From Aridibaculum aurantiacum (GTDB taxonomy: Bacteria; Bacteroidota; Bacteroidia; Chitinophagales; Chitinophagaceae), in NCBI RefSeq assembly GCF_017355875.1, contig NZ_JAFEWC010000004.1, positions 12,989 to 76,988 on the forward strand: a stretch of DNA of 64,000 nt, written 5' to 3'. The position numbers and the translations under genes are program-made. This document shows positions 1 to 64,000 of this stretch, in pieces; position 1 is the stretch's first letter, and every line of letters begins with the position of its first letter. Under the pieces are notes generated by a model, which made no database searches, was not told where the DNA came from, and saw only the letters and a list, made by a program, of their open reading frames with translations.

Positions 1-200
1 TACACAATACATTCTACACTACCACGGACCAGCTTTTCCTGCAGCAGGTTGCGGATATTAAATTCGAATGGTTTCAACAATGGCGGAATAGTGATCCTAA
101 GATCGAATTGTTTGCCGTTCAGTGATTTTAGTTCTACCAGGAATACTTTGTCTCCTACTGCCCGCTCTGCCCTGCCAAAGCCCGTCATTGAATGCAACAT
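1..200 (-). CDS. YicC-family stress-induced protein (partial; C-terminus lies beyond the window start)
   Basis: Reverse-complement translation from the ATG at 200 gives MLHSMTGFGRAERAVGDKVFLVELKSLNGKQFDLRITIPPLLKPFEFNIRNLLQEKLV. The SMTGFGR start is the hallmark N-terminus of YicC/DUF1732 proteins. The supplied + strand ORF 49..237 has an implausible, Ser/Cys-rich composition. Confidence 0.5.
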   Translation of the reverse strand, partial: MLHSMTGFGRAERAVGDKVFLVELKSLNGKQFDLRITIPPLLKPFEFNIRNLLQEKLVRGSVECIV

Positions 201-346
201 AATAATGTATAAGTTGATTAATTGTCCTTCCTGTTGAACCGCCTTTTCAACCTGCAAAATGCAGTGCTGACTGGGGTTGTATGCAACAAAAACGGCAAAT
301 GTTATTCGGGTAAAAATAAGGCAAAAGGTGGTTGTGCTAAAAAGTA

Positions 347-380
347 AAAGCCGGCTCTTTTAAGAACCGGCTTTTGTTTA
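347..380 (-). terminator. Rho-independent terminator downstream of the sus operon
   Basis: Hairpin AGCCGG-N-CCGGCT flanked by an A-run and a T-run, immediately 3' of the SusF-like stop at 414. Confidence 0.5.
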
Positions 381-413
381 ATTACCTTATATCGTCGAAC
401 AGAGTTGTGGTAG

Positions 414-2171
414 CTATTGAATGGTCATTGTTTGGGTACGTTCGTTGAGCGTAATCGTATAAGTACCAGCGGTTGCAGGTGTCTTAAAGTTATCACCGCC
501 TTCCCAACGTATTCTTCTTGTATTTGCTGCAGCACCAGGACCGGCATCTTCATAATCAAATGCGCCCCATGCATTTCCTGAAAGGAATTTGATATCCTTA
601 TTCGCTTTTAAACCTACAGTCAACGTCCATATACCATTTCCTGAAAATTGCATAGCTGGAGAAGATGCAGGATCCCAATCATTCACGCCAGCCATGTTTA
701 TACCATCACCCACCAAACGCATTTCAGGAGCCAGCATCAACTCGTACTTAATGTTGTCTGGATCTCTGCCATCCCAGATTACCCTGTACCTGCCGGCTGC
801 AGGAATGTTAGGGAAATTAGAACCATTTACTTCCATAGTAGTTCCGGTGCCGCCAGCTGCACCATAGCTGCGGGTTTCAGTTACAGTATTGCTACCGTTG
901 TTCCACTCGTTATTATCAATCATTTTCCATCCACCTGCAGGAAGATCGAAAACGCCAACAAAAAGGTTTCTTCCGGCATAGCCCAATGAATGTGTGGTTA
1001 CAGCCGAAGCAGGAGACCATCCATTCACATCACCAACTATACCCATTCTGCCTTCGCGGATATCGTATTTCATATTTGCCAGGTCTACGCTTATGCGATA
1101 TACACCAGCATTTTGTACTGAAAGGTTCGCACCACCAGCAGACAGGTTGCCATTCGTGCCACCGTAGTTTGTACTCCATGAGCGGCCTTCAGTTATTTTG
1201 AATTCAGCACCTGCAGGCAGGTAGATGTAGGTGTAGTACATTTTGTTGAGCAAGCCACTGCGCAGGTCGCGAATGAATTCAGGCGCATTGCCTGGTTCCC
1301 AATCGGTACCGTTGCCGGTAGCAGCCTGGTAGCCTCCCGGCATGTACAGGCGCAGCAATGGCACGTAAGTATTTACAGTAATGGCAACCCTGTTACTAAA
1401 AGCAACTGCACCTTGTGCAGTGGTAGCTTTCACCCTGTATTCCAATCTTCCGGTAGTGCCGCCTGCTACACCTTCAGTAAGAGCTGTTTCGTTTATTTGT
1501 CCTTGAGTTAATGCTAAGCTATAGGTGTTAGCTCCTGCTGCTAATTCATTAGGACTAGCAAAGTTTTTACCTACAGAATCGTACTGGATGCTATAAGTGA
1601 TCATTCCTGTATAACCTACAAAAGAAGGTGTCCAGTTAAACGTCAGCGCATTTTGACTAGATGAGGCCAATGTACCTGTAACGGTGGTGGCAGTGCTGGT
1701 AAGCGTAGAAGAGTCAGTGAATGGAGTAACTGTCAGGCGAACCACGTTAGACATGTACTGCTCGTTGTTGTTCTTATAAGAAGAAACCACACGAACATCC
1801 ATGTTATATGGTGTACCCAGTTGGAAGCCATATCCAAGTAGAATAGCATTCAGTTCTCTACCTGTGAAAGAAGTACTTCTTTGACCGGTAACCTCTTTGG
1901 TTACTTTACGTGAAAAATCCCTACCAGCAGAATCGATCTCAACTACATATTTATAGTTGTTGCTGTCGGTGGCGTAGTTGGGACTTGTCCATGAAAAAGA
2001 AACCACAGCAGTATTAGAATCTGCAGGGGTAGGAGCTACAGTGGTACGCGAAGCTGTCAGTGTAACAGGAGTACCCTTTCCATAATAAGGAAGGTCTGCT
2101 ATTTTTCTACAGCCGGCGATGGATAGCACCACTACCAGTGTGAAAGAAAGAAGTTTAAAAAGAGTTTTCAT
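414..2171 (-). CDS. SusF-like outer-membrane starch-binding lipoprotein
   Basis: Lipoprotein signal peptide (…SIAGC). It is the last gene of the susC-susD-susE cluster. Ser/Thr/Asn-rich composition suggests repeated Ig-like/CBM modules typical of SusE/SusF-family proteins. Confidence 0.55.
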   Translation of the reverse strand: MKTLFKLLSFTLVVVLSIAGCRKIADLPYYGKGTPVTLTASRTTVAPTPADSNTAVVSFSWTSPNYATDSNNYKYVVEIDSAGRDFSRKVTKEVTGQRSTSFTGRELNAILLGYGFQLGTPYNMDVRVVSSYKNNNEQYMSNVVRLTVTPFTDSSTLTSTATTVTGTLASSSQNALTFNWTPSFVGYTGMITYSIQYDSVGKNFASPNELAAGANTYSLALTQGQINETALTEGVAGGTTGRLEYRVKATTAQGAVAFSNRVAITVNTYVPLLRLYMPGGYQAATGNGTDWEPGNAPEFIRDLRSGLLNKMYYTYIYLPAGAEFKITEGRSWSTNYGGTNGNLSAGGANLSVQNAGVYRISVDLANMKYDIREGRMGIVGDVNGWSPASAVTTHSLGYAGRNLFVGVFDLPAGGWKMIDNNEWNNGSNTVTETRSYGAAGGTGTTMEVNGSNFPNIPAAGRYRVIWDGRDPDNIKYELMLAPEMRLVGDGINMAGVNDWDPASSPAMQFSGNGIWTLTVGLKANKDIKFLSGNAWGAFDYEDAGPGAAANTRRIRWEGGDNFKTPATAGTYTITLNERTQTMTIQ

Positions 2172-2228
2172 ATCTGATAATTTATTAGCTGGTCGGCTGC
2201 CTTTGTTGGGGCAGCCAACCGTTTACTA

Positions 2229-3050
2229 TTACTGTTTTACTACCGTGTATTTACCTGTTCTGAAATTCAGGGTGATCTTGTAAGTGCCGGCATCACCAGG
2301 TGTAGGAATGGCATCAGGATCGCTGCCGCCGCCCAGGTTCACACCTATATCACCACCGGTAGCACTGCTTCCACCATACTGTGGTTGCCACTGCCCTGGG
2401 TGCGATAAGAACTTATACATGGTTCCCGGAGAAAGCTGCGTGATGATGAAATATTCTCCCCTGTCTACACGGGTAAGCTTTTGAGCTGCAGGTGGTGAAT
2501 TTGTCCAGCCTGAAGCGGTAGCATCACCAGTCATATACAACTCGTTGCTTGTAGGAGGAGGCACAGCAAAATCCTCGTAAGGCACAACGCCTGTTATTTG
2601 TATAGCATTGGAGAATAAACGAGCAGTTCCATTAATACTGGAAGCAATGCGGATCTCAATGTTATGCGGAATCTCTGCAACCATTCTCATCCGGGTCAGG
2701 TAGTTGTTCATCATTGCTACCGTTACTGTACGCGACAGGTCGTTGCTGATAGCTATTTCCACCTTTTCAGGATTGGTGAAATTTGCTCCAACTGTATCTA
2801 CCTGTAAATGGTAGGTTACATTGTGAGAACTGACACCGGTATTGAACATATAATCCGGGTTGGTCCAGTTTAGCTGTGCAAACACTTCGTCTTTTCTTGC
2901 TGCTGTCAGCACTTTGTTGGCTGTAACTGTAGCAGTCAGTTTAGGCGCTGTTCCTCCTTGCAGAACAACCCTGTTCTCTTCTTTCTTACAACCCGCCAGT
3001 ACAACCAGCGTGAGTGCAGCAGAAAAAAACCAATTCATATATCGTTTCAT
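2229..3050 (-). CDS. SusE-like outer-membrane lipoprotein
   Basis: 273 aa with a lipoprotein signal (…VLAGCKKE). It sits directly downstream of susD and upstream of the SusF-like gene, matching the canonical Sus operon order. Confidence 0.55.
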   Translation of the reverse strand: MKRYMNWFFSAALTLVVLAGCKKEENRVVLQGGTAPKLTATVTANKVLTAARKDEVFAQLNWTNPDYMFNTGVSSHNVTYHLQVDTVGANFTNPEKVEIAISNDLSRTVTVAMMNNYLTRMRMVAEIPHNIEIRIASSINGTARLFSNAIQITGVVPYEDFAVPPPTSNELYMTGDATASGWTNSPPAAQKLTRVDRGEYFIITQLSPGTMYKFLSHPGQWQPQYGGSSATGGDIGVNLGGGSDPDAIPTPGDAGTYKITLNFRTGKYTVVKQ

Positions 3051-3070
3051 AATTATGATTATTTAGAAGA

Positions 3071-4675
3071 TTAGTACCCTGGGTTTTGCCTGATGTTAGG
3101 GTTAGCACTTACCTCAGTAGAAGGTAATGGGAACAACCTGTAATTAGATGATACTGCTGTTCCGCCTTGTACTCCGCCTTTCCATGGCCATAGGTAAGCT
3201 GCAGTAGTAAACCTGTTGTAGCGGATAAGGTCGCTACGACGAACAGCCTCCCAATACATTTCACGGGATCTTTCATCCAGCAGCAGGTCAAGCGACAGTG
3301 CAGAAACATTGCCTGATGCATTTCCATATGCACGCTGGCGTAGCGTGTTGAAATAGGTCAGTGCTTCATTCTGGTTACCACCTGTTCCACCGCGCAATAC
3401 TGCTTCAGCGTATATCAGGTACATTTCAGCTAAACGGAAAACAGGAAAATCTACATCAGAGTAAGTTCTTTCAGGGTCGTTACCATAGCCACCTGTGCGG
3501 GTACGGTTTCTAAACTTAGCTACACCCAAACCTTGCTCAAATACGCTGATGTCAGAGATTTCTACATTGTGCCCGTCAGTGAAGAAAAGTGCTCTCCTGT
3601 CGGTAATGTTTGATGAAGAAAAATTAGGGAAGCCAGGGAATTTTTCTGGCAGGTTGCGTGTTGTGCGCAGACCACTCCAGCCAGAAAGGCCGGTAAGGTC
3701 TTTATGCGGGGTGCTGCCACCACCTGTTGAACCATTGATTAAGAATGTAGTTCCTCCAAAGTTCCTTGTACGTACACCATCATAGTTCAATGTCCAGATA
3801 AACTCAGTGTTATTAACATGGTTATCAGCCATAAACAAGTGGCTGTAGTTAGGCATCAGCGTATAGCCGCCATCTATTACTTTTTTAGAATAGGTAATAG
3901 CGTCGTTCCACCTTGCAGTTCCTGTATAAACTTCTGCATTTAGGTAAAGCCTTGCCAGCTGTGCCCATGCAGCTGCCCTGTCAGCCCTGCCGTATGGTGC
4001 AGCTCTTGGCGCATCCATTTCAGGTTCTATTGCTTTCAGTTCAGCTTCTATAAAATTGAACAGGTTCTGCCTGGTTATTTGCTGTGGAAGATTTCCTGCA
4101 CCTATGGGTGTTTCTTCATTAGTAAAACCTGGATTTCCAAAAAGGTCAAGCAGTACGCTATAAACGTGCGCCCTTACAAACCTTGCTTCAGCGCGCATCT
4201 TGCGTATATTATCAGCAGAAGCTGTTAATCCACGCTGGCTGATCCTTTCAGGAGAACTTTCCCTGATGAATTCGTTGGAAAGTGTAATGATATAAAAACA
4301 GCGGTTGTACAACCCGTTCAACATACCATTGTTAGCGCTCCAGTTCAGGTTGTGGAAGTCACGGATACCGGCATCGTTCCAGGCAACTACTGCTTCGTCT
4401 GTGGTTAGCTCCTGTGCCATCCACATCAGGCGCAGGAAGTCAGAGGTACCTTCATCTATACCTGCTACATCACCTGCACCAGCAGGACCAGCATTACCGG
4501 TAAGCGCCATTGAACCGTACACTTTTGAAAGCACCTGCAGGTAACCTCCTTCAGTGCCGTATACCTGCGCCGACGTTACATCGTTGGGCGGGAACCTATC
4601 AAGATCTTTGTGGCATGCTACCAGCAGCGTTGCCGCCATCAGCACCCAAATACTATATGTTATTAGCTTTTTCAT
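3071..4675 (-). CDS. susD: SusD/RagB-family nutrient-binding outer-membrane lipoprotein
   Basis: 534 aa with a lipoprotein signal (…LLVACHKD). It lies immediately downstream of the TonB-dependent receptor with a 19-bp gap. It has SusD-like length and TPR-like composition, including the RYNRFTTAAYLWPW-type C-terminal region. Confidence 0.85.
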   Translation of the reverse strand: MKKLITYSIWVLMAATLLVACHKDLDRFPPNDVTSAQVYGTEGGYLQVLSKVYGSMALTGNAGPAGAGDVAGIDEGTSDFLRLMWMAQELTTDEAVVAWNDAGIRDFHNLNWSANNGMLNGLYNRCFYIITLSNEFIRESSPERISQRGLTASADNIRKMRAEARFVRAHVYSVLLDLFGNPGFTNEETPIGAGNLPQQITRQNLFNFIEAELKAIEPEMDAPRAAPYGRADRAAAWAQLARLYLNAEVYTGTARWNDAITYSKKVIDGGYTLMPNYSHLFMADNHVNNTEFIWTLNYDGVRTRNFGGTTFLINGSTGGGSTPHKDLTGLSGWSGLRTTRNLPEKFPGFPNFSSSNITDRRALFFTDGHNVEISDISVFEQGLGVAKFRNRTRTGGYGNDPERTYSDVDFPVFRLAEMYLIYAEAVLRGGTGGNQNEALTYFNTLRQRAYGNASGNVSALSLDLLLDERSREMYWEAVRRSDLIRYNRFTTAAYLWPWKGGVQGGTAVSSNYRLFPLPSTEVSANPNIRQNPGY

Positions 4676-4693
4676 TTCAATCGTTGTTTTGAA

Positions 4694-7600
4694 TTAAAAG
4701 TTCAGGTTGAAGCCTAAAGTGAATGTGCGTGGACGAGGATAGAACTGGTTGTCTATACCGCCATTGATCTCAGGATCGATACCAGAATACCTGGTGATCA
4801 CAAATGCATTTTGCACATTGGCTGAAACTCTTAGTCTTGAACCTCTGAAAACCTCACCTGCATCGTAAGAAACATTGATGTTATCCATACGCAGGAATGA
4901 AGCGTTCTGAACAAAATAATCAGATACATACAAGTTTGGATCTGCACCAACAAAGTTGGTAGTAAGGAAGCTGGTAGAACCATTGTTCATCCAACCAAGG
5001 GGGTTGAAGATGGCACGTTGTGTTCCTAAGTTAGAGTGAACGTTGTTGTACACATAGTTGTCGAAGCTACCACGTGCAACAAAACCTGCAGCCCACTTCT
5101 TATAAGTAAGGCTTGAGCTAAAGCCAAGCAGGTAACGAGGCTGAACTGACTTGTACTGGTAACGGTCGTCATCGTTGATAACACCATCACGGTTCAGGTC
5201 TTCATACAAACCTTCTATCGGGCGTCCTGATGCATCATATACTTGCTTCAGTACATAGAAACTTGAAGGCAGGTACCCGATACTGTGGATTAAAACAGTG
5301 TTACCTGTACCACCCTGGATGCCGCCAAAACGATTTCCGCGGAAAGAAGGATCAGGGTTCAACAGTAGCTGGCTGATCTTAGGATCGATGTATGTAAAGT
5401 TGAAGTTTGCATCCCATGTGAAATCCTTACGCTGAATAGGCACAGTATTGATGGTTACTTCCACACCACGGCTTTCTATGCTACCAACGTTTGTCAACAA
5501 CTCATTACTGAAGTTGGTTCCCAAAGCAATTGGCACTACGCTCAGCAGGTCTCTTGTTTTACGAGAGAATACATCTACCGAACCATTGATACGGTTTTTA
5601 AAGAAACCAAAGTCAAGAGCTACGTTTACATTCTCTGTTGTTTCCCACTTCAGGTTTGGATCGTAAGCCTGTGGGCGCAACATTGGGTAGAAAGTGTTGC
5701 CAAGCTGGTATTGAGCTGTGTTATTGCTAAGCGTATAACGAGGAATGTAGCCATAGAAATCAATTCCACCTTGCTGGCCTGTAACACCATAACCAACTCT
5801 CAATTTCAGGTCAGATACTGTATTGGAATTTTTCAGGAAGCTTTCTTCGTTGATGCGCCATGCAAAGGCAGCAGCAGGGAAGAAGCCCCAGCGATTGTCC
5901 TGGCTGAACTTAGATGTACCATCTGTACGTGCACTCAATGTAACTACATACTTATTGGCAAGGGTATAATTCAAACGGCCGTAGTAAGAGATCAGTGTAA
6001 ACTGCGGTTGGTTCATTGGGAACTGCGGCGTAGACTCTGGTCTTATACTTCCATTGAATCTGAAGTCAGGATAATTAAAATTAGTAAACCTGAAATCCTG
6101 GTAACCATGACCAGCCATCAGTTCCAAACGGCTATTGATGCTGGTAAGGTCGCGGGTATAGTTCAGGTAAAAATCGAGAAGCAGGTTGCGCTGCTGGCTC
6201 TTATAACGGTTGCGCATACCACCATAATGAAGAACGCTGTCTGCAGTACCTGCACGGTTCCTGCCAATTTCGTAACGACGATAAAATGCACCCGCACTGT
6301 CGCTGGCAACATCAGTACCCTCGCCACTTTGTACATCATATCCTAGGTTCAGGTTAGCACGCAAGCCTCTTACAAAAGGAAGTGAATAGTCGAACTGAAC
6401 ATTACCGATGCTGCGGAATACTTCGCTCCTGTTTTCACGCATTTCAAGTAAAGAAACCGGGTTACGTGGAGCAAGATCTCTTGGAACCTGTCCAATACCA
6501 ATTGTTTCTAAATATTCGAAATAGCCACCAAAGCGGTTGCTGTTGGTACGTACTGGTTGTGTAGGATCGAATGCTATTGCAGAGCCGATAGCTCCTTCGT
6601 CAGCAAAACGATTACCTGTTCTTGCACCTTTTAAATTAATATCTACACGCAGTTGGTCCTTCAGGAAACGTGGGCTCAGGTTGATGGCCAATGTTTGCCT
6701 GTTGAAGTTGCTGGTGCGCAAAATACCATCCTGGTTTAGCATGCCACCAGAAATACGGAAAGGCAGTTTACCATCTGCTATTGCACCAGATGCAGATATG
6801 TTCAAATCCTGGCCAAAAGATGTTCTGAAAATCTCATCCTGCCAGTCAGTATTAGCTGTTCCAAGTTTAGCTGCATCACCAGGTGCACCCTTGCTGTTTA
6901 CTATGCTACGCAGCTGGTCTGCTGAAAGCACATCCACCTTGCGGGCAGGAGTTTGAGCAAATGCCTGAGCATTTACATTGTAAACAACTCTACCTCTTTT
7001 ACCTTTTTTGGTAGTAATAAGGATAACACCATTAGATGCCCTTGAACCATAGATAGCGGCAGCAGAAGGATCTTTTAGTACAGTAAAAGTTTCGATGTCG
7101 TTTGGATTGATCATGTTGAGCGGGTTCGCAGAACCAGCTACACCACCATTGTCTACAGGTACACCATCAATTACAATCAGCGGATCGTTGCTCGCATTTA
7201 GCGAAGCACCACCACGAATTCTTATTTGGCTACCAGCACCAGGAGCACCACTGGAAGGTGAAATCTGAACACCCGCTACTTTACCGGCTATCAGTTGCTC
7301 CGCTGAAACGATGTTTCCTTTCTGGAAATCTTTTTCAGTAACGGTGGCAACAGCACCTGTAACATCGCGGCGGCGCTGGGTACCATAACCCACTACTACC
7401 ACCTCGTTGAGTGCAGCGGTAGCACCTGCCAGCACCACGTTAATAGGACCATCAACAATGGCCACTTCTTGTGTGGTAAAATTTACCGAGCTGATCACAA
7501 TGGATGTTGCCCGGGCAGGAACTTTTAAAGAGAAGCTGCCATCAGCGGCAGTTGAGGTACCAGTTGTACCTCCTTTCATTACAACGGAGGCATTAGCAAC

Positions 7601-7717
7601 AGGAGCTCCACCGGCATCGGTTACGCGTCCTGTAACTACTTTGTCTTGCGCAATTACTTGTCCTGTAAAAAGGAGCAAGGGCAAGACCATAGCAAAGAGC
7701 AGTCGTTTAAAGGTCAT
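4694..7717 (-). CDS. susC: SusC/RagA-family TonB-dependent outer-membrane receptor
   Basis: 1007 aa with a signal peptide. It has an N-terminal carboxypeptidase-regulatory-like region and a plug domain with the VVVVGYGTQRRRDVTGAV TonB-linked signature. The C-terminal beta-barrel ends in an aromatic residue (…LNF). Confidence 0.9.
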   Translation of the reverse strand: MTFKRLLFAMVLPLLLFTGQVIAQDKVVTGRVTDAGGAPVANASVVMKGGTTGTSTAADGSFSLKVPARATSIVISSVNFTTQEVAIVDGPINVVLAGATAALNEVVVVGYGTQRRRDVTGAVATVTEKDFQKGNIVSAEQLIAGKVAGVQISPSSGAPGAGSQIRIRGGASLNASNDPLIVIDGVPVDNGGVAGSANPLNMINPNDIETFTVLKDPSAAAIYGSRASNGVILITTKKGKRGRVVYNVNAQAFAQTPARKVDVLSADQLRSIVNSKGAPGDAAKLGTANTDWQDEIFRTSFGQDLNISASGAIADGKLPFRISGGMLNQDGILRTSNFNRQTLAINLSPRFLKDQLRVDINLKGARTGNRFADEGAIGSAIAFDPTQPVRTNSNRFGGYFEYLETIGIGQVPRDLAPRNPVSLLEMRENRSEVFRSIGNVQFDYSLPFVRGLRANLNLGYDVQSGEGTDVASDSAGAFYRRYEIGRNRAGTADSVLHYGGMRNRYKSQQRNLLLDFYLNYTRDLTSINSRLELMAGHGYQDFRFTNFNYPDFRFNGSIRPESTPQFPMNQPQFTLISYYGRLNYTLANKYVVTLSARTDGTSKFSQDNRWGFFPAAAFAWRINEESFLKNSNTVSDLKLRVGYGVTGQQGGIDFYGYIPRYTLSNNTAQYQLGNTFYPMLRPQAYDPNLKWETTENVNVALDFGFFKNRINGSVDVFSRKTRDLLSVVPIALGTNFSNELLTNVGSIESRGVEVTINTVPIQRKDFTWDANFNFTYIDPKISQLLLNPDPSFRGNRFGGIQGGTGNTVLIHSIGYLPSSFYVLKQVYDASGRPIEGLYEDLNRDGVINDDDRYQYKSVQPRYLLGFSSSLTYKKWAAGFVARGSFDNYVYNNVHSNLGTQRAIFNPLGWMNNGSTSFLTTNFVGADPNLYVSDYFVQNASFLRMDNINVSYDAGEVFRGSRLRVSANVQNAFVITRYSGIDPEINGGIDNQFYPRPRTFTLGFNLNF

Positions 7718-7890
7718 ATTTTAAAATTTACGAGTTTACAAAAAGGCGCTGTTCTGATTTTTATGAGGATTAAGAAATAAGTCGTTCTTCTTCTTGCTGT
7801 GTATAGTGGAGTAAGGCCGCAAAAGAATGGGTTAATAAGACAATGCACCTCTTCAACACGATGCTTGCTGCCACACCATTTAAGCGTACT

Positions 7891-10779
7891 TTAATTTATA
7901 ACCTGGAACTGTTGAACCTTCATTTTGCCATTCACTTCAATCTTTAACAAGTACATTCCTGTGGCAAGTCGCGAAGGATTGAAACCATTAGAATTAATTG
8001 GTAATTTTTGAGTTCCTCTTGCTTTAAAACCTGTGTATAGTGTAGCCAGTTGCTGGCCTGTCATATTCAATACAGACACCGTCACATTTCCACTTTCAGG
8101 CAGATCGTAATCTATAACCGCGAACTTGTTTACCGGGTTTGGATATATAGACATACGCATGTTGAGCGCTGTGGCAGCAACATTTCGCACTGGTGTGGTA
8201 ACAAGATTATTTACATCCCTGTTCAGGTATACAGCATATTCTCCAGGCTGCAGTGTGATGCTTTCTGTACCACCTGTCGCGTTGCGCGTACCACCGCCTG
8301 TATAGTTGTACCAAATACCAGGGCTCTGGAAAGTGATATTACCAGTAGCCGGCACTACATCAAAATTGCCTATGACGGTAACGCGTAACGAGTCAGAATT
8401 CACCTGCAACCACTTAAAGGCTCCGGCTAAGTTGTATGAAACATTATTGGTAACCCAGGTAGGAAGGAAGTTGGGAATATTGCGCAAACGCAGCATGCGT
8501 GCATAATGATCGTGTAATGCTTTGCGATTTGGATTGCCTAGATAATCCCAGCGAATAGGCTTCGGATCTGTACGGCAATTATCATTCACGGTTCCGTTCT
8601 GGCAATAGTTGATAGAAAAATCGTAACCAAGTTCACCAAACTGCCACATCATTTTTGGCGCAGGTATCATTGACCAGAAACTGGTAGTTAGCTCGTTTCT
8701 TTTAAGTGCTACATTCAGGTCGCGTACATTATGAGCAGGGTTGTTGGTATTACCAAAGTTCAGGTTTCTATACATTAGCCTTTCTTCATCATGGCTTTCC
8801 TGGTAAGTGATCAGGTGAGGCCGCGTCCAGTTCCTGGCAGTATGAATGCCCCATTGGAAATTTGACTGAGCCAAATGCCCCATGGCAGCTTCGCTGAAGT
8901 TGTGGTTCAGGTTGCCCCACAGCAGCATGCCATAATTAGCCAGTTCTGTTTCTTCTGAGTTATCTGCAAAGTGTTCCAGTATGCAATAAGAATTAGCGGA
9001 CGTTGCCATCATTTTATCGTAAATGCGTTTCCAGATGGCAATACGGCTGGCATCGTAGTTGCCCCACTGCGCTACATTACTACCAGAGTTTACCTGTGTA
9101 AACCCTTTAGAAAGATCCCATCTGAAACCATCGATCTTATAGTTGGTTAGCCAATGCTCCACCACGCGGTCTACCAATGTCCTTGTTGCCTGGCTTTCAT
9201 GGTTGAAATCAAAACCAACATTGAAAGGGTGACGCGCTTCTTCATTGTGCCATGGGTTATCGGCAGACGGACGATTGAGTGCTGCATTCCAATACATCTG
9301 CACAGTTGGTGACATACCAAAAGCATGGTTCAATGCTATATCCATCACCACTGCTATGCCTTCTTTATGGCACTCATCAATAAACTGGCGCAATGCTGTT
9401 TCTGTACCATAAATTTTATCAGGGGCAAAAAAGTAAGAAGGATTGTATCCCCAGCTGATGTTGCCTTCAAACTCGTTGAACGGCATAATGTTGATGGTGT
9501 TGATGCCCAAACGCTTCAAATAGCCAAGCGTATCGCGTAAGGTATTCCAGTTTTGTGTGGCCACAAAATCACGCACCAGCAGTTCGTAAATAATCAGGTT
9601 TCTTTTATCAGGCCTGGCAAAATTTTGTACCTGCCAGTTGAATGTAGGCTTTGCTGTCTGCAGCACACTCACCACACCCGACTGACCAGCAGGGTAAGGT
9701 TTCAAATTTGGATAGCTGGCAGCCGGGATGTATTGGTCATTCCATGGATCCAATACTTTTTCAGCATACATATCTGCCACCTTCAATGTGCCATCAATCA
9801 AAAACTGGTAAGCATATTCTCTTGCAGGTGTAAGACCAGTAATCCTTACCCAGAAACGATTTCCATCAGGCGTTTTCTTCATCTGGTGCTGTACAGTTGG
9901 CGCCCAGTTATTGAACTCGCCAATAACAGCAACCGAATTTTTACCCGGGGCAAAAAGCACCAACGTAACAGAAGTATCGCCACTCTCGTAGTTGATACCA
10001 TTGCGTACACCAGCAGGTAGTGGTTCCACTACAGTGGTCGGTGTTACAAAAAAGGTAACGGTATCTCTTTTTACTGTAGTACCCACTGTCGCTTCTGCTA
10101 TCACGGTTTGGGTACCGGTAGTGGTGATGGTAACATTTGCTGAGACAGTGGTAGCATTTGCTGCATTTGCCACCTCGGTTCCATTAAATAGTAATTTCAG
10201 TTGTGCAGCATCGCTCGAAGCGCCAGAAATTGTAAGTGAATTTCCAATGACAAGGTTCAAAGGCTCTGCAATAGGATTGAACGTAGGCTGACGGAAAGGC
10301 TGCGTCACTCTCACCTGCAGGTTGTTATCATAAACCGGGATGTACATATCCGTTCCATCACGATTTCTTTGCGCCTTGGCTCCAGTTCCGCTTCTAAACA
10401 GGATCACGATCTTTTGGATCACCTCGTTCTGGTTGGTAACGCCAAAAAAGCTGCGTAGTCCACCTGTAATGGTAAACCTCCACTTGTTAGGCGACACATA
10501 AGTAGCCTGCGCTGCCGGTGTTGCCTGTCCCCATGTGAACTTAGAGTACTTCCAGTCGGTAGGGCTGGTGCTCAGGTTGGTGATCAGACCAATATGTACA
10601 TAAACATCAGAAGTAGGTGTATGATCTTTTAATCCCTGGTTGCCAAAGTTGGCGTCCATGGAGATCTCAATTGTAGAAGAAGATTCTCTTACAAAAACAG
10701 GATTGGTAGAGAGGAGCTGTCCCTGGCAGATCACTGCATAGAACAGGAAAAACAGTGTAGAAAATAGTTTCATACGCAC
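7891..10779 (-). CDS. GH13 alpha-amylase (SusG-like) with a C-terminal T9SS type A sorting domain
   Basis: GH13 catalytic motifs are present: VVMDIALNHAFG, GFRWDLSKGF, YQESHDEERL. The C-terminal ~90 aa (MSIYPNPVNKFAVIDYDL…LLKIEVNGKMKVQQFQVIN) match the Por/T9SS secretion-system C-terminal sorting domain. Confidence 0.85.
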   Translation of the reverse strand: MRMKLFSTLFFLFYAVICQGQLLSTNPVFVRESSSTIEISMDANFGNQGLKDHTPTSDVYVHIGLITNLSTSPTDWKYSKFTWGQATPAAQATYVSPNKWRFTITGGLRSFFGVTNQNEVIQKIVILFRSGTGAKAQRNRDGTDMYIPVYDNNLQVRVTQPFRQPTFNPIAEPLNLVIGNSLTISGASSDAAQLKLLFNGTEVANAANATTVSANVTITTTGTQTVIAEATVGTTVKRDTVTFFVTPTTVVEPLPAGVRNGINYESGDTSVTLVLFAPGKNSVAVIGEFNNWAPTVQHQMKKTPDGNRFWVRITGLTPAREYAYQFLIDGTLKVADMYAEKVLDPWNDQYIPAASYPNLKPYPAGQSGVVSVLQTAKPTFNWQVQNFARPDKRNLIIYELLVRDFVATQNWNTLRDTLGYLKRLGINTINIMPFNEFEGNISWGYNPSYFFAPDKIYGTETALRQFIDECHKEGIAVVMDIALNHAFGMSPTVQMYWNAALNRPSADNPWHNEEARHPFNVGFDFNHESQATRTLVDRVVEHWLTNYKIDGFRWDLSKGFTQVNSGSNVAQWGNYDASRIAIWKRIYDKMMATSANSYCILEHFADNSEETELANYGMLLWGNLNHNFSEAAMGHLAQSNFQWGIHTARNWTRPHLITYQESHDEERLMYRNLNFGNTNNPAHNVRDLNVALKRNELTTSFWSMIPAPKMMWQFGELGYDFSINYCQNGTVNDNCRTDPKPIRWDYLGNPNRKALHDHYARMLRLRNIPNFLPTWVTNNVSYNLAGAFKWLQVNSDSLRVTVIGNFDVVPATGNITFQSPGIWYNYTGGGTRNATGGTESITLQPGEYAVYLNRDVNNLVTTPVRNVAATALNMRMSIYPNPVNKFAVIDYDLPESGNVTVSVLNMTGQQLATLYTGFKARGTQKLPINSNGFNPSRLATGMYLLKIEVNGKMKVQQFQVIN

Positions 10780-10840
10780 AGCAATTTCGTCAGTTAGAAT
10801 TTGATTTAGTTGATAATCAACGTCATCTACTTAAATCAAA

Positions 10841-10857
10841 TGTGTAAATCTTACACA
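10841..10857. promoter_or_regulatory. Candidate operator palindrome TGTGTAAAtcTTACACA upstream of the amylase gene
   Basis: Near-perfect inverted repeat about 65 bp upstream of the amylase start. The same motif recurs twice in the pullulanase/regulator divergent region. Confidence 0.45.
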
Positions 10858-10925
10858 ATATAGAAAATATTTTATCCGTCAAATACTTTGTTAAAAAATA
10901 ATCCTCTGCTATAGGCTTATAACCA

Positions 10926-11675
10926 TTAGAAATCTATTCCGAACCACTTCCGCTTGTTTTGTTCATATTTCTCAAAATTGAACTTGTACAGTTTTCCCGG
11001 CCGGTGCGGAACATCTTCTTCATATTCTTCTATATCTATCAGGAAATCCATAGAGAAAAACTTCTTCCGGAAATTGCGGCGGTCGAGTGAAACGCCTAGA
11101 ATTGCTTCATAAAGGTTCTGCAACTGGCGCAGCGAAAACTTTTCGGGCAGCAGGTTGAAAGCTAATGGATGCTCCTGGATACGCTTCTGCAGCCAGCTGT
11201 AGCATTCATCAATAATATCCTTATGATCAAAAGCCATATCGCACAGCTGGTTCACCGCATGCCAGTGCAATTCATTATCTAAGATCTTTAACTGGTGGTG
11301 AAGCACATTTAACAGCGAACAGTAAGCAACTGTTACTACTCTTCCACCCGGGTGGCGGTTGGGGCTGCCAAAGGTTTTTACCTGCTCCAGGAATACGTCT
11401 TCCATGCCCGTACGCTGGCGAAGAACCCGGTACGCTGCCTCGTCCAATTCTTCTGTATCGTGCACTACATCACCCAGTAGCGACCATTTACCTTCAAAAA
11501 CTTCAAGATCACTGCGTATCAGCAGCACTTTCAGCTCATTCTCGTCAAAGCCAAAAATGACACAGTCTACAGTAATGGGAACAACAGGATAGGAATCAAC
11601 AAGTGATTTTGGATCTTGAATAAGTGGAGCTTCCTGTGGCATATCTAGTACGCCTGGTGATGGAGATTTATCCAT
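10926..11675 (-). CDS. Nudix-hydrolase-family transcriptional regulator (NrtR-like; Nudix domain plus C-terminal winged-helix-like domain)
   Basis: 249 aa. The N-terminal Nudix fold carries a degenerate Nudix box (GKWSLLGDVVHDTEELDEAAYRVLRQRTG). The C-terminal ~90 aa are of winged-helix type. The gene sits between divergently organised starch-degrading genes, as known for Bacteroidota NrtR-like sugar regulators. Confidence 0.55.
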   Translation of the reverse strand: MDKSPSPGVLDMPQEAPLIQDPKSLVDSYPVVPITVDCVIFGFDENELKVLLIRSDLEVFEGKWSLLGDVVHDTEELDEAAYRVLRQRTGMEDVFLEQVKTFGSPNRHPGGRVVTVAYCSLLNVLHHQLKILDNELHWHAVNQLCDMAFDHKDIIDECYSWLQKRIQEHPLAFNLLPEKFSLRQLQNLYEAILGVSLDRRNFRKKFFSMDFLIDIEEYEEDVPHRPGKLYKFNFEKYEQNKRKWFGIDF

Positions 11676-11730
11676 ATTGGCAATCGTTAGTTTCTAGAAA
11701 GGATATGAAAGTAGGATATTTTAAGATTAA

Positions 11731-11747
11731 TGTGTAAATGATACATA
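11731..11747. promoter_or_regulatory. Candidate operator palindrome TGTGTAAAtgaTACATA (imperfect)
   Basis: Second copy of the TGTGTAAA half-site in the regulator/pullulanase intergenic region. Confidence 0.35.
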
Positions 11748-11802
11748 TCATCAAAATCCTGGTGAACGCACATTTCCTTTACGAGTCAAAGATATCTGGT
11801 AA

Positions 11803-11820
11803 AGTGTAAAAGTTACACAT
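11803..11820. promoter_or_regulatory. Candidate operator palindrome AGTGTAAAagTTACACAT upstream of the pullulanase
   Basis: Inverted repeat GTGTAA/TTACAC about 30 bp upstream of the pulA start. It is the third copy of the motif. Confidence 0.45.
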
Positions 11821-11849
11821 TCATTTTATACTTTTATTTTCCTCAATTA

Positions 11850-13859
11850 TTGCTAATGATAACTTGCCTTGCCCGCCACACATTTTTGGTGGTATCAATT
11901 TTTCTCTATTGCTCTTTCAATATGATAGCAATAGCACAAGAACAAACAACGTATCCAGTTTATACCGGCTCCGATCTTGGGGTAACGTACCAACCCAAAG
12001 GCACCAAATTTAAAGTATGGGCACCCAATGCATCGGAAGTGGTGCTACGGCTGTACCCATCAGGCCTGGGTGGAACGGCAACAAAAACCATCAATTTAAA
12101 ACCTAGCACCAATGGTGTATGGGAAGTAGTGGCGGAAGGAGATCTGAAGAACCAATACTATACTTTCCAGGTAAAACAGGAAGGGAAGTGGTTGCTGGAG
12201 AGACCTGATATTTATGCCAAAGCCGTAGGCGCCAATGGTCTGAGAGGAATGGTGGCAGACATGAGATCTACTAATCCAAAGGATTGGGAGAAAGACAAAA
12301 GACCGCAGCAGAAGAGCTTTACCGACATCATCATTTACGAAACGCATGTACGCGACCTCTCCATCAGCCCCAACTCAGGCATCAAGAACAAAGGCAAGTT
12401 CCTGGGTTTTACAGAAGCCGGAACCAAATCACCAACAGGTGAAAGCACTGGTCTTGATCATTTAAAAGAACTGGGAATTACCCACGTTCACCTGCTGCCT
12501 TCCTTCGACTTTAGCACCATAGATGAAACGAAGCTGGAGCTAAATGAATACAATTGGGGCTATGATCCTGCCAATTACAATGTTCCTGAAGGGAGTTATG
12601 CTACAGATCCATATGATGGAAATGTGCGGATCAAAGAATTCAAACAACTGGTAAAAACACTTCATGATAATAGTATCCGTGTGATACTGGATGTAGTATA
12701 CAATCATACAAGCACTACTGAAAAATCCAACTTCAACCAGTTTGCGCCGGGTTATTACTACCGGTTAAAAGAAGATGGCTCCTATTCCGACGCCAGTGGC
12801 TGTGGAAATGAAACTGCATCGGAAAGAGCAATGATGCGCAAGTTCATTGTAGAATCAGTTGCATATTGGGCAAAGGAATATCATATTGATGGTTTCCGTT
12901 TCGACCTGATGGGTATCCATGATATTGAAACCATGAACCAGGTAAGCGAGACGCTGCATAAAATAGATCCTACCATTTTTGTGTATGGCGAAGGCTGGAC
13001 AGCAGGTGGCAGTCCATTGCCTGAAGATCAAAGGGCAATAAAGATCAACACGCCAAAACTGCAAAATATTGCTGCCTTTAGCGACGACATCAGGGATGGC
13101 TTACGCGGCCCTTTTAGCAACGACCGCGAAATTGGCTTTGTTAGTGGAAAAGCGGGCACAGCCGAAAGTGTGAAGTTTGGCATTGTAGCAGCAACACAGC
13201 ACCCGCAGATCAACTACCATCATGTGAATTATTCAAAAGCTCCATGGGCAAATGAACCGAGCCAGTGCATCACCTATGTTTCCTGCCACGACGACCATAC
13301 ATTGTTCGACAGGCTGAAACATGGCAACGAACATGCCTCGGAAGAAGCATTGATAAAAATGGACAAGCTGGCGCATACTACAGTGCTTACAAGCCAGGGG
13401 GTGGTTTTCCTGCATGCAGGCGCTGAACTATTACGCACCAAACAAGGTGTTGCCAATTCGTACAAATCGCCGGATGCCATCAACCAAATAGACTGGAGCT
13501 GGAAAAACAAGTACAAGAAAGAATTTGAATATTACAAAGCACTGGTAGCGCTGCGCAAAAATCATCCGGCTTTTAGAATGTCGACTACCAAAATGATCCA
13601 GGAGCATCTTAGGTTTCACGATACACACGACCCGCTGCTGATAAGCTACGAGATAAGTGGCAATGCCAACGGCGACAAATGGAAGCAAATACTTGTGCTG
13701 CTAAATGGAAATAAGCATGATAAACATGTCTCGCTTCCTGCCGGTGAGTGGACATTGGCTGGTGATGGAAATACCATCAACGAAAAAGGTATCAGGAAAG
13801 TAGAAGGTACAGAACTGACCATACCTGCTACCACTGCATATATATTGTTTGCACGGTAA
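11850..13859 (+). CDS. pulA: Type I pullulanase (GH13_14)
   Basis: 669 aa with an N-terminal CBM48-like region. GH13 motifs are present: DVVYNHT, GFRFDLMG, YGEGW, YVSCHDDHTLFD. Confidence 0.85.
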   Translation: MLMITCLARHTFLVVSIFLYCSFNMIAIAQEQTTYPVYTGSDLGVTYQPKGTKFKVWAPNASEVVLRLYPSGLGGTATKTINLKPSTNGVWEVVAEGDLKNQYYTFQVKQEGKWLLERPDIYAKAVGANGLRGMVADMRSTNPKDWEKDKRPQQKSFTDIIIYETHVRDLSISPNSGIKNKGKFLGFTEAGTKSPTGESTGLDHLKELGITHVHLLPSFDFSTIDETKLELNEYNWGYDPANYNVPEGSYATDPYDGNVRIKEFKQLVKTLHDNSIRVILDVVYNHTSTTEKSNFNQFAPGYYYRLKEDGSYSDASGCGNETASERAMMRKFIVESVAYWAKEYHIDGFRFDLMGIHDIETMNQVSETLHKIDPTIFVYGEGWTAGGSPLPEDQRAIKINTPKLQNIAAFSDDIRDGLRGPFSNDREIGFVSGKAGTAESVKFGIVAATQHPQINYHHVNYSKAPWANEPSQCITYVSCHDDHTLFDRLKHGNEHASEEALIKMDKLAHTTVLTSQGVVFLHAGAELLRTKQGVANSYKSPDAINQIDWSWKNKYKKEFEYYKALVALRKNHPAFRMSTTKMIQEHLRFHDTHDPLLISYEISGNANGDKWKQILVLLNGNKHDKHVSLPAGEWTLAGDGNTINEKGIRKVEGTELTIPATTAYILFAR

Positions 13860-13886
13860 CCTACATTTGCTGTCCAATCGTACCAC

Positions 13887-15992
13887 ATGTATTCAAAGGA
13901 ACAAGTAGTAGCCCTACAGAAACGCACGAAAGAGCTAATTGAGGCCAATCATACAGAGAAAGCATTCGAGATAATAGAGCAGCTGCGCGACATTCTCCGC
14001 TTTCACGAGTACCGATATTATGTATTGAACGACCCGCTCATTTCCGATGCAGAATACGACCAGCTATACAAACTGCTGGAGAAGATAGAACATTCGCACC
14101 CGGAGCTCATTACAACTACATCACCTACACAACGTGTGGGCAGTAGCCTGAACGCTGCTTTTAAAACTGTTCCGCACCTGGTGCCGATGCTTAGCCTGGA
14201 GAACAGCTATAATGCTGATGACTTAATTGACTGGGACCGCAAAGCAAGAGAAGTAGCCAAAAAAGACGAGCTGGAATATTGCATCGAGCCGAAGTTTGAC
14301 GGTGCCAGCATTTCACTTATTTATGAGAATGACCACCTGGTGCGTGGCGCCACCCGTGGTAATGGTGTAGAAGGCGACGACGTTACCACCAACATGAAGC
14401 AGGTACGCTCTATTCCACTGCACGCTGCCTTTTCTGAATATGGTGTGCACACGGTAGAGATACGTGGCGAGGTGATGATGAGCAAAAAAGCCTTCAAAGC
14501 TTTTAACGAACAACTGGCAGAACAGAACCTGCCGCCACTGGCCAACCCGCGCAATGCTGCTTCTGGTAGTTTGCGCATGAAAGATCCTAAAGAAGTAGCA
14601 CGTAGAAGACTGGAAGCCTTCCTGTACAACATCAGCTATCATACTACTACCGGAGAAGCTGTAGACAAAAAGAAAGATGCGCTGCTGCACACTCACGCCG
14701 GCAACCTGCAGATGCTATGGAATGTTGGCTTTCGCAGCCCGATGAACGAGATGAAGGTGGTGAAGGGAATACAAGCCGTGATAGACTACTGCAACGAGTA
14801 CGAAAGCAAGCGCGACGACCTGCCTTTTGAAATAGACGGCATGGTGATAAAGGTGAACGACCTGGCGCTGCAGGATGCAATGGGCATGACCACCCACCAT
14901 CCCCGCTGGGCTATTGCATACAAGTTCAAAGCAAGGCAAGCAACCAGCAAGCTGCGCAATGTAGAGTTCCAGGTGGGCCGCACCGGCTCTATTACACCTG
15001 TAGCTAAAATTGACCCTGTGTTCATTGGTGGTGTTACGGTTGGTTCTATCTCTTTGTTCAACGAAGATGTGATAAAGGAGAAGGACCTGATGATCGGCGA
15101 CACCGTGCTGGTGGAAAGAGCAGGTGATGTAATACCATACATTGTAAAATCATTGGCAGAGGTAAGAGATGGTAGTGAAACAAACATCCAGTTTCCTACT
15201 AAATGCCCTGCCTGTGAAAGTGAATTATATAGAGAAGAAGGCGAGGCTGTGTGGCGCTGCGTAAACATTGAATGTCCTGCGCAGGTGGTAGAAAGAATGA
15301 TCCACTTTGTAAGCAAAGACGCCATGGACATCCGCAGCTTTGGCGAAGCCAACATTCGAAAATTCTATGAACTGGGACTGCTAAAAGATATTCCCGGCAT
15401 CTACCAACTCGACTGTACCCGCATCGGCAGCCTGCCGGGCTTTGGAAAAAAATCAATAGACAACATACAAGCCGCCATTGAAGCATCCAAGCAACAAACG
15501 CTCAACCGGCTGATCTTTGCACTGGGCATTCGCTATGTGGGCGAAACAACTGCCAAGGTGCTGGCCAATACCGTAGACCACCTGCTCGACCTGAAAAACT
15601 ATAGCGAAGAACAACTCCAGTCGCTGGAAGACATAGGCGTGAAGGTGGCAAAGAGCATCCATACCTTCTTTAGCAACGAACAGAACATAGAGATGCTGCA
15701 TCAACTGGAGAGCTTAGGTGTGCAGATGAATAACACCAAGCGAACGGCTCCTGTAGCCGGTGGCTTAAGCGGTCAGACCTTCTTGTTCACCGGCACCCTC
15801 AACAAACTAAAACGTACACAGGCAGAAGAAATGGTAGAACAGCAGGGAGGGAAGCTACTCGGCAGCGTCAGCAGCAAACTCAACTACCTGGTAGTAGGCG
15901 AAGACGCCGGCAGCAAGTTGGAAAAAGCAAAAAAGATCAACACGGTGAAGATTATTAGTGAAGATGAGTTTTTGCAGTTGATCGGTGGTTAG
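13887..15992 (+). CDS. ligA: NAD-dependent DNA ligase
   Basis: 701 aa. Adenylation motif KFDGASISLIYENDHLVRGATRGNGVEGDDVT. Cys4 zinc finger (CPACESELYREEGEAVWRCVNIECPAQ). HhH and C-terminal BRCT (FLFTGTLNKLKRTQAEEMVEQQGGKL) domains are present. Confidence 0.95.
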   Translation: MYSKEQVVALQKRTKELIEANHTEKAFEIIEQLRDILRFHEYRYYVLNDPLISDAEYDQLYKLLEKIEHSHPELITTTSPTQRVGSSLNAAFKTVPHLVPMLSLENSYNADDLIDWDRKAREVAKKDELEYCIEPKFDGASISLIYENDHLVRGATRGNGVEGDDVTTNMKQVRSIPLHAAFSEYGVHTVEIRGEVMMSKKAFKAFNEQLAEQNLPPLANPRNAASGSLRMKDPKEVARRRLEAFLYNISYHTTTGEAVDKKKDALLHTHAGNLQMLWNVGFRSPMNEMKVVKGIQAVIDYCNEYESKRDDLPFEIDGMVIKVNDLALQDAMGMTTHHPRWAIAYKFKARQATSKLRNVEFQVGRTGSITPVAKIDPVFIGGVTVGSISLFNEDVIKEKDLMIGDTVLVERAGDVIPYIVKSLAEVRDGSETNIQFPTKCPACESELYREEGEAVWRCVNIECPAQVVERMIHFVSKDAMDIRSFGEANIRKFYELGLLKDIPGIYQLDCTRIGSLPGFGKKSIDNIQAAIEASKQQTLNRLIFALGIRYVGETTAKVLANTVDHLLDLKNYSEEQLQSLEDIGVKVAKSIHTFFSNEQNIEMLHQLESLGVQMNNTKRTAPVAGGLSGQTFLFTGTLNKLKRTQAEEMVEQQGGKLLGSVSSKLNYLVVGEDAGSKLEKAKKINTVKIISEDEFLQLIGG

Positions 15993-16200
15993 TGATTGGT
16001 GATTAGTGTGGTTGATAGGTTGATTGGTTGATTGGTTGAGTAGTTGATATGTTGATATGTTGATTGGTAGCTGCATAATGTTGAACAACCTCATTTTCAA
16101 ACTTTCAAATTCTGCTCATTTTCAAAATTTGCTTTCCCCCAAAATCCCCAAATCTCAAAATCCCAAAAATCCCAAAATCTAAAATCTAAATTCTCAAATC
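15993..16200. repeat. Low-complexity microsatellite-like block ((G)TTGATTGG-like, then AAAATCCC/AAAATCT-like short tandem repeats)
   Basis: Direct reading shows gtgattggtgattagtgtggttgataggttgattggttgattggttgag… followed by aaaatccccaaatctcaaaatcccaaaaatcccaaaatctaaaatctaaattctcaaatc. Confidence 0.7.
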
Positions 16201-16206
16201 ACCCCC

Positions 16207-16875
16207 ATGCTCTCCCCTTCCACACTACAATACCTGGTTGATCTGAAAGCCAATAACAACAAGCCATGGTTCGATGAGAACAGGAGCCGGTTAGACGCTG
16301 CACGCAACGACTTCGAACAGATGGTGTCGGAGATACTAAAGCAGCTGGCAGATGCAGATCCTGACATGGCACCGCTGGAACCAAAGAAGTGCATCTTCAG
16401 GCAGTACCGCGATGTGCGTTTCAGCAACGATAAGACACCGTACAAGCACCACATGGGCGCCAGCTTCGACCGGGGAGGTAAGAGCTCAGGCTTTGCCGGC
16501 TACTACTTTCATTGCGAGCCCGGCAACAACAGCATGGTAGGTGGCGGACTGTGGATGCCTCCCGCCGATGTGCTAAAGAAAGTAAGACAGGAAATAGATT
16601 ATTGCTACGATGAACTAAAGGCCATCACCGGCAGCAAAGAATTCAAAAAGACCTACGGCGATCTCGATGCCTCGCCAGAATACAAGCTAACCCGTGAACC
16701 CAAAGGCTACGAAAAAGACAATTCCGCCATTGAATACCTGAAGCTAAAAAGCTTCGTAGCCATCAAACCACTTACCGACAACGACCTCACCTCCAAAGGC
16801 ATCACCAGCAAGATCGTCAAAGACTTCATCGTGCTGATGCCACTGGTGAAGTTTATTAACAGGGCGATTGAGTAG
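16207..16875 (+). CDS. DUF2461 (TIGR02453) family protein
   Basis: 222 aa. The N-terminus QYLVDLKANNNKPWFDENRSRLD and the CEPGNNSMVGGGLWMP motif match the conserved-hypothetical DUF2461 family. Confidence 0.65.
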   Translation: MLSPSTLQYLVDLKANNNKPWFDENRSRLDAARNDFEQMVSEILKQLADADPDMAPLEPKKCIFRQYRDVRFSNDKTPYKHHMGASFDRGGKSSGFAGYYFHCEPGNNSMVGGGLWMPPADVLKKVRQEIDYCYDELKAITGSKEFKKTYGDLDASPEYKLTREPKGYEKDNSAIEYLKLKSFVAIKPLTDNDLTSKGITSKIVKDFIVLMPLVKFINRAIE

Positions 16876-16907
16876 GGACGGGATTACAGGATGCTTTTTT
16901 GGTATGA

Positions 16908-18917
16908 TTATTCTTCAAATCCCTCCTTTTTTGAGAGTTGTAGTATTCTTATTCCATTTTTTGCCTGCTTTACGGACATGCCCTTTCCTCTGCTTTCAAT
17001 AATACCTAAATTGTAAGAAAGCTTTCTGTCGAACGGGGAAAAAAGATTGTTCTCCTTCGCCCATTTTGCCAATGCAAACCAAGTTTCAGCTTTCACAGTT
17101 GATGCTTCTTCAATCATTTTAATTTCCTGCTCTGTTAATGCCTCTGCCTGCATGCCATTACCACCATACAGAACCAGATGGTTTTTTAGCATTCCTGTGT
17201 CAAAATGCTTATCCCTTAACGTCAGCCAACATTCCTGTCTTTTACACCACTCGGTAATGTTCATACCAGACTTTGAGGGTGACATTATATGTTCCCAGAC
17301 TACATCAATGAGGCGGTTGATTATTGCACGTAAGTCGTCATTTAATTCCTGCTGTTGCCAAATGGTTTCCAGATCAAGCTTCTGCCCTGTTTTGAAGGAG
17401 AGAATAGCAATGGTGTAAGAAACAACATTGGCTTTATAGCCTCCTAGCTTTTTTGCCGTTATCATTTTATCAATCTCATGAAATAAAATAGCTTTGGCAA
17501 TCACGTGATGGTACTGCGTCTTGGAAATTTCCACGTTGTGATCCGTGTCCTTCACAAACAACAGGAAGTTTTTTTCTCCTCCTTTACTGGCATCATGAGG
17601 ACGTTGTCGCCAGCTCATCTCATATTTTGCCAAATCTGTTTTATTAAACTTTTGCTTCTTTGGATACTCTACATCGAAGCGCTTCTGATCCTTCTTGGAA
17701 GGTATTCTTGAACGTTCGTCTAAATACTGTCCTCTTGTCCTTTCATAATACCACTTGCTTATAGCTTTTCCTCCACCAGTTTCCGGAACCCACTCACTCC
17801 TCGACCATTGCTCTAGAGAAACGTGATACTGCGAATTTGAACTGAAGTCCGAGTCTTTGATAGCTGTCTGGCTGTTTGCGAACCTTGAAATGCTGGGAAC
17901 TACGTCATTTAAACTGTTACCAGGTTTAACGACAGATATCTTCATCGGCACGAAAGCCCTAGAAAGGTCAATTCCCTTTTCACCGGAGGTGTAATAGATG
18001 GAAGCCGTTGTCTGGCCACCATTCACAATCTGCAGATTCTCAATTCGGTTCAGATAAGGGATACCTTCTTCATATATCACGTCCACTTTTTCCGCGGTGG
18101 TGGAAATGCCATTGTTGTAGGCGAAGAACATATCTGGCTGGGTCCTGATGGTTTCTCGGATGCCGTTATTCACCTTTGCCTTGAACTGCAGAAAGGTCCT
18201 TACATTTTTTTCCAGAAGTCCCTGCTTATACTGGCCATATATGTCTGCGAGAATCAGAGCAGGGAGAATTGCAAGATATTCATCCACTTTATCGCTCACA
18301 TTCTCCATCTGAAGACACTTCAGTCTGTAATTATAATCCCTTTGAAAATCAATTTCAATCTTCTGTTTTCCTGCTTTAATTAAATATTGCTGGTATATCC
18401 GCTCGATATCCCACAGCTCATAATCCCAAATAATATCGTTTTCCTCTTTATCCTGTGGTACAATGTGTGGTGAGCATAGCCCATTGGTAAGGACAAAAAC
18501 ACGGACGTTTCTGGAATAAGCTTTGGTATGCTGTATGATATCAATAAAATCAGACAGCTGTTCGTCTGGCTGATCAACTTTATCTCCAATAGTTCCATTT
18601 CTAACTGCCAGAAAGAACTTTTCGGCTTTGCTGAAAGCGTCTAGCACGTCTTTGTCTGAGATCTTCTGAATTCTTGAATCTTCTTTACTTAACGTGACAA
18701 ACAGATCAATAGCCTCATTGTCATCGTCATAGTCCAAGGCGTTAATTTTCATGCCTCTCACTTTGAAACTGCATACTTGCGGTTCAAGAATTTCACCGCA
18801 ATCTTTTATGTATTCCAAGATATCAATTGTAATTGCATCTTCTAAAGAAAGACTGTCAGTATCGACACTAATCATTACATTTTCAAGAAAGTCAGCTGCA
18901 AATTCGTCAAGTGTCAC
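16908..18917 (-). CDS. AIPR-family (abortive infection phage resistance) protein
   Basis: 669 aa. It has an AIPR-like N-terminus (MTLDEFAADFLENVMISVDTDS…) and carries the VNGGQTTASIYY (NGxQT) motif remembered as diagnostic for AIPR. It lies 11 bp downstream of the DUF1998 gene. Confidence 0.5.
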   Translation of the reverse strand: MTLDEFAADFLENVMISVDTDSLSLEDAITIDILEYIKDCGEILEPQVCSFKVRGMKINALDYDDDNEAIDLFVTLSKEDSRIQKISDKDVLDAFSKAEKFFLAVRNGTIGDKVDQPDEQLSDFIDIIQHTKAYSRNVRVFVLTNGLCSPHIVPQDKEENDIIWDYELWDIERIYQQYLIKAGKQKIEIDFQRDYNYRLKCLQMENVSDKVDEYLAILPALILADIYGQYKQGLLEKNVRTFLQFKAKVNNGIRETIRTQPDMFFAYNNGISTTAEKVDVIYEEGIPYLNRIENLQIVNGGQTTASIYYTSGEKGIDLSRAFVPMKISVVKPGNSLNDVVPSISRFANSQTAIKDSDFSSNSQYHVSLEQWSRSEWVPETGGGKAISKWYYERTRGQYLDERSRIPSKKDQKRFDVEYPKKQKFNKTDLAKYEMSWRQRPHDASKGGEKNFLLFVKDTDHNVEISKTQYHHVIAKAILFHEIDKMITAKKLGGYKANVVSYTIAILSFKTGQKLDLETIWQQQELNDDLRAIINRLIDVVWEHIMSPSKSGMNITEWCKRQECWLTLRDKHFDTGMLKNHLVLYGGNGMQAEALTEQEIKMIEEASTVKAETWFALAKWAKENNLFSPFDRKLSYNLGIIESRGKGMSVKQAKNGIRILQLSKKEGFEE

Positions 18918-18928
18918 AATGTTTGATT

Positions 18929-20995
18929 TTATTGATTAAAAAGTCCAATTCGTGAATTATTAAGTGTTCCGATCACCGCTGCACGATCCAGGTATTTGTT
19001 CATTTTTTCGCAGCTTGTTTCGGGTAGCAGCACACAGGAATAGCAGGCTGCAAGGTTAAGCCCCATAAAGCCCTGCCCCTGTTCTGCTGATATGCAAAGC
19101 GGATCAGAGGAGCACCAGCGCGCTTTATCGACACCTTTGTTCATCACTGATGAAAGATAATCCGGCTGTCCTTTTTCAACCAATCCGCCTAGGGATCCCT
19201 CAGCGTCGGAAGTCGTGGTATAAATAAGGATACCGTTCATCTCTTCTTCAGTCCCGATTGAAGAGTTGCCACTACAGTAGATAATTTCTGCGAGGGATGA
19301 AAGACTGTATCCGCAGTCCTCTGCCAGCTCTTTTAGCAGTATATGGGAAAGTGTATGCAGGAATAAGTACCGTTTATTGATTAACTCATGATTCTGGTTG
19401 AAACTGAGGTTCGCCTGTTCTAAGTTGTGGTTTATCGTATCGAGACGTGCATTCGGATACTCATCTGCCCACGCATTGAGCTTTTTATTACTGAACTTAA
19501 GAAAAATTCCTTCTCCTTTCACTTCAACTGCGGGCAATTCCCTTGTATGCAAGGGGTCTCTGCGTGCATCCTGTATACGCTCAAATTCGTGTTTCTGCTT
19601 CGTATCTAAATTATCCGCAGCTTCTGCAAAAACTAGTTCTTCACCCATCAATGGTTTCACCCGCGTGAACCCCTTATAGACCTTCAGTGCGGAGAGTTTT
19701 TCAAGTAGTACTACTTCCTCCAACAGATCGGGCTGACCTGTGAGGCTGTTGTATTCATTACCATCAACTTTCTTCTTTTTGAACCATACTGTCTTATCCT
19801 TTATCACTGTCCCTGTAAAAGCGCTGAATTCCTGTTGACGAAGCAATACAGCTTTGTTGATAAAGCGCTCTTCGGGCTTTTCACCAAAATGATTCCGGAT
19901 AAAACCGATGACTGCTTCCTTGGTATAGCCAAGTTTCAGCAACTGGTGATTCGGATTGCTTTCGACAAGTCTGATCAGGAAATCGCGCCATTGCTCGTTT
20001 GTATAGTCCTGATATATATCCGGCATACTGTCCCTGAAAATTGTGACCGTTGAGTCCAGATTTTGCTGCACTTCCGGAGGGCATTGCTGCTCATAGGCTG
20101 ACTGTGGCAGGAGGATACCGCTGTAAATAATGGGGAAAATAATATTGCCGGCGCCCCTTTGCATTGTCCTGGGAAACTTGCGCTTTGCAGCCGGTGATAA
20201 ATCATCACCGTCCATGATGTTTCCCTGCCTTGGAACGTCACTGACGAGCTCTGTTACATAGCTCTCATTGTTATGCCATCCTTTCCATGGTTTTGGCAGG
20301 TAATTGTTTACATAATCCAGATAATTTCCTTCTGCATCTGTTTCAGTGAAAATTGACTGGTCAAATATCTGACCGAGATCTCTGCTGGCTAAAAAAGTAT
20401 TGCTTCCTCTCCGGTAACTCTCAATTGTAATATCGCTCAGACCTGCTGATCCTCCCTTTGATTTATAATAAAGCAGATGTCTCTGGCCCCTTTCTTTAGG
20501 ACAGCTTTTGTGAACAAACCAGTCCCAAGGAAAATCACCCAGAAAACCCTCTTCTGTCGCAATCACAAAGCGCATTGGCACCAGATTGGGGCCGATACCC
20601 GTCTGATTATTAGTGCAGGCATCACAAGTAAAAGCTCGCATCTTCTGATCGAAAGAGCCCCGTTCAATTATTGCCTGCCCTCTCGTCTTTGTAATAAAAT
20701 GAATCAGCCCACACTTTGGACAATACTGCGCTCCGGGAAACCGTATTCCATAGGCGGATAGATTATTAATGCCATCCTCCTGTGGGGGAACCACAAAATG
20801 ATCGACCTTAAATGCTTCTGCCAGGCGACTGTCTCTAATCACCTGTTTTTTATTCGGGTCTTCCTGATTTACATTTCCCCAGTCGCCGTAGCCATCATCA
20901 TGGCACAGCATGATCAGTGAAAGCTCCGGAAAATCAATCATTGAGCCGGACGGCCATGTATGTATAATTTGTGACTGTCTGATATCGTAACTCAT
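18929..20995 (-). CDS. DUF1998-domain protein (DrmB/MrfB-like) with an N-terminal zinc ribbon
   Basis: 688 aa. The C-terminal cysteine signature AACYSCVLLPETSCEKMNKYLDRAAV, preceded by TTTSDAEGSLGGLVE, is typical of DUF1998. A second Cys cluster is CPKCG…CDAC. The start lies 3 bp after the helicase stop. Confidence 0.65.
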   Translation of the reverse strand: MSYDIRQSQIIHTWPSGSMIDFPELSLIMLCHDDGYGDWGNVNQEDPNKKQVIRDSRLAEAFKVDHFVVPPQEDGINNLSAYGIRFPGAQYCPKCGLIHFITKTRGQAIIERGSFDQKMRAFTCDACTNNQTGIGPNLVPMRFVIATEEGFLGDFPWDWFVHKSCPKERGQRHLLYYKSKGGSAGLSDITIESYRRGSNTFLASRDLGQIFDQSIFTETDAEGNYLDYVNNYLPKPWKGWHNNESYVTELVSDVPRQGNIMDGDDLSPAAKRKFPRTMQRGAGNIIFPIIYSGILLPQSAYEQQCPPEVQQNLDSTVTIFRDSMPDIYQDYTNEQWRDFLIRLVESNPNHQLLKLGYTKEAVIGFIRNHFGEKPEERFINKAVLLRQQEFSAFTGTVIKDKTVWFKKKKVDGNEYNSLTGQPDLLEEVVLLEKLSALKVYKGFTRVKPLMGEELVFAEAADNLDTKQKHEFERIQDARRDPLHTRELPAVEVKGEGIFLKFSNKKLNAWADEYPNARLDTINHNLEQANLSFNQNHELINKRYLFLHTLSHILLKELAEDCGYSLSSLAEIIYCSGNSSIGTEEEMNGILIYTTTSDAEGSLGGLVEKGQPDYLSSVMNKGVDKARWCSSDPLCISAEQGQGFMGLNLAACYSCVLLPETSCEKMNKYLDRAAVIGTLNNSRIGLFNQ

Positions 20996-20998
20996 AAG

Positions 20999-23900
20999 TT
21001 AAATGCTTTTAATCCTTACTTTGGAAGAAGATTCGACATTTCTCAATGTCTGCATTGTCGGAATGTGGTCCTGCAGCAGGCTTTCAACAAATTGTGCCGG
21101 AGCATTGTAAACAGCATTCGGATTTCTGATTTTAGTTACAACCTGTTCTATGTTGGGGTCATAACGCATATAATCCGTATAGACTGCTAGCCTCCGGTCA
21201 CCATCGAGCATTGAGAGCCGTGTAGTGAACTCCTGCTGAATAGAATCAATTGTATCACATATCTCAGTTGCGTCAGCCGCTCCATAAATGGCAATTGCTT
21301 TGGCTTTGACATCCTGTATAACGCCGTCAACAAATGTCCTGTAAGCTGTATCTGCGGGACTGAATACACCGTGGCTTCCGGTAAGAAACAAACTGCGGGT
21401 CAGGGTAATCAGCACTGTAGGCAGGACCTTTTCGAGTGCCGGCCGGGAGAATGGTGTAACGGAGCTTGCTTCAACATGATAGTAATAAGCCTGATGGAAT
21501 GCCTTGAATTGTTCATAATGTGAACGGTCCCTGTTTTTAGTGGGTGCAAGAAAAGTGAAAACCACACCAGGGCCTTCCCTTCCTACCCTTGAGCTGGCCT
21601 GAATATATTCTGCAGTAGTTTTGGGCTGACCGTTTACAATCATGGTGTTCAGCCTGGGAATATCAACGCCCACTGAAATCATGTTTGTCGCCGGTGCAAT
21701 CTGCACCGGATCGGGATGTCCCCCCATAAGATTGTTTACAGCATTGATAAACGATTTATAATCCTTTTCACTGTCACCTGAAAAAGCAAGATCGATCTGA
21801 TCGAAAAAAGGCTTGTTTAAAAATCCTGACCAGACAGAACCTTTTGCTGTTTTAATATCTCCATTTGTCCGGATACCCGTTGCGAAAAGTTTCTGAACCA
21901 GCAAATTATTTTCATCAAGCCCGGCAGGAAGTGTTGTCTTTTCCAGTCTGTCAAGACCTTTGTTAATGTCATCTGCCGTCATGACACTGGACAATTCACA
22001 AAGGGCATTCTGGTTGAACGGTTTGAAAAACGTGCTGAAATGATTAGCCAGCATTTTCCTGTAAGCGACAATGTCATCGGTAAGAAAGGTCCTGAACTTT
22101 CCCAATTCTTTTAATGCATTGAAATACACAACCAGTGTGTAATACCGATCCAGCTCTCCATTTGCTGCGGGCAGTACAGGTATTCTTTCAAGCAGGACTG
22201 AGGCCAGCCGGATCAGGGCTGTGCTGGTAGTCACACCCGATGGCATGAATCCAACATAGAGCCTGTTCTTTGGATCGTCTACCTTGATTTTCTTTGCGTA
22301 AAACGAATCGTCTGCATCGGTAGCCGGAGGAGGAAACTGAAGAAAATGCTTCCTGCCGTACAAACGCCTGCATTGTTCTTCCGCATTCCGAACGGTTGCC
22401 GTAGCGCCAACGACTTTGCAGATATTTCCCTCAGCTTCCCGGCAAAGTCTGTCGATTACAATCTCATATACCCCATATATCGTTCCCAAGGCAGAACTGA
22501 TCAGATGTAGTTCATCTTGAATGATCAGTTCCGGGGAAGGATAGAGCCGTTTTACCTGATTATTGCTGAACTCTGTATTGAACAGATTGAAGGCATCACT
22601 CCTCCAAGCAAGCTGAACAAATTTATCGACAGTGGAGAACAGCAGTGACGGACGTTCCTGGTAAATTGTTTCATCCACTTCATAAACAGGAAATGTTTTA
22701 TCAGGGTTTTTCCGGAAGTCAGCAGCAGTCACATAGAAGGCACAACGGGTATTTGTGCAGGCCATGTGATAACGTCCTGTTTCACTCCCTCTGTTATTTA
22801 CCGTCCTGAAATAACCCCATCGTCCGATTACCTGATTGTTTTCAATTTCACGGACAAGACGGTTGCCGCAACACGGACAGGACAGCAGCGGAGGTGAACT
22901 TTTGTAAGTACTTGGTTGTCTGCCTCTGTTTACCTGCCTTATATAATCAGCATAGTCCCTCTGCTGATCCTCCTCATTGTTTGGTGTCATGGATCTACCC
23001 ATCCAAATACCGTTTGATATTCTGACTTTCCCATATGCAGCCGGTTCCATCCGCCGGATAAGATCACAGGAACAGATCAGAATTGTTGCCCGCTCAAATT
23101 GTTGTTTGTTAAGAAGTCTCAATGTATACCGCATGAGGACAGAGACACCTGCTCCTTGGTCAGGGTCATTATATGATTTTCTAGCTTTCAAACGCCTGAA
23201 GAAAATAGTGAATGCTGTAAGACCTAAATAAGCTTCAGTCTTACCACCGCCTGTGGGAAACCAGATAAGGTCGACAGTATCACGGTCCGGTGAGGACGGG
23301 TCTGTAATCCCTTGGACCTGGGAAAGTAAGAAGGCGAGCTGAAACGGGCGCCAGCGTGCTAGTGTCCCCGTTTTTTCATAGTTGATTAAATCGATATGGA
23401 GTTCTCCTTCTTGCCATATTTTTCCAGCACCGGCATCAAATGGAATTTTGGTGTAATCGGGCAGGCCGTCATCTGTACCTGCGTTATTTTTCTGTACGCG
23501 TCCTGCCACCCTTCTGTGTCTGCTGAAATCTGCCATTACCCGCTGCATAAACATAGCCCTGTTGGCATCTTCAAAGGCTTTCCGTGCTTCGCTGTCTGCA
23601 GCTAGCAACTCAATCCCTTTCTTCATCCTTTCATAAAGCTTCTCACATTTTTTAAGGTTTTTTACGGCCTGTTCTTTAAGTTTCGGTTCCAGCCCATTGT
23701 TCTTGATTTGCTCTCCCTGATCGACTATCCACTGTTTATATAAATCGATAAACACTTCCAGCTCACTTTTTACCGTTGTCCAGTCATATGACATTTCAAG
23801 CGCAGTTCCGCTCAGTCTCTTTATATACAAAATATTGCTCCCCTTGAATACGTCCGGATTCAGATCCACACCATTCACTTTTTCCTGTGGAAGTACCTGT

Positions 23901-24793
23901 GTAAACACCTTCTGAACCTGGTCGTTTTCTTCATCCCAGTCCACCGATATGCCGTGTCCTTGTGCATAAACTTTGTAATTTCGGTAAAGCAATTTGAGAT
24001 TAAGATCTTCTTCTGACAGAATATTTAAGTCGGTCCGGTCATCAAAAGCTTTGAAACCGTTTGTCGTTTGCACCGTTAGAGATGGCTGAAACAGACAATC
24101 GTCTGCACTTTTCTGGTGACCCGATGATTTTGCTTCCTTCTTATTGATCAGCGTGAAGGTTTTTATTTCGAGGGCTTCCTGACCATATTTATGCGGGTAG
24201 TTCCTTGTTGCAATCGTCAGAATTGCATTCTCATTAAGATTTACATTGATCAGATTTCCATTCTTTGAATAATTAAGGTCGCCAAAATCAAAGGTGTCAC
24301 CTTTAATTTTAAGAGTAAATTCGTGCGGAACATGTTTATATACATTTACGCTGACCATTGTTACTGCTTCCCCCTTTACAACTTCTTTTTCAGCTTTTTT
24401 CTTCACATATACAGCAAAGCGGATATTGATTTCAAGTGAAGCATTTTTTGCAGTAAGAACAGATATCCCTGCAGCAGACGGACGGAACTTAGTGGTCAGC
24501 TCCAGCTCTCCGCTTTTATCTGTAGTATCCGCCTCCTGAGATGCTCTTACTTTCTGTGTTGTTGACTTTTCTTCACCGGAAGTATTTTCGCCTGCATTTT
24601 CCTGCTGCATCTGTGCTCCTGTGCCCACACTGTTGTCGTCCTGCTCCTCGTATTCTTTGGTAAGTGGGAGTTGAGGAAACAATACGCCGACAGAATAGAA
24701 ATCAAGTGGGTTCTTCTCCAGCTGTTCGCCACTACCGTTTATTGGTCCGTGCAGAATTCTCGCAACTTCTGCAACAATAGTTTCTCTGAGCAT
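20999..24793 (-). CDS. SF2 DExH-box helicase with an inserted zinc ribbon (DrmA-like partner of DUF1998)
   Basis: 1264 aa. Motif I WFPTGGGKTEAYLGL, motif II IIQDELHLIS, motif III VGATATV, motif VI QASSRVGR. A CPCCGN…CTNTRC zinc ribbon sits between motifs Ia and II. A ~450-aa N-terminal domain has unknown function. A helicase immediately upstream of DUF1998 is the DrmA/DrmB (and MrfA/MrfB) arrangement. Confidence 0.6.
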   Translation of the reverse strand: MLRETIVAEVARILHGPINGSGEQLEKNPLDFYSVGVLFPQLPLTKEYEEQDDNSVGTGAQMQQENAGENTSGEEKSTTQKVRASQEADTTDKSGELELTTKFRPSAAGISVLTAKNASLEINIRFAVYVKKKAEKEVVKGEAVTMVSVNVYKHVPHEFTLKIKGDTFDFGDLNYSKNGNLINVNLNENAILTIATRNYPHKYGQEALEIKTFTLINKKEAKSSGHQKSADDCLFQPSLTVQTTNGFKAFDDRTDLNILSEEDLNLKLLYRNYKVYAQGHGISVDWDEENDQVQKVFTQVLPQEKVNGVDLNPDVFKGSNILYIKRLSGTALEMSYDWTTVKSELEVFIDLYKQWIVDQGEQIKNNGLEPKLKEQAVKNLKKCEKLYERMKKGIELLAADSEARKAFEDANRAMFMQRVMADFSRHRRVAGRVQKNNAGTDDGLPDYTKIPFDAGAGKIWQEGELHIDLINYEKTGTLARWRPFQLAFLLSQVQGITDPSSPDRDTVDLIWFPTGGGKTEAYLGLTAFTIFFRRLKARKSYNDPDQGAGVSVLMRYTLRLLNKQQFERATILICSCDLIRRMEPAAYGKVRISNGIWMGRSMTPNNEEDQQRDYADYIRQVNRGRQPSTYKSSPPLLSCPCCGNRLVREIENNQVIGRWGYFRTVNNRGSETGRYHMACTNTRCAFYVTAADFRKNPDKTFPVYEVDETIYQERPSLLFSTVDKFVQLAWRSDAFNLFNTEFSNNQVKRLYPSPELIIQDELHLISSALGTIYGVYEIVIDRLCREAEGNICKVVGATATVRNAEEQCRRLYGRKHFLQFPPPATDADDSFYAKKIKVDDPKNRLYVGFMPSGVTTSTALIRLASVLLERIPVLPAANGELDRYYTLVVYFNALKELGKFRTFLTDDIVAYRKMLANHFSTFFKPFNQNALCELSSVMTADDINKGLDRLEKTTLPAGLDENNLLVQKLFATGIRTNGDIKTAKGSVWSGFLNKPFFDQIDLAFSGDSEKDYKSFINAVNNLMGGHPDPVQIAPATNMISVGVDIPRLNTMIVNGQPKTTAEYIQASSRVGREGPGVVFTFLAPTKNRDRSHYEQFKAFHQAYYYHVEASSVTPFSRPALEKVLPTVLITLTRSLFLTGSHGVFSPADTAYRTFVDGVIQDVKAKAIAIYGAADATEICDTIDSIQQEFTTRLSMLDGDRRLAVYTDYMRYDPNIEQVVTKIRNPNAVYNAPAQFVESLLQDHIPTMQTLRNVESSSKVRIKSI

Positions 24794-24802
24794 AAAATTG
24801 AT

Positions 24803-26545
24803 TTAGTTTGAATTGGCGATACGATTCGCGATAACAGAATGATACCGGCTGTTGATAAAAAAAATGCTTTGCGCTGTAGCCCGTGTATTGGCAATATAGA
24901 TCAGTGACATCTGCTTTTTGTCATTCGGATTATAATCTTCCGGACTGCAGATAAGGATAAATCTGTTTTCCAGTCCCTTGTAGGCATGAATGGTTGACAC
25001 AATTACTTTACCGGAAACCGGAAAAGCACTTTCAACATACCGGCCCGGATTGGATTGTACAAGAGATATAAGCTGCTCTCTTTCCGAACAAAGAATTGTT
25101 ACATCTTTTCGTTCAACTCCTTCAGCTTCCAGTTTTATGATTGTCTCACTGACCCTGTTTTTCAGATCAGTATCAGAAGAATAAAACTTTATTTCACTGT
25201 TCCAGGTTTGATCCGTGCGAAGACAGGGCATTTCAGGGAAACCGGTTTGCAGTGAGGCCCTTTTGATTGTGGAAAGCGTATTCCTGCAGTTCAATTGAAG
25301 CAGACTGACAAAGCAGGGATACACATCACGCAAGTACTCAAAATATTCATCTGCATCATTGTTGTAAATGTTCTGGTACTCTTTGTCCATAAAAATTGCC
25401 CAGTTACCTGATTCTAGGCCGCCTTTCAACAGAAGTCCCAGTGCTTCGAAATGATATTCATTCAATATATCCTGCCCCTCATCTATGATCAGGTAATCGA
25501 ACGACCGCTTTTTAGTTTCTGCCAAGTTCCGAACAAACTGAAGCGGCAAATCACGGGACCAGTATTCCTCATTGCTGCTGATGTCACCCGGCGGGTTTTG
25601 AAGAAAATCCCTGTCCCTGTATAAACTATGAAGGTGACAGATAAAATAATTTCCTTCAGTCACAAGGTTACGGCCTTGCTGAGTAAGGTATTCCGCCAGA
25701 TTTTTATTAAAACAGATTAACAGGGTGCGCCTGCCATCTGTAAGTGCCCTTTTGAAAAGCTCCAGCGCGAGGAGTGTTTTGCCGGTTCCTGGGCCTCCCA
25801 TAATCACGCCTCCCTTTCCCGGATTGTATTTCAGGTTATCCAGAATATACATCTGCATTCCTGTGAGGCGCTGTGCTTCCTCGCTTCCTTTTTTCAAAAG
25901 ATCAGAAACGGGCAACCGGAAATGAAGATCCTGCCGGAAGTAACGGCTGACGGTACTTAGTTCTTTCTGACTTAGACCTGATCTTCCAGCATATTGCGGA
26001 TGAGCGGACCAGTATCGTTTAACTTTCTGAAGAAAACCGATTAGACCCCCTTTCTTATGATCACTGTAATCATAAATCAATTCCGGATCAAATTCCATTT
26101 GCCCCATTGTTGATTTTCTGAACTCATCGGGTTTAATGGTGTCAGGGAACAAGACACCGATACCATATACCAGCCGTCCCGGGATGGATTTGCCCCGGAA
26201 CAAATCCGGCAGCAGTGTGTCTCTCGTATAAAATAAAGTGTTGTACGCCTGCCTGAAAGGATCACCCGGCTCTGTACCTCCCTGAACATACCACTGATTT
26301 TTGAGCGAGTCGAATTTTACTGATCCGCCTTTTACTTCCAGAAAAAGGATGCATTCGCTGTCCATGTACACAAAGTCTATCTCTCCTTTGATCTTCTTAT
26401 CCCCTGTTTTTGCCATGTTCAGAGAATGAAAAAGATATTTTTCGGTGTTATTAAAATAAGTGCTGTTTGCGGCCACCACATAAATCTCTTTTTCAGCCTG
26501 TGAGTTGAATTCATATCCGTTCAATGAAGAGGGACTAAGGGGCAT
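24803..26545 (-). CDS. NERD-domain nuclease fused to a UvrD-like SF1 helicase/ATPase (Nhi-like architecture)
   Basis: 580 aa. The N-terminal ~110 aa have a NERD-like (nuclease-related domain) pattern (EIDFVYMDSECILFLEVKGG). Walker A is GGPGTGKTLLALE and Walker B is LIIDEGQD. A UvrD C-terminal motif V-like TIHAYKGLENRFILI is present. Confidence 0.6.
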   Translation of the reverse strand: MPLSPSSLNGYEFNSQAEKEIYVVAANSTYFNNTEKYLFHSLNMAKTGDKKIKGEIDFVYMDSECILFLEVKGGSVKFDSLKNQWYVQGGTEPGDPFRQAYNTLFYTRDTLLPDLFRGKSIPGRLVYGIGVLFPDTIKPDEFRKSTMGQMEFDPELIYDYSDHKKGGLIGFLQKVKRYWSAHPQYAGRSGLSQKELSTVSRYFRQDLHFRLPVSDLLKKGSEEAQRLTGMQMYILDNLKYNPGKGGVIMGGPGTGKTLLALELFKRALTDGRRTLLICFNKNLAEYLTQQGRNLVTEGNYFICHLHSLYRDRDFLQNPPGDISSNEEYWSRDLPLQFVRNLAETKKRSFDYLIIDEGQDILNEYHFEALGLLLKGGLESGNWAIFMDKEYQNIYNNDADEYFEYLRDVYPCFVSLLQLNCRNTLSTIKRASLQTGFPEMPCLRTDQTWNSEIKFYSSDTDLKNRVSETIIKLEAEGVERKDVTILCSEREQLISLVQSNPGRYVESAFPVSGKVIVSTIHAYKGLENRFILICSPEDYNPNDKKQMSLIYIANTRATAQSIFFINSRYHSVIANRIANSN

Positions 26546-26547
26546 GA

Positions 26548-29139
26548 TTATATTTTATAAATTGTCGAAATTCTTTTTATCTCAATATGATTGATAAAAT
26601 CATTTAACAGGTTGTCCGTATAAACCTCATCTTCTTGGAACCTGATACCATAAAGCCGTGCGATAAGTCTACGGATTGCGGTTCTTACAAAGCCTGCCTG
26701 AATGGATTTAAGATCAGCGTTGTGTTTATTGAAAGAACCGATTTCATCATTGTTGATAATGCCAAGTTTACCCAGTGCATGCAGCAAACTCACAAAATTA
26801 TCCGGGCGTTGCGTGTCACCATCGATCCAGTTTTTCACTGTTGCAGGACCAATTTTAAATCCGTTGTCCAGCAGTTTTTTGCAGAAGAAATTCAGGTCCA
26901 TCCGGCACCGGACGATATGATTTTTCAGCAGGAGCCTCCATTTTTTATCCATCTCAATTGCCAGAGAAAACGCAGGGTCTTTTCTTAAGGCCTGCTCCAG
27001 CAGGTCTTTGACCTGAAGACCACGTCTGGCTACAATAATCTGATCACCCGCGCTCAAGGTCGTTACGGACCTAAAAGACGCTTCATAATCAAAATCTTCC
27101 TTATCATCTTCATACACATAGAAATGTCTTGACTCCGGCACCTGACTAAGTGTCCTGTCATCAAACAAAAGAATGTATTTTTCAGATAGTTCTTTTGCAT
27201 TAGAACCTTCATATTGCTGAACAATCTTTTGAACCACTTCCTGCAGGTCAATGTCCTGAACTTCTGATACATTTTGGACAATTTCCGGTTCTAACTTCGG
27301 CACATTAAACTCAACCTCAATGAGACCAGAGGCTATATTATCCGGAGACGAGGATGGCGGCTGGAGATTAAGCAAAGTATACTTCACACGGTCACAACCT
27401 ACTTCTTTTTGTATGTCCTGATATTTACCAAATAGGTTTTTTGCAAAATAGCAGCTTCTTTCATTTAATATAAATAACTGATTTGCTGCTAACACATTGC
27501 CAATTGCCGCACCAATTGTTTTTCTATCACTGGTCAAATAAAATATATATGAAGAAGGAACTTCATTTTTCTGATTAAATGTGTGGAATTCTTTTTTATG
27601 GATATGTAGGATTTTGATGTTAGGGAGGGTCTCTCCCAAAGTATTTACAAGCCACTTCGCATCTTCAATGCTGCTGTTGTCCGATACTATTTCAATTGTT
27701 CCTTGTAAAGTTCTGCTGTTTAGCTCCTGTAAAATAATTGGTAGTTTGAAGTTGACAAAACGAGAATTATTCAAAATGTATTGTTCCAAATACCATTTTA
27801 TGTCTTCTATTAGACCATAATCTTGTCCGCCAGAAAACCAGTTCTGCCGAAGTTCCTCTAAACTGGATAAAAAATCGGTTGAAAATTCCTGCAGAGCTTT
27901 AGGATCGAAAAAAGAATTTAGTTTAGTACGTAGATTGTAAAGACAACTGAGGGGTCGTATTATTTCACCATTACAAAAGCTTTCTTGAGCTATGTTTTTC
28001 AATCTTAAAATCAGGTCCCAAAGTTTCTTATTTAAATTTTCAAACTCAGGATCTCCTGTAGATGTGACAATTACTTTTGGTGGATTAGCTACTTTCTTTT
28101 CATCAAGATCTAATTGCTCCAATGGCTGCAAGAGCCATGGATTGTATTCTATTTTTAATTCATTAAAATAAGTATGAATATCCAGGTTGCTGATCCGGGA
28201 AATTAAGTACATATCCTTGATCTGTTTGTCCCGCACCATTTGAAGATATCCTTCATTTAGGTTTTGTAGTTCTTGCAAAAGGCTTTGTGACCTTTCCCAA
28301 CTGTATATAAAAGAATCGAAATCATCTAAGATTATAGTTTTGACATGATTAAATCGACCTTTACCTGCCTCTATGATTGATTTATAAGCGCGAAACGAAT
28401 CCTGACGTGCAACAATCAGAGAAACTGGAGCATTCTCAGTATTAGGCCCAGAAAGACGCTGAAACCGTAACTCTGCATCGTTGGCAGGAAAAATGACTTT
28501 TTGAATGTTTAAATGTCTTCTTAGATCAGTCCCTGCAACTTTTACGTTTTTAAGAAGACTCTCGAATTTGCTTATATTGGTAAACAAAACAACTGCCTCA
28601 AAATTATCTTGGGGAAGTATTGGAAGAGTAAAAATATTTTGTTCAACTGCTTGATCTAAATCTGCAAATTTCTCAATCTTATCTCTTAAAAAATTTGAAT
28701 TAGACAACCAGTTTAGTTTGTATGTTTCGTCAAATGGAATTGATTTATCACCACCAGTCCCTGCTTGAATAATTAAACTGCGATCTATAAAATTAACTTG
28801 CCTTACATCATATATAGTTCCATTTAAAACGACTTGTTTACAGTTTGGTCCGTATGCTAAATTTCCAAAGTCATGCCTTTTCATTGAAAGGGACAATGCT
28901 TTCCTGTACTGACCCATTATTACAAAGAATGGGACTAAATTTATCGTAGTGGTACTGTTTGACGGATAAAGGCCTATAATTCGGTGGTTCCGATCGACAG
29001 TATTTTGATGGATTAAAAATGGAAGAAGTTGGCTTGCAGTAAAGTCAGACACAATGCAACCATTGATTTCATATTGAAGATTTCTTAAATCTGGGCATTC
29101 GCATGATATGGAATGCTGTATATAAGCCTTGTTAAGCAT
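26548..29139 (-). CDS. Hypothetical 863-aa protein (possible DrmE-like component), strongly AT-rich gene
   Basis: Long uninterrupted ORF, first gene of the tightly spaced block (2-bp gap to the next gene). No recognisable catalytic motif by eye. Composition is visibly AT-richer than the flanking housekeeping genes. Confidence 0.6.
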   Translation of the reverse strand: MLNKAYIQHSISCECPDLRNLQYEINGCIVSDFTASQLLPFLIHQNTVDRNHRIIGLYPSNSTTTINLVPFFVIMGQYRKALSLSMKRHDFGNLAYGPNCKQVVLNGTIYDVRQVNFIDRSLIIQAGTGGDKSIPFDETYKLNWLSNSNFLRDKIEKFADLDQAVEQNIFTLPILPQDNFEAVVLFTNISKFESLLKNVKVAGTDLRRHLNIQKVIFPANDAELRFQRLSGPNTENAPVSLIVARQDSFRAYKSIIEAGKGRFNHVKTIILDDFDSFIYSWERSQSLLQELQNLNEGYLQMVRDKQIKDMYLISRISNLDIHTYFNELKIEYNPWLLQPLEQLDLDEKKVANPPKVIVTSTGDPEFENLNKKLWDLILRLKNIAQESFCNGEIIRPLSCLYNLRTKLNSFFDPKALQEFSTDFLSSLEELRQNWFSGGQDYGLIEDIKWYLEQYILNNSRFVNFKLPIILQELNSRTLQGTIEIVSDNSSIEDAKWLVNTLGETLPNIKILHIHKKEFHTFNQKNEVPSSYIFYLTSDRKTIGAAIGNVLAANQLFILNERSCYFAKNLFGKYQDIQKEVGCDRVKYTLLNLQPPSSSPDNIASGLIEVEFNVPKLEPEIVQNVSEVQDIDLQEVVQKIVQQYEGSNAKELSEKYILLFDDRTLSQVPESRHFYVYEDDKEDFDYEASFRSVTTLSAGDQIIVARRGLQVKDLLEQALRKDPAFSLAIEMDKKWRLLLKNHIVRCRMDLNFFCKKLLDNGFKIGPATVKNWIDGDTQRPDNFVSLLHALGKLGIINNDEIGSFNKHNADLKSIQAGFVRTAIRRLIARLYGIRFQEDEVYTDNLLNDFINHIEIKRISTIYKI

Positions 29140-29250
29140 GTCAGGTTAATATTAAAACCGGACAACATTGGGGGATGTTAGTCTTGGTTAGCTAAGCAGG
29201 TTAATTGCAAGTTGAATGTACAACTTCATTAATTAACTACTACAGTTAAC

Positions 29251-30516
29251 CTACAAAATCTTCATTATTGATTTCGCAATTGCATAAGCCATTAATGGCG
29301 GCACTGCGTTTCCTATCTGCTTGAATGCGGCAGTTCTATTAAAAGATAGTTTTCTTTTAATATCACTTGGCTTCACTCCTTCAAAATAATAATCATCCGG
29401 GAACGATTGAAGCCTGGCTGCTTCTCTAACTGTCAATGAACGGATTTGCTTGATATCAGGATGAATATAATAATGACCGTCTTTCGCTATATGGGCAACA
29501 ACTGTCTGTGAATAAGGCAGGTCATCGGCAACTACTTTGAAACGATCAAAAAAAGAAGTCCTATTGTTATGGGTTTTAAGTTCATCAGGTAGATCATTAT
29601 AATTTAATCTCTCCCCGCTCCTTTTCCACTTCTTTATAGCGATACGATATATTTTTTTGTCTTGTTGGTTATGTGGACGGGAGATATGTTGGGTCAGTAC
29701 GTCTATGCCATTTCTGATGCAATTGTTTATTAAATATTGATTTGTATCACCTGCGTAAGCCTGATATTTATCTATTCCAGCTCCTGCCAATAAAACTGGT
29801 AAATCAACTAATACATCAGCTACGGTGGATTTGGTTTGGTGTTTTACTTCTTCGAGATTTGGTATCTCAAGATTTAAATCTTTCTTCCATCCAATAATAA
29901 TTACTCTCCTTCTTCTTTGTAATACACCAAAATTGTTTGCTTCAACAGTAAACAGTTTCATCTTATAACCTCGATCTAAAAACAGCTTCTCCATCTGTTC
30001 AAGATAAAATCCTCTTTTGGCTGACTTCAACCCAAGAACATTTTCAAATACAAACATTTTAGGTTTATAAAAAGCTAGATAGTTGGCGTATTCTACAAAT
30101 AAATAGTTTCGAGGATCACCCTCCATCTTTGTTGCAGATCTGGATCTACCAGCCAGTGAGTAAGCCTGACATGGAGGTCCACCTATAATTAAATCTACTT
30201 TTTGCTTGCCGAGGAGGCTCTTTATTGTTTTATGAATGGTCTCATTATGCTCAGGCCCAACTGGCAGATTAATTATTGAAGACTTTACTTCATCAGGGAT
30301 TTCTTTATACAATTTTTCTCGACTTATCTCTCCCCTTAAATAGGATACATAGATGCTGTACTGATTGTTTGCCTTCAAGTAATGGTAGGCAGTTCTGGTT
30401 CTTAAGGAATAGCAAGCAGCTTTATCCATTTCAACGTGTGCAATAGGGGTAAATCCTGCCCGGATGAAGCCCTCGGATAATCCACCGGCACCTGCAAATA
30501 AGTCTATGAAGTTCAT
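29251..30516 (-). CDS. dcm: DNA (cytosine-5)-methyltransferase
   Basis: 421 aa. Motif I FAGAGG, motif IV GGPPCQAYSLAGR, motif VI FVFENVLGL, motif X QIGNAVPP. Confidence 0.9.
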   Translation of the reverse strand: MNFIDLFAGAGGLSEGFIRAGFTPIAHVEMDKAACYSLRTRTAYHYLKANNQYSIYVSYLRGEISREKLYKEIPDEVKSSIINLPVGPEHNETIHKTIKSLLGKQKVDLIIGGPPCQAYSLAGRSRSATKMEGDPRNYLFVEYANYLAFYKPKMFVFENVLGLKSAKRGFYLEQMEKLFLDRGYKMKLFTVEANNFGVLQRRRRVIIIGWKKDLNLEIPNLEEVKHQTKSTVADVLVDLPVLLAGAGIDKYQAYAGDTNQYLINNCIRNGIDVLTQHISRPHNQQDKKIYRIAIKKWKRSGERLNYNDLPDELKTHNNRTSFFDRFKVVADDLPYSQTVVAHIAKDGHYYIHPDIKQIRSLTVREAARLQSFPDDYYFEGVKPSDIKRKLSFNRTAAFKQIGNAVPPLMAYAIAKSIMKIL

Positions 30517-30941
30517 TTCCTGGAAGATACAATTTTGCCAGGCAATTTAGCAAGAGTTTTTTGAAGTTTCCCTGCTTTTGTCTCACACTCCCAGACTGTG
30601 AGTACTTTCCATCCAGCATCTTGAAGAGCTTTTTTGTTTCTCTTGTCTCTTCTGACGGTATCCGAAAACTTCTTTTTCCAATTTGTACTAGATTCTTGTG
30701 ATGGAGTCGTGCAATACCTGCAGCCTGGATGCCGATGAAAATAACACCCATGTATGTCAACTACCGTTTTATACTTCGGCAAAACAATATCAGGCTTACC
30801 CGGCAGATCCTTGACATGAAGCCGGTAACGGAAGCCGTGCTTGTGCAGAAAGCGACGCACCAGCATCTCGGGCTTTGTATCCTTGCCCCTGATTGCAGCC
30901 ATATTTTTACTGCGTGTTGCTTTATCATGCACATCTGCCAT
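30513..30941 (-). CDS. vsr: Very-short-patch-repair endonuclease
   Basis: Vsr signature MADVHDKATRSKNMAAIRGKDTKPE…VDIHGCYFHRHPGCRY…VWECE. The stop overlaps the dcm start in ATGA. The supplied ORF extends to 31049 (178 aa), but the conserved Vsr N-terminus begins at the Met at 30941. Confidence 0.8.
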   Translation of the reverse strand: MADVHDKATRSKNMAAIRGKDTKPEMLVRRFLHKHGFRYRLHVKDLPGKPDIVLPKYKTVVDIHGCYFHRHPGCRYCTTPSQESSTNWKKKFSDTVRRDKRNKKALQDAGWKVLTVWECETKAGKLQKTLAKLPGKIVSSRK

Positions 30942-31175
30942 ATACCAAAGCTCCAGTTCAATCATCTCGCCAAAGTCTCTGCCAGCACCTTTAACACCGT
31001 ACAAGTTGCGACCCCGCCTTCGCCAATGCTTCGGTCGGGGCAGGCGCAATCGCGGCCAAATAATATTATAGGGCTGGTCCCATAATAATTCCTTCCCAAG
31101 TAAGCGGCGGCGTGGTAACCATGTGATGGATGATTGGTGGCGAGATCCAACACCTATTCACGCAGCACCCACCCA

Positions 31176-31213
31176 TACAAAAAACAAAAGGAGCAGTTGC
31201 CTGCTCCTTTCCT
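31176..31213 (-). terminator. Rho-independent terminator of the flotillin operon
   Basis: GGAGCAG-gcaact-CTGCTCC hairpin followed on the minus strand by TTTTGTTTTTTG, directly 3' of the flotillin stop at 31214. Confidence 0.6.
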
Positions 31214-32788
31214 TTACGATAAAATGGTGGGTGTTTCAATTACCTCTAGTGGTGGATTTGCTTTATCAAGCTTTGCTTTGCCTAAATAATCAGGCAGGTC
31301 CATACCCGCCATTTCGAAGATGTCTTTTAGCGGTGGTACTGATTTGTACAACCCGCTAATGAAGTTGGCGGTAGAACTTTTACCGTCGCCGGCTCCGCCA
31401 TTCTCCCAAACCGTTACCTTGTCTATCTTGATGTTCTTGATAGCCTCGGTCTGCATCTTCACCAACTCAGGAAGTTTGTCGCTTATCAACAGCAGCACGG
31501 CATCTTTTGGATTGTTGCCTGCAGCTTTCACTATGCGATCCAAACCTTCGGCCTGCTTGGTAAGTATCTCGTACATACCACGTGCTTCCGCTTCCAGTTT
31601 TGAGTAGATAGCATCTGCTTCACCTTTTGCTTTTTCGCGGATCTTTTCTGCTTCGGCTTGTGCCTCCAGTATTGCCTTTTGCTTTTCTATTTCAGCACTT
31701 ACTACAATGTTGGCTGTCTGCGATGCTCTTTCTTTTTCGGCACGGGCCTCTTCAGTTTTGCGCTCTGCATTGTAGGCTTCTTCCATGGCCTTGGCTGACT
31801 GCACTTTTTCTGCAGACATGGCACGCTTTAGGGCTTCTGCTTCTCTTTCTCTCCTGTCGGCCTCAGAGTTGGCAATTTGTATCCGCGATACGTTCTCACC
31901 TTCTACCGCTACAGCATTTGCCGATGCAGTTTTGATACGCGTATCTCTTTCAGCTTCTACTTTACCTATCTGCTCGTCGCGCTTGGCTGCGGCCAACAGT
32001 ACTTCCCTGTCTTTTACAGCCATGGCTATACGTGTATCACGATCGCGCTGCGTTTCGGCTATCTGCACATCCCTGTCGCGCTGTGTTTCCTGGATGCTGA
32101 TGTCGCGGCTGCGCTCTGCATTGGCTCTACCTACTTCACCCACCAGGTCTTGTTCTGCTACGCTCTTCTTAGCCTCGTTGATGGCCTTAGCAGCAGCCTC
32201 TTTACCAAGCGCCTCTATATAACCACTTTCATCTTTGATGTCGGTGATGTTTACGTTGATCAGTTTCAAACCGATCTTCTTAAGCTCTGCTTCTACGTTA
32301 CTAGCCACATTGCTCAAAAACTTATCGCGGTTGTTGTTGATCTCTTCAATATCCATCATAGCAACCACCAGGCGCATCTGACCTAAGATGATGTCGTTGG
32401 CCAGGTTATGAATATCCTGCGCTTTCAGGCCCAACAGGCGTTCAGCTGCATTCTCCATTACACCAGGCTCGGTAGAAATACCAACAGTGAATTTAGAAGG
32501 CACATCCACACGAATGTTTTGCTTGCTCAGCGCCTTTGTCAGGTTTACTTCTATACTCATAGGAGTAAGATCGAGGAAGGAATAATCCTGGAACAACGGC
32601 ATGATGAAAGCCGCACCACCATGTATACACTTAGCGGTAAGGTTACCTTCAGTTCCCTTACCTACTTTTCCGAATACCACAAGTATCTTATCGGAAGGAC
32701 AACGTTTGTAGCGCCTGGCAAGCGCCATCACTACAAGAAATAATACAGCAATTACTACTGCAATTAAAATGAGAATTGTTTCTGGCAT
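31214..32788 (-). CDS. Flotillin/SPFH (band 7) family protein, YqiK/FloA-like
   Basis: 524 aa with an N-terminal TM helix and an SPFH domain. A long EA-rich coiled-coil follows (…RDRDVQIAETQRDRDTRIAMAVKDRE…). Confidence 0.8.
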   Translation of the reverse strand: MPETILILIAVVIAVLFLVVMALARRYKRCPSDKILVVFGKVGKGTEGNLTAKCIHGGAAFIMPLFQDYSFLDLTPMSIEVNLTKALSKQNIRVDVPSKFTVGISTEPGVMENAAERLLGLKAQDIHNLANDIILGQMRLVVAMMDIEEINNNRDKFLSNVASNVEAELKKIGLKLINVNITDIKDESGYIEALGKEAAAKAINEAKKSVAEQDLVGEVGRANAERSRDISIQETQRDRDVQIAETQRDRDTRIAMAVKDREVLLAAAKRDEQIGKVEAERDTRIKTASANAVAVEGENVSRIQIANSEADRREREAEALKRAMSAEKVQSAKAMEEAYNAERKTEEARAEKERASQTANIVVSAEIEKQKAILEAQAEAEKIREKAKGEADAIYSKLEAEARGMYEILTKQAEGLDRIVKAAGNNPKDAVLLLISDKLPELVKMQTEAIKNIKIDKVTVWENGGAGDGKSSTANFISGLYKSVPPLKDIFEMAGMDLPDYLGKAKLDKANPPLEVIETPTILS

Positions 32789-32801
32789 TGTTTGTTAGTT
32801 T

Positions 32802-33536
32802 TTATTGTAAAGAATTGGTTTTAGAAGTTACTACCAGCACATTGCTGTTCAACTTATTTACTACCTGTACCGTTTTGCCGGTAGCGATATCTGTTTCATC
32901 ATCCGTTACGGCTTCTATTTCTACCAGGCGGCCCTGCACTACTACGTGCACTTTGCCACGTCCACCGCGCTGCGAAGGAATACGCAGGTATACTTCGCCT
33001 ACCTGGTTAATGGCATTCTCCACCTGCAGTGTACCGCTCTGCCTGAGCTTATATACATTCTTAAGAAGCAGGTAAAGAATAGCAACCATAGTAACACCTG
33101 ACAACAGGCCCACTGCTATAGCGGCTATGTCGCTACCACCGGCTTGCTTTGTAGCCAGGCCACTCCAACCGAAAATGGTAAAGAATACTACCAGGTTCCT
33201 GATAGAAAAGAATTGAAATGATACATCACCGCCGTCTATATCACCTCCATCGTAGCCGTCGTCAAAAAAATCGAATGCACCACCCAGTAGTGACAGAATT
33301 GACAGGATAACTAAAATGGTTGAAAACAATAACGCGATGATCCAGAGCATCATTTCCATTGATTGCATTTCAAGCAACCAGGAAATAAAATTTGAAAGCA
33401 TGTTTGTTTGGTTTAGGGTTGTGAAAATATAGGAAAAACTAATCTGCCATGGAGCATTAAAGCCGTTACAAGCAAGAATGTCTTTTACAAAATGAATAAC
33501 CCGCCATGTATAAGCATTCCAAATAAAGAGCAGCAA
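32802..33536 (-). CDS. NfeD-like membrane protein (YqiJ-like) partner of flotillin
   Basis: 244 aa with multi-TM regions. The C-terminal OB-fold-like segment is GKVHVVVQGRLVEIEAVTDDETDIATGKTVQVVNKLNSNVLVVTSK. It lies 13 bp upstream of the flotillin gene. Confidence 0.55.
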   Translation of the reverse strand: MLLFIWNAYTWRVIHFVKDILACNGFNAPWQISFSYIFTTLNQTNMLSNFISWLLEMQSMEMMLWIIALLFSTILVILSILSLLGGAFDFFDDGYDGGDIDGGDVSFQFFSIRNLVVFFTIFGWSGLATKQAGGSDIAAIAVGLLSGVTMVAILYLLLKNVYKLRQSGTLQVENAINQVGEVYLRIPSQRGGRGKVHVVVQGRLVEIEAVTDDETDIATGKTVQVVNKLNSNVLVVTSKTNSLQ

Positions 33537-33902
33537 AAGAGGCTAAAAGAATTTGTCCGGCCACATTTGCTGCTCCTCTAAAAAAACATTTTCTGCTCCG
33601 GCACGACCATTATAAAATAATAAAGGTCCGCCAGTTGGGGACCTTTATTAAGTTGTAAAACTTCTTACTTATTTAATGATGTAGCCAAACCCAATATTAA
33701 ATTGGATTTTTTAGGCTTGGGCTACGCCCAAGACGTTTCGTACATGTTCATTTTCTACAAACGGAGTTGGGCGCTGCCCAATTATTGGTCTCCCTGGTTT
33801 AAAGATCCAGCATCCTGCTTCAACATCCAGCATCGCTTTTTCTAACACCTAACATCTAACGCTTGATGCTCAACATCTTTAATCAAGTAGGAATCCTTTT
33901 GT

Positions 33903-34904
33903 TTATTCCTGGTTTTTCAGAATTCCTTTTTCCATTAAATACTCTGCTATTTGTACAGCATTTGTTGCTGCACCTTTACGCAGGTTATCGCTCACAATCC
34001 ACATGTTTAAGGTATTAGGCTGTGTTTCATCTCTGCGCAATCTTCCTACAAATACTTCATCTTTTTCGTGTGCAGATAAAGGCATTGGATAATGCTGGTC
34101 TGCAGTATTATCTTCTACAATTATTCCCGGCGATGATGCAAGCAATTGCTTTACCTCTTCCAGTTCAAAATCATTTTCAAATTCTACATTCACGCTTTCG
34201 CTATGGCCACCAATGACAGGTATGCGAACGGTAGTAGCGGTAACACGAATTGTATCATCCTGCATGATCTTTTTTGTTTCGTTCACCATTTTCATTTCTT
34301 CTTTGGTATAACCATTATCCATGAAAACATCTATCTGCGGAATTACGTTCAGGTCAATAGGATATTTATAAGCCATTTCTCCTTCTACACCTTTACGCTC
34401 ATTATGTAGCTGCTGTACAGCTTTTACGCCCGTACCGGTTACACTTTGGTAAGTGCTTACTACCACTCTTTTTATTTTGTATTGCTTATGCAGTGGTTGC
34501 AGTGCCACTACCATTTGTATGGTAGAGCAATTAGGATTTGCAATTATTTTATCGTCTTCTGTTAGTACATCAGCATTTACTTCGGGTACCACTAATTTTT
34601 TGGTTGGGTCCATACGCCATGCACTGGAATTATCAATTACAGTTATTCCTGCTTCGGCAAATTTTGGCGCCCACTCAAGTGAGGTACTTCCGCCTGCAGA
34701 AAATAAGGCTACGTCTGGTTTGGCAGCAATAGCATCGGCAGCGGAAACAACCTTGTATTTTTCACCTTTAAATTCTATTTCTATACCCACTGATCTTTCA
34801 GAAGCAACAGGTATTAATTCTGTTACCGGGAAATTTCTTTCTGTAAGTACCTGTAACATTTTGGTACCTACAAGGCCTGTAGCGCCCACTACTGCAACTT
34901 TCAT
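33903..34904 (-). CDS. asd: Aspartate-semialdehyde dehydrogenase
   Basis: 333 aa. Rossmann N-terminus MKVAVVGATGLVGTKMLQVL. The active-site region is ANPNCSTIQMVVAL. Typical Asd length. Confidence 0.9.
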   Translation of the reverse strand: MKVAVVGATGLVGTKMLQVLTERNFPVTELIPVASERSVGIEIEFKGEKYKVVSAADAIAAKPDVALFSAGGSTSLEWAPKFAEAGITVIDNSSAWRMDPTKKLVVPEVNADVLTEDDKIIANPNCSTIQMVVALQPLHKQYKIKRVVVSTYQSVTGTGVKAVQQLHNERKGVEGEMAYKYPIDLNVIPQIDVFMDNGYTKEEMKMVNETKKIMQDDTIRVTATTVRIPVIGGHSESVNVEFENDFELEEVKQLLASSPGIIVEDNTADQHYPMPLSAHEKDEVFVGRLRRDETQPNTLNMWIVSDNLRKGAATNAVQIAEYLMEKGILKNQE

Positions 34905-35174
34905 ATTGTTTTGTTTATTCAGTTATGGTTATAAAAAAAGCCTTCCGTGTTAGGGAAGGCTCAATATTGTATATACATGCAATCACCTTCCTTACCCAGG
35001 AAACTGTTTCTTGCACTTATTGATGATTTGTAACATGGCAACGAAAATAGGCATTTGCTGCATCTGAACAAAAAATATAGATATTGATATCAACAATGTA
35101 TTTTAGGAGTATAATGAACTGCATTGCCTGCAATGGAAATGCAAGTGTATCCTACAGTACATTAATAGTTTACA

Positions 35175-37796
35175 ATGAAAAATGTTTCGACTGCGGCACT
35201 GGTTGCTATTCTTATCCTATTTCATAATTCTTTGAAAGCGCAGTTTACTGACAACTTCAGCGATGGAGATTTTACCAGCAATCCTACCTGGGTGGGCAAT
35301 ACCAACGACTGGATGGTGAATTCTTCCATGCAACTTCAGAGTAACAATACCGTTGCAAACAGTACCTATTACTTAAGCACTGCCAATACATTGGCAACTG
35401 CTGCGCAATGGGATTGGTTCACCAGGATCGAATTCAATCCTTCGGGACCAAACTCTATTGATGTATACCTTACCGCCTCTGCAAGTGATCTTGCCAGCAA
35501 TAGTACCGTAGGTTATTTTGTACGAATAGGAAATACCGATGATGAGATAGCATTGTACAGGAAAGATGCAGGAGGAACGATAACAAAGATCATTGATGGT
35601 GCAAATGGCATATTGAACAGTTCTGCCAGCATGATGAAAATACGGGTGATCAGAACAGCCAATAACCAGTGGAGTTTGCTACGTGATCTTTCCGGTACAG
35701 GTACTACCTATGTTTCAGAAGGAACAGTTACAGATGCTACATATACTACTTCTTCTTTTTTTGGAATACTGGTAAGGCAAAGCACCGCCAGCTTTTTTCA
35801 AAAACATTTTTTTGATGACTTTGAGGTAAAGGCTTACGTGCCTGATGTAACACCGCCGGCTATTGTTTCTGCCACGGCTGTTTCACCCAATACCATTGAT
35901 GTTCTTTTCAATGAACCCGTTGATCTTACCACCTCACAAGTAGCAGCTAATTATTCTGCCAATAATGGTATAGGATCGCCCACAACAGCAGTACGCGATG
36001 CAGCTAATACTTCTTTGGTGCGGCTAACGTTTGCTAACAATTTTCCTTCAGGACCAGTACATACTCTTACAATAAACAATGTGCAGGATCTATCGGGCAA
36101 TGCCATCAGCAACGGCACTGCCAGCTTTAGTTTTTACATACCTAAGCAGTTCGATATAGTGATAGATGAATTGATGCCTGATCCATCGCCTGTTGTATCG
36201 CTACCTAATACGGAGTGGGTAGAACTAAAGAACACCAGCGGAAGAGCCATCAACCTGCAAGGCTGGCGGATAACAACAGCCAGTGCTACAAGTGGCGCTA
36301 TGGCTTCTTATGTATTACCTGCTGATAGTTTTGTTGTCATCACATCGTCCACACAGGTAGCAGCCTTTGCGGCTTATGGAAGAGTTTTGGGAGTTTCATC
36401 ATTTCCTGCATTACCCAACGAGGCTGGAACAGTATCGCTTATATCTCGTGAAGGAGCAACCATACACACCGTTAGTTATTCTGACACATGGTACCAGAAC
36501 GCGGTAAAAAAAGAAGGCGGATGGACGCTGGAAATGATTGACACCCGCAACCCGTGCAATGGCGGAAACAACTGGCGTGCAAGTGTAGACCCAAGAGGCG
36601 GCACACCGGGTGCAAAAAATTCAATTGATGCGGCTAACCCTGATCAAACATCTCCATCGTTAGTGCGTGCTGCAGCCACAGATAATCTTACGGTGGTACT
36701 TACTTTCAGCGAACCTGTAGATAGTGCTCGTGCTGCTACTGCTTCTAATTATACCATAAGCGATGGTGTAGGAACACCTGTTTCTGCATTAACCATTGCG
36801 CCTGCATTCAACCGTGTGCAACTGCGATTGGCAACACCTTTACAAACGGGCAGGGTATATACTATCACCGCTAATAATGTAGCTGATTGTAGCGGCAATA
36901 CCATTTCTTCTTTCAATACAGCAAGAGTTGGACTGCCTAGTCCTATAGACAGCTTTAGCATTGTGATCAACGAGGTGCTGTTCAATCCACCAACAAATGG
37001 CGTGGATTACGTAGAGATATACAACCGCACCAACAATGTGTATGACCTGAAAGACCTTTACATCAACAACCGCGCTGGCTCTACTTTAGCTTTGGGTACA
37101 CCACGACAAGTGTCTACAGATAACCTGCTGCTGTTTCCTGGTGAGTACTTTGTTTTATCGCCAAGTGGCGAAATGGTAAAACAACAATTCAATGCTTTGA
37201 ACCCGCAGAACTTTGTTGACGTTGCTTCTTTTCCAAGCTATCCCAACGACAGGGGTTACGTGGTGCTGATGAATGCACAAGGCATCATAGTAGATGAACT
37301 CGCCTACAGCAATCAATGGCACTACAGGCTGCTGGATAATGAAAAAGGCGTTGCGCTAGAAAGGATCGATTTCAACAGGCCTACGCAGGACCAGAACAAC
37401 TGGCATAGTGCGGCTTCTACCTCGGGTTTTGGAACGCCATCGTACCAGAACTCGCAGTACCGTGCTGATGTAACACTTCAAGGTGAAGTAACAATAACAC
37501 CTAAAACATTTTCACCTGACAATGATGGATACGAAGATTTCACAGTGATCAACTATCGACTTACTGATCCTGGATATGTGGCTAACATCACCATTTTTGA
37601 TGCTGCAGGCAGACCGGTGCGTTTATTGGCAAAAAATGCTACACTGGGATTGAATGGCAGCTTCCGGTGGGATGGATTGAATGATAAGCAGGCACGTGTA
37701 CCAATAGGTGCTTACGTGGTGTATACAGAGGTGTTCAATATAGATGGAAAGAAACGTTCCTTCAAGAACACAGTGGTGGTAGCTGCAAGGTTCTAA
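35175..37796 (+). CDS. Secreted multi-domain protein with lamin-tail domains and a C-terminal T9SS type B (CHU_C/gliding-associated) sorting domain
   Basis: Signal peptide present. Two LTD-like segments: IDELMPDPSPVVSLPNTEWVELKNTSGRAINLQGWRI and INEVLFNPPTNGVDYVEIYNRTNNVYDLKDLYI. The C-terminus FSPDNDGYEDFTVINY…YVVYTEVFNIDGKKRSFKNTVVVAARF is of the T9SS type B CTD kind. Confidence 0.55.
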   Translation: MKNVSTAALVAILILFHNSLKAQFTDNFSDGDFTSNPTWVGNTNDWMVNSSMQLQSNNTVANSTYYLSTANTLATAAQWDWFTRIEFNPSGPNSIDVYLTASASDLASNSTVGYFVRIGNTDDEIALYRKDAGGTITKIIDGANGILNSSASMMKIRVIRTANNQWSLLRDLSGTGTTYVSEGTVTDATYTTSSFFGILVRQSTASFFQKHFFDDFEVKAYVPDVTPPAIVSATAVSPNTIDVLFNEPVDLTTSQVAANYSANNGIGSPTTAVRDAANTSLVRLTFANNFPSGPVHTLTINNVQDLSGNAISNGTASFSFYIPKQFDIVIDELMPDPSPVVSLPNTEWVELKNTSGRAINLQGWRITTASATSGAMASYVLPADSFVVITSSTQVAAFAAYGRVLGVSSFPALPNEAGTVSLISREGATIHTVSYSDTWYQNAVKKEGGWTLEMIDTRNPCNGGNNWRASVDPRGGTPGAKNSIDAANPDQTSPSLVRAAATDNLTVVLTFSEPVDSARAATASNYTISDGVGTPVSALTIAPAFNRVQLRLATPLQTGRVYTITANNVADCSGNTISSFNTARVGLPSPIDSFSIVINEVLFNPPTNGVDYVEIYNRTNNVYDLKDLYINNRAGSTLALGTPRQVSTDNLLLFPGEYFVLSPSGEMVKQQFNALNPQNFVDVASFPSYPNDRGYVVLMNAQGIIVDELAYSNQWHYRLLDNEKGVALERIDFNRPTQDQNNWHSAASTSGFGTPSYQNSQYRADVTLQGEVTITPKTFSPDNDGYEDFTVINYRLTDPGYVANITIFDAAGRPVRLLAKNATLGLNGSFRWDGLNDKQARVPIGAYVVYTEVFNIDGKKRSFKNTVVVAARF

Positions 37797-37926
37797 CGCA
37801 GTAGTTACATCATTGAACTAGACGATCATCCAAAGTTTCACAAAGACAAAACTTGCGAGGAACAACTCGACCATAACTGACCTCTTTATTGTTTTCTTCT
37901 GAGTAGTATTTTTACTGGTAATTCCT

Positions 37927-39294
37927 ATGAATAGAACTTCTAAACCTGTGCGGGCATTTGTATGGTTTTCGTCATTGCTTGTTCTCTTATCTGTAGTCTT
38001 ATATATTACCAGCCTTTCCGGAACCATTTCTTCAAAGCCAGCACTAATTGCTTTGGTTTGTGCATTATATACCGGCCTTCTATGTTTTGTAGCTATTCGC
38101 AAATATGCTTTTACTGCTACGGTTATTCTTTGTGCAAGCATTGCTATGATATTTCCACAAGCATTCATTGCATGGAATGGCTTTAGCCTTTCGCTGCTCA
38201 TTGTGCCGCTAATGCAGCTTATCATGTTTGGAATGGGCACCACGTTGAGCCCTGCTGATTTTGCACGAATTGCACGTTCACCCTTGCCAGTGCTGGTAGG
38301 ATTGATACTACAGTTTTCTATCATGCCTGTCGTAGGTTATATACTTGCTAACCTGTTTGGATTTGAAGGAGAAATTGCTGCGGGGATCATTTTAATCGGT
38401 TCCTGCTCGGGAGGTGTAGCCTCCAACCTGATGACATTTTTGGCTAAAGGAAATGTAGCGTTATCAGTCACCATGACCTTCTTCTCTACATTGGTTGCTC
38501 CTTTTGCAACACCTTACCTGATGAAAGTTTTTGCAGGTGCTTTTGTACCTATTGATCCCATCAAAATGATGTTCTCCATTTTGAACATGATCATTGTGCC
38601 GCTGCTTGCGGGGCTGGTAGCTCATGAGCTACTGTACAGCAAAAGAAAGTGGATGCAAGAAGTTTTTGTATTACTTGGGCTGGCTGCGGCGGCAGTTGTA
38701 CTGGCAGTACTTGCGCTAAAGAACAATCTATTGTTCGGTCCGCTTGCCAATGGTATCATGATGGGCAGCTTCCTTATCGCGCTTATCATAATCATTAAGC
38801 TGGTAATGAATAACGTGCTGCATAAGCAAGGCGATTGGATGGATGCAGTTCTGCCTCTTATTTCTATGGCTGGAATTTGTATCATTATCACCATCATCAT
38901 TGCGCAGACACATGAGGTTTTTACGGCTGTAGGTATATCGTTGCTCATCGCAGCTATCATTCATAATGCTGTTGGTTATACATTAGGCTATAGCTTTCCA
39001 CTTTGGATCGGGCTGCTGTATAGAAAAATGCGGAAGCTATCAGGTTTTGCAAGCAATGATAGACTGATAATAAGTGAAGCAGAAAGAAGAACAATAGCCA
39101 TAGAAGTAGGTATGCAGAATGGCGGAATGGCTACAGGTTTGGCCATTGATGTACTGCATAGTCATGTGGCGGCGCTTCCTGCAAATCTTTTTGGTACATG
39201 GATGAATATTTCAGGATCAATGCTGGCTAATTATTGGCAGCAAAAGCCTGTAGAAGACGAGACTGCCGATGAAGGGGAGAAGCAACCCAAGTAA
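37927..39294 (+). CDS. Bile acid:sodium symporter (BASS) family membrane transporter
   Basis: 455 aa polytopic membrane protein with a GMQNGGMATGLA motif characteristic of BASS/SBF transporters. Confidence 0.55.
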   Translation: MNRTSKPVRAFVWFSSLLVLLSVVLYITSLSGTISSKPALIALVCALYTGLLCFVAIRKYAFTATVILCASIAMIFPQAFIAWNGFSLSLLIVPLMQLIMFGMGTTLSPADFARIARSPLPVLVGLILQFSIMPVVGYILANLFGFEGEIAAGIILIGSCSGGVASNLMTFLAKGNVALSVTMTFFSTLVAPFATPYLMKVFAGAFVPIDPIKMMFSILNMIIVPLLAGLVAHELLYSKRKWMQEVFVLLGLAAAAVVLAVLALKNNLLFGPLANGIMMGSFLIALIIIIKLVMNNVLHKQGDWMDAVLPLISMAGICIIITIIIAQTHEVFTAVGISLLIAAIIHNAVGYTLGYSFPLWIGLLYRKMRKLSGFASNDRLIISEAERRTIAIEVGMQNGGMATGLAIDVLHSHVAALPANLFGTWMNISGSMLANYWQQKPVEDETADEGEKQPK

Positions 39295-39408
39295 GGCTGC
39301 TGAAAGAACTTTTCATTTTTCCTGCTTCAAATTATTATTGGCTATTTTCAGCCGGTAATATTGGATCTTCTATTTAGTCGGATCTCCAACCACCCAACGC
39401 ATCTGCTT

Positions 39409-40200
39409 ATGAAAACAAGTGTACTAGAACGCTATAACGTTACAATAACCGGGGAAGGAAAGCAACCTATGATGTTTGCCCACGGCCTTGGCTGTACCCA
39501 GATCATGTGGCGCTATATCTATCCTGCTTTTGAAAAAGACTACAAGATCATTCTCTTCGATTACCTGGGCAATGGTGGAAGCAGCAGTCAATCAAACTAT
39601 GAAAGCATACAAGATCATGCAAATGATGTATTGGAGATTATAGAGGCTCTACAGCTACAGGAGGTAATCTATGTTGGACACTCCATCAGCAGTATGATAG
39701 GAATGCTGGCATCAATTAAATCTCGAGGCGTGTTTAGCAAAATGATAATGGTAGCGCCCTCTCCACGCTATATCAACGACAAAGACTATGTAGGCGGCTT
39801 TGACAAACACGAGATACAGGAAGTGCTGGCGGTAATGAAAGAAAACATGAACAACTGGGCAAAGATGTTTATGCCACAGGTGGTGAGCGGAGATAATGCT
39901 GCAGCATTAAGCGAGGAACTTCGAGCCAGCTTTTGCAACACAGATAACATGGTAGCTTACAAATTTGCAGAGCAAGCATTTAATATTGATCTGCGGGACC
40001 AGCTACATAAGCATACTACGCCCACACTCATCCTGCAAGGAACCAATGACATAGTGGTGCCTGAGCGTGTGGGGCATTATCTAAAGGAGAATTTGCAAAA
40101 CAGCACATTGGTAGTGATGAAGGCGGTTGGTCATTATGCACATTTATCTGCCCCTGGTGAAACGGTGGAGCTGATACAGCAATACTTACAAGAAAATTAG
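39409..40200 (+). CDS. Alpha/beta-hydrolase, RsbQ/KAI2-like
   Basis: MMFAHGLGCTQIMW…YVGHSISSMIGM nucleophile elbow (GHSxS). Size is about 265 aa. The supplied ORF starts at 39361, but the conserved family N-terminus fits the Met at 39409. Confidence 0.7.
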   Translation: MKTSVLERYNVTITGEGKQPMMFAHGLGCTQIMWRYIYPAFEKDYKIILFDYLGNGGSSSQSNYESIQDHANDVLEIIEALQLQEVIYVGHSISSMIGMLASIKSRGVFSKMIMVAPSPRYINDKDYVGGFDKHEIQEVLAVMKENMNNWAKMFMPQVVSGDNAAALSEELRASFCNTDNMVAYKFAEQAFNIDLRDQLHKHTTPTLILQGTNDIVVPERVGHYLKENLQNSTLVVMKAVGHYAHLSAPGETVELIQQYLQEN

Positions 40201-40205
40201 CGTGA

Positions 40206-40577
40206 TCAACAAGAGAATAACTGGCGTAGGAGCAAGTCTACTTTCCGCTTGCTGATCTCTTTGCGGGTTATTTTATAACACCAGGTAAAAAGGCTCTCTT
40301 TGTTACTGTCGTATTCATTTATTCGCTGCACGATGTTGATGAAACAGGTTTCAAGTATATCTGCACTGGTAGCTTCGCCAAAAGGAACCTGTACAATGAA
40401 CCCGTAAAGTGGCTGCGAATACATGTCGTACAACCTGTTGATGGCGGTACTACTCTTACGTGCTATTTCCCTTGCAAGGGCAGCATCGGTAGCACGCTGA
40501 TGAGGCACTACCAGGTTCTGTACCCGCTGTGGAATGGAGATGGTGTTTGTTTGGTTCATACAGGAATCTATCCACAC
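40206..40577 (-). CDS. Truncated ECF-type sigma-70 region-2-only protein (possible gene remnant)
   Basis: The segment LYDMYSQPLYGFIVQVPFGEATSADILETCFINIVQRINEYDSNKESLFTWCYKITRKEI follows the region-2 pattern of ECF sigma factors. No region 4 is present, and the total length is only 123 aa. Confidence 0.35.
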   Translation of the reverse strand: MWIDSCMNQTNTISIPQRVQNLVVPHQRATDAALAREIARKSSTAINRLYDMYSQPLYGFIVQVPFGEATSADILETCFINIVQRINEYDSNKESLFTWCYKITRKEISKRKVDLLLRQLFSC

Positions 40578-40603
40578 AAATTATTATGCCAGCTGCTGCA
40601 GGT

Positions 40604-40912
40604 TTATTTATCCAGGTATCGCTCTCCTACTTCTGCAGGAACGAGTACTTCTACTCCCCAATCCTCTAAAATTTCTTCTTTTAGTTTTCGCACGATCTCT
40701 TCCAGCCCATGGTACCAATCAAGGTGCGGACTCCACTGGTCGCAGCCACCTTCAGGACCTATACATTGCGTATGATCCCAAACTTTTTTACATGATGGAC
40801 AGCGGCCGCCGGTGTCAAAGGTGTTCCATACATGGCCACACTCGCACATCCATTCTGAGTCTTCTGCAGGCTCCCACTGGCATTTAGGGCAGTATATGTC
40901 TATATTATCCAT
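40604..40912 (-). CDS. Small Cys-rich zinc-ribbon protein (hypothetical)
   Basis: 102 aa with about 10 Cys in CxxC/CxC clusters (CPKCQW…CECGH…CPSCKK…C). Acidic C-terminus. Confidence 0.4.
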   Translation of the reverse strand: MDNIDIYCPKCQWEPAEDSEWMCECGHVWNTFDTGGRCPSCKKVWDHTQCIGPEGGCDQWSPHLDWYHGLEEIVRKLKEEILEDWGVEVLVPAEVGERYLDK

Positions 40913-40932
40913 GGTTATTTCTTTTGTTCAAT

Positions 40933-42912
40933 TTAATAATTCAGCAGCTTTTGAATGTATTCATGCAGCCTGCTTTTAGCCATAAAATTTTTCTCCAACT
41001 CCATATTGAAAGGAATGGGAGTGTCGAGAGATGCACACCTGAGCACCGGTGCGTCCAGCATTTCAAAACAGTTTTCTGTGATCCATGCACTTAGCTCACC
41101 ACCAATGCCTCCTGTTAGTGTATCCTCGTGAAGCAGTAGCACCTTTCCCGTTCTACTTACCGCTTCTTTTATAGCAGTGTAATCTAAAGGAAGTAACGTA
41201 CGCAGGTCCAAAATGTTTATAGAAATACCTGCATTCTGCCCCGCATATTCCTGTGCCCAATGTACGCCGCTTCCATAAGTTATTATGGAAATATCGTCTC
41301 CCTCCTGCACTTTCCGTGCTTTACCTATTTCTACTTCATAATATTCTGCAGGCACATCGCCGCTTACGCTTCGGTATAGCGCCTTGTGTTCAAAAAACAT
41401 AACCGGATTTGGATCGTTGATAGCAGCTATCAGCAATCCTTTTGCATCGGCTGGAGTTGATGGATACACCACCTTTAGCCCCGGTGTATGTACAAACCAG
41501 GCTTCGTTGCTCTGGCTGTGGAAAGGACCCGCACCTACACCGCCACCTGTAGGCATACGTATTACCACATCGGCATTCTGGCCCCATCGGTAGTGGATCT
41601 TTGCCAGGTTATTTACGATCTGGTTGAAGCCAACAGAAACGAAATCGGCAAATTGCATTTCCATCATGCTCTTATAGCCTTCCAGGCTCAATCCCAGTGC
41701 ACTGCCTACAATGGCACTTTCGCACAGCGGTGTGTTGCGAACTCGTTCTTTACCAAACTCCTGCAAAAAGCCTTCTGTAATTTTGAATGCACCACCATAT
41801 TCCGCTATATCCTGCCCCATCAGCACCAGGTTTTCATGCTTTTGCATCGACTGGTGCAGCCCTTCTTTTATGGCATCTATAAACCGGAGGTTGCGGCCAG
41901 ATGCCGCAGGTTGGGTGCTTGTGGATGAAGTGTAAGGCGCGTAAACATCGGACAGCTCTTCTTCTGTATTTGGTTGTATATCTGCCGCCTCGAAAGCGAG
42001 TTGTAGTTCTGATTCTATGTATGCCTTGAACTCCGCCTGGTTGTCTTCTATCTGTTGCTGTGTAAGCACCGAAGACTCCAGAAGAAAGTGTTGGAAGTTT
42101 TTGATCGGGTCGTTCTTGCTCCACTCCTCGAACAGGTGCGAGGGAACATATTTTACCCCGCTGGCTTCTTCGTGTCCACGCATCCTGAAGGTCATACACT
42201 CTATCAGGTAAGGCTTCTGCTCCCTGATGCAATACTCACGAATACCATTGATGGTGTCGTACACTTCCAGCACATTGTTACCGTCTATACGTACTCCATC
42301 CATACCATAACCTTTGGCCCTGTCTACCAGTCTTTCGCAGCGATATTGTTCATTAACCGGTGTGCTTAGGCCATAACCATTGTTTTCAATAATAAAAATT
42401 ACCGGCAGGTCCCATACTGCAGCTACATTCAGCGCTTCATGAAAATCTCCTTCGCTTGTACCACCATCGCCGGTAAAAGCAAGGGAAACCTTATTTTCTT
42501 TTTTAAGCTTGTAAGCCAGCGCTACACCATCTGCTATGGCCAGTTGCGGACCAAGATGCGAGATCATACCGCAGATATGATGTTCTTTAGAGCCAAAATG
42601 GAAGCTGCGTTCGCGGCCTTTGCTGTAGCCTTCTTTGTTGCCCTGCCACTGCATGAAGAGCTTGTGCAAAGGCATTTTACGGGTTGTAAAAACACCGAGG
42701 TTCCGGTGCAGCGGCATCATCCATTCATCGTGCTGTAAAGCGAGTGCTGCACCAACAGAAATGGCTTCCTGTCCAATACCACTGAACCACTTGCTGATCT
42801 TTCCCTGCCGCAGGAGCACCAGCATCTTTTCTTCGATCATCCGGGGCAGAAGCAGGTTGCGGTAGGTAAATATCAGCTGGTCGTTGGTGAGGTCCTTACG
42901 GTGAAATTGCAT
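40933..42912 (-). CDS. 2-oxoacid (pyruvate/branched-chain) dehydrogenase E1 component, fused alpha/beta subunits
   Basis: 659 aa. The N-terminal half has an alpha-subunit TPP motif (GDGGTSEGDFHEALNVAA). The C-terminal half is a beta/transketolase-like domain (…TPLCESAIVG…). Confidence 0.8.
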   Translation of the reverse strand: MQFHRKDLTNDQLIFTYRNLLLPRMIEEKMLVLLRQGKISKWFSGIGQEAISVGAALALQHDEWMMPLHRNLGVFTTRKMPLHKLFMQWQGNKEGYSKGRERSFHFGSKEHHICGMISHLGPQLAIADGVALAYKLKKENKVSLAFTGDGGTSEGDFHEALNVAAVWDLPVIFIIENNGYGLSTPVNEQYRCERLVDRAKGYGMDGVRIDGNNVLEVYDTINGIREYCIREQKPYLIECMTFRMRGHEEASGVKYVPSHLFEEWSKNDPIKNFQHFLLESSVLTQQQIEDNQAEFKAYIESELQLAFEAADIQPNTEEELSDVYAPYTSSTSTQPAASGRNLRFIDAIKEGLHQSMQKHENLVLMGQDIAEYGGAFKITEGFLQEFGKERVRNTPLCESAIVGSALGLSLEGYKSMMEMQFADFVSVGFNQIVNNLAKIHYRWGQNADVVIRMPTGGGVGAGPFHSQSNEAWFVHTPGLKVVYPSTPADAKGLLIAAINDPNPVMFFEHKALYRSVSGDVPAEYYEVEIGKARKVQEGDDISIITYGSGVHWAQEYAGQNAGISINILDLRTLLPLDYTAIKEAVSRTGKVLLLHEDTLTGGIGGELSAWITENCFEMLDAPVLRCASLDTPIPFNMELEKNFMAKSRLHEYIQKLLNY

Positions 42913-43324
42913 ATGGAAGTAATTACGGCTAAGATAGGGAATGAGCGGAATGGTTGATGCTGGATACTTGATGGTAGATTGGAGGATGGATGTTTCATGC
43001 TGGATACTTGATGCTAGATGCTGGATAGCCTAAGCATGCAATGTCATCCCGACGAAGGAGGGATCTCCCATCAAGTAAGTTGGAAGTTGGTTGTTGCAGG
43101 TTGGAGGAGATGCCTCGTACCTCGGCATGACAAGCCATTGAATGTCATCCCGACGAAAGAGGGATCCCCTTAAAGTAAGTTGGAAGATGGAGGTTGGAGG
43201 TTGGAAGTTGAAGAGATGCCTCGTACCTCGGCACGACAGCAATTAATCAAACAGCAGGCTGCAAGAAATGCCAAAGCCGGTATTGATACCGGCTTCCAAA
43301 TATTATTAGATATACCTGCTCTTG
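42913..43324. repeat. Intergenic block of palindromic (MITE/REP-like) repeat units
   Basis: Two tandem ~95-bp units, each GTCATCCCGACGAAGGAGGGATC…(GTTGGAAGTTGG-rich spacer)…GAGATGCCTCGTACCTCGGCATGAC. The flanks are near-inverted. The block is preceded by three GCTGGATACTTGATG(C/G)TAGAT copies. Confidence 0.7.
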
Positions 43325-43681
43325 CTATTTCTCTTTCCTGTTCAACCCAAAGAAAGCCTCTATAAGAGAAGAGGAAATGGAAACGATGAAGCTGAACAGC
43401 AGGGCACTGAACCAGCTGCCTACCCTGAAACCCGGAACCAGATCGGACGTCCACATGATGATGAGTATGTTGATGACCAGGAGAAATAGCCCCAGCGTGA
43501 ATATGGTGATGGGAATGGTTAGCAAAATAAGAATGGGGCGAACGATTGCATTGAGCAAGCCAAGCACCAACGCTACAACAATGGCCGTCCACGAGCTGTT
43601 GACGGTAACTGCAGGTAGTATCCATGAAGCTATCAATACAGCTATGGCTGTTATCAGGATCTTGATGATAATACGGTGCAT
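43325..43681 (-). CDS. DUF360/YvlD-like 4-TM membrane protein (phage holin family 4)
   Basis: 118 aa. The N-terminal half follows the DUF360 pattern (…IVVALVLGLLNAIVRPILILLTIPITIFTLGLFLLVINILI…). The C-terminal half, including a recalled PGF motif, fits less closely. Confidence 0.5.
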   Translation of the reverse strand: MHRIIIKILITAIAVLIASWILPAVTVNSSWTAIVVALVLGLLNAIVRPILILLTIPITIFTLGLFLLVINILIIMWTSDLVPGFRVGSWFSALLFSFIVSISSSLIEAFFGLNRKEK

Positions 43682-43934
43682 AGGTGAAGTTATTTAGTTA
43701 GTTCCTGGTTTCTTTTCCTGGTTTTGCTCCCGGTGTCATGCCGACGAAGGAGGCATCTCCTTTGGCGGTGGTGGGTTTATGTTTTTAGTTCCTGGTTTCT
43801 TGTTCCTGGTTTTGCTCCTACTGTCATACCGACGAAGGAGGCATCCGCAAAAAATTATTTAGTTTCTTGTTCCTGGTTCCAAGTTTCTGTCCAGTAATCA
43901 CTGATCTCCAATCACTGATCTCTGATCTCTCCTA
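43682..43934. repeat. About 2.3 copies of an ~80-bp tandem repeat carrying the GTCATGCCGACGAAGGAGGCATC element, plus an AATCACTGATCTC microsatellite
   Basis: tagttcctggtttcttttcctggttttgctcc…gtcatgccgacgaaggaggcatc is repeated at ~43693 and ~43786. A partial third copy follows, then aatcactgatctccaatcactgatctctgatctc. Confidence 0.7.
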
Positions 43935-45215
43935 TCAAACAACCACCAGCTCATAAAACTCCTCGGGCACCAGGTATTTTTCTGCCAGCTCTTTTATCTC
44001 TTCTGCGTTTATGTTTTTGATGGTGTTGATAGACGTATAGAAATAGCTTTCATCCAGCCCGTTCAGCACATAGTTTTTCCAGCGTGCGATTATCTGGAAA
44101 GGACCGTCAAGATCGCCAAGTATACTTCCGATCATGTAATTGCGTACTAGCGAAAGTTCATCTTCGTCAACCAATTCCTCACGCAGTCCTTGCATCTCTT
44201 TGTACACCTCGGCTATGGTTGCTTCGCTCACATCACGGCCTGCTTCGGTGCTTATCATCCACGCGCTGGTTTGCACATGATTTTGAAAATAGCTGTGGAT
44301 GCCGTAGGTATAGCCTTTGTCTTCGCGGATGTTGCTCATCAGTCGCGAGCCAAAGAAACCTCCAAACAAGCTGTTCAGAACCTGCACTTTTATAAAATCA
44401 GGGTGATGACGATTAGGAAACGGGCGGGCAATGCGTATCGCGCCTTGTACGCCATTTTCATCGTTCATTATCCTGTACTTCTTTTCGCTGGCTGCAGTAG
44501 GCAGTATTTCCTTTGCTGCAGGCGCAGTGCCTTTTAGTGGTAAATGCCCCAGCACCTTATTAAGCTGCTCCATCATATCGGCTGGTATTTTACCTGCAAC
44601 AAATATGACACAGCTACCATGGCGGTAGTACTGGTCGTAAAAAGCAACAATGCTTTCCCGCTCCAAAGCCTCGTAATCTTCCATAGAAGTATAGCGTCCA
44701 TACGGATGATGGAAGCCATAGATGTACTCATCGATAAGACGGTTGGCAACAAAGTCAGCCTTTTTCATGCTCACTTTTAGCCGCTGCTTTTGGTTCTGCT
44801 TATAAATGGCTAATTCTTCTGACGGAAAAATAGAATCTGTAAGCAGTTCACCTACAACAGGCAAAACCGTATTCAGGTGCTTGGTAAGACCATGCAGAGT
44901 GATATTGGCTGTTTCGTTGTAGCAGTTACGGTTCAGGTAAGCGCCGTAGTATTCGAAGTGCTCATTGATTTCGAAAGCTGTGCGGGATGAGGTGCCATTC
45001 TTCAACATGAAATTGGCGGTACCTGCAACGATGTTCTGCTCTTCATACCAGTTTCCTGCAAAGAACACCAGCTCTACCAGTGTTACTTCCTGTGCACCGG
45101 CATCTATGGCATATACCTGCACACCATTATCCAAGGTAAATCGTTCACATTGCTGCAGTTGAAGATCAAAATCAACGGCATCTTTTATAGGGGGAGCTTG
45201 TGTTCTGTCTATCAT
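43935..45215 (-). CDS. M16-family peptidase, non-catalytic (insulinase-like) subunit
   Basis: 426 aa with the M16 fold pattern and no HxxEH motif. It is paired with the catalytic M16 gene upstream. Confidence 0.75.
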   Translation of the reverse strand: MIDRTQAPPIKDAVDFDLQLQQCERFTLDNGVQVYAIDAGAQEVTLVELVFFAGNWYEEQNIVAGTANFMLKNGTSSRTAFEINEHFEYYGAYLNRNCYNETANITLHGLTKHLNTVLPVVGELLTDSIFPSEELAIYKQNQKQRLKVSMKKADFVANRLIDEYIYGFHHPYGRYTSMEDYEALERESIVAFYDQYYRHGSCVIFVAGKIPADMMEQLNKVLGHLPLKGTAPAAKEILPTAASEKKYRIMNDENGVQGAIRIARPFPNRHHPDFIKVQVLNSLFGGFFGSRLMSNIREDKGYTYGIHSYFQNHVQTSAWMISTEAGRDVSEATIAEVYKEMQGLREELVDEDELSLVRNYMIGSILGDLDGPFQIIARWKNYVLNGLDESYFYTSINTIKNINAEEIKELAEKYLVPEEFYELVVV

Positions 45216-45322
45216 TTTATTGCTGTTAAAGGGTACCTCGCAGATCCTTTAGTTTTGTTTCCACTTATGATCTTCCGTATATAAATCAAATTGTTGATCA
45301 CAAGCCTGGTGATATTTCTCAA

Positions 45323-46561
45323 TTAACTCTTGCTGAAGTAATGCATGGTGCTGCTGTTGGCTTCATCAAATATTTCTTTAGCAGTTTCTTTCAGGTCTTC
45401 AGCGGTTACCTGCTGGTAGCGCTCCAGTTCGGTGTTCATCATGTTAGCATCGCCCAGCAGCTCATAGAAAGCAAGGCTATTAGCGCGGTTCATGATTGTC
45501 ATGTCTTCAAAAGCGATCACACTTTCCGTCTTGTTCTTCACCTTCTGTAGTTCCGTTTCACTTACAAGGTCAGCCTGCATCTTTTCTACTTCTTCCTGTA
45601 CCGCTTTTTCAGCCTCTTCCATTTTCACACCTTTTACCAGCTTGCCTTCTATGGTAAGCAGGCCAGGTTCTATGCTGCCCATGTGGTAACAGTCGATATT
45701 GCTAAAAAGCTGGCGTTCCTTTACCAGCGCCTGGTATAGTCTTGAAGAACCTCCACCACTTAATACATCAGAAATAAGATCAGCTGTATAGTATCCTTTC
45801 TCAAGTCGTGAAGCTATATGCCATGCTTTGTAGAAAGCATCTAATGGCACATCGGCCTCTACCGTCAGAAGTCTATGCTGTGTTTGTTTTGGCTCCTGCG
45901 GCAGGTTACGATTGTATTTTTCACCCATTTCTATAGGACCAAACCATTTTTCCGACAGGCGTTTTACCTCTTCCAGCTTTACATGTCCCGACACTACCAA
46001 TATGGCATTCACTGGGCGGTAGTGCTTAAAGAAGAAATTCTTTACATCCACCAGGCGTGCATTTTCTACATGGCTTAAGTCTTTACCAATCGTCATCCAT
46101 TTATAAGGATGTGTAGTATAAGCCAGTTCACGCAGCTTATGCCATACATCTCCATATGGCTTGTTGATGTAGTGCTCTTTAAATTCTTCGCACACCACTT
46201 TGCGCTGTACGTCCAGGCTTTTTTCGCTAAACGCCAGGCTCAACATGCGGTCACTTTCAAGCCAGAAAGCTGTTTCCAGGTTTTCGGCAGGAAGCTGAAT
46301 ATAATAATTGGTGAGATCGTTGGTTGTGTAAGCATTGTTCTCTCCACCTGCCATTTGTAATGGCTCATCATAATCTTCTATGTTAATGCTACCACCAAAC
46401 ATCAGGTGCTCAAACAAATGCGCAAACCCTGTTCGATCAGGATCTTCATCGCGGGCTCCTACATCATACATCACATTTACCACAGCCATAGGTGTGCTAT
46501 GGTCTTCATGCACTATCACTCTTAAACCATTATCCAGGACAAACCGATCGAATTGTATCAT
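45323..46561 (-). CDS. M16-family zinc peptidase (catalytic subunit)
   Basis: Inverted zinc-binding motif HLFEHLMFGGS (HxxEH) near the N-terminus. 412 aa. Confidence 0.85.
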   Translation of the reverse strand: MIQFDRFVLDNGLRVIVHEDHSTPMAVVNVMYDVGARDEDPDRTGFAHLFEHLMFGGSINIEDYDEPLQMAGGENNAYTTNDLTNYYIQLPAENLETAFWLESDRMLSLAFSEKSLDVQRKVVCEEFKEHYINKPYGDVWHKLRELAYTTHPYKWMTIGKDLSHVENARLVDVKNFFFKHYRPVNAILVVSGHVKLEEVKRLSEKWFGPIEMGEKYNRNLPQEPKQTQHRLLTVEADVPLDAFYKAWHIASRLEKGYYTADLISDVLSGGGSSRLYQALVKERQLFSNIDCYHMGSIEPGLLTIEGKLVKGVKMEEAEKAVQEEVEKMQADLVSETELQKVKNKTESVIAFEDMTIMNRANSLAFYELLGDANMMNTELERYQQVTAEDLKETAKEIFDEANSSTMHYFSKS

Positions 46562-46647
46562 ATATAATAAAGAGGGTGCAAATTATGTAAAATCTAGAGG
46601 ACGGCTCTAATTCAAATCCTCCACCAGTACGGCAGACATCCCTGCAA

Positions 46648-46690
46648 ACTTTTTCTCTTAAATAAAAACTGCCTCCGTTAGGAAGCAGTC
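46648..46690 (-). terminator. Rho-independent terminator after the nuclease gene
   Basis: CTGCTTCC-taac-GGAGGCAG hairpin followed by TTTTTATTT on the minus strand, about 25 bp 3' of the stop at 46715. Confidence 0.55.
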
Positions 46691-46714
46691 ATATAAACAC
46701 TATTGATTAGCTTC

Positions 46715-48175
46715 TTATTTAGCTACCATTATCTTCTGGAACAACTGTTCACCGTGGTGATACACGATAACCATGTACGTACCATTGATCAGCTGGCTTG
46801 CATCGAGCCTGATGGTGTTACCATTCATTTTCAGGTTGTGCTGCTGTACCATTTTGCCGCTTGCATCGGTTATGCGAACCAGTACGGTGCCATTTACATT
46901 GTTATTTAGCTGTAGTTGCATATAACTTGAAACAGGATTTGGATACACTATGAGCTTGCTATTTAGCGGCACGTGCACCGAGAACACCTGGCTATACTTA
47001 TACGAACCGTCTTTATCTACCATTTTCAACCTATAGTAAATGCGCTGCCCACGATTGGTAATAGATTTATCTGTATAGCTATACTGGCGGCTATTGGTGG
47101 CTACTACCTCATCAATCTTTTGGTAAGTAATTCCATTAATGCTTTTCTCGATCTCGTACCTGGCAAGGTCCGATTCGTTTTCTGACAGCCACTCAAGCAA
47201 AACATTCTCCGCTTGCAGTTTTCCACCAAACTGTACCAGGTCTACCGGCAATGCAGTTAATCCCGGGCAGCTACTATTCCAAACCCTCGTTACAAACTGC
47301 GGGCTATCAACAAAAGGATTCCTGTTTCCCTGGTAAGTATAAGCGGCATTGTTACGGTCTATTTCCTTCTGGCTTACCGGGTCTAACTGGTGCCACTGGA
47401 TCATAAGACGCAGGTAAGGAATATCTACGCTGGGATAAGTATTAGGTTCAAAAGCTTGTGCAGCCTCAGAATTAGCTGCATAGTTGGCCATGTTATCCTC
47501 GTACCGGGTCACGAAATACAGGAAAGCCCTGGCAAGATCTCCTTTGAAAGAATCAATAGGCTCGAACACGGGACCTGTAATTCCTGCCACCGCCGAAGAA
47601 CCCAACTTACTTCCGTTTTGCGTAGTATGAGTAGCCGTTGCCACTTTACCGTATGGATAGTTAGCTCTTAATCCATTCACGTATTTATCCGTTGGAAAAA
47701 TATGGTGATAATCAGTTGCCGGACCCGGCGTACTGGTACTTCCAGAGAACCAGCTTAAAGGAACGGAGTGTTCGCGATTGTACAATTGTCCTTCTGAGGT
47801 ACCACCGGAGCCCTGGTCCTGTTGGCCACCTGTACCTGTGCCGGGTGTGAAATTATAAGGATCATTACTTGGACCCGGCCGATCTGAATACACATCCCAG
47901 ATAACCATGGCCGAACCAGTTCCTACTTCACGAGGCTTTACATCCGATACCTGGAACTGGGTCCATAGATCGCCATAAGTTCGTGGATTATGACCATTTG
48001 TAATGATGGATTTGAGCGTTGTCTTTAAACCACTGCACGACAATCCTGAAGTTGATTGATAATATCCTGCAGGAACCTGTGCTATAGAAAATATAGAGGT
48101 TAGTGTATAAGCAGCAAGTAAGAAATATTTCATAGATAGTAGCAAAAAGCGGTAAATGTAAATTTTTACCTCCAC
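46715..48175 (-). CDS. Secreted endonuclease I-family nuclease with a T9SS C-terminal sorting domain
   Basis: Signal peptide present. Endonuclease-I-like motifs: YNREHSVPLSWF and QGNRNPFVDSPQFV. The C-terminal ~80 aa (LIVYPNPVSS…GTYMVIVYHHGEQLFQKIMVAK) form a T9SS CTD. Confidence 0.55.
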   Translation of the reverse strand: MEVKIYIYRFLLLSMKYFLLAAYTLTSIFSIAQVPAGYYQSTSGLSCSGLKTTLKSIITNGHNPRTYGDLWTQFQVSDVKPREVGTGSAMVIWDVYSDRPGPSNDPYNFTPGTGTGGQQDQGSGGTSEGQLYNREHSVPLSWFSGSTSTPGPATDYHHIFPTDKYVNGLRANYPYGKVATATHTTQNGSKLGSSAVAGITGPVFEPIDSFKGDLARAFLYFVTRYEDNMANYAANSEAAQAFEPNTYPSVDIPYLRLMIQWHQLDPVSQKEIDRNNAAYTYQGNRNPFVDSPQFVTRVWNSSCPGLTALPVDLVQFGGKLQAENVLLEWLSENESDLARYEIEKSINGITYQKIDEVVATNSRQYSYTDKSITNRGQRIYYRLKMVDKDGSYKYSQVFSVHVPLNSKLIVYPNPVSSYMQLQLNNNVNGTVLVRITDASGKMVQQHNLKMNGNTIRLDASQLINGTYMVIVYHHGEQLFQKIMVAK

Positions 48176-48226
48176 CGATGGCTGTTAAAAAGATGTAGAA
48201 TTCATCTTCATAAATATCATGCCCAT

Positions 48227-49456
48227 TTAGAGAATGGATTGCACCTTCAAAACCACTTCTTTCAGCTGGTTACCACGCCTTATGATCATCCTTGCACGGG
48301 AGTTGGCCAGTTGCAGAATATTCTTATATACCTGGATATTTCCGCTCAGATTATTATTAACCGAAATGATCACATCTCCGGGTTGTAAACCTGCCCTTTC
48401 GCCCGGCGAGTTTTTTATCACATCTTCTATCACTATTTCGCCATCTACCAGGTAAATGCCGAGCCCGGTATATGAGTAATCAAAAGGTTCTTCAAAATGT
48501 GTATTGGGCGAAAGGTGTATCTCTTTCTTTTCATAATTCAGTACCAGGTTAAAACGCCTTAGCAGGTCGTTGCCTACCAGGCCTCCCAATTCAGGGTAGT
48601 TGGTCAGGCCATTATCATCGTGAAAAAGGTGCACCGGAACATTCCTGAACTTATAAGGGCCCAAACGCATTTCCTTCACCGTCGTTAGTCGCATAGCTTT
48701 TTTTCCTCCCAGTCCCTCGCCTTGCGTTTCAATGATCTTCTTGCGGCGGCCAGTCAGCAGGCTGTCGCCAGCGTATTCTTCCGAAAGTAAAAGACACAAA
48801 CCCGCACCGGTATCAAAATAAAAACTGGAAGTGGAAGAGCGTCCGTCTCGAATGGAGGCACCAAAAACAGGCAGATTGTTTAGCCGCGGCCTAAGCACCC
48901 AGCCCTGCCGCGGGTAGCTTATACTGCCTTGCGAGTAAACCTGCAACAGGTATTTATCATAATCTACCTTTACAATATACCTGCTCAAAAAGCTATAACC
49001 GATTATCCCATCGATCTTTAGCCCATACACACTGGTAAGTATGTCGTAGTCATTAATGTGAAAATCCAGCTGGTGCACCGCCAGCCCCGGGAAGTTCAAA
49101 CGCTGGTTTAGTACAAATGAGACGGTCCTGGTGCCGGCCAACCCGCGTATGGTTCTTTGCGACGGAGTTACTTTCAGCTTTAGGTAAGCTACCGTGGTAC
49201 TATCCAGCGAAATTCCACCGCTGCCGGTGTCCAATATAAAATTCAGCGTGTCAGGAAAATCAGAAAGCGTAGCCTGCAAAATAATTACTCCGCCACTCAA
49301 CAGTTTTATGGGAAATGAAGCCAGGAGTTTCGCCTGTGGCTTTATAAAATCCTCCTGTGCATGAGTGGCTATAGTACATACCAACAGGCTGCTGATTACA
49401 AGCAGGATCTTTAGGTAACCAGCCTTGGTACTACTATCAGGCTTTTGTTGTGTCAC
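48227..49456 (-). CDS. Retropepsin-like aspartyl protease with a C-terminal PDZ domain
   Basis: Signal peptide present. Two D-T/S-G motifs (ILDTGSGGISLD and YFDTGAGLCLL). PDZ-like segment GLQPGDVIISVNN. Confidence 0.5.
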   Translation of the reverse strand: MTQQKPDSSTKAGYLKILLVISSLLVCTIATHAQEDFIKPQAKLLASFPIKLLSGGVIILQATLSDFPDTLNFILDTGSGGISLDSTTVAYLKLKVTPSQRTIRGLAGTRTVSFVLNQRLNFPGLAVHQLDFHINDYDILTSVYGLKIDGIIGYSFLSRYIVKVDYDKYLLQVYSQGSISYPRQGWVLRPRLNNLPVFGASIRDGRSSTSSFYFDTGAGLCLLLSEEYAGDSLLTGRRKKIIETQGEGLGGKKAMRLTTVKEMRLGPYKFRNVPVHLFHDDNGLTNYPELGGLVGNDLLRRFNLVLNYEKKEIHLSPNTHFEEPFDYSYTGLGIYLVDGEIVIEDVIKNSPGERAGLQPGDVIISVNNNLSGNIQVYKNILQLANSRARMIIRRGNQLKEVVLKVQSIL

Positions 49457-49612
49457 TCACTTCAGGGTTTAGTACGCTATTCAGCCAATCAAATTACAGC
49501 TTTACATGTGCACTACCAGCAGTATGTATTAATATAATTTAAGAAACAACTAGCTTACTCTTATAGCTGATGCAGTTGTGGTGTCGTACTTTTGCGAGCT
49601 ATAAATTATTAC

Positions 49613-50737
49613 ATGCAATTAGCTGATTTATACCAGAAGGCGCTCAATTTCGGCTTTCTTAGCGTAGAAGAAGGTGTCTTTCTTTTTGACAATGCTCCCA
49701 CTGCCGACCTGATGCAGGTAGCCAACGAACTTCGCAAGCAGCAGGTGCCGCATGGTAAAGTTACCTGGATCATCGACCGCAATATGAACACAACCAACGT
49801 GTGTATTGCCAACTGTAAGTTCTGCAACTTCTACCGCATACCTGGTCATCCCGAAGCGTATGTTACTGACCTGGAAACGTACAGGCAGAAAATTGAAGAA
49901 ACCTTTAGGTATGGCGGCGAGCAGCTCCTCCTGCAAGGTGGTCACCATCCTGATCTTGGCCTGCAGTATTATGTAGACCTGTTCCGGAACCTAAAGCAAA
50001 TGTTCCCTAACCTGAAGCTTCACACTTTAGGACCTCCCGAAGTAGCGCACATTACCAAGCTGGAAAAAAGCACGCACCACGAAGTACTTAAAGCTTTGAA
50101 AGAAGCTGGAATGGACAGCATGCCTGGTCCGGGTGCCGAAATACTGGTTGATCGTGTTCGCCGTTTGATAAGCAAAGGCAAATGCGGATCGCAGGAATGG
50201 CTCGACATAATGCACGAAGCGCATAAGCTGGATATTACTACCAGCGCTACCATGATGTTTGGACATGTAGAAACAGTGACTGAGCGTTTTGAGCACCTGG
50301 TAAAGATCCGCGAAGTGCAGGCAAAAAAGCCAGAGCACGCTAAAGGTTTTGTTGCTTTTATCCCGTGGACCTTCCAGGATGTAGATACACTGCTTGCACG
50401 TATACGTGGTGTACACAATCTTACTACAGCCGACGAATACATAAGGATGATCGCACTTAGCCGTATCATGCTGCCAAACGTAAAGAACATTCAAGCCAGC
50501 TGGCTAACGGTTGGAAAGCAGGTTGGACAAATCTGTTTACATGCAGGTGCCAACGACTTTGGCAGCATCATGATAGAAGAGAATGTAGTAAGTGCTGCAG
50601 GCGCTCCTCACAGGTTTACCAGCAAAAGCATTCAACAAGCTATCCGCGAAGCAGGTTTCGAACCACAGCTGCGCAACCAGCAATACGAGTTCAGGCAATT
50701 ACCAGAAGTAATGGAAGAACAGGTGATCAGCTATTGA
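49613..50737 (+). CDS. Radical SAM menaquinone (futalosine pathway) enzyme, MqnC/MqnE family
   Basis: CIANCKFCNF radical-SAM Cys triad. Family-typical N-terminus MQLADLYQKALNFGFLSVEEGVFLF. The supplied ORF has an upstream Met at 49592. Confidence 0.7.
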   Translation: MQLADLYQKALNFGFLSVEEGVFLFDNAPTADLMQVANELRKQQVPHGKVTWIIDRNMNTTNVCIANCKFCNFYRIPGHPEAYVTDLETYRQKIEETFRYGGEQLLLQGGHHPDLGLQYYVDLFRNLKQMFPNLKLHTLGPPEVAHITKLEKSTHHEVLKALKEAGMDSMPGPGAEILVDRVRRLISKGKCGSQEWLDIMHEAHKLDITTSATMMFGHVETVTERFEHLVKIREVQAKKPEHAKGFVAFIPWTFQDVDTLLARIRGVHNLTTADEYIRMIALSRIMLPNVKNIQASWLTVGKQVGQICLHAGANDFGSIMIEENVVSAAGAPHRFTSKSIQQAIREAGFEPQLRNQQYEFRQLPEVMEEQVISY

Positions 50738-50762
50738 TCATCATTGGTTTCAGCATAATTAA

Positions 50763-50800
50763 ACCTACTGTAGCATCGCCTGCAGTAGGTTTTTCTTTTT
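50763..50800 (+). terminator. Rho-independent terminator after the mqn gene
   Basis: CCTACTG-tagcatcgc-CAGTAGG hairpin followed by TTTTTCTTTTT. Confidence 0.65.
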
Positions 50801-50866
50801 AATTCATCCAGCATATGGCATCGCTAGGAATGTTTTTTGTGCAACCGGTGATTTCAAGCAATCACT

Positions 50867-51967
50867 ATGTGGAAACAGTTAATAGATCAAATAGACTCTT
50901 TGCCTCCGTATGCACTCAACTTAGTACTGGCTTTGGCCGCTATTCTTACAGGATTGATTTTTAAAGGAATAGCTACAATCATTCTTAGAATTTACTCTCG
51001 CAAAAACCTGGATTATTCGCTTTTCAGAAGCATCATTAGCCGTTTAAGCACACCTATTACGTGGTTTTTGCCTTTGCTTACGCTCAATATCGTGTTGCCG
51101 CTAATGGTTCTAAATGCACGGCAGCTGAAAGTGTTGAATAATATCAACGGTATACTGCTCATCGTCGTTTTTGCCTATATACTGATAGCCTTGGTGCATA
51201 TTGTCCAGGATTATTTTTACAATATTTATGACCTGCGAAAAGAAGACAACCTGCGTGAACGAAGGGTAAGAACACAGATCCAGTTCATCAGGAAACTTCT
51301 TATCGGGATGATCGTAATCATTTCAATAGGAGCGATTTTATTAAGCTTCCCAAGCCTGCGCAGGGTAGGAGCTGGTCTGCTTACCGGTGTGGGTGTGGGT
51401 GGTATCATTATCGGTTTGGCTGCACAGAAAACATTGGGTAACCTTTTGGCAGGATTGCAAATAGCATTTACGCAACCTATACGTATAGATGATGTAGTGA
51501 TAGTAGAAAATGAATGGGGCAGGATAGAGGAAATTACTTTGACTTATGTGGTAGTGAATATTTGGGACCAGCGCCGGCTGGTGGTTCCTATCAACCATTT
51601 CATAGAGAAACCTTTCCAAAACTGGACACGAACAACATCACAGATACTGGGTACCGTTTTCCTTTACCTCGATTATACTGCACCTGTAGATATGATAAGA
51701 GCGGAGTTCGACAGGCTGGTGAATAAATCGCATCTATGGGATAGGAGAGTAGGCGTTTTACAAGTTACCAATACTACGGATCGCACCATAGAACTGCGTG
51801 TATTAGTGAGTGCCGCCAGTGCCGGAAATGCATTTGATCTAAGGTGTTATTTGCGCGAAAACCTGGTGTCTTTCATACAAAAGAATTATCCCGACTCCTT
51901 GCCTAAAACAAGAGCAGAAATTTCACCGGAAAAACAACCTGCTGAGCTTGTTGACCTGCTGAAATAA
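50867..51967 (+). CDS. Small-conductance mechanosensitive channel (MscS family)
   Basis: 366 aa. N-terminal TM helices then the MscS pore/beta-domain pattern (…GNLLAGLQIAFTQPIRIDDVVIVENEWGRIEEITLTYVVV…). Confidence 0.8.
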   Translation: MWKQLIDQIDSLPPYALNLVLALAAILTGLIFKGIATIILRIYSRKNLDYSLFRSIISRLSTPITWFLPLLTLNIVLPLMVLNARQLKVLNNINGILLIVVFAYILIALVHIVQDYFYNIYDLRKEDNLRERRVRTQIQFIRKLLIGMIVIISIGAILLSFPSLRRVGAGLLTGVGVGGIIIGLAAQKTLGNLLAGLQIAFTQPIRIDDVVIVENEWGRIEEITLTYVVVNIWDQRRLVVPINHFIEKPFQNWTRTTSQILGTVFLYLDYTAPVDMIRAEFDRLVNKSHLWDRRVGVLQVTNTTDRTIELRVLVSAASAGNAFDLRCYLRENLVSFIQKNYPDSLPKTRAEISPEKQPAELVDLLK

Positions 51968-51991
51968 TAAAGCGGAAAAGGAGCTAAAGCT

Positions 51992-52306
51992 TTATTTTTT
52001 ACCGCGCAACATATCGGAGCCAAAGCATTTTATATGACCATCAGGCCTGTTGGTAGCAATTCTTCTCATACCTGTAGAAAAGCGTTGCTTTTTTGCCTGC
52101 ATTTTATCTTTTGCCTCTGTTTGAGCAAAATAAAGCCGGATCACTTCTTCGAGAACAATTGCTTTAGGAGCAAGTTTATGATTAGTGGAAATTATCTTTT
52201 TTAAAGATGGCAAAGCATCAACACCAAATCTTGATGCTACCTGAACAAAATCAACCTCCTCTTGGTGCAAACATTCATTGATCTGTTCAACCAGGTTCTG
52301 TTTCAT
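51992..52306 (-). CDS. Hypothetical protein
   Basis: 104-aa ORF. Coding-like composition, no recognisable motif. Confidence 0.35.
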   Translation of the reverse strand: MKQNLVEQINECLHQEEVDFVQVASRFGVDALPSLKKIISTNHKLAPKAIVLEEVIRLYFAQTEAKDKMQAKKQRFSTGMRRIATNRPDGHIKCFGSDMLRGKK

Positions 52307-52477
52307 GATGTATAGTTTATGCAGCTATGGTTTATTTAGAAAATCTTAAACAAAACCCAGGCCGCGTATACAGCCTGATTTTTAGCTAAGACTTGTAAAA
52401 GATACATTATTTCAGGAAGTAGCTGTTAAAAAGAAATTCGTAATCTTGAAAGCGATAAAACACCTTTTTTAAATTGT

Positions 52478-53308
52478 ATGATACCTATAAGCACGATCAT
52501 TTTAATTATCACTGTTCTTGTTTCTTATAAAGGTTTGAAAGACCATTCGTTCTACGACAGGTATTGCTTTAAAATAGCGCCAGTAATACATTACAAAGAT
52601 TATAAACGCATTATTACTTCTGCATTTTTACACGTAAGCTGGATGCACCTGATTTTCAATATGGTAGCTCTTTATTTTTTTAGCAGCAGTGTAGAATTAG
52701 CACTTGGTCCTGTTTATTATCTTATTATTTATTTCTCTTCCATCATTGGTGGCAACCTGCTAAGTATGTTCATTCACAGGCACCACGATAGCTACAGTGC
52801 AGCCGGTGCCTCAGGGGCCATTTGTGGGGTAATATTTGCAGCTATTGCCATTATCCCGGGAATGAGTGTAGGCCTGTTTCTTTTGCCATTTAGCATGCCG
52901 GGCTGGTTGTTTGGATTGATCTATGTTGCTGTTTCTATTTATGGCATCAGGTCGAGGCGCGATAACATAGGCCACGATGCACACCTTGGCGGCGGACTAA
53001 CGGGCATGTTTGTAGCCATTGCGTTACACCCTTCAGTCATTACTACCAATATTGTTACCATCCTAATTGTAGCTGTACCAGCTATTGCATTTATCCTGTT
53101 CATTATTTATAAACCTGAAGCATTGTTGGTAGATAATATGTTTTACCGCAGCAACAGTTTTTATACTGCAGACGACAAGTACAACCTGACTAAAAAACAA
53201 AAGCAGCAGGCACTGGATGATATACTGGAGAAGATCCACAAAAAAGGCATGAATAGCCTGACTGCAAAGGAGAAAATGCTACTGAAAGAATATTCCGAAA
53301 AGGCATAA
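52478..53308 (+). CDS. Rhomboid-family intramembrane serine protease
   Basis: GASGAICG catalytic-serine motif in a TM helix. Histidine in AHLGGGLTG. Six to seven TM helices. Confidence 0.8.
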   Translation: MIPISTIILIITVLVSYKGLKDHSFYDRYCFKIAPVIHYKDYKRIITSAFLHVSWMHLIFNMVALYFFSSSVELALGPVYYLIIYFSSIIGGNLLSMFIHRHHDSYSAAGASGAICGVIFAAIAIIPGMSVGLFLLPFSMPGWLFGLIYVAVSIYGIRSRRDNIGHDAHLGGGLTGMFVAIALHPSVITTNIVTILIVAVPAIAFILFIIYKPEALLVDNMFYRSNSFYTADDKYNLTKKQKQQALDDILEKIHKKGMNSLTAKEKMLLKEYSEKA

Positions 53309-53333
53309 AAAAAGGTTGCCGTGGCAACCCCTT
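53307..53333. terminator. Bidirectional terminator hairpin between convergent genes
   Basis: AAAAAA-GGTTGCC-gt-GGCAACC. The T-run is on the minus-strand side, serving the 53354..53611 ORF. Confidence 0.55.
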
Positions 53334-53353
53334 ACATAGGTTAGCAACTAATT

Positions 53354-53611
53354 TTAAACTTCTCTTCTGCTACCACCGCGAAGTAGTGCTACAAGTAGTA
53401 AAATAAATACAGCGATACCTACAACCCATACCCAAGGAGAACCAAAAAATCCTCCGCCGCCACTATTAGTATTTACGTTAACATCTAATTGTCCGCCTCC
53501 GCCGCCACCATCTTGTGCGAATGTTACAACAGAAACAAGTATTGCCATTAAAGCCATGAAAAATTTAGAAATGAAAGCCAGCGGTGCTGATTTTCTAAGA
53601 ACGGTTTGCAT
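53354..53611 (-). CDS. Small Gly-rich membrane/secreted protein (hypothetical)
   Basis: 85 aa. N-terminal TM/signal segment, GGGGGG and GGGG runs, C-terminal TM helix. Confidence 0.35.
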   Translation of the reverse strand: MQTVLRKSAPLAFISKFFMALMAILVSVVTFAQDGGGGGGQLDVNVNTNSGGGGFFGSPWVWVVGIAVFILLLVALLRGGSRREV

Positions 53612-53691
53612 GATATTGTTTTTTAAAAATGAATTAATTATTAGTAAATTTTTAAAATATCATGCCATATAATACATCCAGCAAACACCTA

Positions 53692-54765
53692 TTAGATCTT
53701 CAAAGAAAAGAGCTCCAGGCCATTGCCTTTTCCTTTTAGTTCTACCATGCCTAATGCTTCAGTTTGCCAGGCTTTCAGATCTATAAGCTCACGCATTTCT
53801 TCCGAAATAATATACTTCTGGTTTAGCTCGCTACAAGCACTGCGAATGCGTGCCGTAGTATTCATAGTATCGCCGCTCATGGCAATATCTTTTTTGATTA
53901 CGCCTATCTCTCCTACTGTTACATCACCTACATGTATACCTACCCTAAACTCAGGAATAACTCCATATTTCCGCCTGAAGTCTTCGTTGTGTTTTTGCAG
54001 GTTCTTACGAGCCTCAATCAATGCCGCCATACAACGCTTTGCATTCTTCTTATTGTTCACCCACGACACCACTACCTCATCGCCAACGTATTGGTAAATG
54101 TTTCCACCATGCTCAATGATAGCATGCGATATCTGGTGAATAAAATCGCGGATGAATTTGAAGTATTGCTGGTGTCCCAGTTTCTCGGCGATAGGCGTCG
54201 AATCTTTCAGGTCAAGAAACATAACAATACGTTTCTCAATTTTAGGCTCGATGTATTTTCCGATCAATATATCCATGAACACGCCCGGCGAGTACTTTTC
54301 ATTTATCTCCAGTACCAGTTGCGTCATAAAGAATAGCCCCATCCAGTAGATGATCTTTTGCGTTAGCCAATCAGGCTGAAATGCATCTTGCCCATAGCGA
54401 TGAAATGCTTCTACAACGCCAAGATCTAGGATGAAAACAATGTGGGCTGCATGAATGAGGTAGTTAACTATATAAGCCGCCACCAACAGTATAAGACTGC
54501 GAAGCAAAAAGCTAAGCCAGAGCGAATGACGCGTAAATAATTTTCGCAACTTAAACACCAGCAGGTAACCGATACCCAGGCTCATTACAAATAATAAAAA
54601 CGAACGTAGCGCTATGGCTGATGCAAAGCTGTAGTAAGTAGGTTCGCTTCGCGTAAGCAGTACCACAAAATCTAAACACGTCCAGAAAAGTGATATATAA
54701 AAAATGAGCTTAAACCTATACCTGTTTACAAAGCTGAAATTGAAATATTGTTTCAGGGATTTCAT
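53692..54765 (-). CDS. Membrane-anchored class III adenylate/guanylate cyclase
   Basis: 357 aa. About six N-terminal TM helices. The C-terminal cyclase domain shows a FLDLKDSTPIAEKLG metal-binding segment and GDEVVVSW…GIHVGDVTVGEIG. Its start overlaps the ppk1 stop by 4 bp. Confidence 0.75.
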   Translation of the reverse strand: MKSLKQYFNFSFVNRYRFKLIFYISLFWTCLDFVVLLTRSEPTYYSFASAIALRSFLLFVMSLGIGYLLVFKLRKLFTRHSLWLSFLLRSLILLVAAYIVNYLIHAAHIVFILDLGVVEAFHRYGQDAFQPDWLTQKIIYWMGLFFMTQLVLEINEKYSPGVFMDILIGKYIEPKIEKRIVMFLDLKDSTPIAEKLGHQQYFKFIRDFIHQISHAIIEHGGNIYQYVGDEVVVSWVNNKKNAKRCMAALIEARKNLQKHNEDFRRKYGVIPEFRVGIHVGDVTVGEIGVIKKDIAMSGDTMNTTARIRSACSELNQKYIISEEMRELIDLKAWQTEALGMVELKGKGNGLELFSLKI

Positions 54766-56807
54766 ATGCGGCTTTGCAAGTATTGATAAATTGTTCGTTG
54801 CGCATTGACGGGCTCACCTTCGGGTTGCAATTTTCGCTGCTCCAGGTTAGATGATAAAACAACAGCTTTATCTGTATCCGACCATTGTATATCAAAATAA
54901 TCTACCAGCTCTTTTTTTATCGACAGGTTCTTTATTGATGTGCAAACCTCGATACGGTGGTAAAGGTTACGCGTCATCCAATCAGCTGATCCCATAAAGA
55001 CCTCAGGATTATCACCTGCTCCAAAAATGAACAGCCGTGTATGTTCAAGGTACCGGTCTACTATTCTCTTCACGGTTATTTTCTCACTAACGGAAGTGAT
55101 GCCAGGCATCAGGCAACATATACCACGCACCAGCAACTGAACCGGCACATTTGCCTGGCTCGCCTTGTACAACATGCTTATCATGTGTGGTTCTTCCAGG
55201 CTATTAACCTTTACGCGTATCAATGCATCTTCGCCCATAGAAGCTTTATGTATCTCCTGGTCTATCAGTTTCTCAAAGCGCTCCACCATATTAAATTGAG
55301 AGACCAACAGTTTATCAAACTTCAATCGCGGCTTTTGGTTAAGCTTGTTTTCCTTCTGCAGGTACTTAAACAATTGCAGCAGTTCATTTATGATAAAAGG
55401 ATCTGACGTAAGGAGTACGTGGTCTGTATAAAACTGTGCAGTTATCTCATTGAAATTACCGGTGCTAAGAATAGCATAGGATACAACCTCCTGCCCATTT
55501 TTCTTTTTTATAAGTGCAATTTTAGAATGCACTTTTATATGCGGCATACTGTAGATGATCTTGATGCCGGCCTCACGCATTTTCCTGCTCCACTTTATAT
55601 TATTAGCCTCATCAAAGCGAGCTTTCAGTTCTACAAATGCCGTAACCTTTTTACCATTTTTAGCTGCACTAATCAGTGCATTCACGATGTGAGAATCAGC
55701 AGCAACCCGGTACAGTGTAATATATATTTCAGTAACTGCCGTGTCAACTGCAGCCTGGTTAAAAAAAGACAAAACAGGATTGTACGAATGATAAGGAAGG
55801 TGCAGCAGGATATCTTTAGTATTTAGGATATTGAATATGTCGCCACAATCCATTTCATCCGTCAGCGGTAAAGGTTTTAGCTTTTGGTATTTCAGCTTTT
55901 TATCAAAAGTTGGAAATGAACCCAGGTCACTTAAATGATGATACCTGCCACCGGCAAACATTTCTTCAAACTGAAGATCAAATGCTGAAGCAAGGAATAG
56001 CTGTACATTTCGCGGCATTTCCTGCTCGTATAAAAACCTGGAAGGCGGACCATAATCCCTTTTCTTTAATTGCTTCTCAATTTTGTACAGCAATTCATCA
56101 TTGTATTCATCTTCTAGTTTCAATTCAGCATCACGGTTGAATTTTATACTGTATGTTCCTGCTATTTCGCAAGCCGGAAATACGCAATTCAAATTTTCCC
56201 GGACTATATCGTCAATAAAAATTACATATTGATAATCTTCCAAAGGTGAAAGAACAAAAAAGCGAGGTAATTTATCTGAAGGAATATTTATGACTGCATG
56301 TCGCAAGCTGATATTATCAGAACCCTGTATGGTTACTACCAGGTACAGGTGATTATTCTCAGGAACAAAACGATGTTTGAAATTACCTTCAAGGTATAAA
56401 GGCTGAATAAACGATAGTACCTGCGAAAGAAATATTTCTCTTATTTCACGAATATGCTCCTCGCGTATTTTTTGCTTGTAATAAAAGATAATCCCTTCTT
56501 CTTTTAAGGCAGGCAAAATTTGATCTTCTAGAATGCGTCCGAAATAATCCAGCTGCCTGTTTATTTCGCTTTGCATTTTACCTGGCACGTCTTCATTATA
56601 TCCATTACTTACCTGTGCCTGTATTTTTGTATTTAATTTTGAAAAAGCAAAAATGGAAGGATATCGGACTCTAAAAAATTCATCAAGATTAGATGAAAAA
56701 ATAGAAAGAAATTTTACCCGTTCAAATAAAGGAACATTGTTGTCAGCAGCTTCCTGCAAAACCCTATAATTAAATCCTAACCAACTAAGGTCGCGATTGT
56801 AAAGCAT
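54762..56807 (-). CDS. ppk: Polyphosphate kinase 1
   Basis: 681 aa. PPK1 N-terminus MLYNRDLSWLGFNYRVLQEAADNNVPLFERVKFLSIFSSNLDEFFRVRY. Two PLD-like HKD regions are present. Confidence 0.95.
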   Translation of the reverse strand: MLYNRDLSWLGFNYRVLQEAADNNVPLFERVKFLSIFSSNLDEFFRVRYPSIFAFSKLNTKIQAQVSNGYNEDVPGKMQSEINRQLDYFGRILEDQILPALKEEGIIFYYKQKIREEHIREIREIFLSQVLSFIQPLYLEGNFKHRFVPENNHLYLVVTIQGSDNISLRHAVINIPSDKLPRFFVLSPLEDYQYVIFIDDIVRENLNCVFPACEIAGTYSIKFNRDAELKLEDEYNDELLYKIEKQLKKRDYGPPSRFLYEQEMPRNVQLFLASAFDLQFEEMFAGGRYHHLSDLGSFPTFDKKLKYQKLKPLPLTDEMDCGDIFNILNTKDILLHLPYHSYNPVLSFFNQAAVDTAVTEIYITLYRVAADSHIVNALISAAKNGKKVTAFVELKARFDEANNIKWSRKMREAGIKIIYSMPHIKVHSKIALIKKKNGQEVVSYAILSTGNFNEITAQFYTDHVLLTSDPFIINELLQLFKYLQKENKLNQKPRLKFDKLLVSQFNMVERFEKLIDQEIHKASMGEDALIRVKVNSLEEPHMISMLYKASQANVPVQLLVRGICCLMPGITSVSEKITVKRIVDRYLEHTRLFIFGAGDNPEVFMGSADWMTRNLYHRIEVCTSIKNLSIKKELVDYFDIQWSDTDKAVVLSSNLEQRKLQPEGEPVNAQRTIYQYLQSRI

Positions 56808-56820
56808 CTTAATTAATTGT

Positions 56821-58032
56821 TTATAATGGTGTACCCGAAGAATTGGTTATCGTTCCTTCGGCAGCATCATTTAGAAAAACTGCAAGACCAAAAGCCACTA
56901 CGGAAATAATAATTCCAAACATGAAAATATTATAAGCCCACCTGATCAATTTGTATTTACGTGCAAGCACCACCCCTAGTTGGAAAATATCTTTCACCAG
57001 TGATCCATATAAATATGTTGGATCAATCATCATCCTACTCATTGCTTGCTCGTACTGTGAAAGTGAAGTGCGGTGGAAATTACCAAAAAATAACAGGTTC
57101 ACTTTTTTATCAATAATGTCCTGGTCACTAAAGGTTCCTTCACTTACTTTAGGCCTGGTAGCAAGAATTGCTACAACAATAGTAACTACTGAAAATGCAA
57201 GAAATATAACTGTTGGAATGGTGAGGTAAGTATCAACCTGCAGACGCCGTAGCAGTACCGATAAAATAACTGAAATAATAATTGCATTTACAGAAATAAG
57301 GATATTGGCTTTTCCATCTGCCATATCACTTAGGCGCATATGGTTTTCTGATGTTAGCCTCAGCATTGTTTGGATGCCTTTTGTTGTAAAAGCATTCTGC
57401 TTATCTACCAATTCATCTTTTGTACTTACTTCAGCAATTTCATTAAGATCTTTTTTCAGCTTCTTTAAATTCTTTCTCTTTTTTTCTGTCAGCAATTCTT
57501 TGCAGTAGGTAGTATAATATTGGTGATTTTCCAGTAGCTCAATTGCCTTTTGTTGCCACTCTTTTTTACTACCTGCATTGCCCCGCAACCTGAATTCTTC
57601 GTACACCAATTTATTAGTGATATTAAATTCTTTCGTGCCGAGATTGTAAGTATCTGCATCGCAAATAATCTGCTGAAGCAGGTTCACCGCTTTCCTGTTT
57701 GGCTTGGTAGCCAGAATACATTCTTCAATTGTGTTTACCAGGTCATCATCCTGCGTTTGCATGCGCATAAATTCACGCATCAATTCTGCACTTTTTTCCT
57801 CATGGCGCGCCGGCTCTTCAAATAAGTAGCCAGTATCATGAAACCAGGCAGCTACATAAAGTACCACCATATCATTTTCTACCAGGTTGTAATGTGCAGC
57901 TATTTCTTTCGTTCTGTTAACTACACTTTTAGTATGCTGCAGGTTATGGTACACCAGGTTAGGATCGTGTACCCTGCCGTACATATCTGTTACATACTGC
58001 TCTGCATTCTTATATATCTGATTGTAATCCAT
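56821..58032 (-). CDS. HD-domain phosphohydrolase fused to a C-terminal multi-TM domain (DUF5706/Pycsar-effector-like)
   Basis: N-terminal HD motif (H…HNLQHT…WFHDTGY). C-terminal segment LSDMADGKANILISVNAIIISVILSVLL plus further TM helices. It lies 14 bp upstream of ppk1 on the same strand. Confidence 0.55.
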   Translation of the reverse strand: MDYNQIYKNAEQYVTDMYGRVHDPNLVYHNLQHTKSVVNRTKEIAAHYNLVENDMVVLYVAAWFHDTGYLFEEPARHEEKSAELMREFMRMQTQDDDLVNTIEECILATKPNRKAVNLLQQIICDADTYNLGTKEFNITNKLVYEEFRLRGNAGSKKEWQQKAIELLENHQYYTTYCKELLTEKKRKNLKKLKKDLNEIAEVSTKDELVDKQNAFTTKGIQTMLRLTSENHMRLSDMADGKANILISVNAIIISVILSVLLRRLQVDTYLTIPTVIFLAFSVVTIVVAILATRPKVSEGTFSDQDIIDKKVNLLFFGNFHRTSLSQYEQAMSRMMIDPTYLYGSLVKDIFQLGVVLARKYKLIRWAYNIFMFGIIISVVAFGLAVFLNDAAEGTITNSSGTPL

Positions 58033-58041
58033 GTTCTGTTA

Positions 58042-61000
58042 TTAAAATGTTAGGTTGAACTTAGTACCAAGAGAAAAATTAAAAAGTTTCTCTTCCTGTG
58101 AAAAACCAATAGTGGCTGAAATAAGCACTGCATTATAAGCAGCATAATAAAAGCCACCGCCATACGAGTTGTGCCATCTTTTTGAATCTTCGCCACGCAT
58201 CCACACACGGCCCAGGTCGTTGAAAGCAACTACACCCACTGCCCCAGGAAAGATGTACGATGTGGACTGGAATAACCTGTAGCGTAATTCCAAGCTGGTA
58301 TAAAAAGCACCAGAGCCGGCAAACCTGTTCTTTCTAAATCCTCGGAGGAAGTTGTTCTGGCCCAAATTCATAGCCTGGAAATATTCGAAGTTGCGGGTAA
58401 AGATGTGGCCGCCACCAATCCTCAATACAGACATAAGCTTAGCTGGTTCTGCCAGGCTTGAATACACCGTCATGTCGGTAGTAAAGCTGGTAACAGGCGC
58501 ACTGGCTTTATTTAGCCCACCTACTGAAGTAAACTGTGTAAGCCAATAAACACCACGGGTAGGGTAAAGCTGGTTATTCAGGTTGTTTACCAAAGCCATG
58601 AAACGTCCACCGAAGTAAGATTTATTACTGTAAACATTTACAGAATCAAGCCCTATCATTCCGGGGTGAGAAAGTATCCTGTTCTCGTTGTCCTGTGGTC
58701 GGTTCCAGTAGTGGTAGAAATACGGACCAACACCATAAGTAAGCACAGAGTTAGGTCGGCGGCCTAACAGTGCTTCGGCCTCCACGAAATTGTACCGCAC
58801 ACGGTAGAAGCGCCTGCCAAGCTGTATATCGTTCTCTGAATTGTTTCCTAAACCAAAGAAGTTGTTCAATACAGGCTTTACGATCTGGCCATTCAACAAC
58901 AGGTCGTTTTTACCAAGCACCCTGTTGAACTGGCCATTGTACCGCACCTGGTAAGAGCCCCTGTTTACAGCAAAAAGGGACGTCAGTCGTTGGTGTGTGG
59001 CAAAAGGCTCTTTTCTAAAGCTGTGGGTTGTTTTAGAAAAACCAATACCTACCAATGGACCATCTTCTACGTTATACCCAAGATTTAACTCCGGCAGGTT
59101 GATGCGGTTGTACTCGTAACCTGTAGGAGAATAATCATGAATGGCAGGTTCAGCTGAAAAACGCTCTCTAACCTTCGCGCCATTTTTAATAAAATTCTTT
59201 TCCGTCTCCAGATCATATATCAAAGCCCTCACGTTCCCCTTCACATCAAAAGTGTCATTCCCTCTTCCTCCTATTATCCTGATCTTGATATTTGATGTAG
59301 CATCGGCATCAATATCATAATAGTCATCACCGTTCAACCCGTACAACCTGATCTCTTTGGTAATTGCATCATGAAATTTGCGGTCGTAAAGAACAGATGT
59401 AGTATCCTGTTGATTTTTAGAGTAAACCCTAACCTGTACCTGGTCGCCTACTTTACTTACTTTAAAATATTCATGCTCGTTGCTACCTACTATATTCACT
59501 TCTTTTGCCAAAAAGTTATAGTACTGGAGCCCGGCCTTCATCAACTGGTCGCGCCTGCTGCGAATTTTTTCTTCAATCAGTGAGCCTTTTAGTGCATATA
59601 CCTCTTTTGGCATCTTTTGCACTGCATCTCTTATCACCTGGTCTGAAAGCTGCGACTGAAAATTGCTGATCGCCTTTTGCCAGTCATTGCGTTCCAGGTT
59701 ATTCAGAAACAAACGATCGAAATCGCGTGCCCAATACGAAAGCCATTTTACATTGCGTATGTCTTTTCTAAAACCCTGGAGAAAAGGCATCCTGTTAGCA
59801 GAAACAGCTTTTATCAAAAGTCCATCGGATACTGAGAAAGCCTGGTCGCGGTCGCGGGGAATTGGTATGTACAACTTTCCTTTTCCTGTATCTCCTACTA
59901 TAAACCGCCATTGATCAAAGTGGCGATCCCAGTCAGCGATCAATATATCAAGTAAACGTGCACGCAGCACGGCCTGCTGGTCTACCGTATGATCATTGTC
60001 CTCCCGCATTTTACTTATCACCTTAGCCGTACTTCTTGTATCCACCAGGCTTGCCACTGGCTCACGCTCCTCGAACAAGCAGATCTTATTGGCAAACACC
60101 TGTCGGTACTCACCAAAATCATTGTCGTTAGGTACAAAATAGATTTTTGGAGAAGCTACCACCACATTGGCTGCCTTAGCCAGTGGCGGTACTATCACCG
60201 GCGAATAAGGATGAGCAGTAGTAACAAAATCCTGCAAATAGTTTTGGGCGGCCGTTGCCCTGAAATTTGCAGGCAATAGTTTTTCCAGGTCTTTATCTAT
60301 TGTTCTAAGAACATATTCCTTTCCATTCTTATCTGCCAACCGCAACGACTTCGTTTGTTTTCCTCCACCTATACTAACAGGTTTTAGTCCCAGCTTCCTT
60401 ATTTTAAATACAGGTAAGCGAACCGGCGTTGCCCACTCTTCACGGTAGTTGTCACCATTAAAAAACCGTTTCAATCCTGATGCATTGTTGTAGCGTGGAT
60501 TGGCAGAAATGGTAATGCTATCTGCATTGAAAGGAACATAAACGATCCTTACCGTATCCTCGAAACGCAGTGGTGGCAATTTCGAAAAATTGAACAGGTT
60601 AGAATCATAAGCCAGCCTTGTGTCTTCACCCGTTACATTGTAGAAAGAGGTACGAACGTTTTTGTTTTTTGAGATCTCCAATACTGCGTAGCCCAGTGTA
60701 TCAGATACATATAAACTATTGCTGCCGGGTGAAACACGGGTTTCCTTGCAGCCAGCGCCACTTACTATATAGTAATAAGTAGAGTCTTTTATCAGCTGCT
60801 GGTTATGCTCATGGCCTGCAACAAAAATGATATTAGGATGCTGCTGCGCCACTTTTGATATAGCATTCACCATGTTTACATAGGTAGGGTGCTTCAGGTC
60901 TTGCGGCGTACCAAACACACCGCGGGCTATTGGGTAAATAGAGCCTATACCCGGCAGCGGCACGTACAGGTTCTTCCTTATATCAGTTAGTGGAAATATG

Positions 61001-61680
61001 TGCGATTTCAAAGGGAAATATCCACCATGAATGCCGTAGCTTTTGAACGGGTGGTGCGTAGCAAGTATCACCAGCTTCTTCGAATGTTTAGCGATCAGGT
61101 CTTCCAGCTGGCTGAGTACCTCTGTTTGTGTTTTGTACGGACAATCTGACTCTATGCCGGGTTTCTCCCAACGGTGTAGCCACCATTGTGTATCCAACAT
61201 GATCAAAACCACTTCATCAGAAAGTGATACTTCTACAGGACCAGGGCAGCCGTCTTTTGGTTCAAAGCTTACTCGTTGCTTAGCTCCCAGGTTATCTATT
61301 AGTTCCTGCTGGCGCTGTACAAATTGCAACCCGTAGCGGCTGCTATTGTTCCAATCGTGGTTACCCGGAATCATATAAACACGTGCAGCTGTTCCCCTGT
61401 TTACCTGTACCTGTGTATCTAGTACAGCACGCAGTTCCGTGTAAGTCAGGTCCTGCTCATCAGGCAAACCATCCAGGTACAGGTTGTCGCCCAGGTATAG
61501 AACGGTTGTCTTTTTGTCGAGGTTTATATTCTTCCGCACCGACTCAATCACCGGCTGTTTGCCATTGAACAATTTACCAGCGTCGCCTATTAATACCAAT
61601 CTTGCCTGTATGGTATCTGCTTGTGCTACGCATATGGCAGAACAGAACATACTCACTAAACCGGCGGCAAGTTTCTTCAT
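58042..61680 (-). CDS. Calcineurin-like metallophosphoesterase fused to a large C-terminal outer-membrane beta-barrel-like domain
   Basis: 1212 aa with a signal peptide. Metallophosphatase motifs GDAGK…GDNLY…GNHD…GHEH. The C-terminal ~600 aa are rich in alternating aromatic/Gly strands and end …NLTF. Confidence 0.55.
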   Translation of the reverse strand: MKKLAAGLVSMFCSAICVAQADTIQARLVLIGDAGKLFNGKQPVIESVRKNINLDKKTTVLYLGDNLYLDGLPDEQDLTYTELRAVLDTQVQVNRGTAARVYMIPGNHDWNNSSRYGLQFVQRQQELIDNLGAKQRVSFEPKDGCPGPVEVSLSDEVVLIMLDTQWWLHRWEKPGIESDCPYKTQTEVLSQLEDLIAKHSKKLVILATHHPFKSYGIHGGYFPLKSHIFPLTDIRKNLYVPLPGIGSIYPIARGVFGTPQDLKHPTYVNMVNAISKVAQQHPNIIFVAGHEHNQQLIKDSTYYYIVSGAGCKETRVSPGSNSLYVSDTLGYAVLEISKNKNVRTSFYNVTGEDTRLAYDSNLFNFSKLPPLRFEDTVRIVYVPFNADSITISANPRYNNASGLKRFFNGDNYREEWATPVRLPVFKIRKLGLKPVSIGGGKQTKSLRLADKNGKEYVLRTIDKDLEKLLPANFRATAAQNYLQDFVTTAHPYSPVIVPPLAKAANVVVASPKIYFVPNDNDFGEYRQVFANKICLFEEREPVASLVDTRSTAKVISKMREDNDHTVDQQAVLRARLLDILIADWDRHFDQWRFIVGDTGKGKLYIPIPRDRDQAFSVSDGLLIKAVSANRMPFLQGFRKDIRNVKWLSYWARDFDRLFLNNLERNDWQKAISNFQSQLSDQVIRDAVQKMPKEVYALKGSLIEEKIRSRRDQLMKAGLQYYNFLAKEVNIVGSNEHEYFKVSKVGDQVQVRVYSKNQQDTTSVLYDRKFHDAITKEIRLYGLNGDDYYDIDADATSNIKIRIIGGRGNDTFDVKGNVRALIYDLETEKNFIKNGAKVRERFSAEPAIHDYSPTGYEYNRINLPELNLGYNVEDGPLVGIGFSKTTHSFRKEPFATHQRLTSLFAVNRGSYQVRYNGQFNRVLGKNDLLLNGQIVKPVLNNFFGLGNNSENDIQLGRRFYRVRYNFVEAEALLGRRPNSVLTYGVGPYFYHYWNRPQDNENRILSHPGMIGLDSVNVYSNKSYFGGRFMALVNNLNNQLYPTRGVYWLTQFTSVGGLNKASAPVTSFTTDMTVYSSLAEPAKLMSVLRIGGGHIFTRNFEYFQAMNLGQNNFLRGFRKNRFAGSGAFYTSLELRYRLFQSTSYIFPGAVGVVAFNDLGRVWMRGEDSKRWHNSYGGGFYYAAYNAVLISATIGFSQEEKLFNFSLGTKFNLTF

Positions 61681-62546
61681 GGAATGGATGGTTTACTTTT
61701 AAAAATGAGAATATTACCTGCACCTACTTCTGCTGCTTCGTTAGAAATAAGCATGTCACCGGCAGGTGTGAAGTTTAAACCTTCAGGTTGCTTGAACCGT
61801 GCTGGATCAAGGGGAATAACATCTTTTATTTTACCATCCCGTTCTGCTATCACCAGGCATTTATTTACAGAAGATACGATGTAGAGGTCCTGTGTGATTG
61901 GATGTATAGCTGCAGCAGAAGGTTTAAATTTCTTTTCCTCGCTGTTAAGGGCTGCTAAAACCTGTTTGCCAGAAATGGTGAAATAAGGCGAAGCACTAAA
62001 GGATTTCGTGTCAAGATCATAAGCATAGGCAGTCACCTCTTTCTTATCCGATTTACAATCTTTGCAGATCACTACCAGCTTGTTGGCAGCACTATCGTAG
62101 TACAAGGTTTCAAACTCATTCTTGCCTTCTACCGGCAGTTTAAGTTCTTCTACATCCAAAGAATCTGAAGCATATATTCTGAAGCGGGTAAGATTGCCGT
62201 TGCTATGTAATGCGTAAAAGGTACTATCAACTAAAGCCAGGTCTTCGTAATCAGCATCTTTAGAAAACTGCCAGCTTTCAATTCTTACTTTATTCCTTAT
62301 ATAAATCTTATACAACAGACCCAGTTCATCGTTCACGGCAAAAACACTGGTGTCTTTAGGATAATAAACCACTCCCGATATTTCGTCCAGCTCTGTTTTT
62401 AAACTTACTACTACTGGTGTGTGGATGTCGTAGCCAGCAATATCAGGGTATTTTTGTTTACCGCTCAGCATATTGCACGACGACAATAATGTCCATCCTG
62501 TAAGCAACAGCAGGTTAGCTATTTTCAAAAATCTACACATAGGCAT
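61677..62546 (-). CDS. Lipoprotein, beta-propeller-like (YjiK/SdiA-regulated-like?)
   Basis: Lipobox LLSSC. 289 aa. Family assignment is weak. Confidence 0.3.
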   Translation of the reverse strand: MPMCRFLKIANLLLLTGWTLLSSCNMLSGKQKYPDIAGYDIHTPVVVSLKTELDEISGVVYYPKDTSVFAVNDELGLLYKIYIRNKVRIESWQFSKDADYEDLALVDSTFYALHSNGNLTRFRIYASDSLDVEELKLPVEGKNEFETLYYDSAANKLVVICKDCKSDKKEVTAYAYDLDTKSFSASPYFTISGKQVLAALNSEEKKFKPSAAAIHPITQDLYIVSSVNKCLVIAERDGKIKDVIPLDPARFKQPEGLNFTPAGDMLISNEAAEVGAGNILIFKSKPSIP

Positions 62547-62749
62547 ATGAATTCCGGCAGCTGTAACTGCACCTTATAAAGTCAAATCTTTTGCCGCCAA
62601 TGCGGCGCTGATTCTTAGCAGCTTTGACAGGAAGAAAACCTAAATATGTATGTGTTGGGGAAGTTTTTCTACAGTAGAAGCGGGTGTAGGAAAAGCTGAA
62701 AAATATTGAATAACAATACTATGTAAAAGAAAATTGCTTGCGGAAGGGC

Positions 62750-63445
62750 TCAGCTTAAGACAAACCGGTAGCCTATCCCTTTCATGGTTAATATCTCCAC
62801 CGAAGGATCATCTTTAAAATATCCACGCAGCTTTGTGATGTATACATCCAGGTTCCTGCTATTGAAAAAACTGTCATTACCCCATAGAAGATTTAGTATC
62901 TCGCGGCGGTCAATCACCTTGTTGCGGTGCTGCCACAGGTACTTTAGCAGCTCGCTTTCGCGGTAAGAAAGCTTTCTTTCTTCATCACCAAAAGTAAGCA
63001 CCTGCCGGTTGGTGAAATATTGGTAGCGGCCAATTTTTACAGTTTCTGCAACTGGTTCTGCTGCGCCATTACCATTATTAATGATGCGCAGCAAATTCTC
63101 GATCCGAACAATGAGCTCCTCCATGCTGAAAGGCTTGCGGATATAATCGTTGCCGCCTGTTTTAAAACCTTTCACCACGTCCTCTGTCTGCACTTTTGCG
63201 GTTAAAAATATAATAGGAACGTCCTCGTCTATCTCCCTTATTTCTTCGGCTATATCAAACCCGTTTTTGTTTGGCAACATCACATCAAGGACGCAGATGT
63301 CTGGCTTATACTGCTTGTAAGATTGCACCACCTTTGCCCCGTCTTCCTCCATCAGCACATCAAACCCTCTCATCTCCAGGCTTTCCTTTACTATTTTACC
63401 CAGAAAGGTTTCATCTTCTACATATAGAACTTTTATGACTGGCAT
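62750..63445 (-). CDS. OmpR-family two-component response regulator
   Basis: Receiver domain (VEDETF…DVMLP…K) plus a C-terminal winged-helix trans_reg_C (…LTMKGIGYRFV). Confidence 0.9.
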   Translation of the reverse strand: MPVIKVLYVEDETFLGKIVKESLEMRGFDVLMEEDGAKVVQSYKQYKPDICVLDVMLPNKNGFDIAEEIREIDEDVPIIFLTAKVQTEDVVKGFKTGGNDYIRKPFSMEELIVRIENLLRIINNGNGAAEPVAETVKIGRYQYFTNRQVLTFGDEERKLSYRESELLKYLWQHRNKVIDRREILNLLWGNDSFFNSRNLDVYITKLRGYFKDDPSVEILTMKGIGYRFVLS

Positions 63446-63484
63446 GGGTTGATGTTTCTTGTATTTTTTCTGATGATGCTACTA

Positions 63485-64000
63485 TTAAACTTTAGGAAAC
63501 TGAACGACGAATGAGCTTCCTACTCCCGGCACACTTTCTACTTTTATAGAACCACGGTGCTGCTGCACTATATGAGCCACATAGCTCAGGCCAAGGCCAT
63601 AGCCTTTAATGTTGTGCTTGTTGTGCATCGGCACGCGGAAGAACTTTTCAAATATCTTGTCTTTAAACTCGGGCTGTATGCCTATCCCATTGTCCCTGAC
63701 CATAAGTTGCACAACTTCTTCCTTGGCTTCTATTGCCACCTCTACCTGCAGGTCTTCTTTACAATATTTAATAGCATTATCGAGCAGGTTGTAAATAACG
63801 CTGGTGATGTGCAGCCGGTCTCCTTCCAGGTGAAAATTCTCTCCTGAGGTATTGAAGCTTACCTGGCCCTTGCACTTCTCAAATTGAAGCCGCATGCTGC
63901 CCAACACTTCCTGCACCAGCTGCCTTAGATCAACCCGCTCTATATTAAGTTCAACGTCCTTCTTCTCAAACATGGAGAGCTTGAGGACTTTATCAACCAG
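63485..64000 (-). CDS. Sensor histidine kinase (partial; only the C-terminal HATPase region is in the window)
   Basis: HATPase_c motifs NLLDNAIKY, DNGIGI and GYGLGLS. The ORF runs off the window end. It lies immediately upstream of the response regulator. Confidence 0.7.
   Translation of the reverse strand: MVDKVLKLSMFEKKDVELNIERVDLRQLVQEVLGSMRLQFEKCKGQVSFNTSGENFHLEGDRLHITSVIYNLLDNAIKYCKEDLQVEVAIEAKEEVVQLMVRDNGIGIQPEFKDKIFEKFFRVPMHNKHNIKGYGLGLSYVAHIVQQHRGSIKVESVPGVGSSFVVQFPKV

What the first reader, a model, noticed from the sequence alone, without database searches (positions are those of the whole stretch)
24803..26545. NERD nuclease domain fused to UvrD-like SF1 helicase inside the DISARM-like operon (possible DrmC substitute, or an Nhi-like single-protein module)
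The N-terminus has NERD-like features (EIDFVYMDSECILFLEVKGG). Walker A is GGPGTGKT, Walker B is IDEGQD, and a UvrD motif V-like TIHAYKGLENRF is present. Nuclease plus SF1 helicase in one polypeptide is the architecture reported for Nhi-type nuclease-helicase immunity proteins. Here it is co-operonic, with a 2-bp and a 9-bp gap, with the orphan 863-aa gene and the DrmA-like gene. Given the missing PLD nuclease, the NERD domain is a plausible replacement effector.
Basis: inference. Interest (0 to 1): 0.6.

Follow-up and report, generated by a model that had tools for sequence, protein, structure and literature searches.

The report
NERD nuclease-helicase built into DISARM
This gene encodes a DNA-cutting domain fused to a DNA-unwinding motor, and it travels with the DrmA/DrmB core of the DISARM anti-phage system across many bacterial phyla, always where the usual DISARM nuclease DrmC is missing, so it is a good candidate for that system's long-sought DNA-destroying component.

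Summary
Window 24803-26545 (minus strand) is a 580-aa ORF. It has an N-terminal NERD / PD-(D/E)xK nuclease domain with an intact E18/E55/D57/E70-x-K72 site. It also has a compact UvrD-like SF1 helicase core with all motifs intact.

The gene sits 2 bp after a divergent DrmE and 9 bp before DrmA, in one seven-gene operon: Vsr, DrmMII, DrmE-like, NERD-helicase, DrmA, DrmB, AIPR. No PLD (DrmC) gene is in the 64-kb window.

- In 15 of 21 homologue loci with full flanks (22 of 39 overall), DrmA/DrmB lie within 10 kb. These loci span about eight phyla and three conserved operon layouts.
- In one layout the NERD-helicase occupies the usual DrmC slot after DrmB.
- None of the fetched loci holds an HKD/PLD motif, except the canonical control.
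- NERD-helicase and DrmA distances correlate at r = 0.95, about as well as DrmA with DrmB (0.96).

It is not a member of the Nhi family. Some relatives stand alone or pair with other partners, so autonomy is not excluded.

Best reading (about 0.6): a modular nuclease-helicase effector integrated into a DrmC-less DISARM variant. I found no description of this variant in the searchable literature.

The parts
24803..26545 (-). NERD-SF1 helicase gene (580 aa), the finding itself
   Evidence: ORF list and translation. Pfam NERD, AAA_19 and UvrD_C_2. PADLOC RTasNERD-Hel E 8.8e-33. AF2 pLDDT 86.
25901..26545 (-). N-terminal NERD / PD-(D/E)xK nuclease domain (residues 1-215)
26324..26383 (-). Nuclease active-site segment EIDFVYMDSECILFLEVKGG (E55, D57, E70, K72)
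   Evidence: Coordinates verified. E18, E55, D57, E70, K72 and Q99 are invariant in 52-54 of 54 homologues; the only gaps are contig-truncated copies.
24806..25900 (-). Compact SF1 (UvrD-like / Schlafen-group-3-like) helicase core (residues 216-580)
   Evidence: Foldseek against PDB: SLFN11 E 1e-19, UvrD 6.5e-13, Upf1 1e-12. Pfam AAA_19, SLFN-g3_helicase, UvrD_C_2.
25775..25798 (-). Walker A GGPGTGKT (residues 250-257)
   Evidence: G253, K256 and T257 are invariant.
25469..25486 (-). Walker B / motif II IDEGQD (residues 354-359)
   Evidence: D355, E356 and Q358 are invariant.
24959..24994 (-). Motif V TIHAYKGLENRF (residues 518-529). Motif IV NCRNT lies at 25277-25291 and motif VI IANTRAT at 24875-24895.
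   Evidence: R421, K523, G524 and R555 are invariant or nearly so.
26548..29139 (-). Divergent DrmE (863 aa), 2 bp upstream of the NERD-helicase
   Evidence: NCBIfam DrmE_fam 1.7e-9, below the curated cutoff. Pfam DrmE_C 5.8e-4. Same-position orthologues hit DrmE_C above threshold.
20999..24793 (-). DrmA helicase (1264 aa), starts 9 bp after the NERD-helicase stop
   Evidence: PADLOC DrmA 6e-192. NCBIfam DISARM_DrmAS 6e-252.
18929..20995 (-). DrmB (DUF1998/MZB, 688 aa)
   Evidence: PADLOC DrmB 6e-61. NCBIfam DrmB_fam 346 bits, above the cutoff of 240. Pfam MZB.
29251..30516 (-). DrmMII C5-cytosine methyltransferase (421 aa)
   Evidence: PADLOC DrmMII 7.8e-169. Pfam DNA_methylase 2.9e-62.
30513..31049 (-). 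Vsr very-short-patch endonuclease; its end overlaps the DrmMII start by 4 bp; first gene of the operon
   Evidence: Pfam Vsr 4e-30. TIGR00632 129 bits.
16908..18917 (-). AIPR / MzaE-like protein (669 aa), 11 bp after DrmB; last gene of the co-directional block, possibly accessory
   Evidence: Pfam AIPR 2.6e-96. PADLOC MzaE 2e-77. Recurs near DrmAB plus NERD-helicase in L010, L027 and L040.
31186..31211 (-). Strong terminator-like hairpin (11 pairs plus T-run) between the flotillin gene and Vsr; marks the upstream boundary of the operon

Best explanation
The gene encodes an active PD-(D/E)xK (NERD) nuclease fused to a minimal UvrD-like SF1 helicase. It is an integral, co-inherited component of a DrmC-less variant of the DISARM anti-phage system. 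Here that variant is a class-2-like operon: Vsr, DrmMII, DrmE, NERD-helicase, DrmA, DrmB, (AIPR).

Proposed working:
1. DrmMII marks host DNA by C5-methylation, and Vsr repairs the resulting T:G mismatches. This follows from established knowledge of these families.
2. DrmAB(E) loads on unmethylated invader DNA ends or ssDNA. This is known for Serratia DrmAB (PMC9142583) and inferred here.
3. The NERD-helicase, recruited or licensed by DrmAB/DrmE, translocates on the invader DNA using ATP and cuts it. It thereby supplies the nuclease activity that PLD-type DrmC was assumed to supply in canonical DISARM.

Shown here: domain identity, intact catalytic residues, operon structure, recurrent and phylogenetically congruent linkage with DrmAB, and absence of PLD genes.

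Inferred: physical or functional coupling to DrmAB, DNA as the substrate, and the order of events.
For: Architecture and intact sites.

Single operon: gaps of -4, 111, 2, 9, 3 and 11 bp, a terminator only upstream, and no strong internal terminator.

Recurrent linkage. The search was seeded only on NERD-helicase motifs, so it is unbiased towards DrmAB.
- 15 of 21 loci with at least 8 kb on both sides, and 22 of 39 overall, carry DrmA/DrmB within 10 kb.
- The phyla include Bacteroidota, Bacillota, Actinomycetota, Chloroflexota, Planctomycetota, Alpha- and Gammaproteobacteria, Desulfobacterota and Deinococcota.

Three conserved layouts:
- Type A: DrmE-like, NERDhel, DrmA, DrmB.
- Type B: SF2 helicase, UvrD-like, DrmA, DrmB, NERDhel. 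Here it occupies the canonical DrmC position.
- Type C: DrmA, DrmB, UvrD-like, unknown ~530 aa, NERDhel.

All nine checked relatives at 31% identity or more share the Type A layout.

Phylogeny:
- An NJ tree puts nearly all DrmAB-linked copies in one clade, and its subclades match the operon types.
- Mirror-tree correlations are r = 0.95 with DrmA and 0.90 with DrmB. The known complex partners DrmA-DrmB give 0.96. Mantel p <= 5e-4.

No PLD. None of the 85 fetched loci, nor the window, holds an HKD motif, while the canonical Microvirga DrmC control is detected.

Plasmids. 7 of 12 NERD-helicase plasmids have it next to DrmA. None of the 25 DrmC plasmids is among them.

Literature. DrmC is dispensable, does not co-purify with DrmAB and is often missing, so the effector nuclease of DISARM is called a mystery (PMC9142583; 10.1101/2021.12.28.474362).
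Against: - No experiment and no interaction prediction links the protein to DrmAB. Co-inheritance and congruent trees would also arise if two independent systems were transferred as one block.
- A 59%-identical relative of a DISARM-linked copy (L005) sits among housekeeping genes. Gut Clostridia carry many stand-alone copies.
- Other family members pair with UG34 reverse transcriptases (PMC9226505), sacsin-HATPase/NOV_C giants, or a fused YprA-like helicase. The module can therefore evidently work in other contexts.
- Class-2-like operons with neither DrmC nor the NERD-helicase exist, so it is not an obligatory replacement.
- The plasmid exclusivity alone (0 overlap) is not statistically strong.
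Confidence: 0.6

Rival explanations
1. An autonomous single-protein nuclease-helicase defence that works like Nhi or Hna. It would sense and degrade phage replication intermediates by itself. It would be merely embedded in, co-regulated with and co-transferred with DISARM, perhaps because the two are synergistic.
For: - Stand-alone relatives exist: L005 among housekeeping genes, 59% identical to DISARM-linked L007; gut Clostridia P0093 in varying contexts; 6 of 21 fully flanked loci without DrmAB.
- The family also occurs with unrelated partners.
- Defence genes are commonly embedded in DISARM in the same orientation (10.1101/2024.01.29.577857).
- Single-protein nuclease-helicases such as Nhi and Hna do defend alone (PMC10732053).
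Against: - The linkage is specific to DrmAB. None of the fetched loci whose neighbours were annotated showed it next to BREX or type I RM genes; most non-DrmAB neighbours were not annotated.
- It is retained through three different operon rearrangements and about eight phyla.
- Its tree mirrors DrmA as well as DrmB does.
- The linkage coincides with complete absence of DrmC.
- It matched no PADLOC 'embedded candidate' (PDC) family.
Confidence: 0.25
2. An integrated component with an upstream role rather than an effector role. The NERD-helicase would nick or unwind invader DNA to create the ssDNA or 5'-overhang substrate that activates DrmAB. Alternatively it would act as a second sensor, with DrmAB blocking replication by itself.
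For: - DrmAB is activated by 5'-overhang ssDNA and may defend by blocking replication without a nuclease (PMC9142583).
- In Type A operons the gene lies upstream of DrmA, next to DrmE.
- Types B and C carry further UvrD-like helicases, which suggests multi-helicase DNA processing.
Against: - Nothing in the sequence separates a sensor or processor role from an effector role.
- In Type B the gene sits in the DrmC slot.
- An invariant nuclease site is what one expects of an effector.
Confidence: 0.1
3. A housekeeping DNA-repair or recombination helicase-nuclease that is unrelated to defence and lies by chance next to DISARM genes.
For: UvrD-like motifs and a PD-(D/E)xK nuclease also occur in repair enzymes such as AddAB.
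Against: - The gene is patchily distributed and sits in a low-GC island between ligA/DUF2461 and flotillin.
- It is recurrently linked to DrmAB, C5 methylases and Vsr.
- Its best HMM is a defence-associated family.
- No solved-structure chain is related by sequence at E <= 0.001.
Confidence: 0.03

Closest known systems
DISARM class 2 (DrmE, DrmA, DrmB, DrmC, DrmMII; Ofir et al. 2018, as summarised in 10.1101/2021.12.28.474362 and PMC9252829)
   Same: DrmA, DrmB, a C5 methylase DrmMII and a (divergent) DrmE lie in one co-directional operon.
   Different: There is no PLD nuclease DrmC anywhere in the window. An extra NERD-SF1 helicase is inserted between DrmE and DrmA, and Vsr and AIPR genes are attached. 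PADLOC's type II DISARM definition requires DrmC and would not be satisfied.
PADLOC RTasNERD-Hel: 'cluster 485', a NERD plus helicase protein found next to UG34 defence reverse transcriptases (Mestre et al. 2022, PMC9226505)
   Same: This is the best full-length HMM match (E 8.8e-33, residues 14-562 against profile 14-509 of 519), with the same two-domain architecture.
   Different: No reverse transcriptase is present in the operon. The partner here is DrmAB/DrmE.
Nhi (nuclease-helicase immunity, Staphylococcus epidermidis) and AbiO
   Same: A nuclease and an SF1 helicase sit in one polypeptide, and the role is defence. Nhi degrades phage DNA after sensing replication complexes or SSB (PMC10732053).
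   Different: The Nhi and AbiO HMMs match only residues 227-290, around the P-loop (E 1.6e-7). The nuclease domain is not matched. Nhi is a stand-alone gene, whereas this clade is mostly operonic with DrmAB.
Human Schlafen group III proteins (SLFN11/SLFN14)
   Different: Sequence identity is only 13-16% and TM-scores are low (0.41-0.46). This is a eukaryotic tRNA/ssDNA-directed protein with no operon partners. It is a resemblance, not membership.
Can2/Card1 and McrC-type PD-(D/E)xK nuclease domains
   Different: There is no CARF domain or McrB partner. Identity is 8-16%.
TALON and ARMADA (YprA-family systems, 10.1101/2025.09.15.676423)
   Same: A YprA-family helicase is combined with a NERD-type nuclease (TALON) or with a UvrD/GajB-like helicase fused to a nuclease-type domain (ArmD in ARMADA II).
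   Different: TALON has a fused ARMADA-like YprA helicase plus TPR-CSD and TBP genes and is confined mainly to Chloroflexota. Here the helicase is a split DISARM-type DrmA/DrmB with DrmE and DrmMII. ArmD carries a RelE-like RNase domain, not NERD.

Membership tests
DISARM (core definition) | DrmA helicase (Helicase_C, YprA-like) | tested here: met
   PADLOC DrmA 6e-192. NCBIfam DISARM_DrmAS 839 bits, E 6e-252, slightly under the equivalog cutoff of 950.
DISARM (core definition) | DrmB, a DUF1998/MZB protein encoded separately just after DrmA | tested here: met
   NCBIfam DrmB_fam 346 bits, above the cutoff of 240. Pfam MZB. A 3-bp gap after DrmA.
DISARM (core definition) | DrmC, a PLD (HKD) nuclease | tested here: not met
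   There is no PLD Pfam or PADLOC hit among the operon genes or the ten flanking ORFs scanned across 7.9-40.2 kb. tblastn with Microvirga DrmC finds nothing in the window at E <= 10. A six-frame HKD regex finds nothing, while the positive control is found.
DISARM class 2 | DrmMII C5-cytosine methyltransferase | tested here: met
   PADLOC DrmMII 7.8e-169, full length.
DISARM class 2 | DrmE | tested here: inconclusive
   The window protein scores below the curated cutoffs: NCBIfam DrmE_fam 36.6 bits against 80, E 1.7e-9; Pfam DrmE_C 20 bits against 27; no PADLOC hit. Same-position orthologues in L040, L008, L070 and L084 pass DrmE_C.
NERD (Pfam PF08378, PD-(D/E)xK superfamily) | HMM match above the gathering threshold | tested here: met
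   25.0 bits against 22.1, residues 32-111. Homologues reach 49.5-49.7 bits.
NERD (Pfam PF08378, PD-(D/E)xK superfamily) | Catalytic D ... (D/E)xK signature and restriction-endonuclease fold | tested here: met
NERD (Pfam PF08378, PD-(D/E)xK superfamily) | Nuclease activity | not testable with these tools
   Requires biochemistry.
SF1 UvrD-like helicases | Q-motif and motifs I, II, IV, V and VI; two RecA-like domains | tested here: met
   TGMQ, GGPGTGKT, DEGQD, NCRNT, TIHAYKGLE and IANTRAT are invariant or nearly so. Foldseek hits UvrD, Rep, PcrA, Upf1 and SLFN11. The large 1B/2B insertions of UvrD are absent, since the core is only about 365 aa.
Nhi | Full-length similarity to the Nhi model | tested here: not met
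   PADLOC Nhi matches only residues 227-290 of the protein (profile 183-247 of 470), E 1.6e-7.
Nhi | Acts as a stand-alone single gene | tested here: not met
   In this clade 15 of 21 fully flanked loci are operonic with DrmAB. All nine close relatives are. Function alone was not tested.
UG34-associated NERD-helicase (PADLOC RTasNERD-Hel) | HMM match | tested here: met
   E 8.8e-33, end to end.
UG34-associated NERD-helicase (PADLOC RTasNERD-Hel) | Adjacent UG34 reverse transcriptase | tested here: not met
   No RT domain occurs in any operon or flanking ORF.
Gabija GajB | GajB-type UvrD helicase with an adjacent GajA OLD nuclease | tested here: not met
   There are only partial C-terminal GajB hits (E 7.8e-8, residues 504-578) and no GajA/OLD gene.

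The most novel reading that the evidence does not exclude
DrmA/DrmB plus a NERD-SF1 helicase, without any PLD nuclease, would be a distinct and ancient third branch of DISARM that spans many phyla. Three sub-architectures were seen here. In this branch the NERD-helicase would be the dedicated, DrmAB-licensed, processive DNA-degrading effector. This would answer, for that branch, the open question of which nuclease executes DISARM immunity. It would also suggest that canonical DISARM borrows an equivalent activity in trans.
Probability: 0.4. Interest if true: 0.75.

Novelty: new variant of a known kind. Interest (0 to 1): 0.62.

Why it matters
DISARM is a widespread anti-phage system whose killing step is unknown. 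Its presumed nuclease DrmC is dispensable, does not co-purify with DrmAB and is often absent (PMC9142583; 10.1101/2021.12.28.474362).

This gene is a catalytically intact nuclease-helicase. It has been co-inherited with DrmAB through several operon rearrangements and across about eight phyla, and it occurs only where DrmC is missing. That makes it a concrete, testable candidate effector.

It also shows that current detection rules miss or mislabel a recurrent DISARM variant. PADLOC type II DISARM, for example, requires DrmC. Finally, the same NERD-helicase module partners with UG34 reverse transcriptases, sacsin-HATPase/NOV_C proteins and fused YprA helicases. It therefore looks like a portable effector shared between otherwise unrelated sensors.

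Tried and rejected
- Sequence search against PDB chains: only P-loop noise, E >= 0.0035.
- Nhi, AbiO, GajB and mad8 membership: only local P-loop or C-terminal matches. Rejected.
- My first strict HKD regex missed the positive control and was replaced by a relaxed one.
- An earlier simple H.K....D regex on neighbouring ORFs gave only chance hits, none followed by GSxN.
This was compensated with exact-protein look-ups.
- Ofir et al. 2018 could not be retrieved. The DISARM definitions were taken from later papers that cite it.
- The supplements of the YprA preprint contain no mention of NERD, UvrD or DISARM-like classes.
- The sigma-70 promoter scan was uninformative: 33 found against 33.4 expected. 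This consensus is also not appropriate for Bacteroidota.
- PADLOC and Pfam gave no annotation for the ~530-aa Type C partner (F4) or the 607-aa L020 protein.
- I considered that the large ORFs upstream of non-DrmAB copies might all be YprA-like. Only L047 is; L037 and L038 (and, by BLAST clustering with L038, L041) are sacsin-HATPase/NOV_C proteins and L062 is AddA-like.
Full report
**1. What is in the sequence**

Window 24803-26545 (minus strand) is an ATG-started ORF of 580 aa. A 100% identical protein from Aridibaculum aurantiacum (Bacteroidota) identifies the source organism.

- EIDFVYMDSECILFLEVKGG, residues 55-74.
- GGPGTGKT, residues 250-257.
- IDEGQD, residues 354-359.
- TIHAYKGLENRF, residues 518-529.
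- In addition: a Q-motif (TGMQ, 228-231), motif IV (NCRNT, 419-423) and motif VI (IANTRAT, 551-557).

The stop codon of the upstream 863-aa gene is 2 bp from the ATG. The DrmA ATG is 9 bp after this gene's stop.

**2. Domain identity**

- Pfam gives NERD (25.0 bits, gathering cutoff 22.1, residues 32-111), AAA_19, SLFN-g3_helicase, ResIII and UvrD_C_2 (514-561).
- PADLOC's best model is RTasNERD-Hel, matched end to end (E 8.8e-33). Nhi, AbiO and GajB match only short P-loop or C-terminal pieces.
- No solved structure is related by sequence at E <= 0.001.
- An AlphaFold2 model built on 20 homologues has mean pLDDT 86. By Foldseek it resembles human SLFN11/SLFN14 (E 1e-19 to 1e-13), UvrD, Rep, PcrA, Upf1 and nsp13. 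This makes it an SF1 helicase with a small core.
- In an alignment of 54 homologues from all contexts, the following are invariant: E18, E55, D57, E70, K72, Q99, G253, K256, D355, E356, Q358 and R421. Q231, T257, K523, G524 and R555 are nearly so. The only gaps are contig-truncated copies.

Both activities therefore appear to be under selection everywhere.

**3. The operon**

Seven co-directional genes lie between a strong terminator-like hairpin (31211-31186) and the convergent DUF2461 gene:
- Vsr (30513-31049).
- DrmMII C5 methylase (29251-30516; PADLOC 7.8e-169).
- The 863-aa gene (26548-29139).
- The NERD-helicase (24803-26545).
- DrmA (20999-24793; PADLOC 6e-192).
- DrmB (18929-20995; NCBIfam 346 bits, above the cutoff of 240).
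- An AIPR/MzaE-like protein (16908-18917).

The 863-aa 'orphan' is a divergent DrmE. NCBIfam DrmE_fam gives E 1.7e-9 over residues 182-782, and Pfam DrmE_C gives 5.8e-4. Both are sub-threshold. Proteins in the same position in relatives pass DrmE_C.

The flanks are housekeeping genes: ligA, DUF2461, flotillin and asd. GC falls to 0.35-0.39 over the DrmE/methylase part, against about 0.45 elsewhere. This looks like a 14-kb acquired island.

No PLD/DrmC gene exists in the window:
- No Pfam or PADLOC hit.
- No tblastn hit with a bona fide DrmC.
- No HKD motif in six frames, while the control is found.

**4. Does it travel with DrmAB?**

A pattern scan of one genome per GTDB species, seeded only on NERD-helicase motifs, returned 69 loci.

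tblastn and my own ORF calling and clustering show DrmA and/or DrmB within 10 kb in:
- 22 of 39 loci with a near-full-length match.
- 15 of 21 loci with at least 8 kb on both sides.

These come from Bacteroidota, Bacillota, Actinomycetota, Chloroflexota, Planctomycetota, Desulfobacterota, and Alpha- and Gammaproteobacteria. Annotated plasmids add Deinococcota.

Three layouts recur:
- Type A: [Vsr/C5-MTase], DrmE-like, NERDhel, DrmA, DrmB. Seen in the window, L001-3, L008, L015 and L040, and in truncated form in L011 and L056.
- Type B: a ~1080-aa SF2 helicase, a ~600-aa UvrD-like helicase, DrmA, DrmB, NERDhel. Seen in L006, L007, L009, L029, L030, L036 and L058. Here the gene occupies the slot that DrmC has in canonical DISARM.
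- Type C: DrmA, DrmB, a ~390-aa UvrD-like helicase without NERD, an unannotatable ~530-aa protein, NERDhel. Seen in thirteen loci.

These layouts were annotated. Exact-protein look-ups of closer relatives all show Type A: Pedobacter agri at 51% identity, and P0029, P0053, P0055 and P0065.

In the plasmid collection:
- 12 plasmids carry a homologue, and 7 of those have it beside DrmA. Examples are Rhodococcus opacus pROB02 and Deinococcus gobiensis P4.
- 25 plasmids carry DrmC, and none of them is among the 12.

Across all 85 fetched loci, the only HKD motif is the Microvirga DrmC control.

**5. Co-evolution**

An NJ tree of 54 full-length homologues puts nearly all DrmAB-linked copies in one large clade. 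Its subclades correspond to operon types A, B and C.

Pairwise distance matrices from 19 loci correlate as follows (Mantel p <= 5e-4):
- NERD-helicase with DrmA: r = 0.95.
- NERD-helicase with DrmB: r = 0.90.
- DrmA with DrmB, the known complex partners: r = 0.96.

This shows long-term joint inheritance. It does not prove physical interaction.

**6. Evidence pointing the other way**

- L005 is 59% identical to DISARM-linked L007, yet it lies between glutamate dehydrogenase, SLT and FliK genes.
- Gut Clostridia carry many 553-560-aa copies in varying contexts without DrmAB.
- A sister clade is paired with 1435-1644-aa proteins; the two scanned (L037, L038) are sacsin-HATPase/NOV_C, and L041 clusters with L038 by BLAST.
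- L047 has a fused 1955-aa YprA-like helicase upstream.
- The PADLOC model that matches best was built from NERD-helicases next to UG34 reverse transcriptases, 7 of 17 (PMC9226505).
- DrmE-DrmA-DrmB operons with neither DrmC nor the NERD-helicase exist: L. plantarum pMK02 and Haliscomenobacter.

The module is therefore portable and possibly capable of autonomy. It is not an obligatory replacement for DrmC.

**7. Most likely working (confidence about 0.6)**

This is a DrmC-less DISARM variant in which the NERD-helicase is the nuclease-helicase effector.
1. DrmMII marks self DNA, and Vsr repairs deamination damage at 5mC sites. This is established knowledge of these families.
2. DrmAB, probably with DrmE, engages unmethylated invader DNA ends or ssDNA. 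This is shown for Serratia DrmAB (PMC9142583) and inferred here.
3. The NERD-helicase then translocates on and cleaves the DNA. This step is inferred.

Rivals:
- An autonomous Nhi/Hna-like single-protein defence, embedded and co-transferred (0.25).
- An integrated but upstream DNA-processing or sensing role (0.1).
- A housekeeping repair role (0.03).

**8. Comparison with what is known**

The operon meets the DrmA, DrmB and DrmMII criteria of class 2 DISARM and, weakly, the DrmE criterion. It fails the DrmC criterion, which is part of the published core triplet and of PADLOC's type II definition.

The protein is a member of the NERD family and of the SF1 UvrD-like helicases. It belongs to the same HMM family as the UG34-associated NERD-helicase but lacks the reverse transcriptase partner. 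It is not a member of Nhi, AbiO or GajB.

Full-text searches combining DISARM, DrmA, DrmB, DrmE, DUF1998 and NERD returned no description of a NERD-helicase as a DISARM component. The YprA-family survey mentions NERD only for the rare TALON system. It refers to 'many uncharacterized DISARM-like classes' without detail. The library is incomplete, so prior description elsewhere cannot be excluded.

**9. Verdict**

This is a new variant of a known kind.

The family is moderately large: 445 clusters at 50% identity with E <= 1e-30, and 2557 with E <= 1e-10.

Interest is 0.62. Effector swapping in defence systems is not surprising in itself. What raises the score is the breadth and congruence of the linkage, together with the unresolved question of DISARM's nuclease. 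Together they make this a directly testable lead.

Noticed in passing
window 16908-18917 (-): An AIPR / MzaE-like (AbiU-like) gene follows DrmB after 11 bp as the last gene of the operon. AIPR homologues also lie beside DrmAB plus NERD-helicase in L010 and L027 (Actinomycetota). In L040 (Lachnospiraceae) one lies between the methylase and DrmE. It may be a second accessory or effector module of this DISARM variant.
   Followed up: partly
L024:7134-9949 (and L012, L013, L016, L017, L022, L025, L026, L034, L039, L043, L046, L051): Type C operons insert two further conserved genes between DrmB and the NERD-helicase. One is a ~390-aa UvrD-like helicase lacking the NERD domain. The other is a ~530-aa protein (my family F4) with no Pfam or PADLOC hit at all.
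   Followed up: partly
L029:116-5112 (and L006, L007, L009, L030, L036, L058): Type B operons start with a ~1080-aa SF2 helicase (ResIII/Helicase_C; weak PbeA/DpdF/type IV REase similarity) and a ~600-aa UvrD/GajB-like helicase ahead of DrmA-DrmB-NERDhel. L029 also has a 1067-aa UvrD plus HD-domain protein downstream. That makes four or five helicases in one cluster.
   Followed up: partly
L037:2461-8495, L038:268-6874, L041:4917-11560: A sister clade of NERD-helicases is always preceded by a 1435-1644-aa protein. L037 and L038 carry a sacsin-type HATPase domain and a C-terminal NOV_C (DUF3883) domain; L041 clusters with L038 by BLAST (F29) but was not itself scanned. This is a possible separate two-gene defence system. 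A small NOV_C protein also sits between Dcm and DrmE in L082.
   Followed up: partly
L047:3939-11530: A 1955-aa fused YprA-like helicase (DEAD, Helicase_C, MZB) lies directly upstream of a NERD-helicase in a Planctomycetaceae genome. The YprA/DUF1998 and NERD-helicase partnership therefore extends beyond split DrmA/DrmB.
   Followed up: no
window 26001-30000: GC content falls to 0.35-0.39 over the DrmE-like and methylase genes, against about 0.45 for the rest of the window. This is consistent with recent horizontal acquisition of at least the 5' half of the island. The island sits between ligA/DUF2461 and a flotillin gene.
   Followed up: partly
window 30513-30516 and 31186-31211: The end of the Vsr gene overlaps the DrmMII start by 4 bp, which suggests translational coupling. 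A strong 11-bp-stem terminator lies between the flotillin gene and Vsr and defines the operon start.
   Followed up: yes
L080 (L. plantarum pMK02) and L081 (Haliscomenobacter pHALHY02): These plasmid-borne class-2-like operons (Dcm, ~800-aa hypothetical, DrmA, DUF1998) have neither DrmC nor a NERD-helicase. This shows that a nuclease-less DISARM core exists.
   Followed up: partly
L070:11754-15576 vs L071:11754-15575: In one Pedobacter agri assembly DrmA is split into 886-aa and 414-aa ORFs. In another assembly of the same locus it is an intact 1273-aa gene. This is either a frameshift or an assembly error in a DISARM helicase.
   Followed up: no
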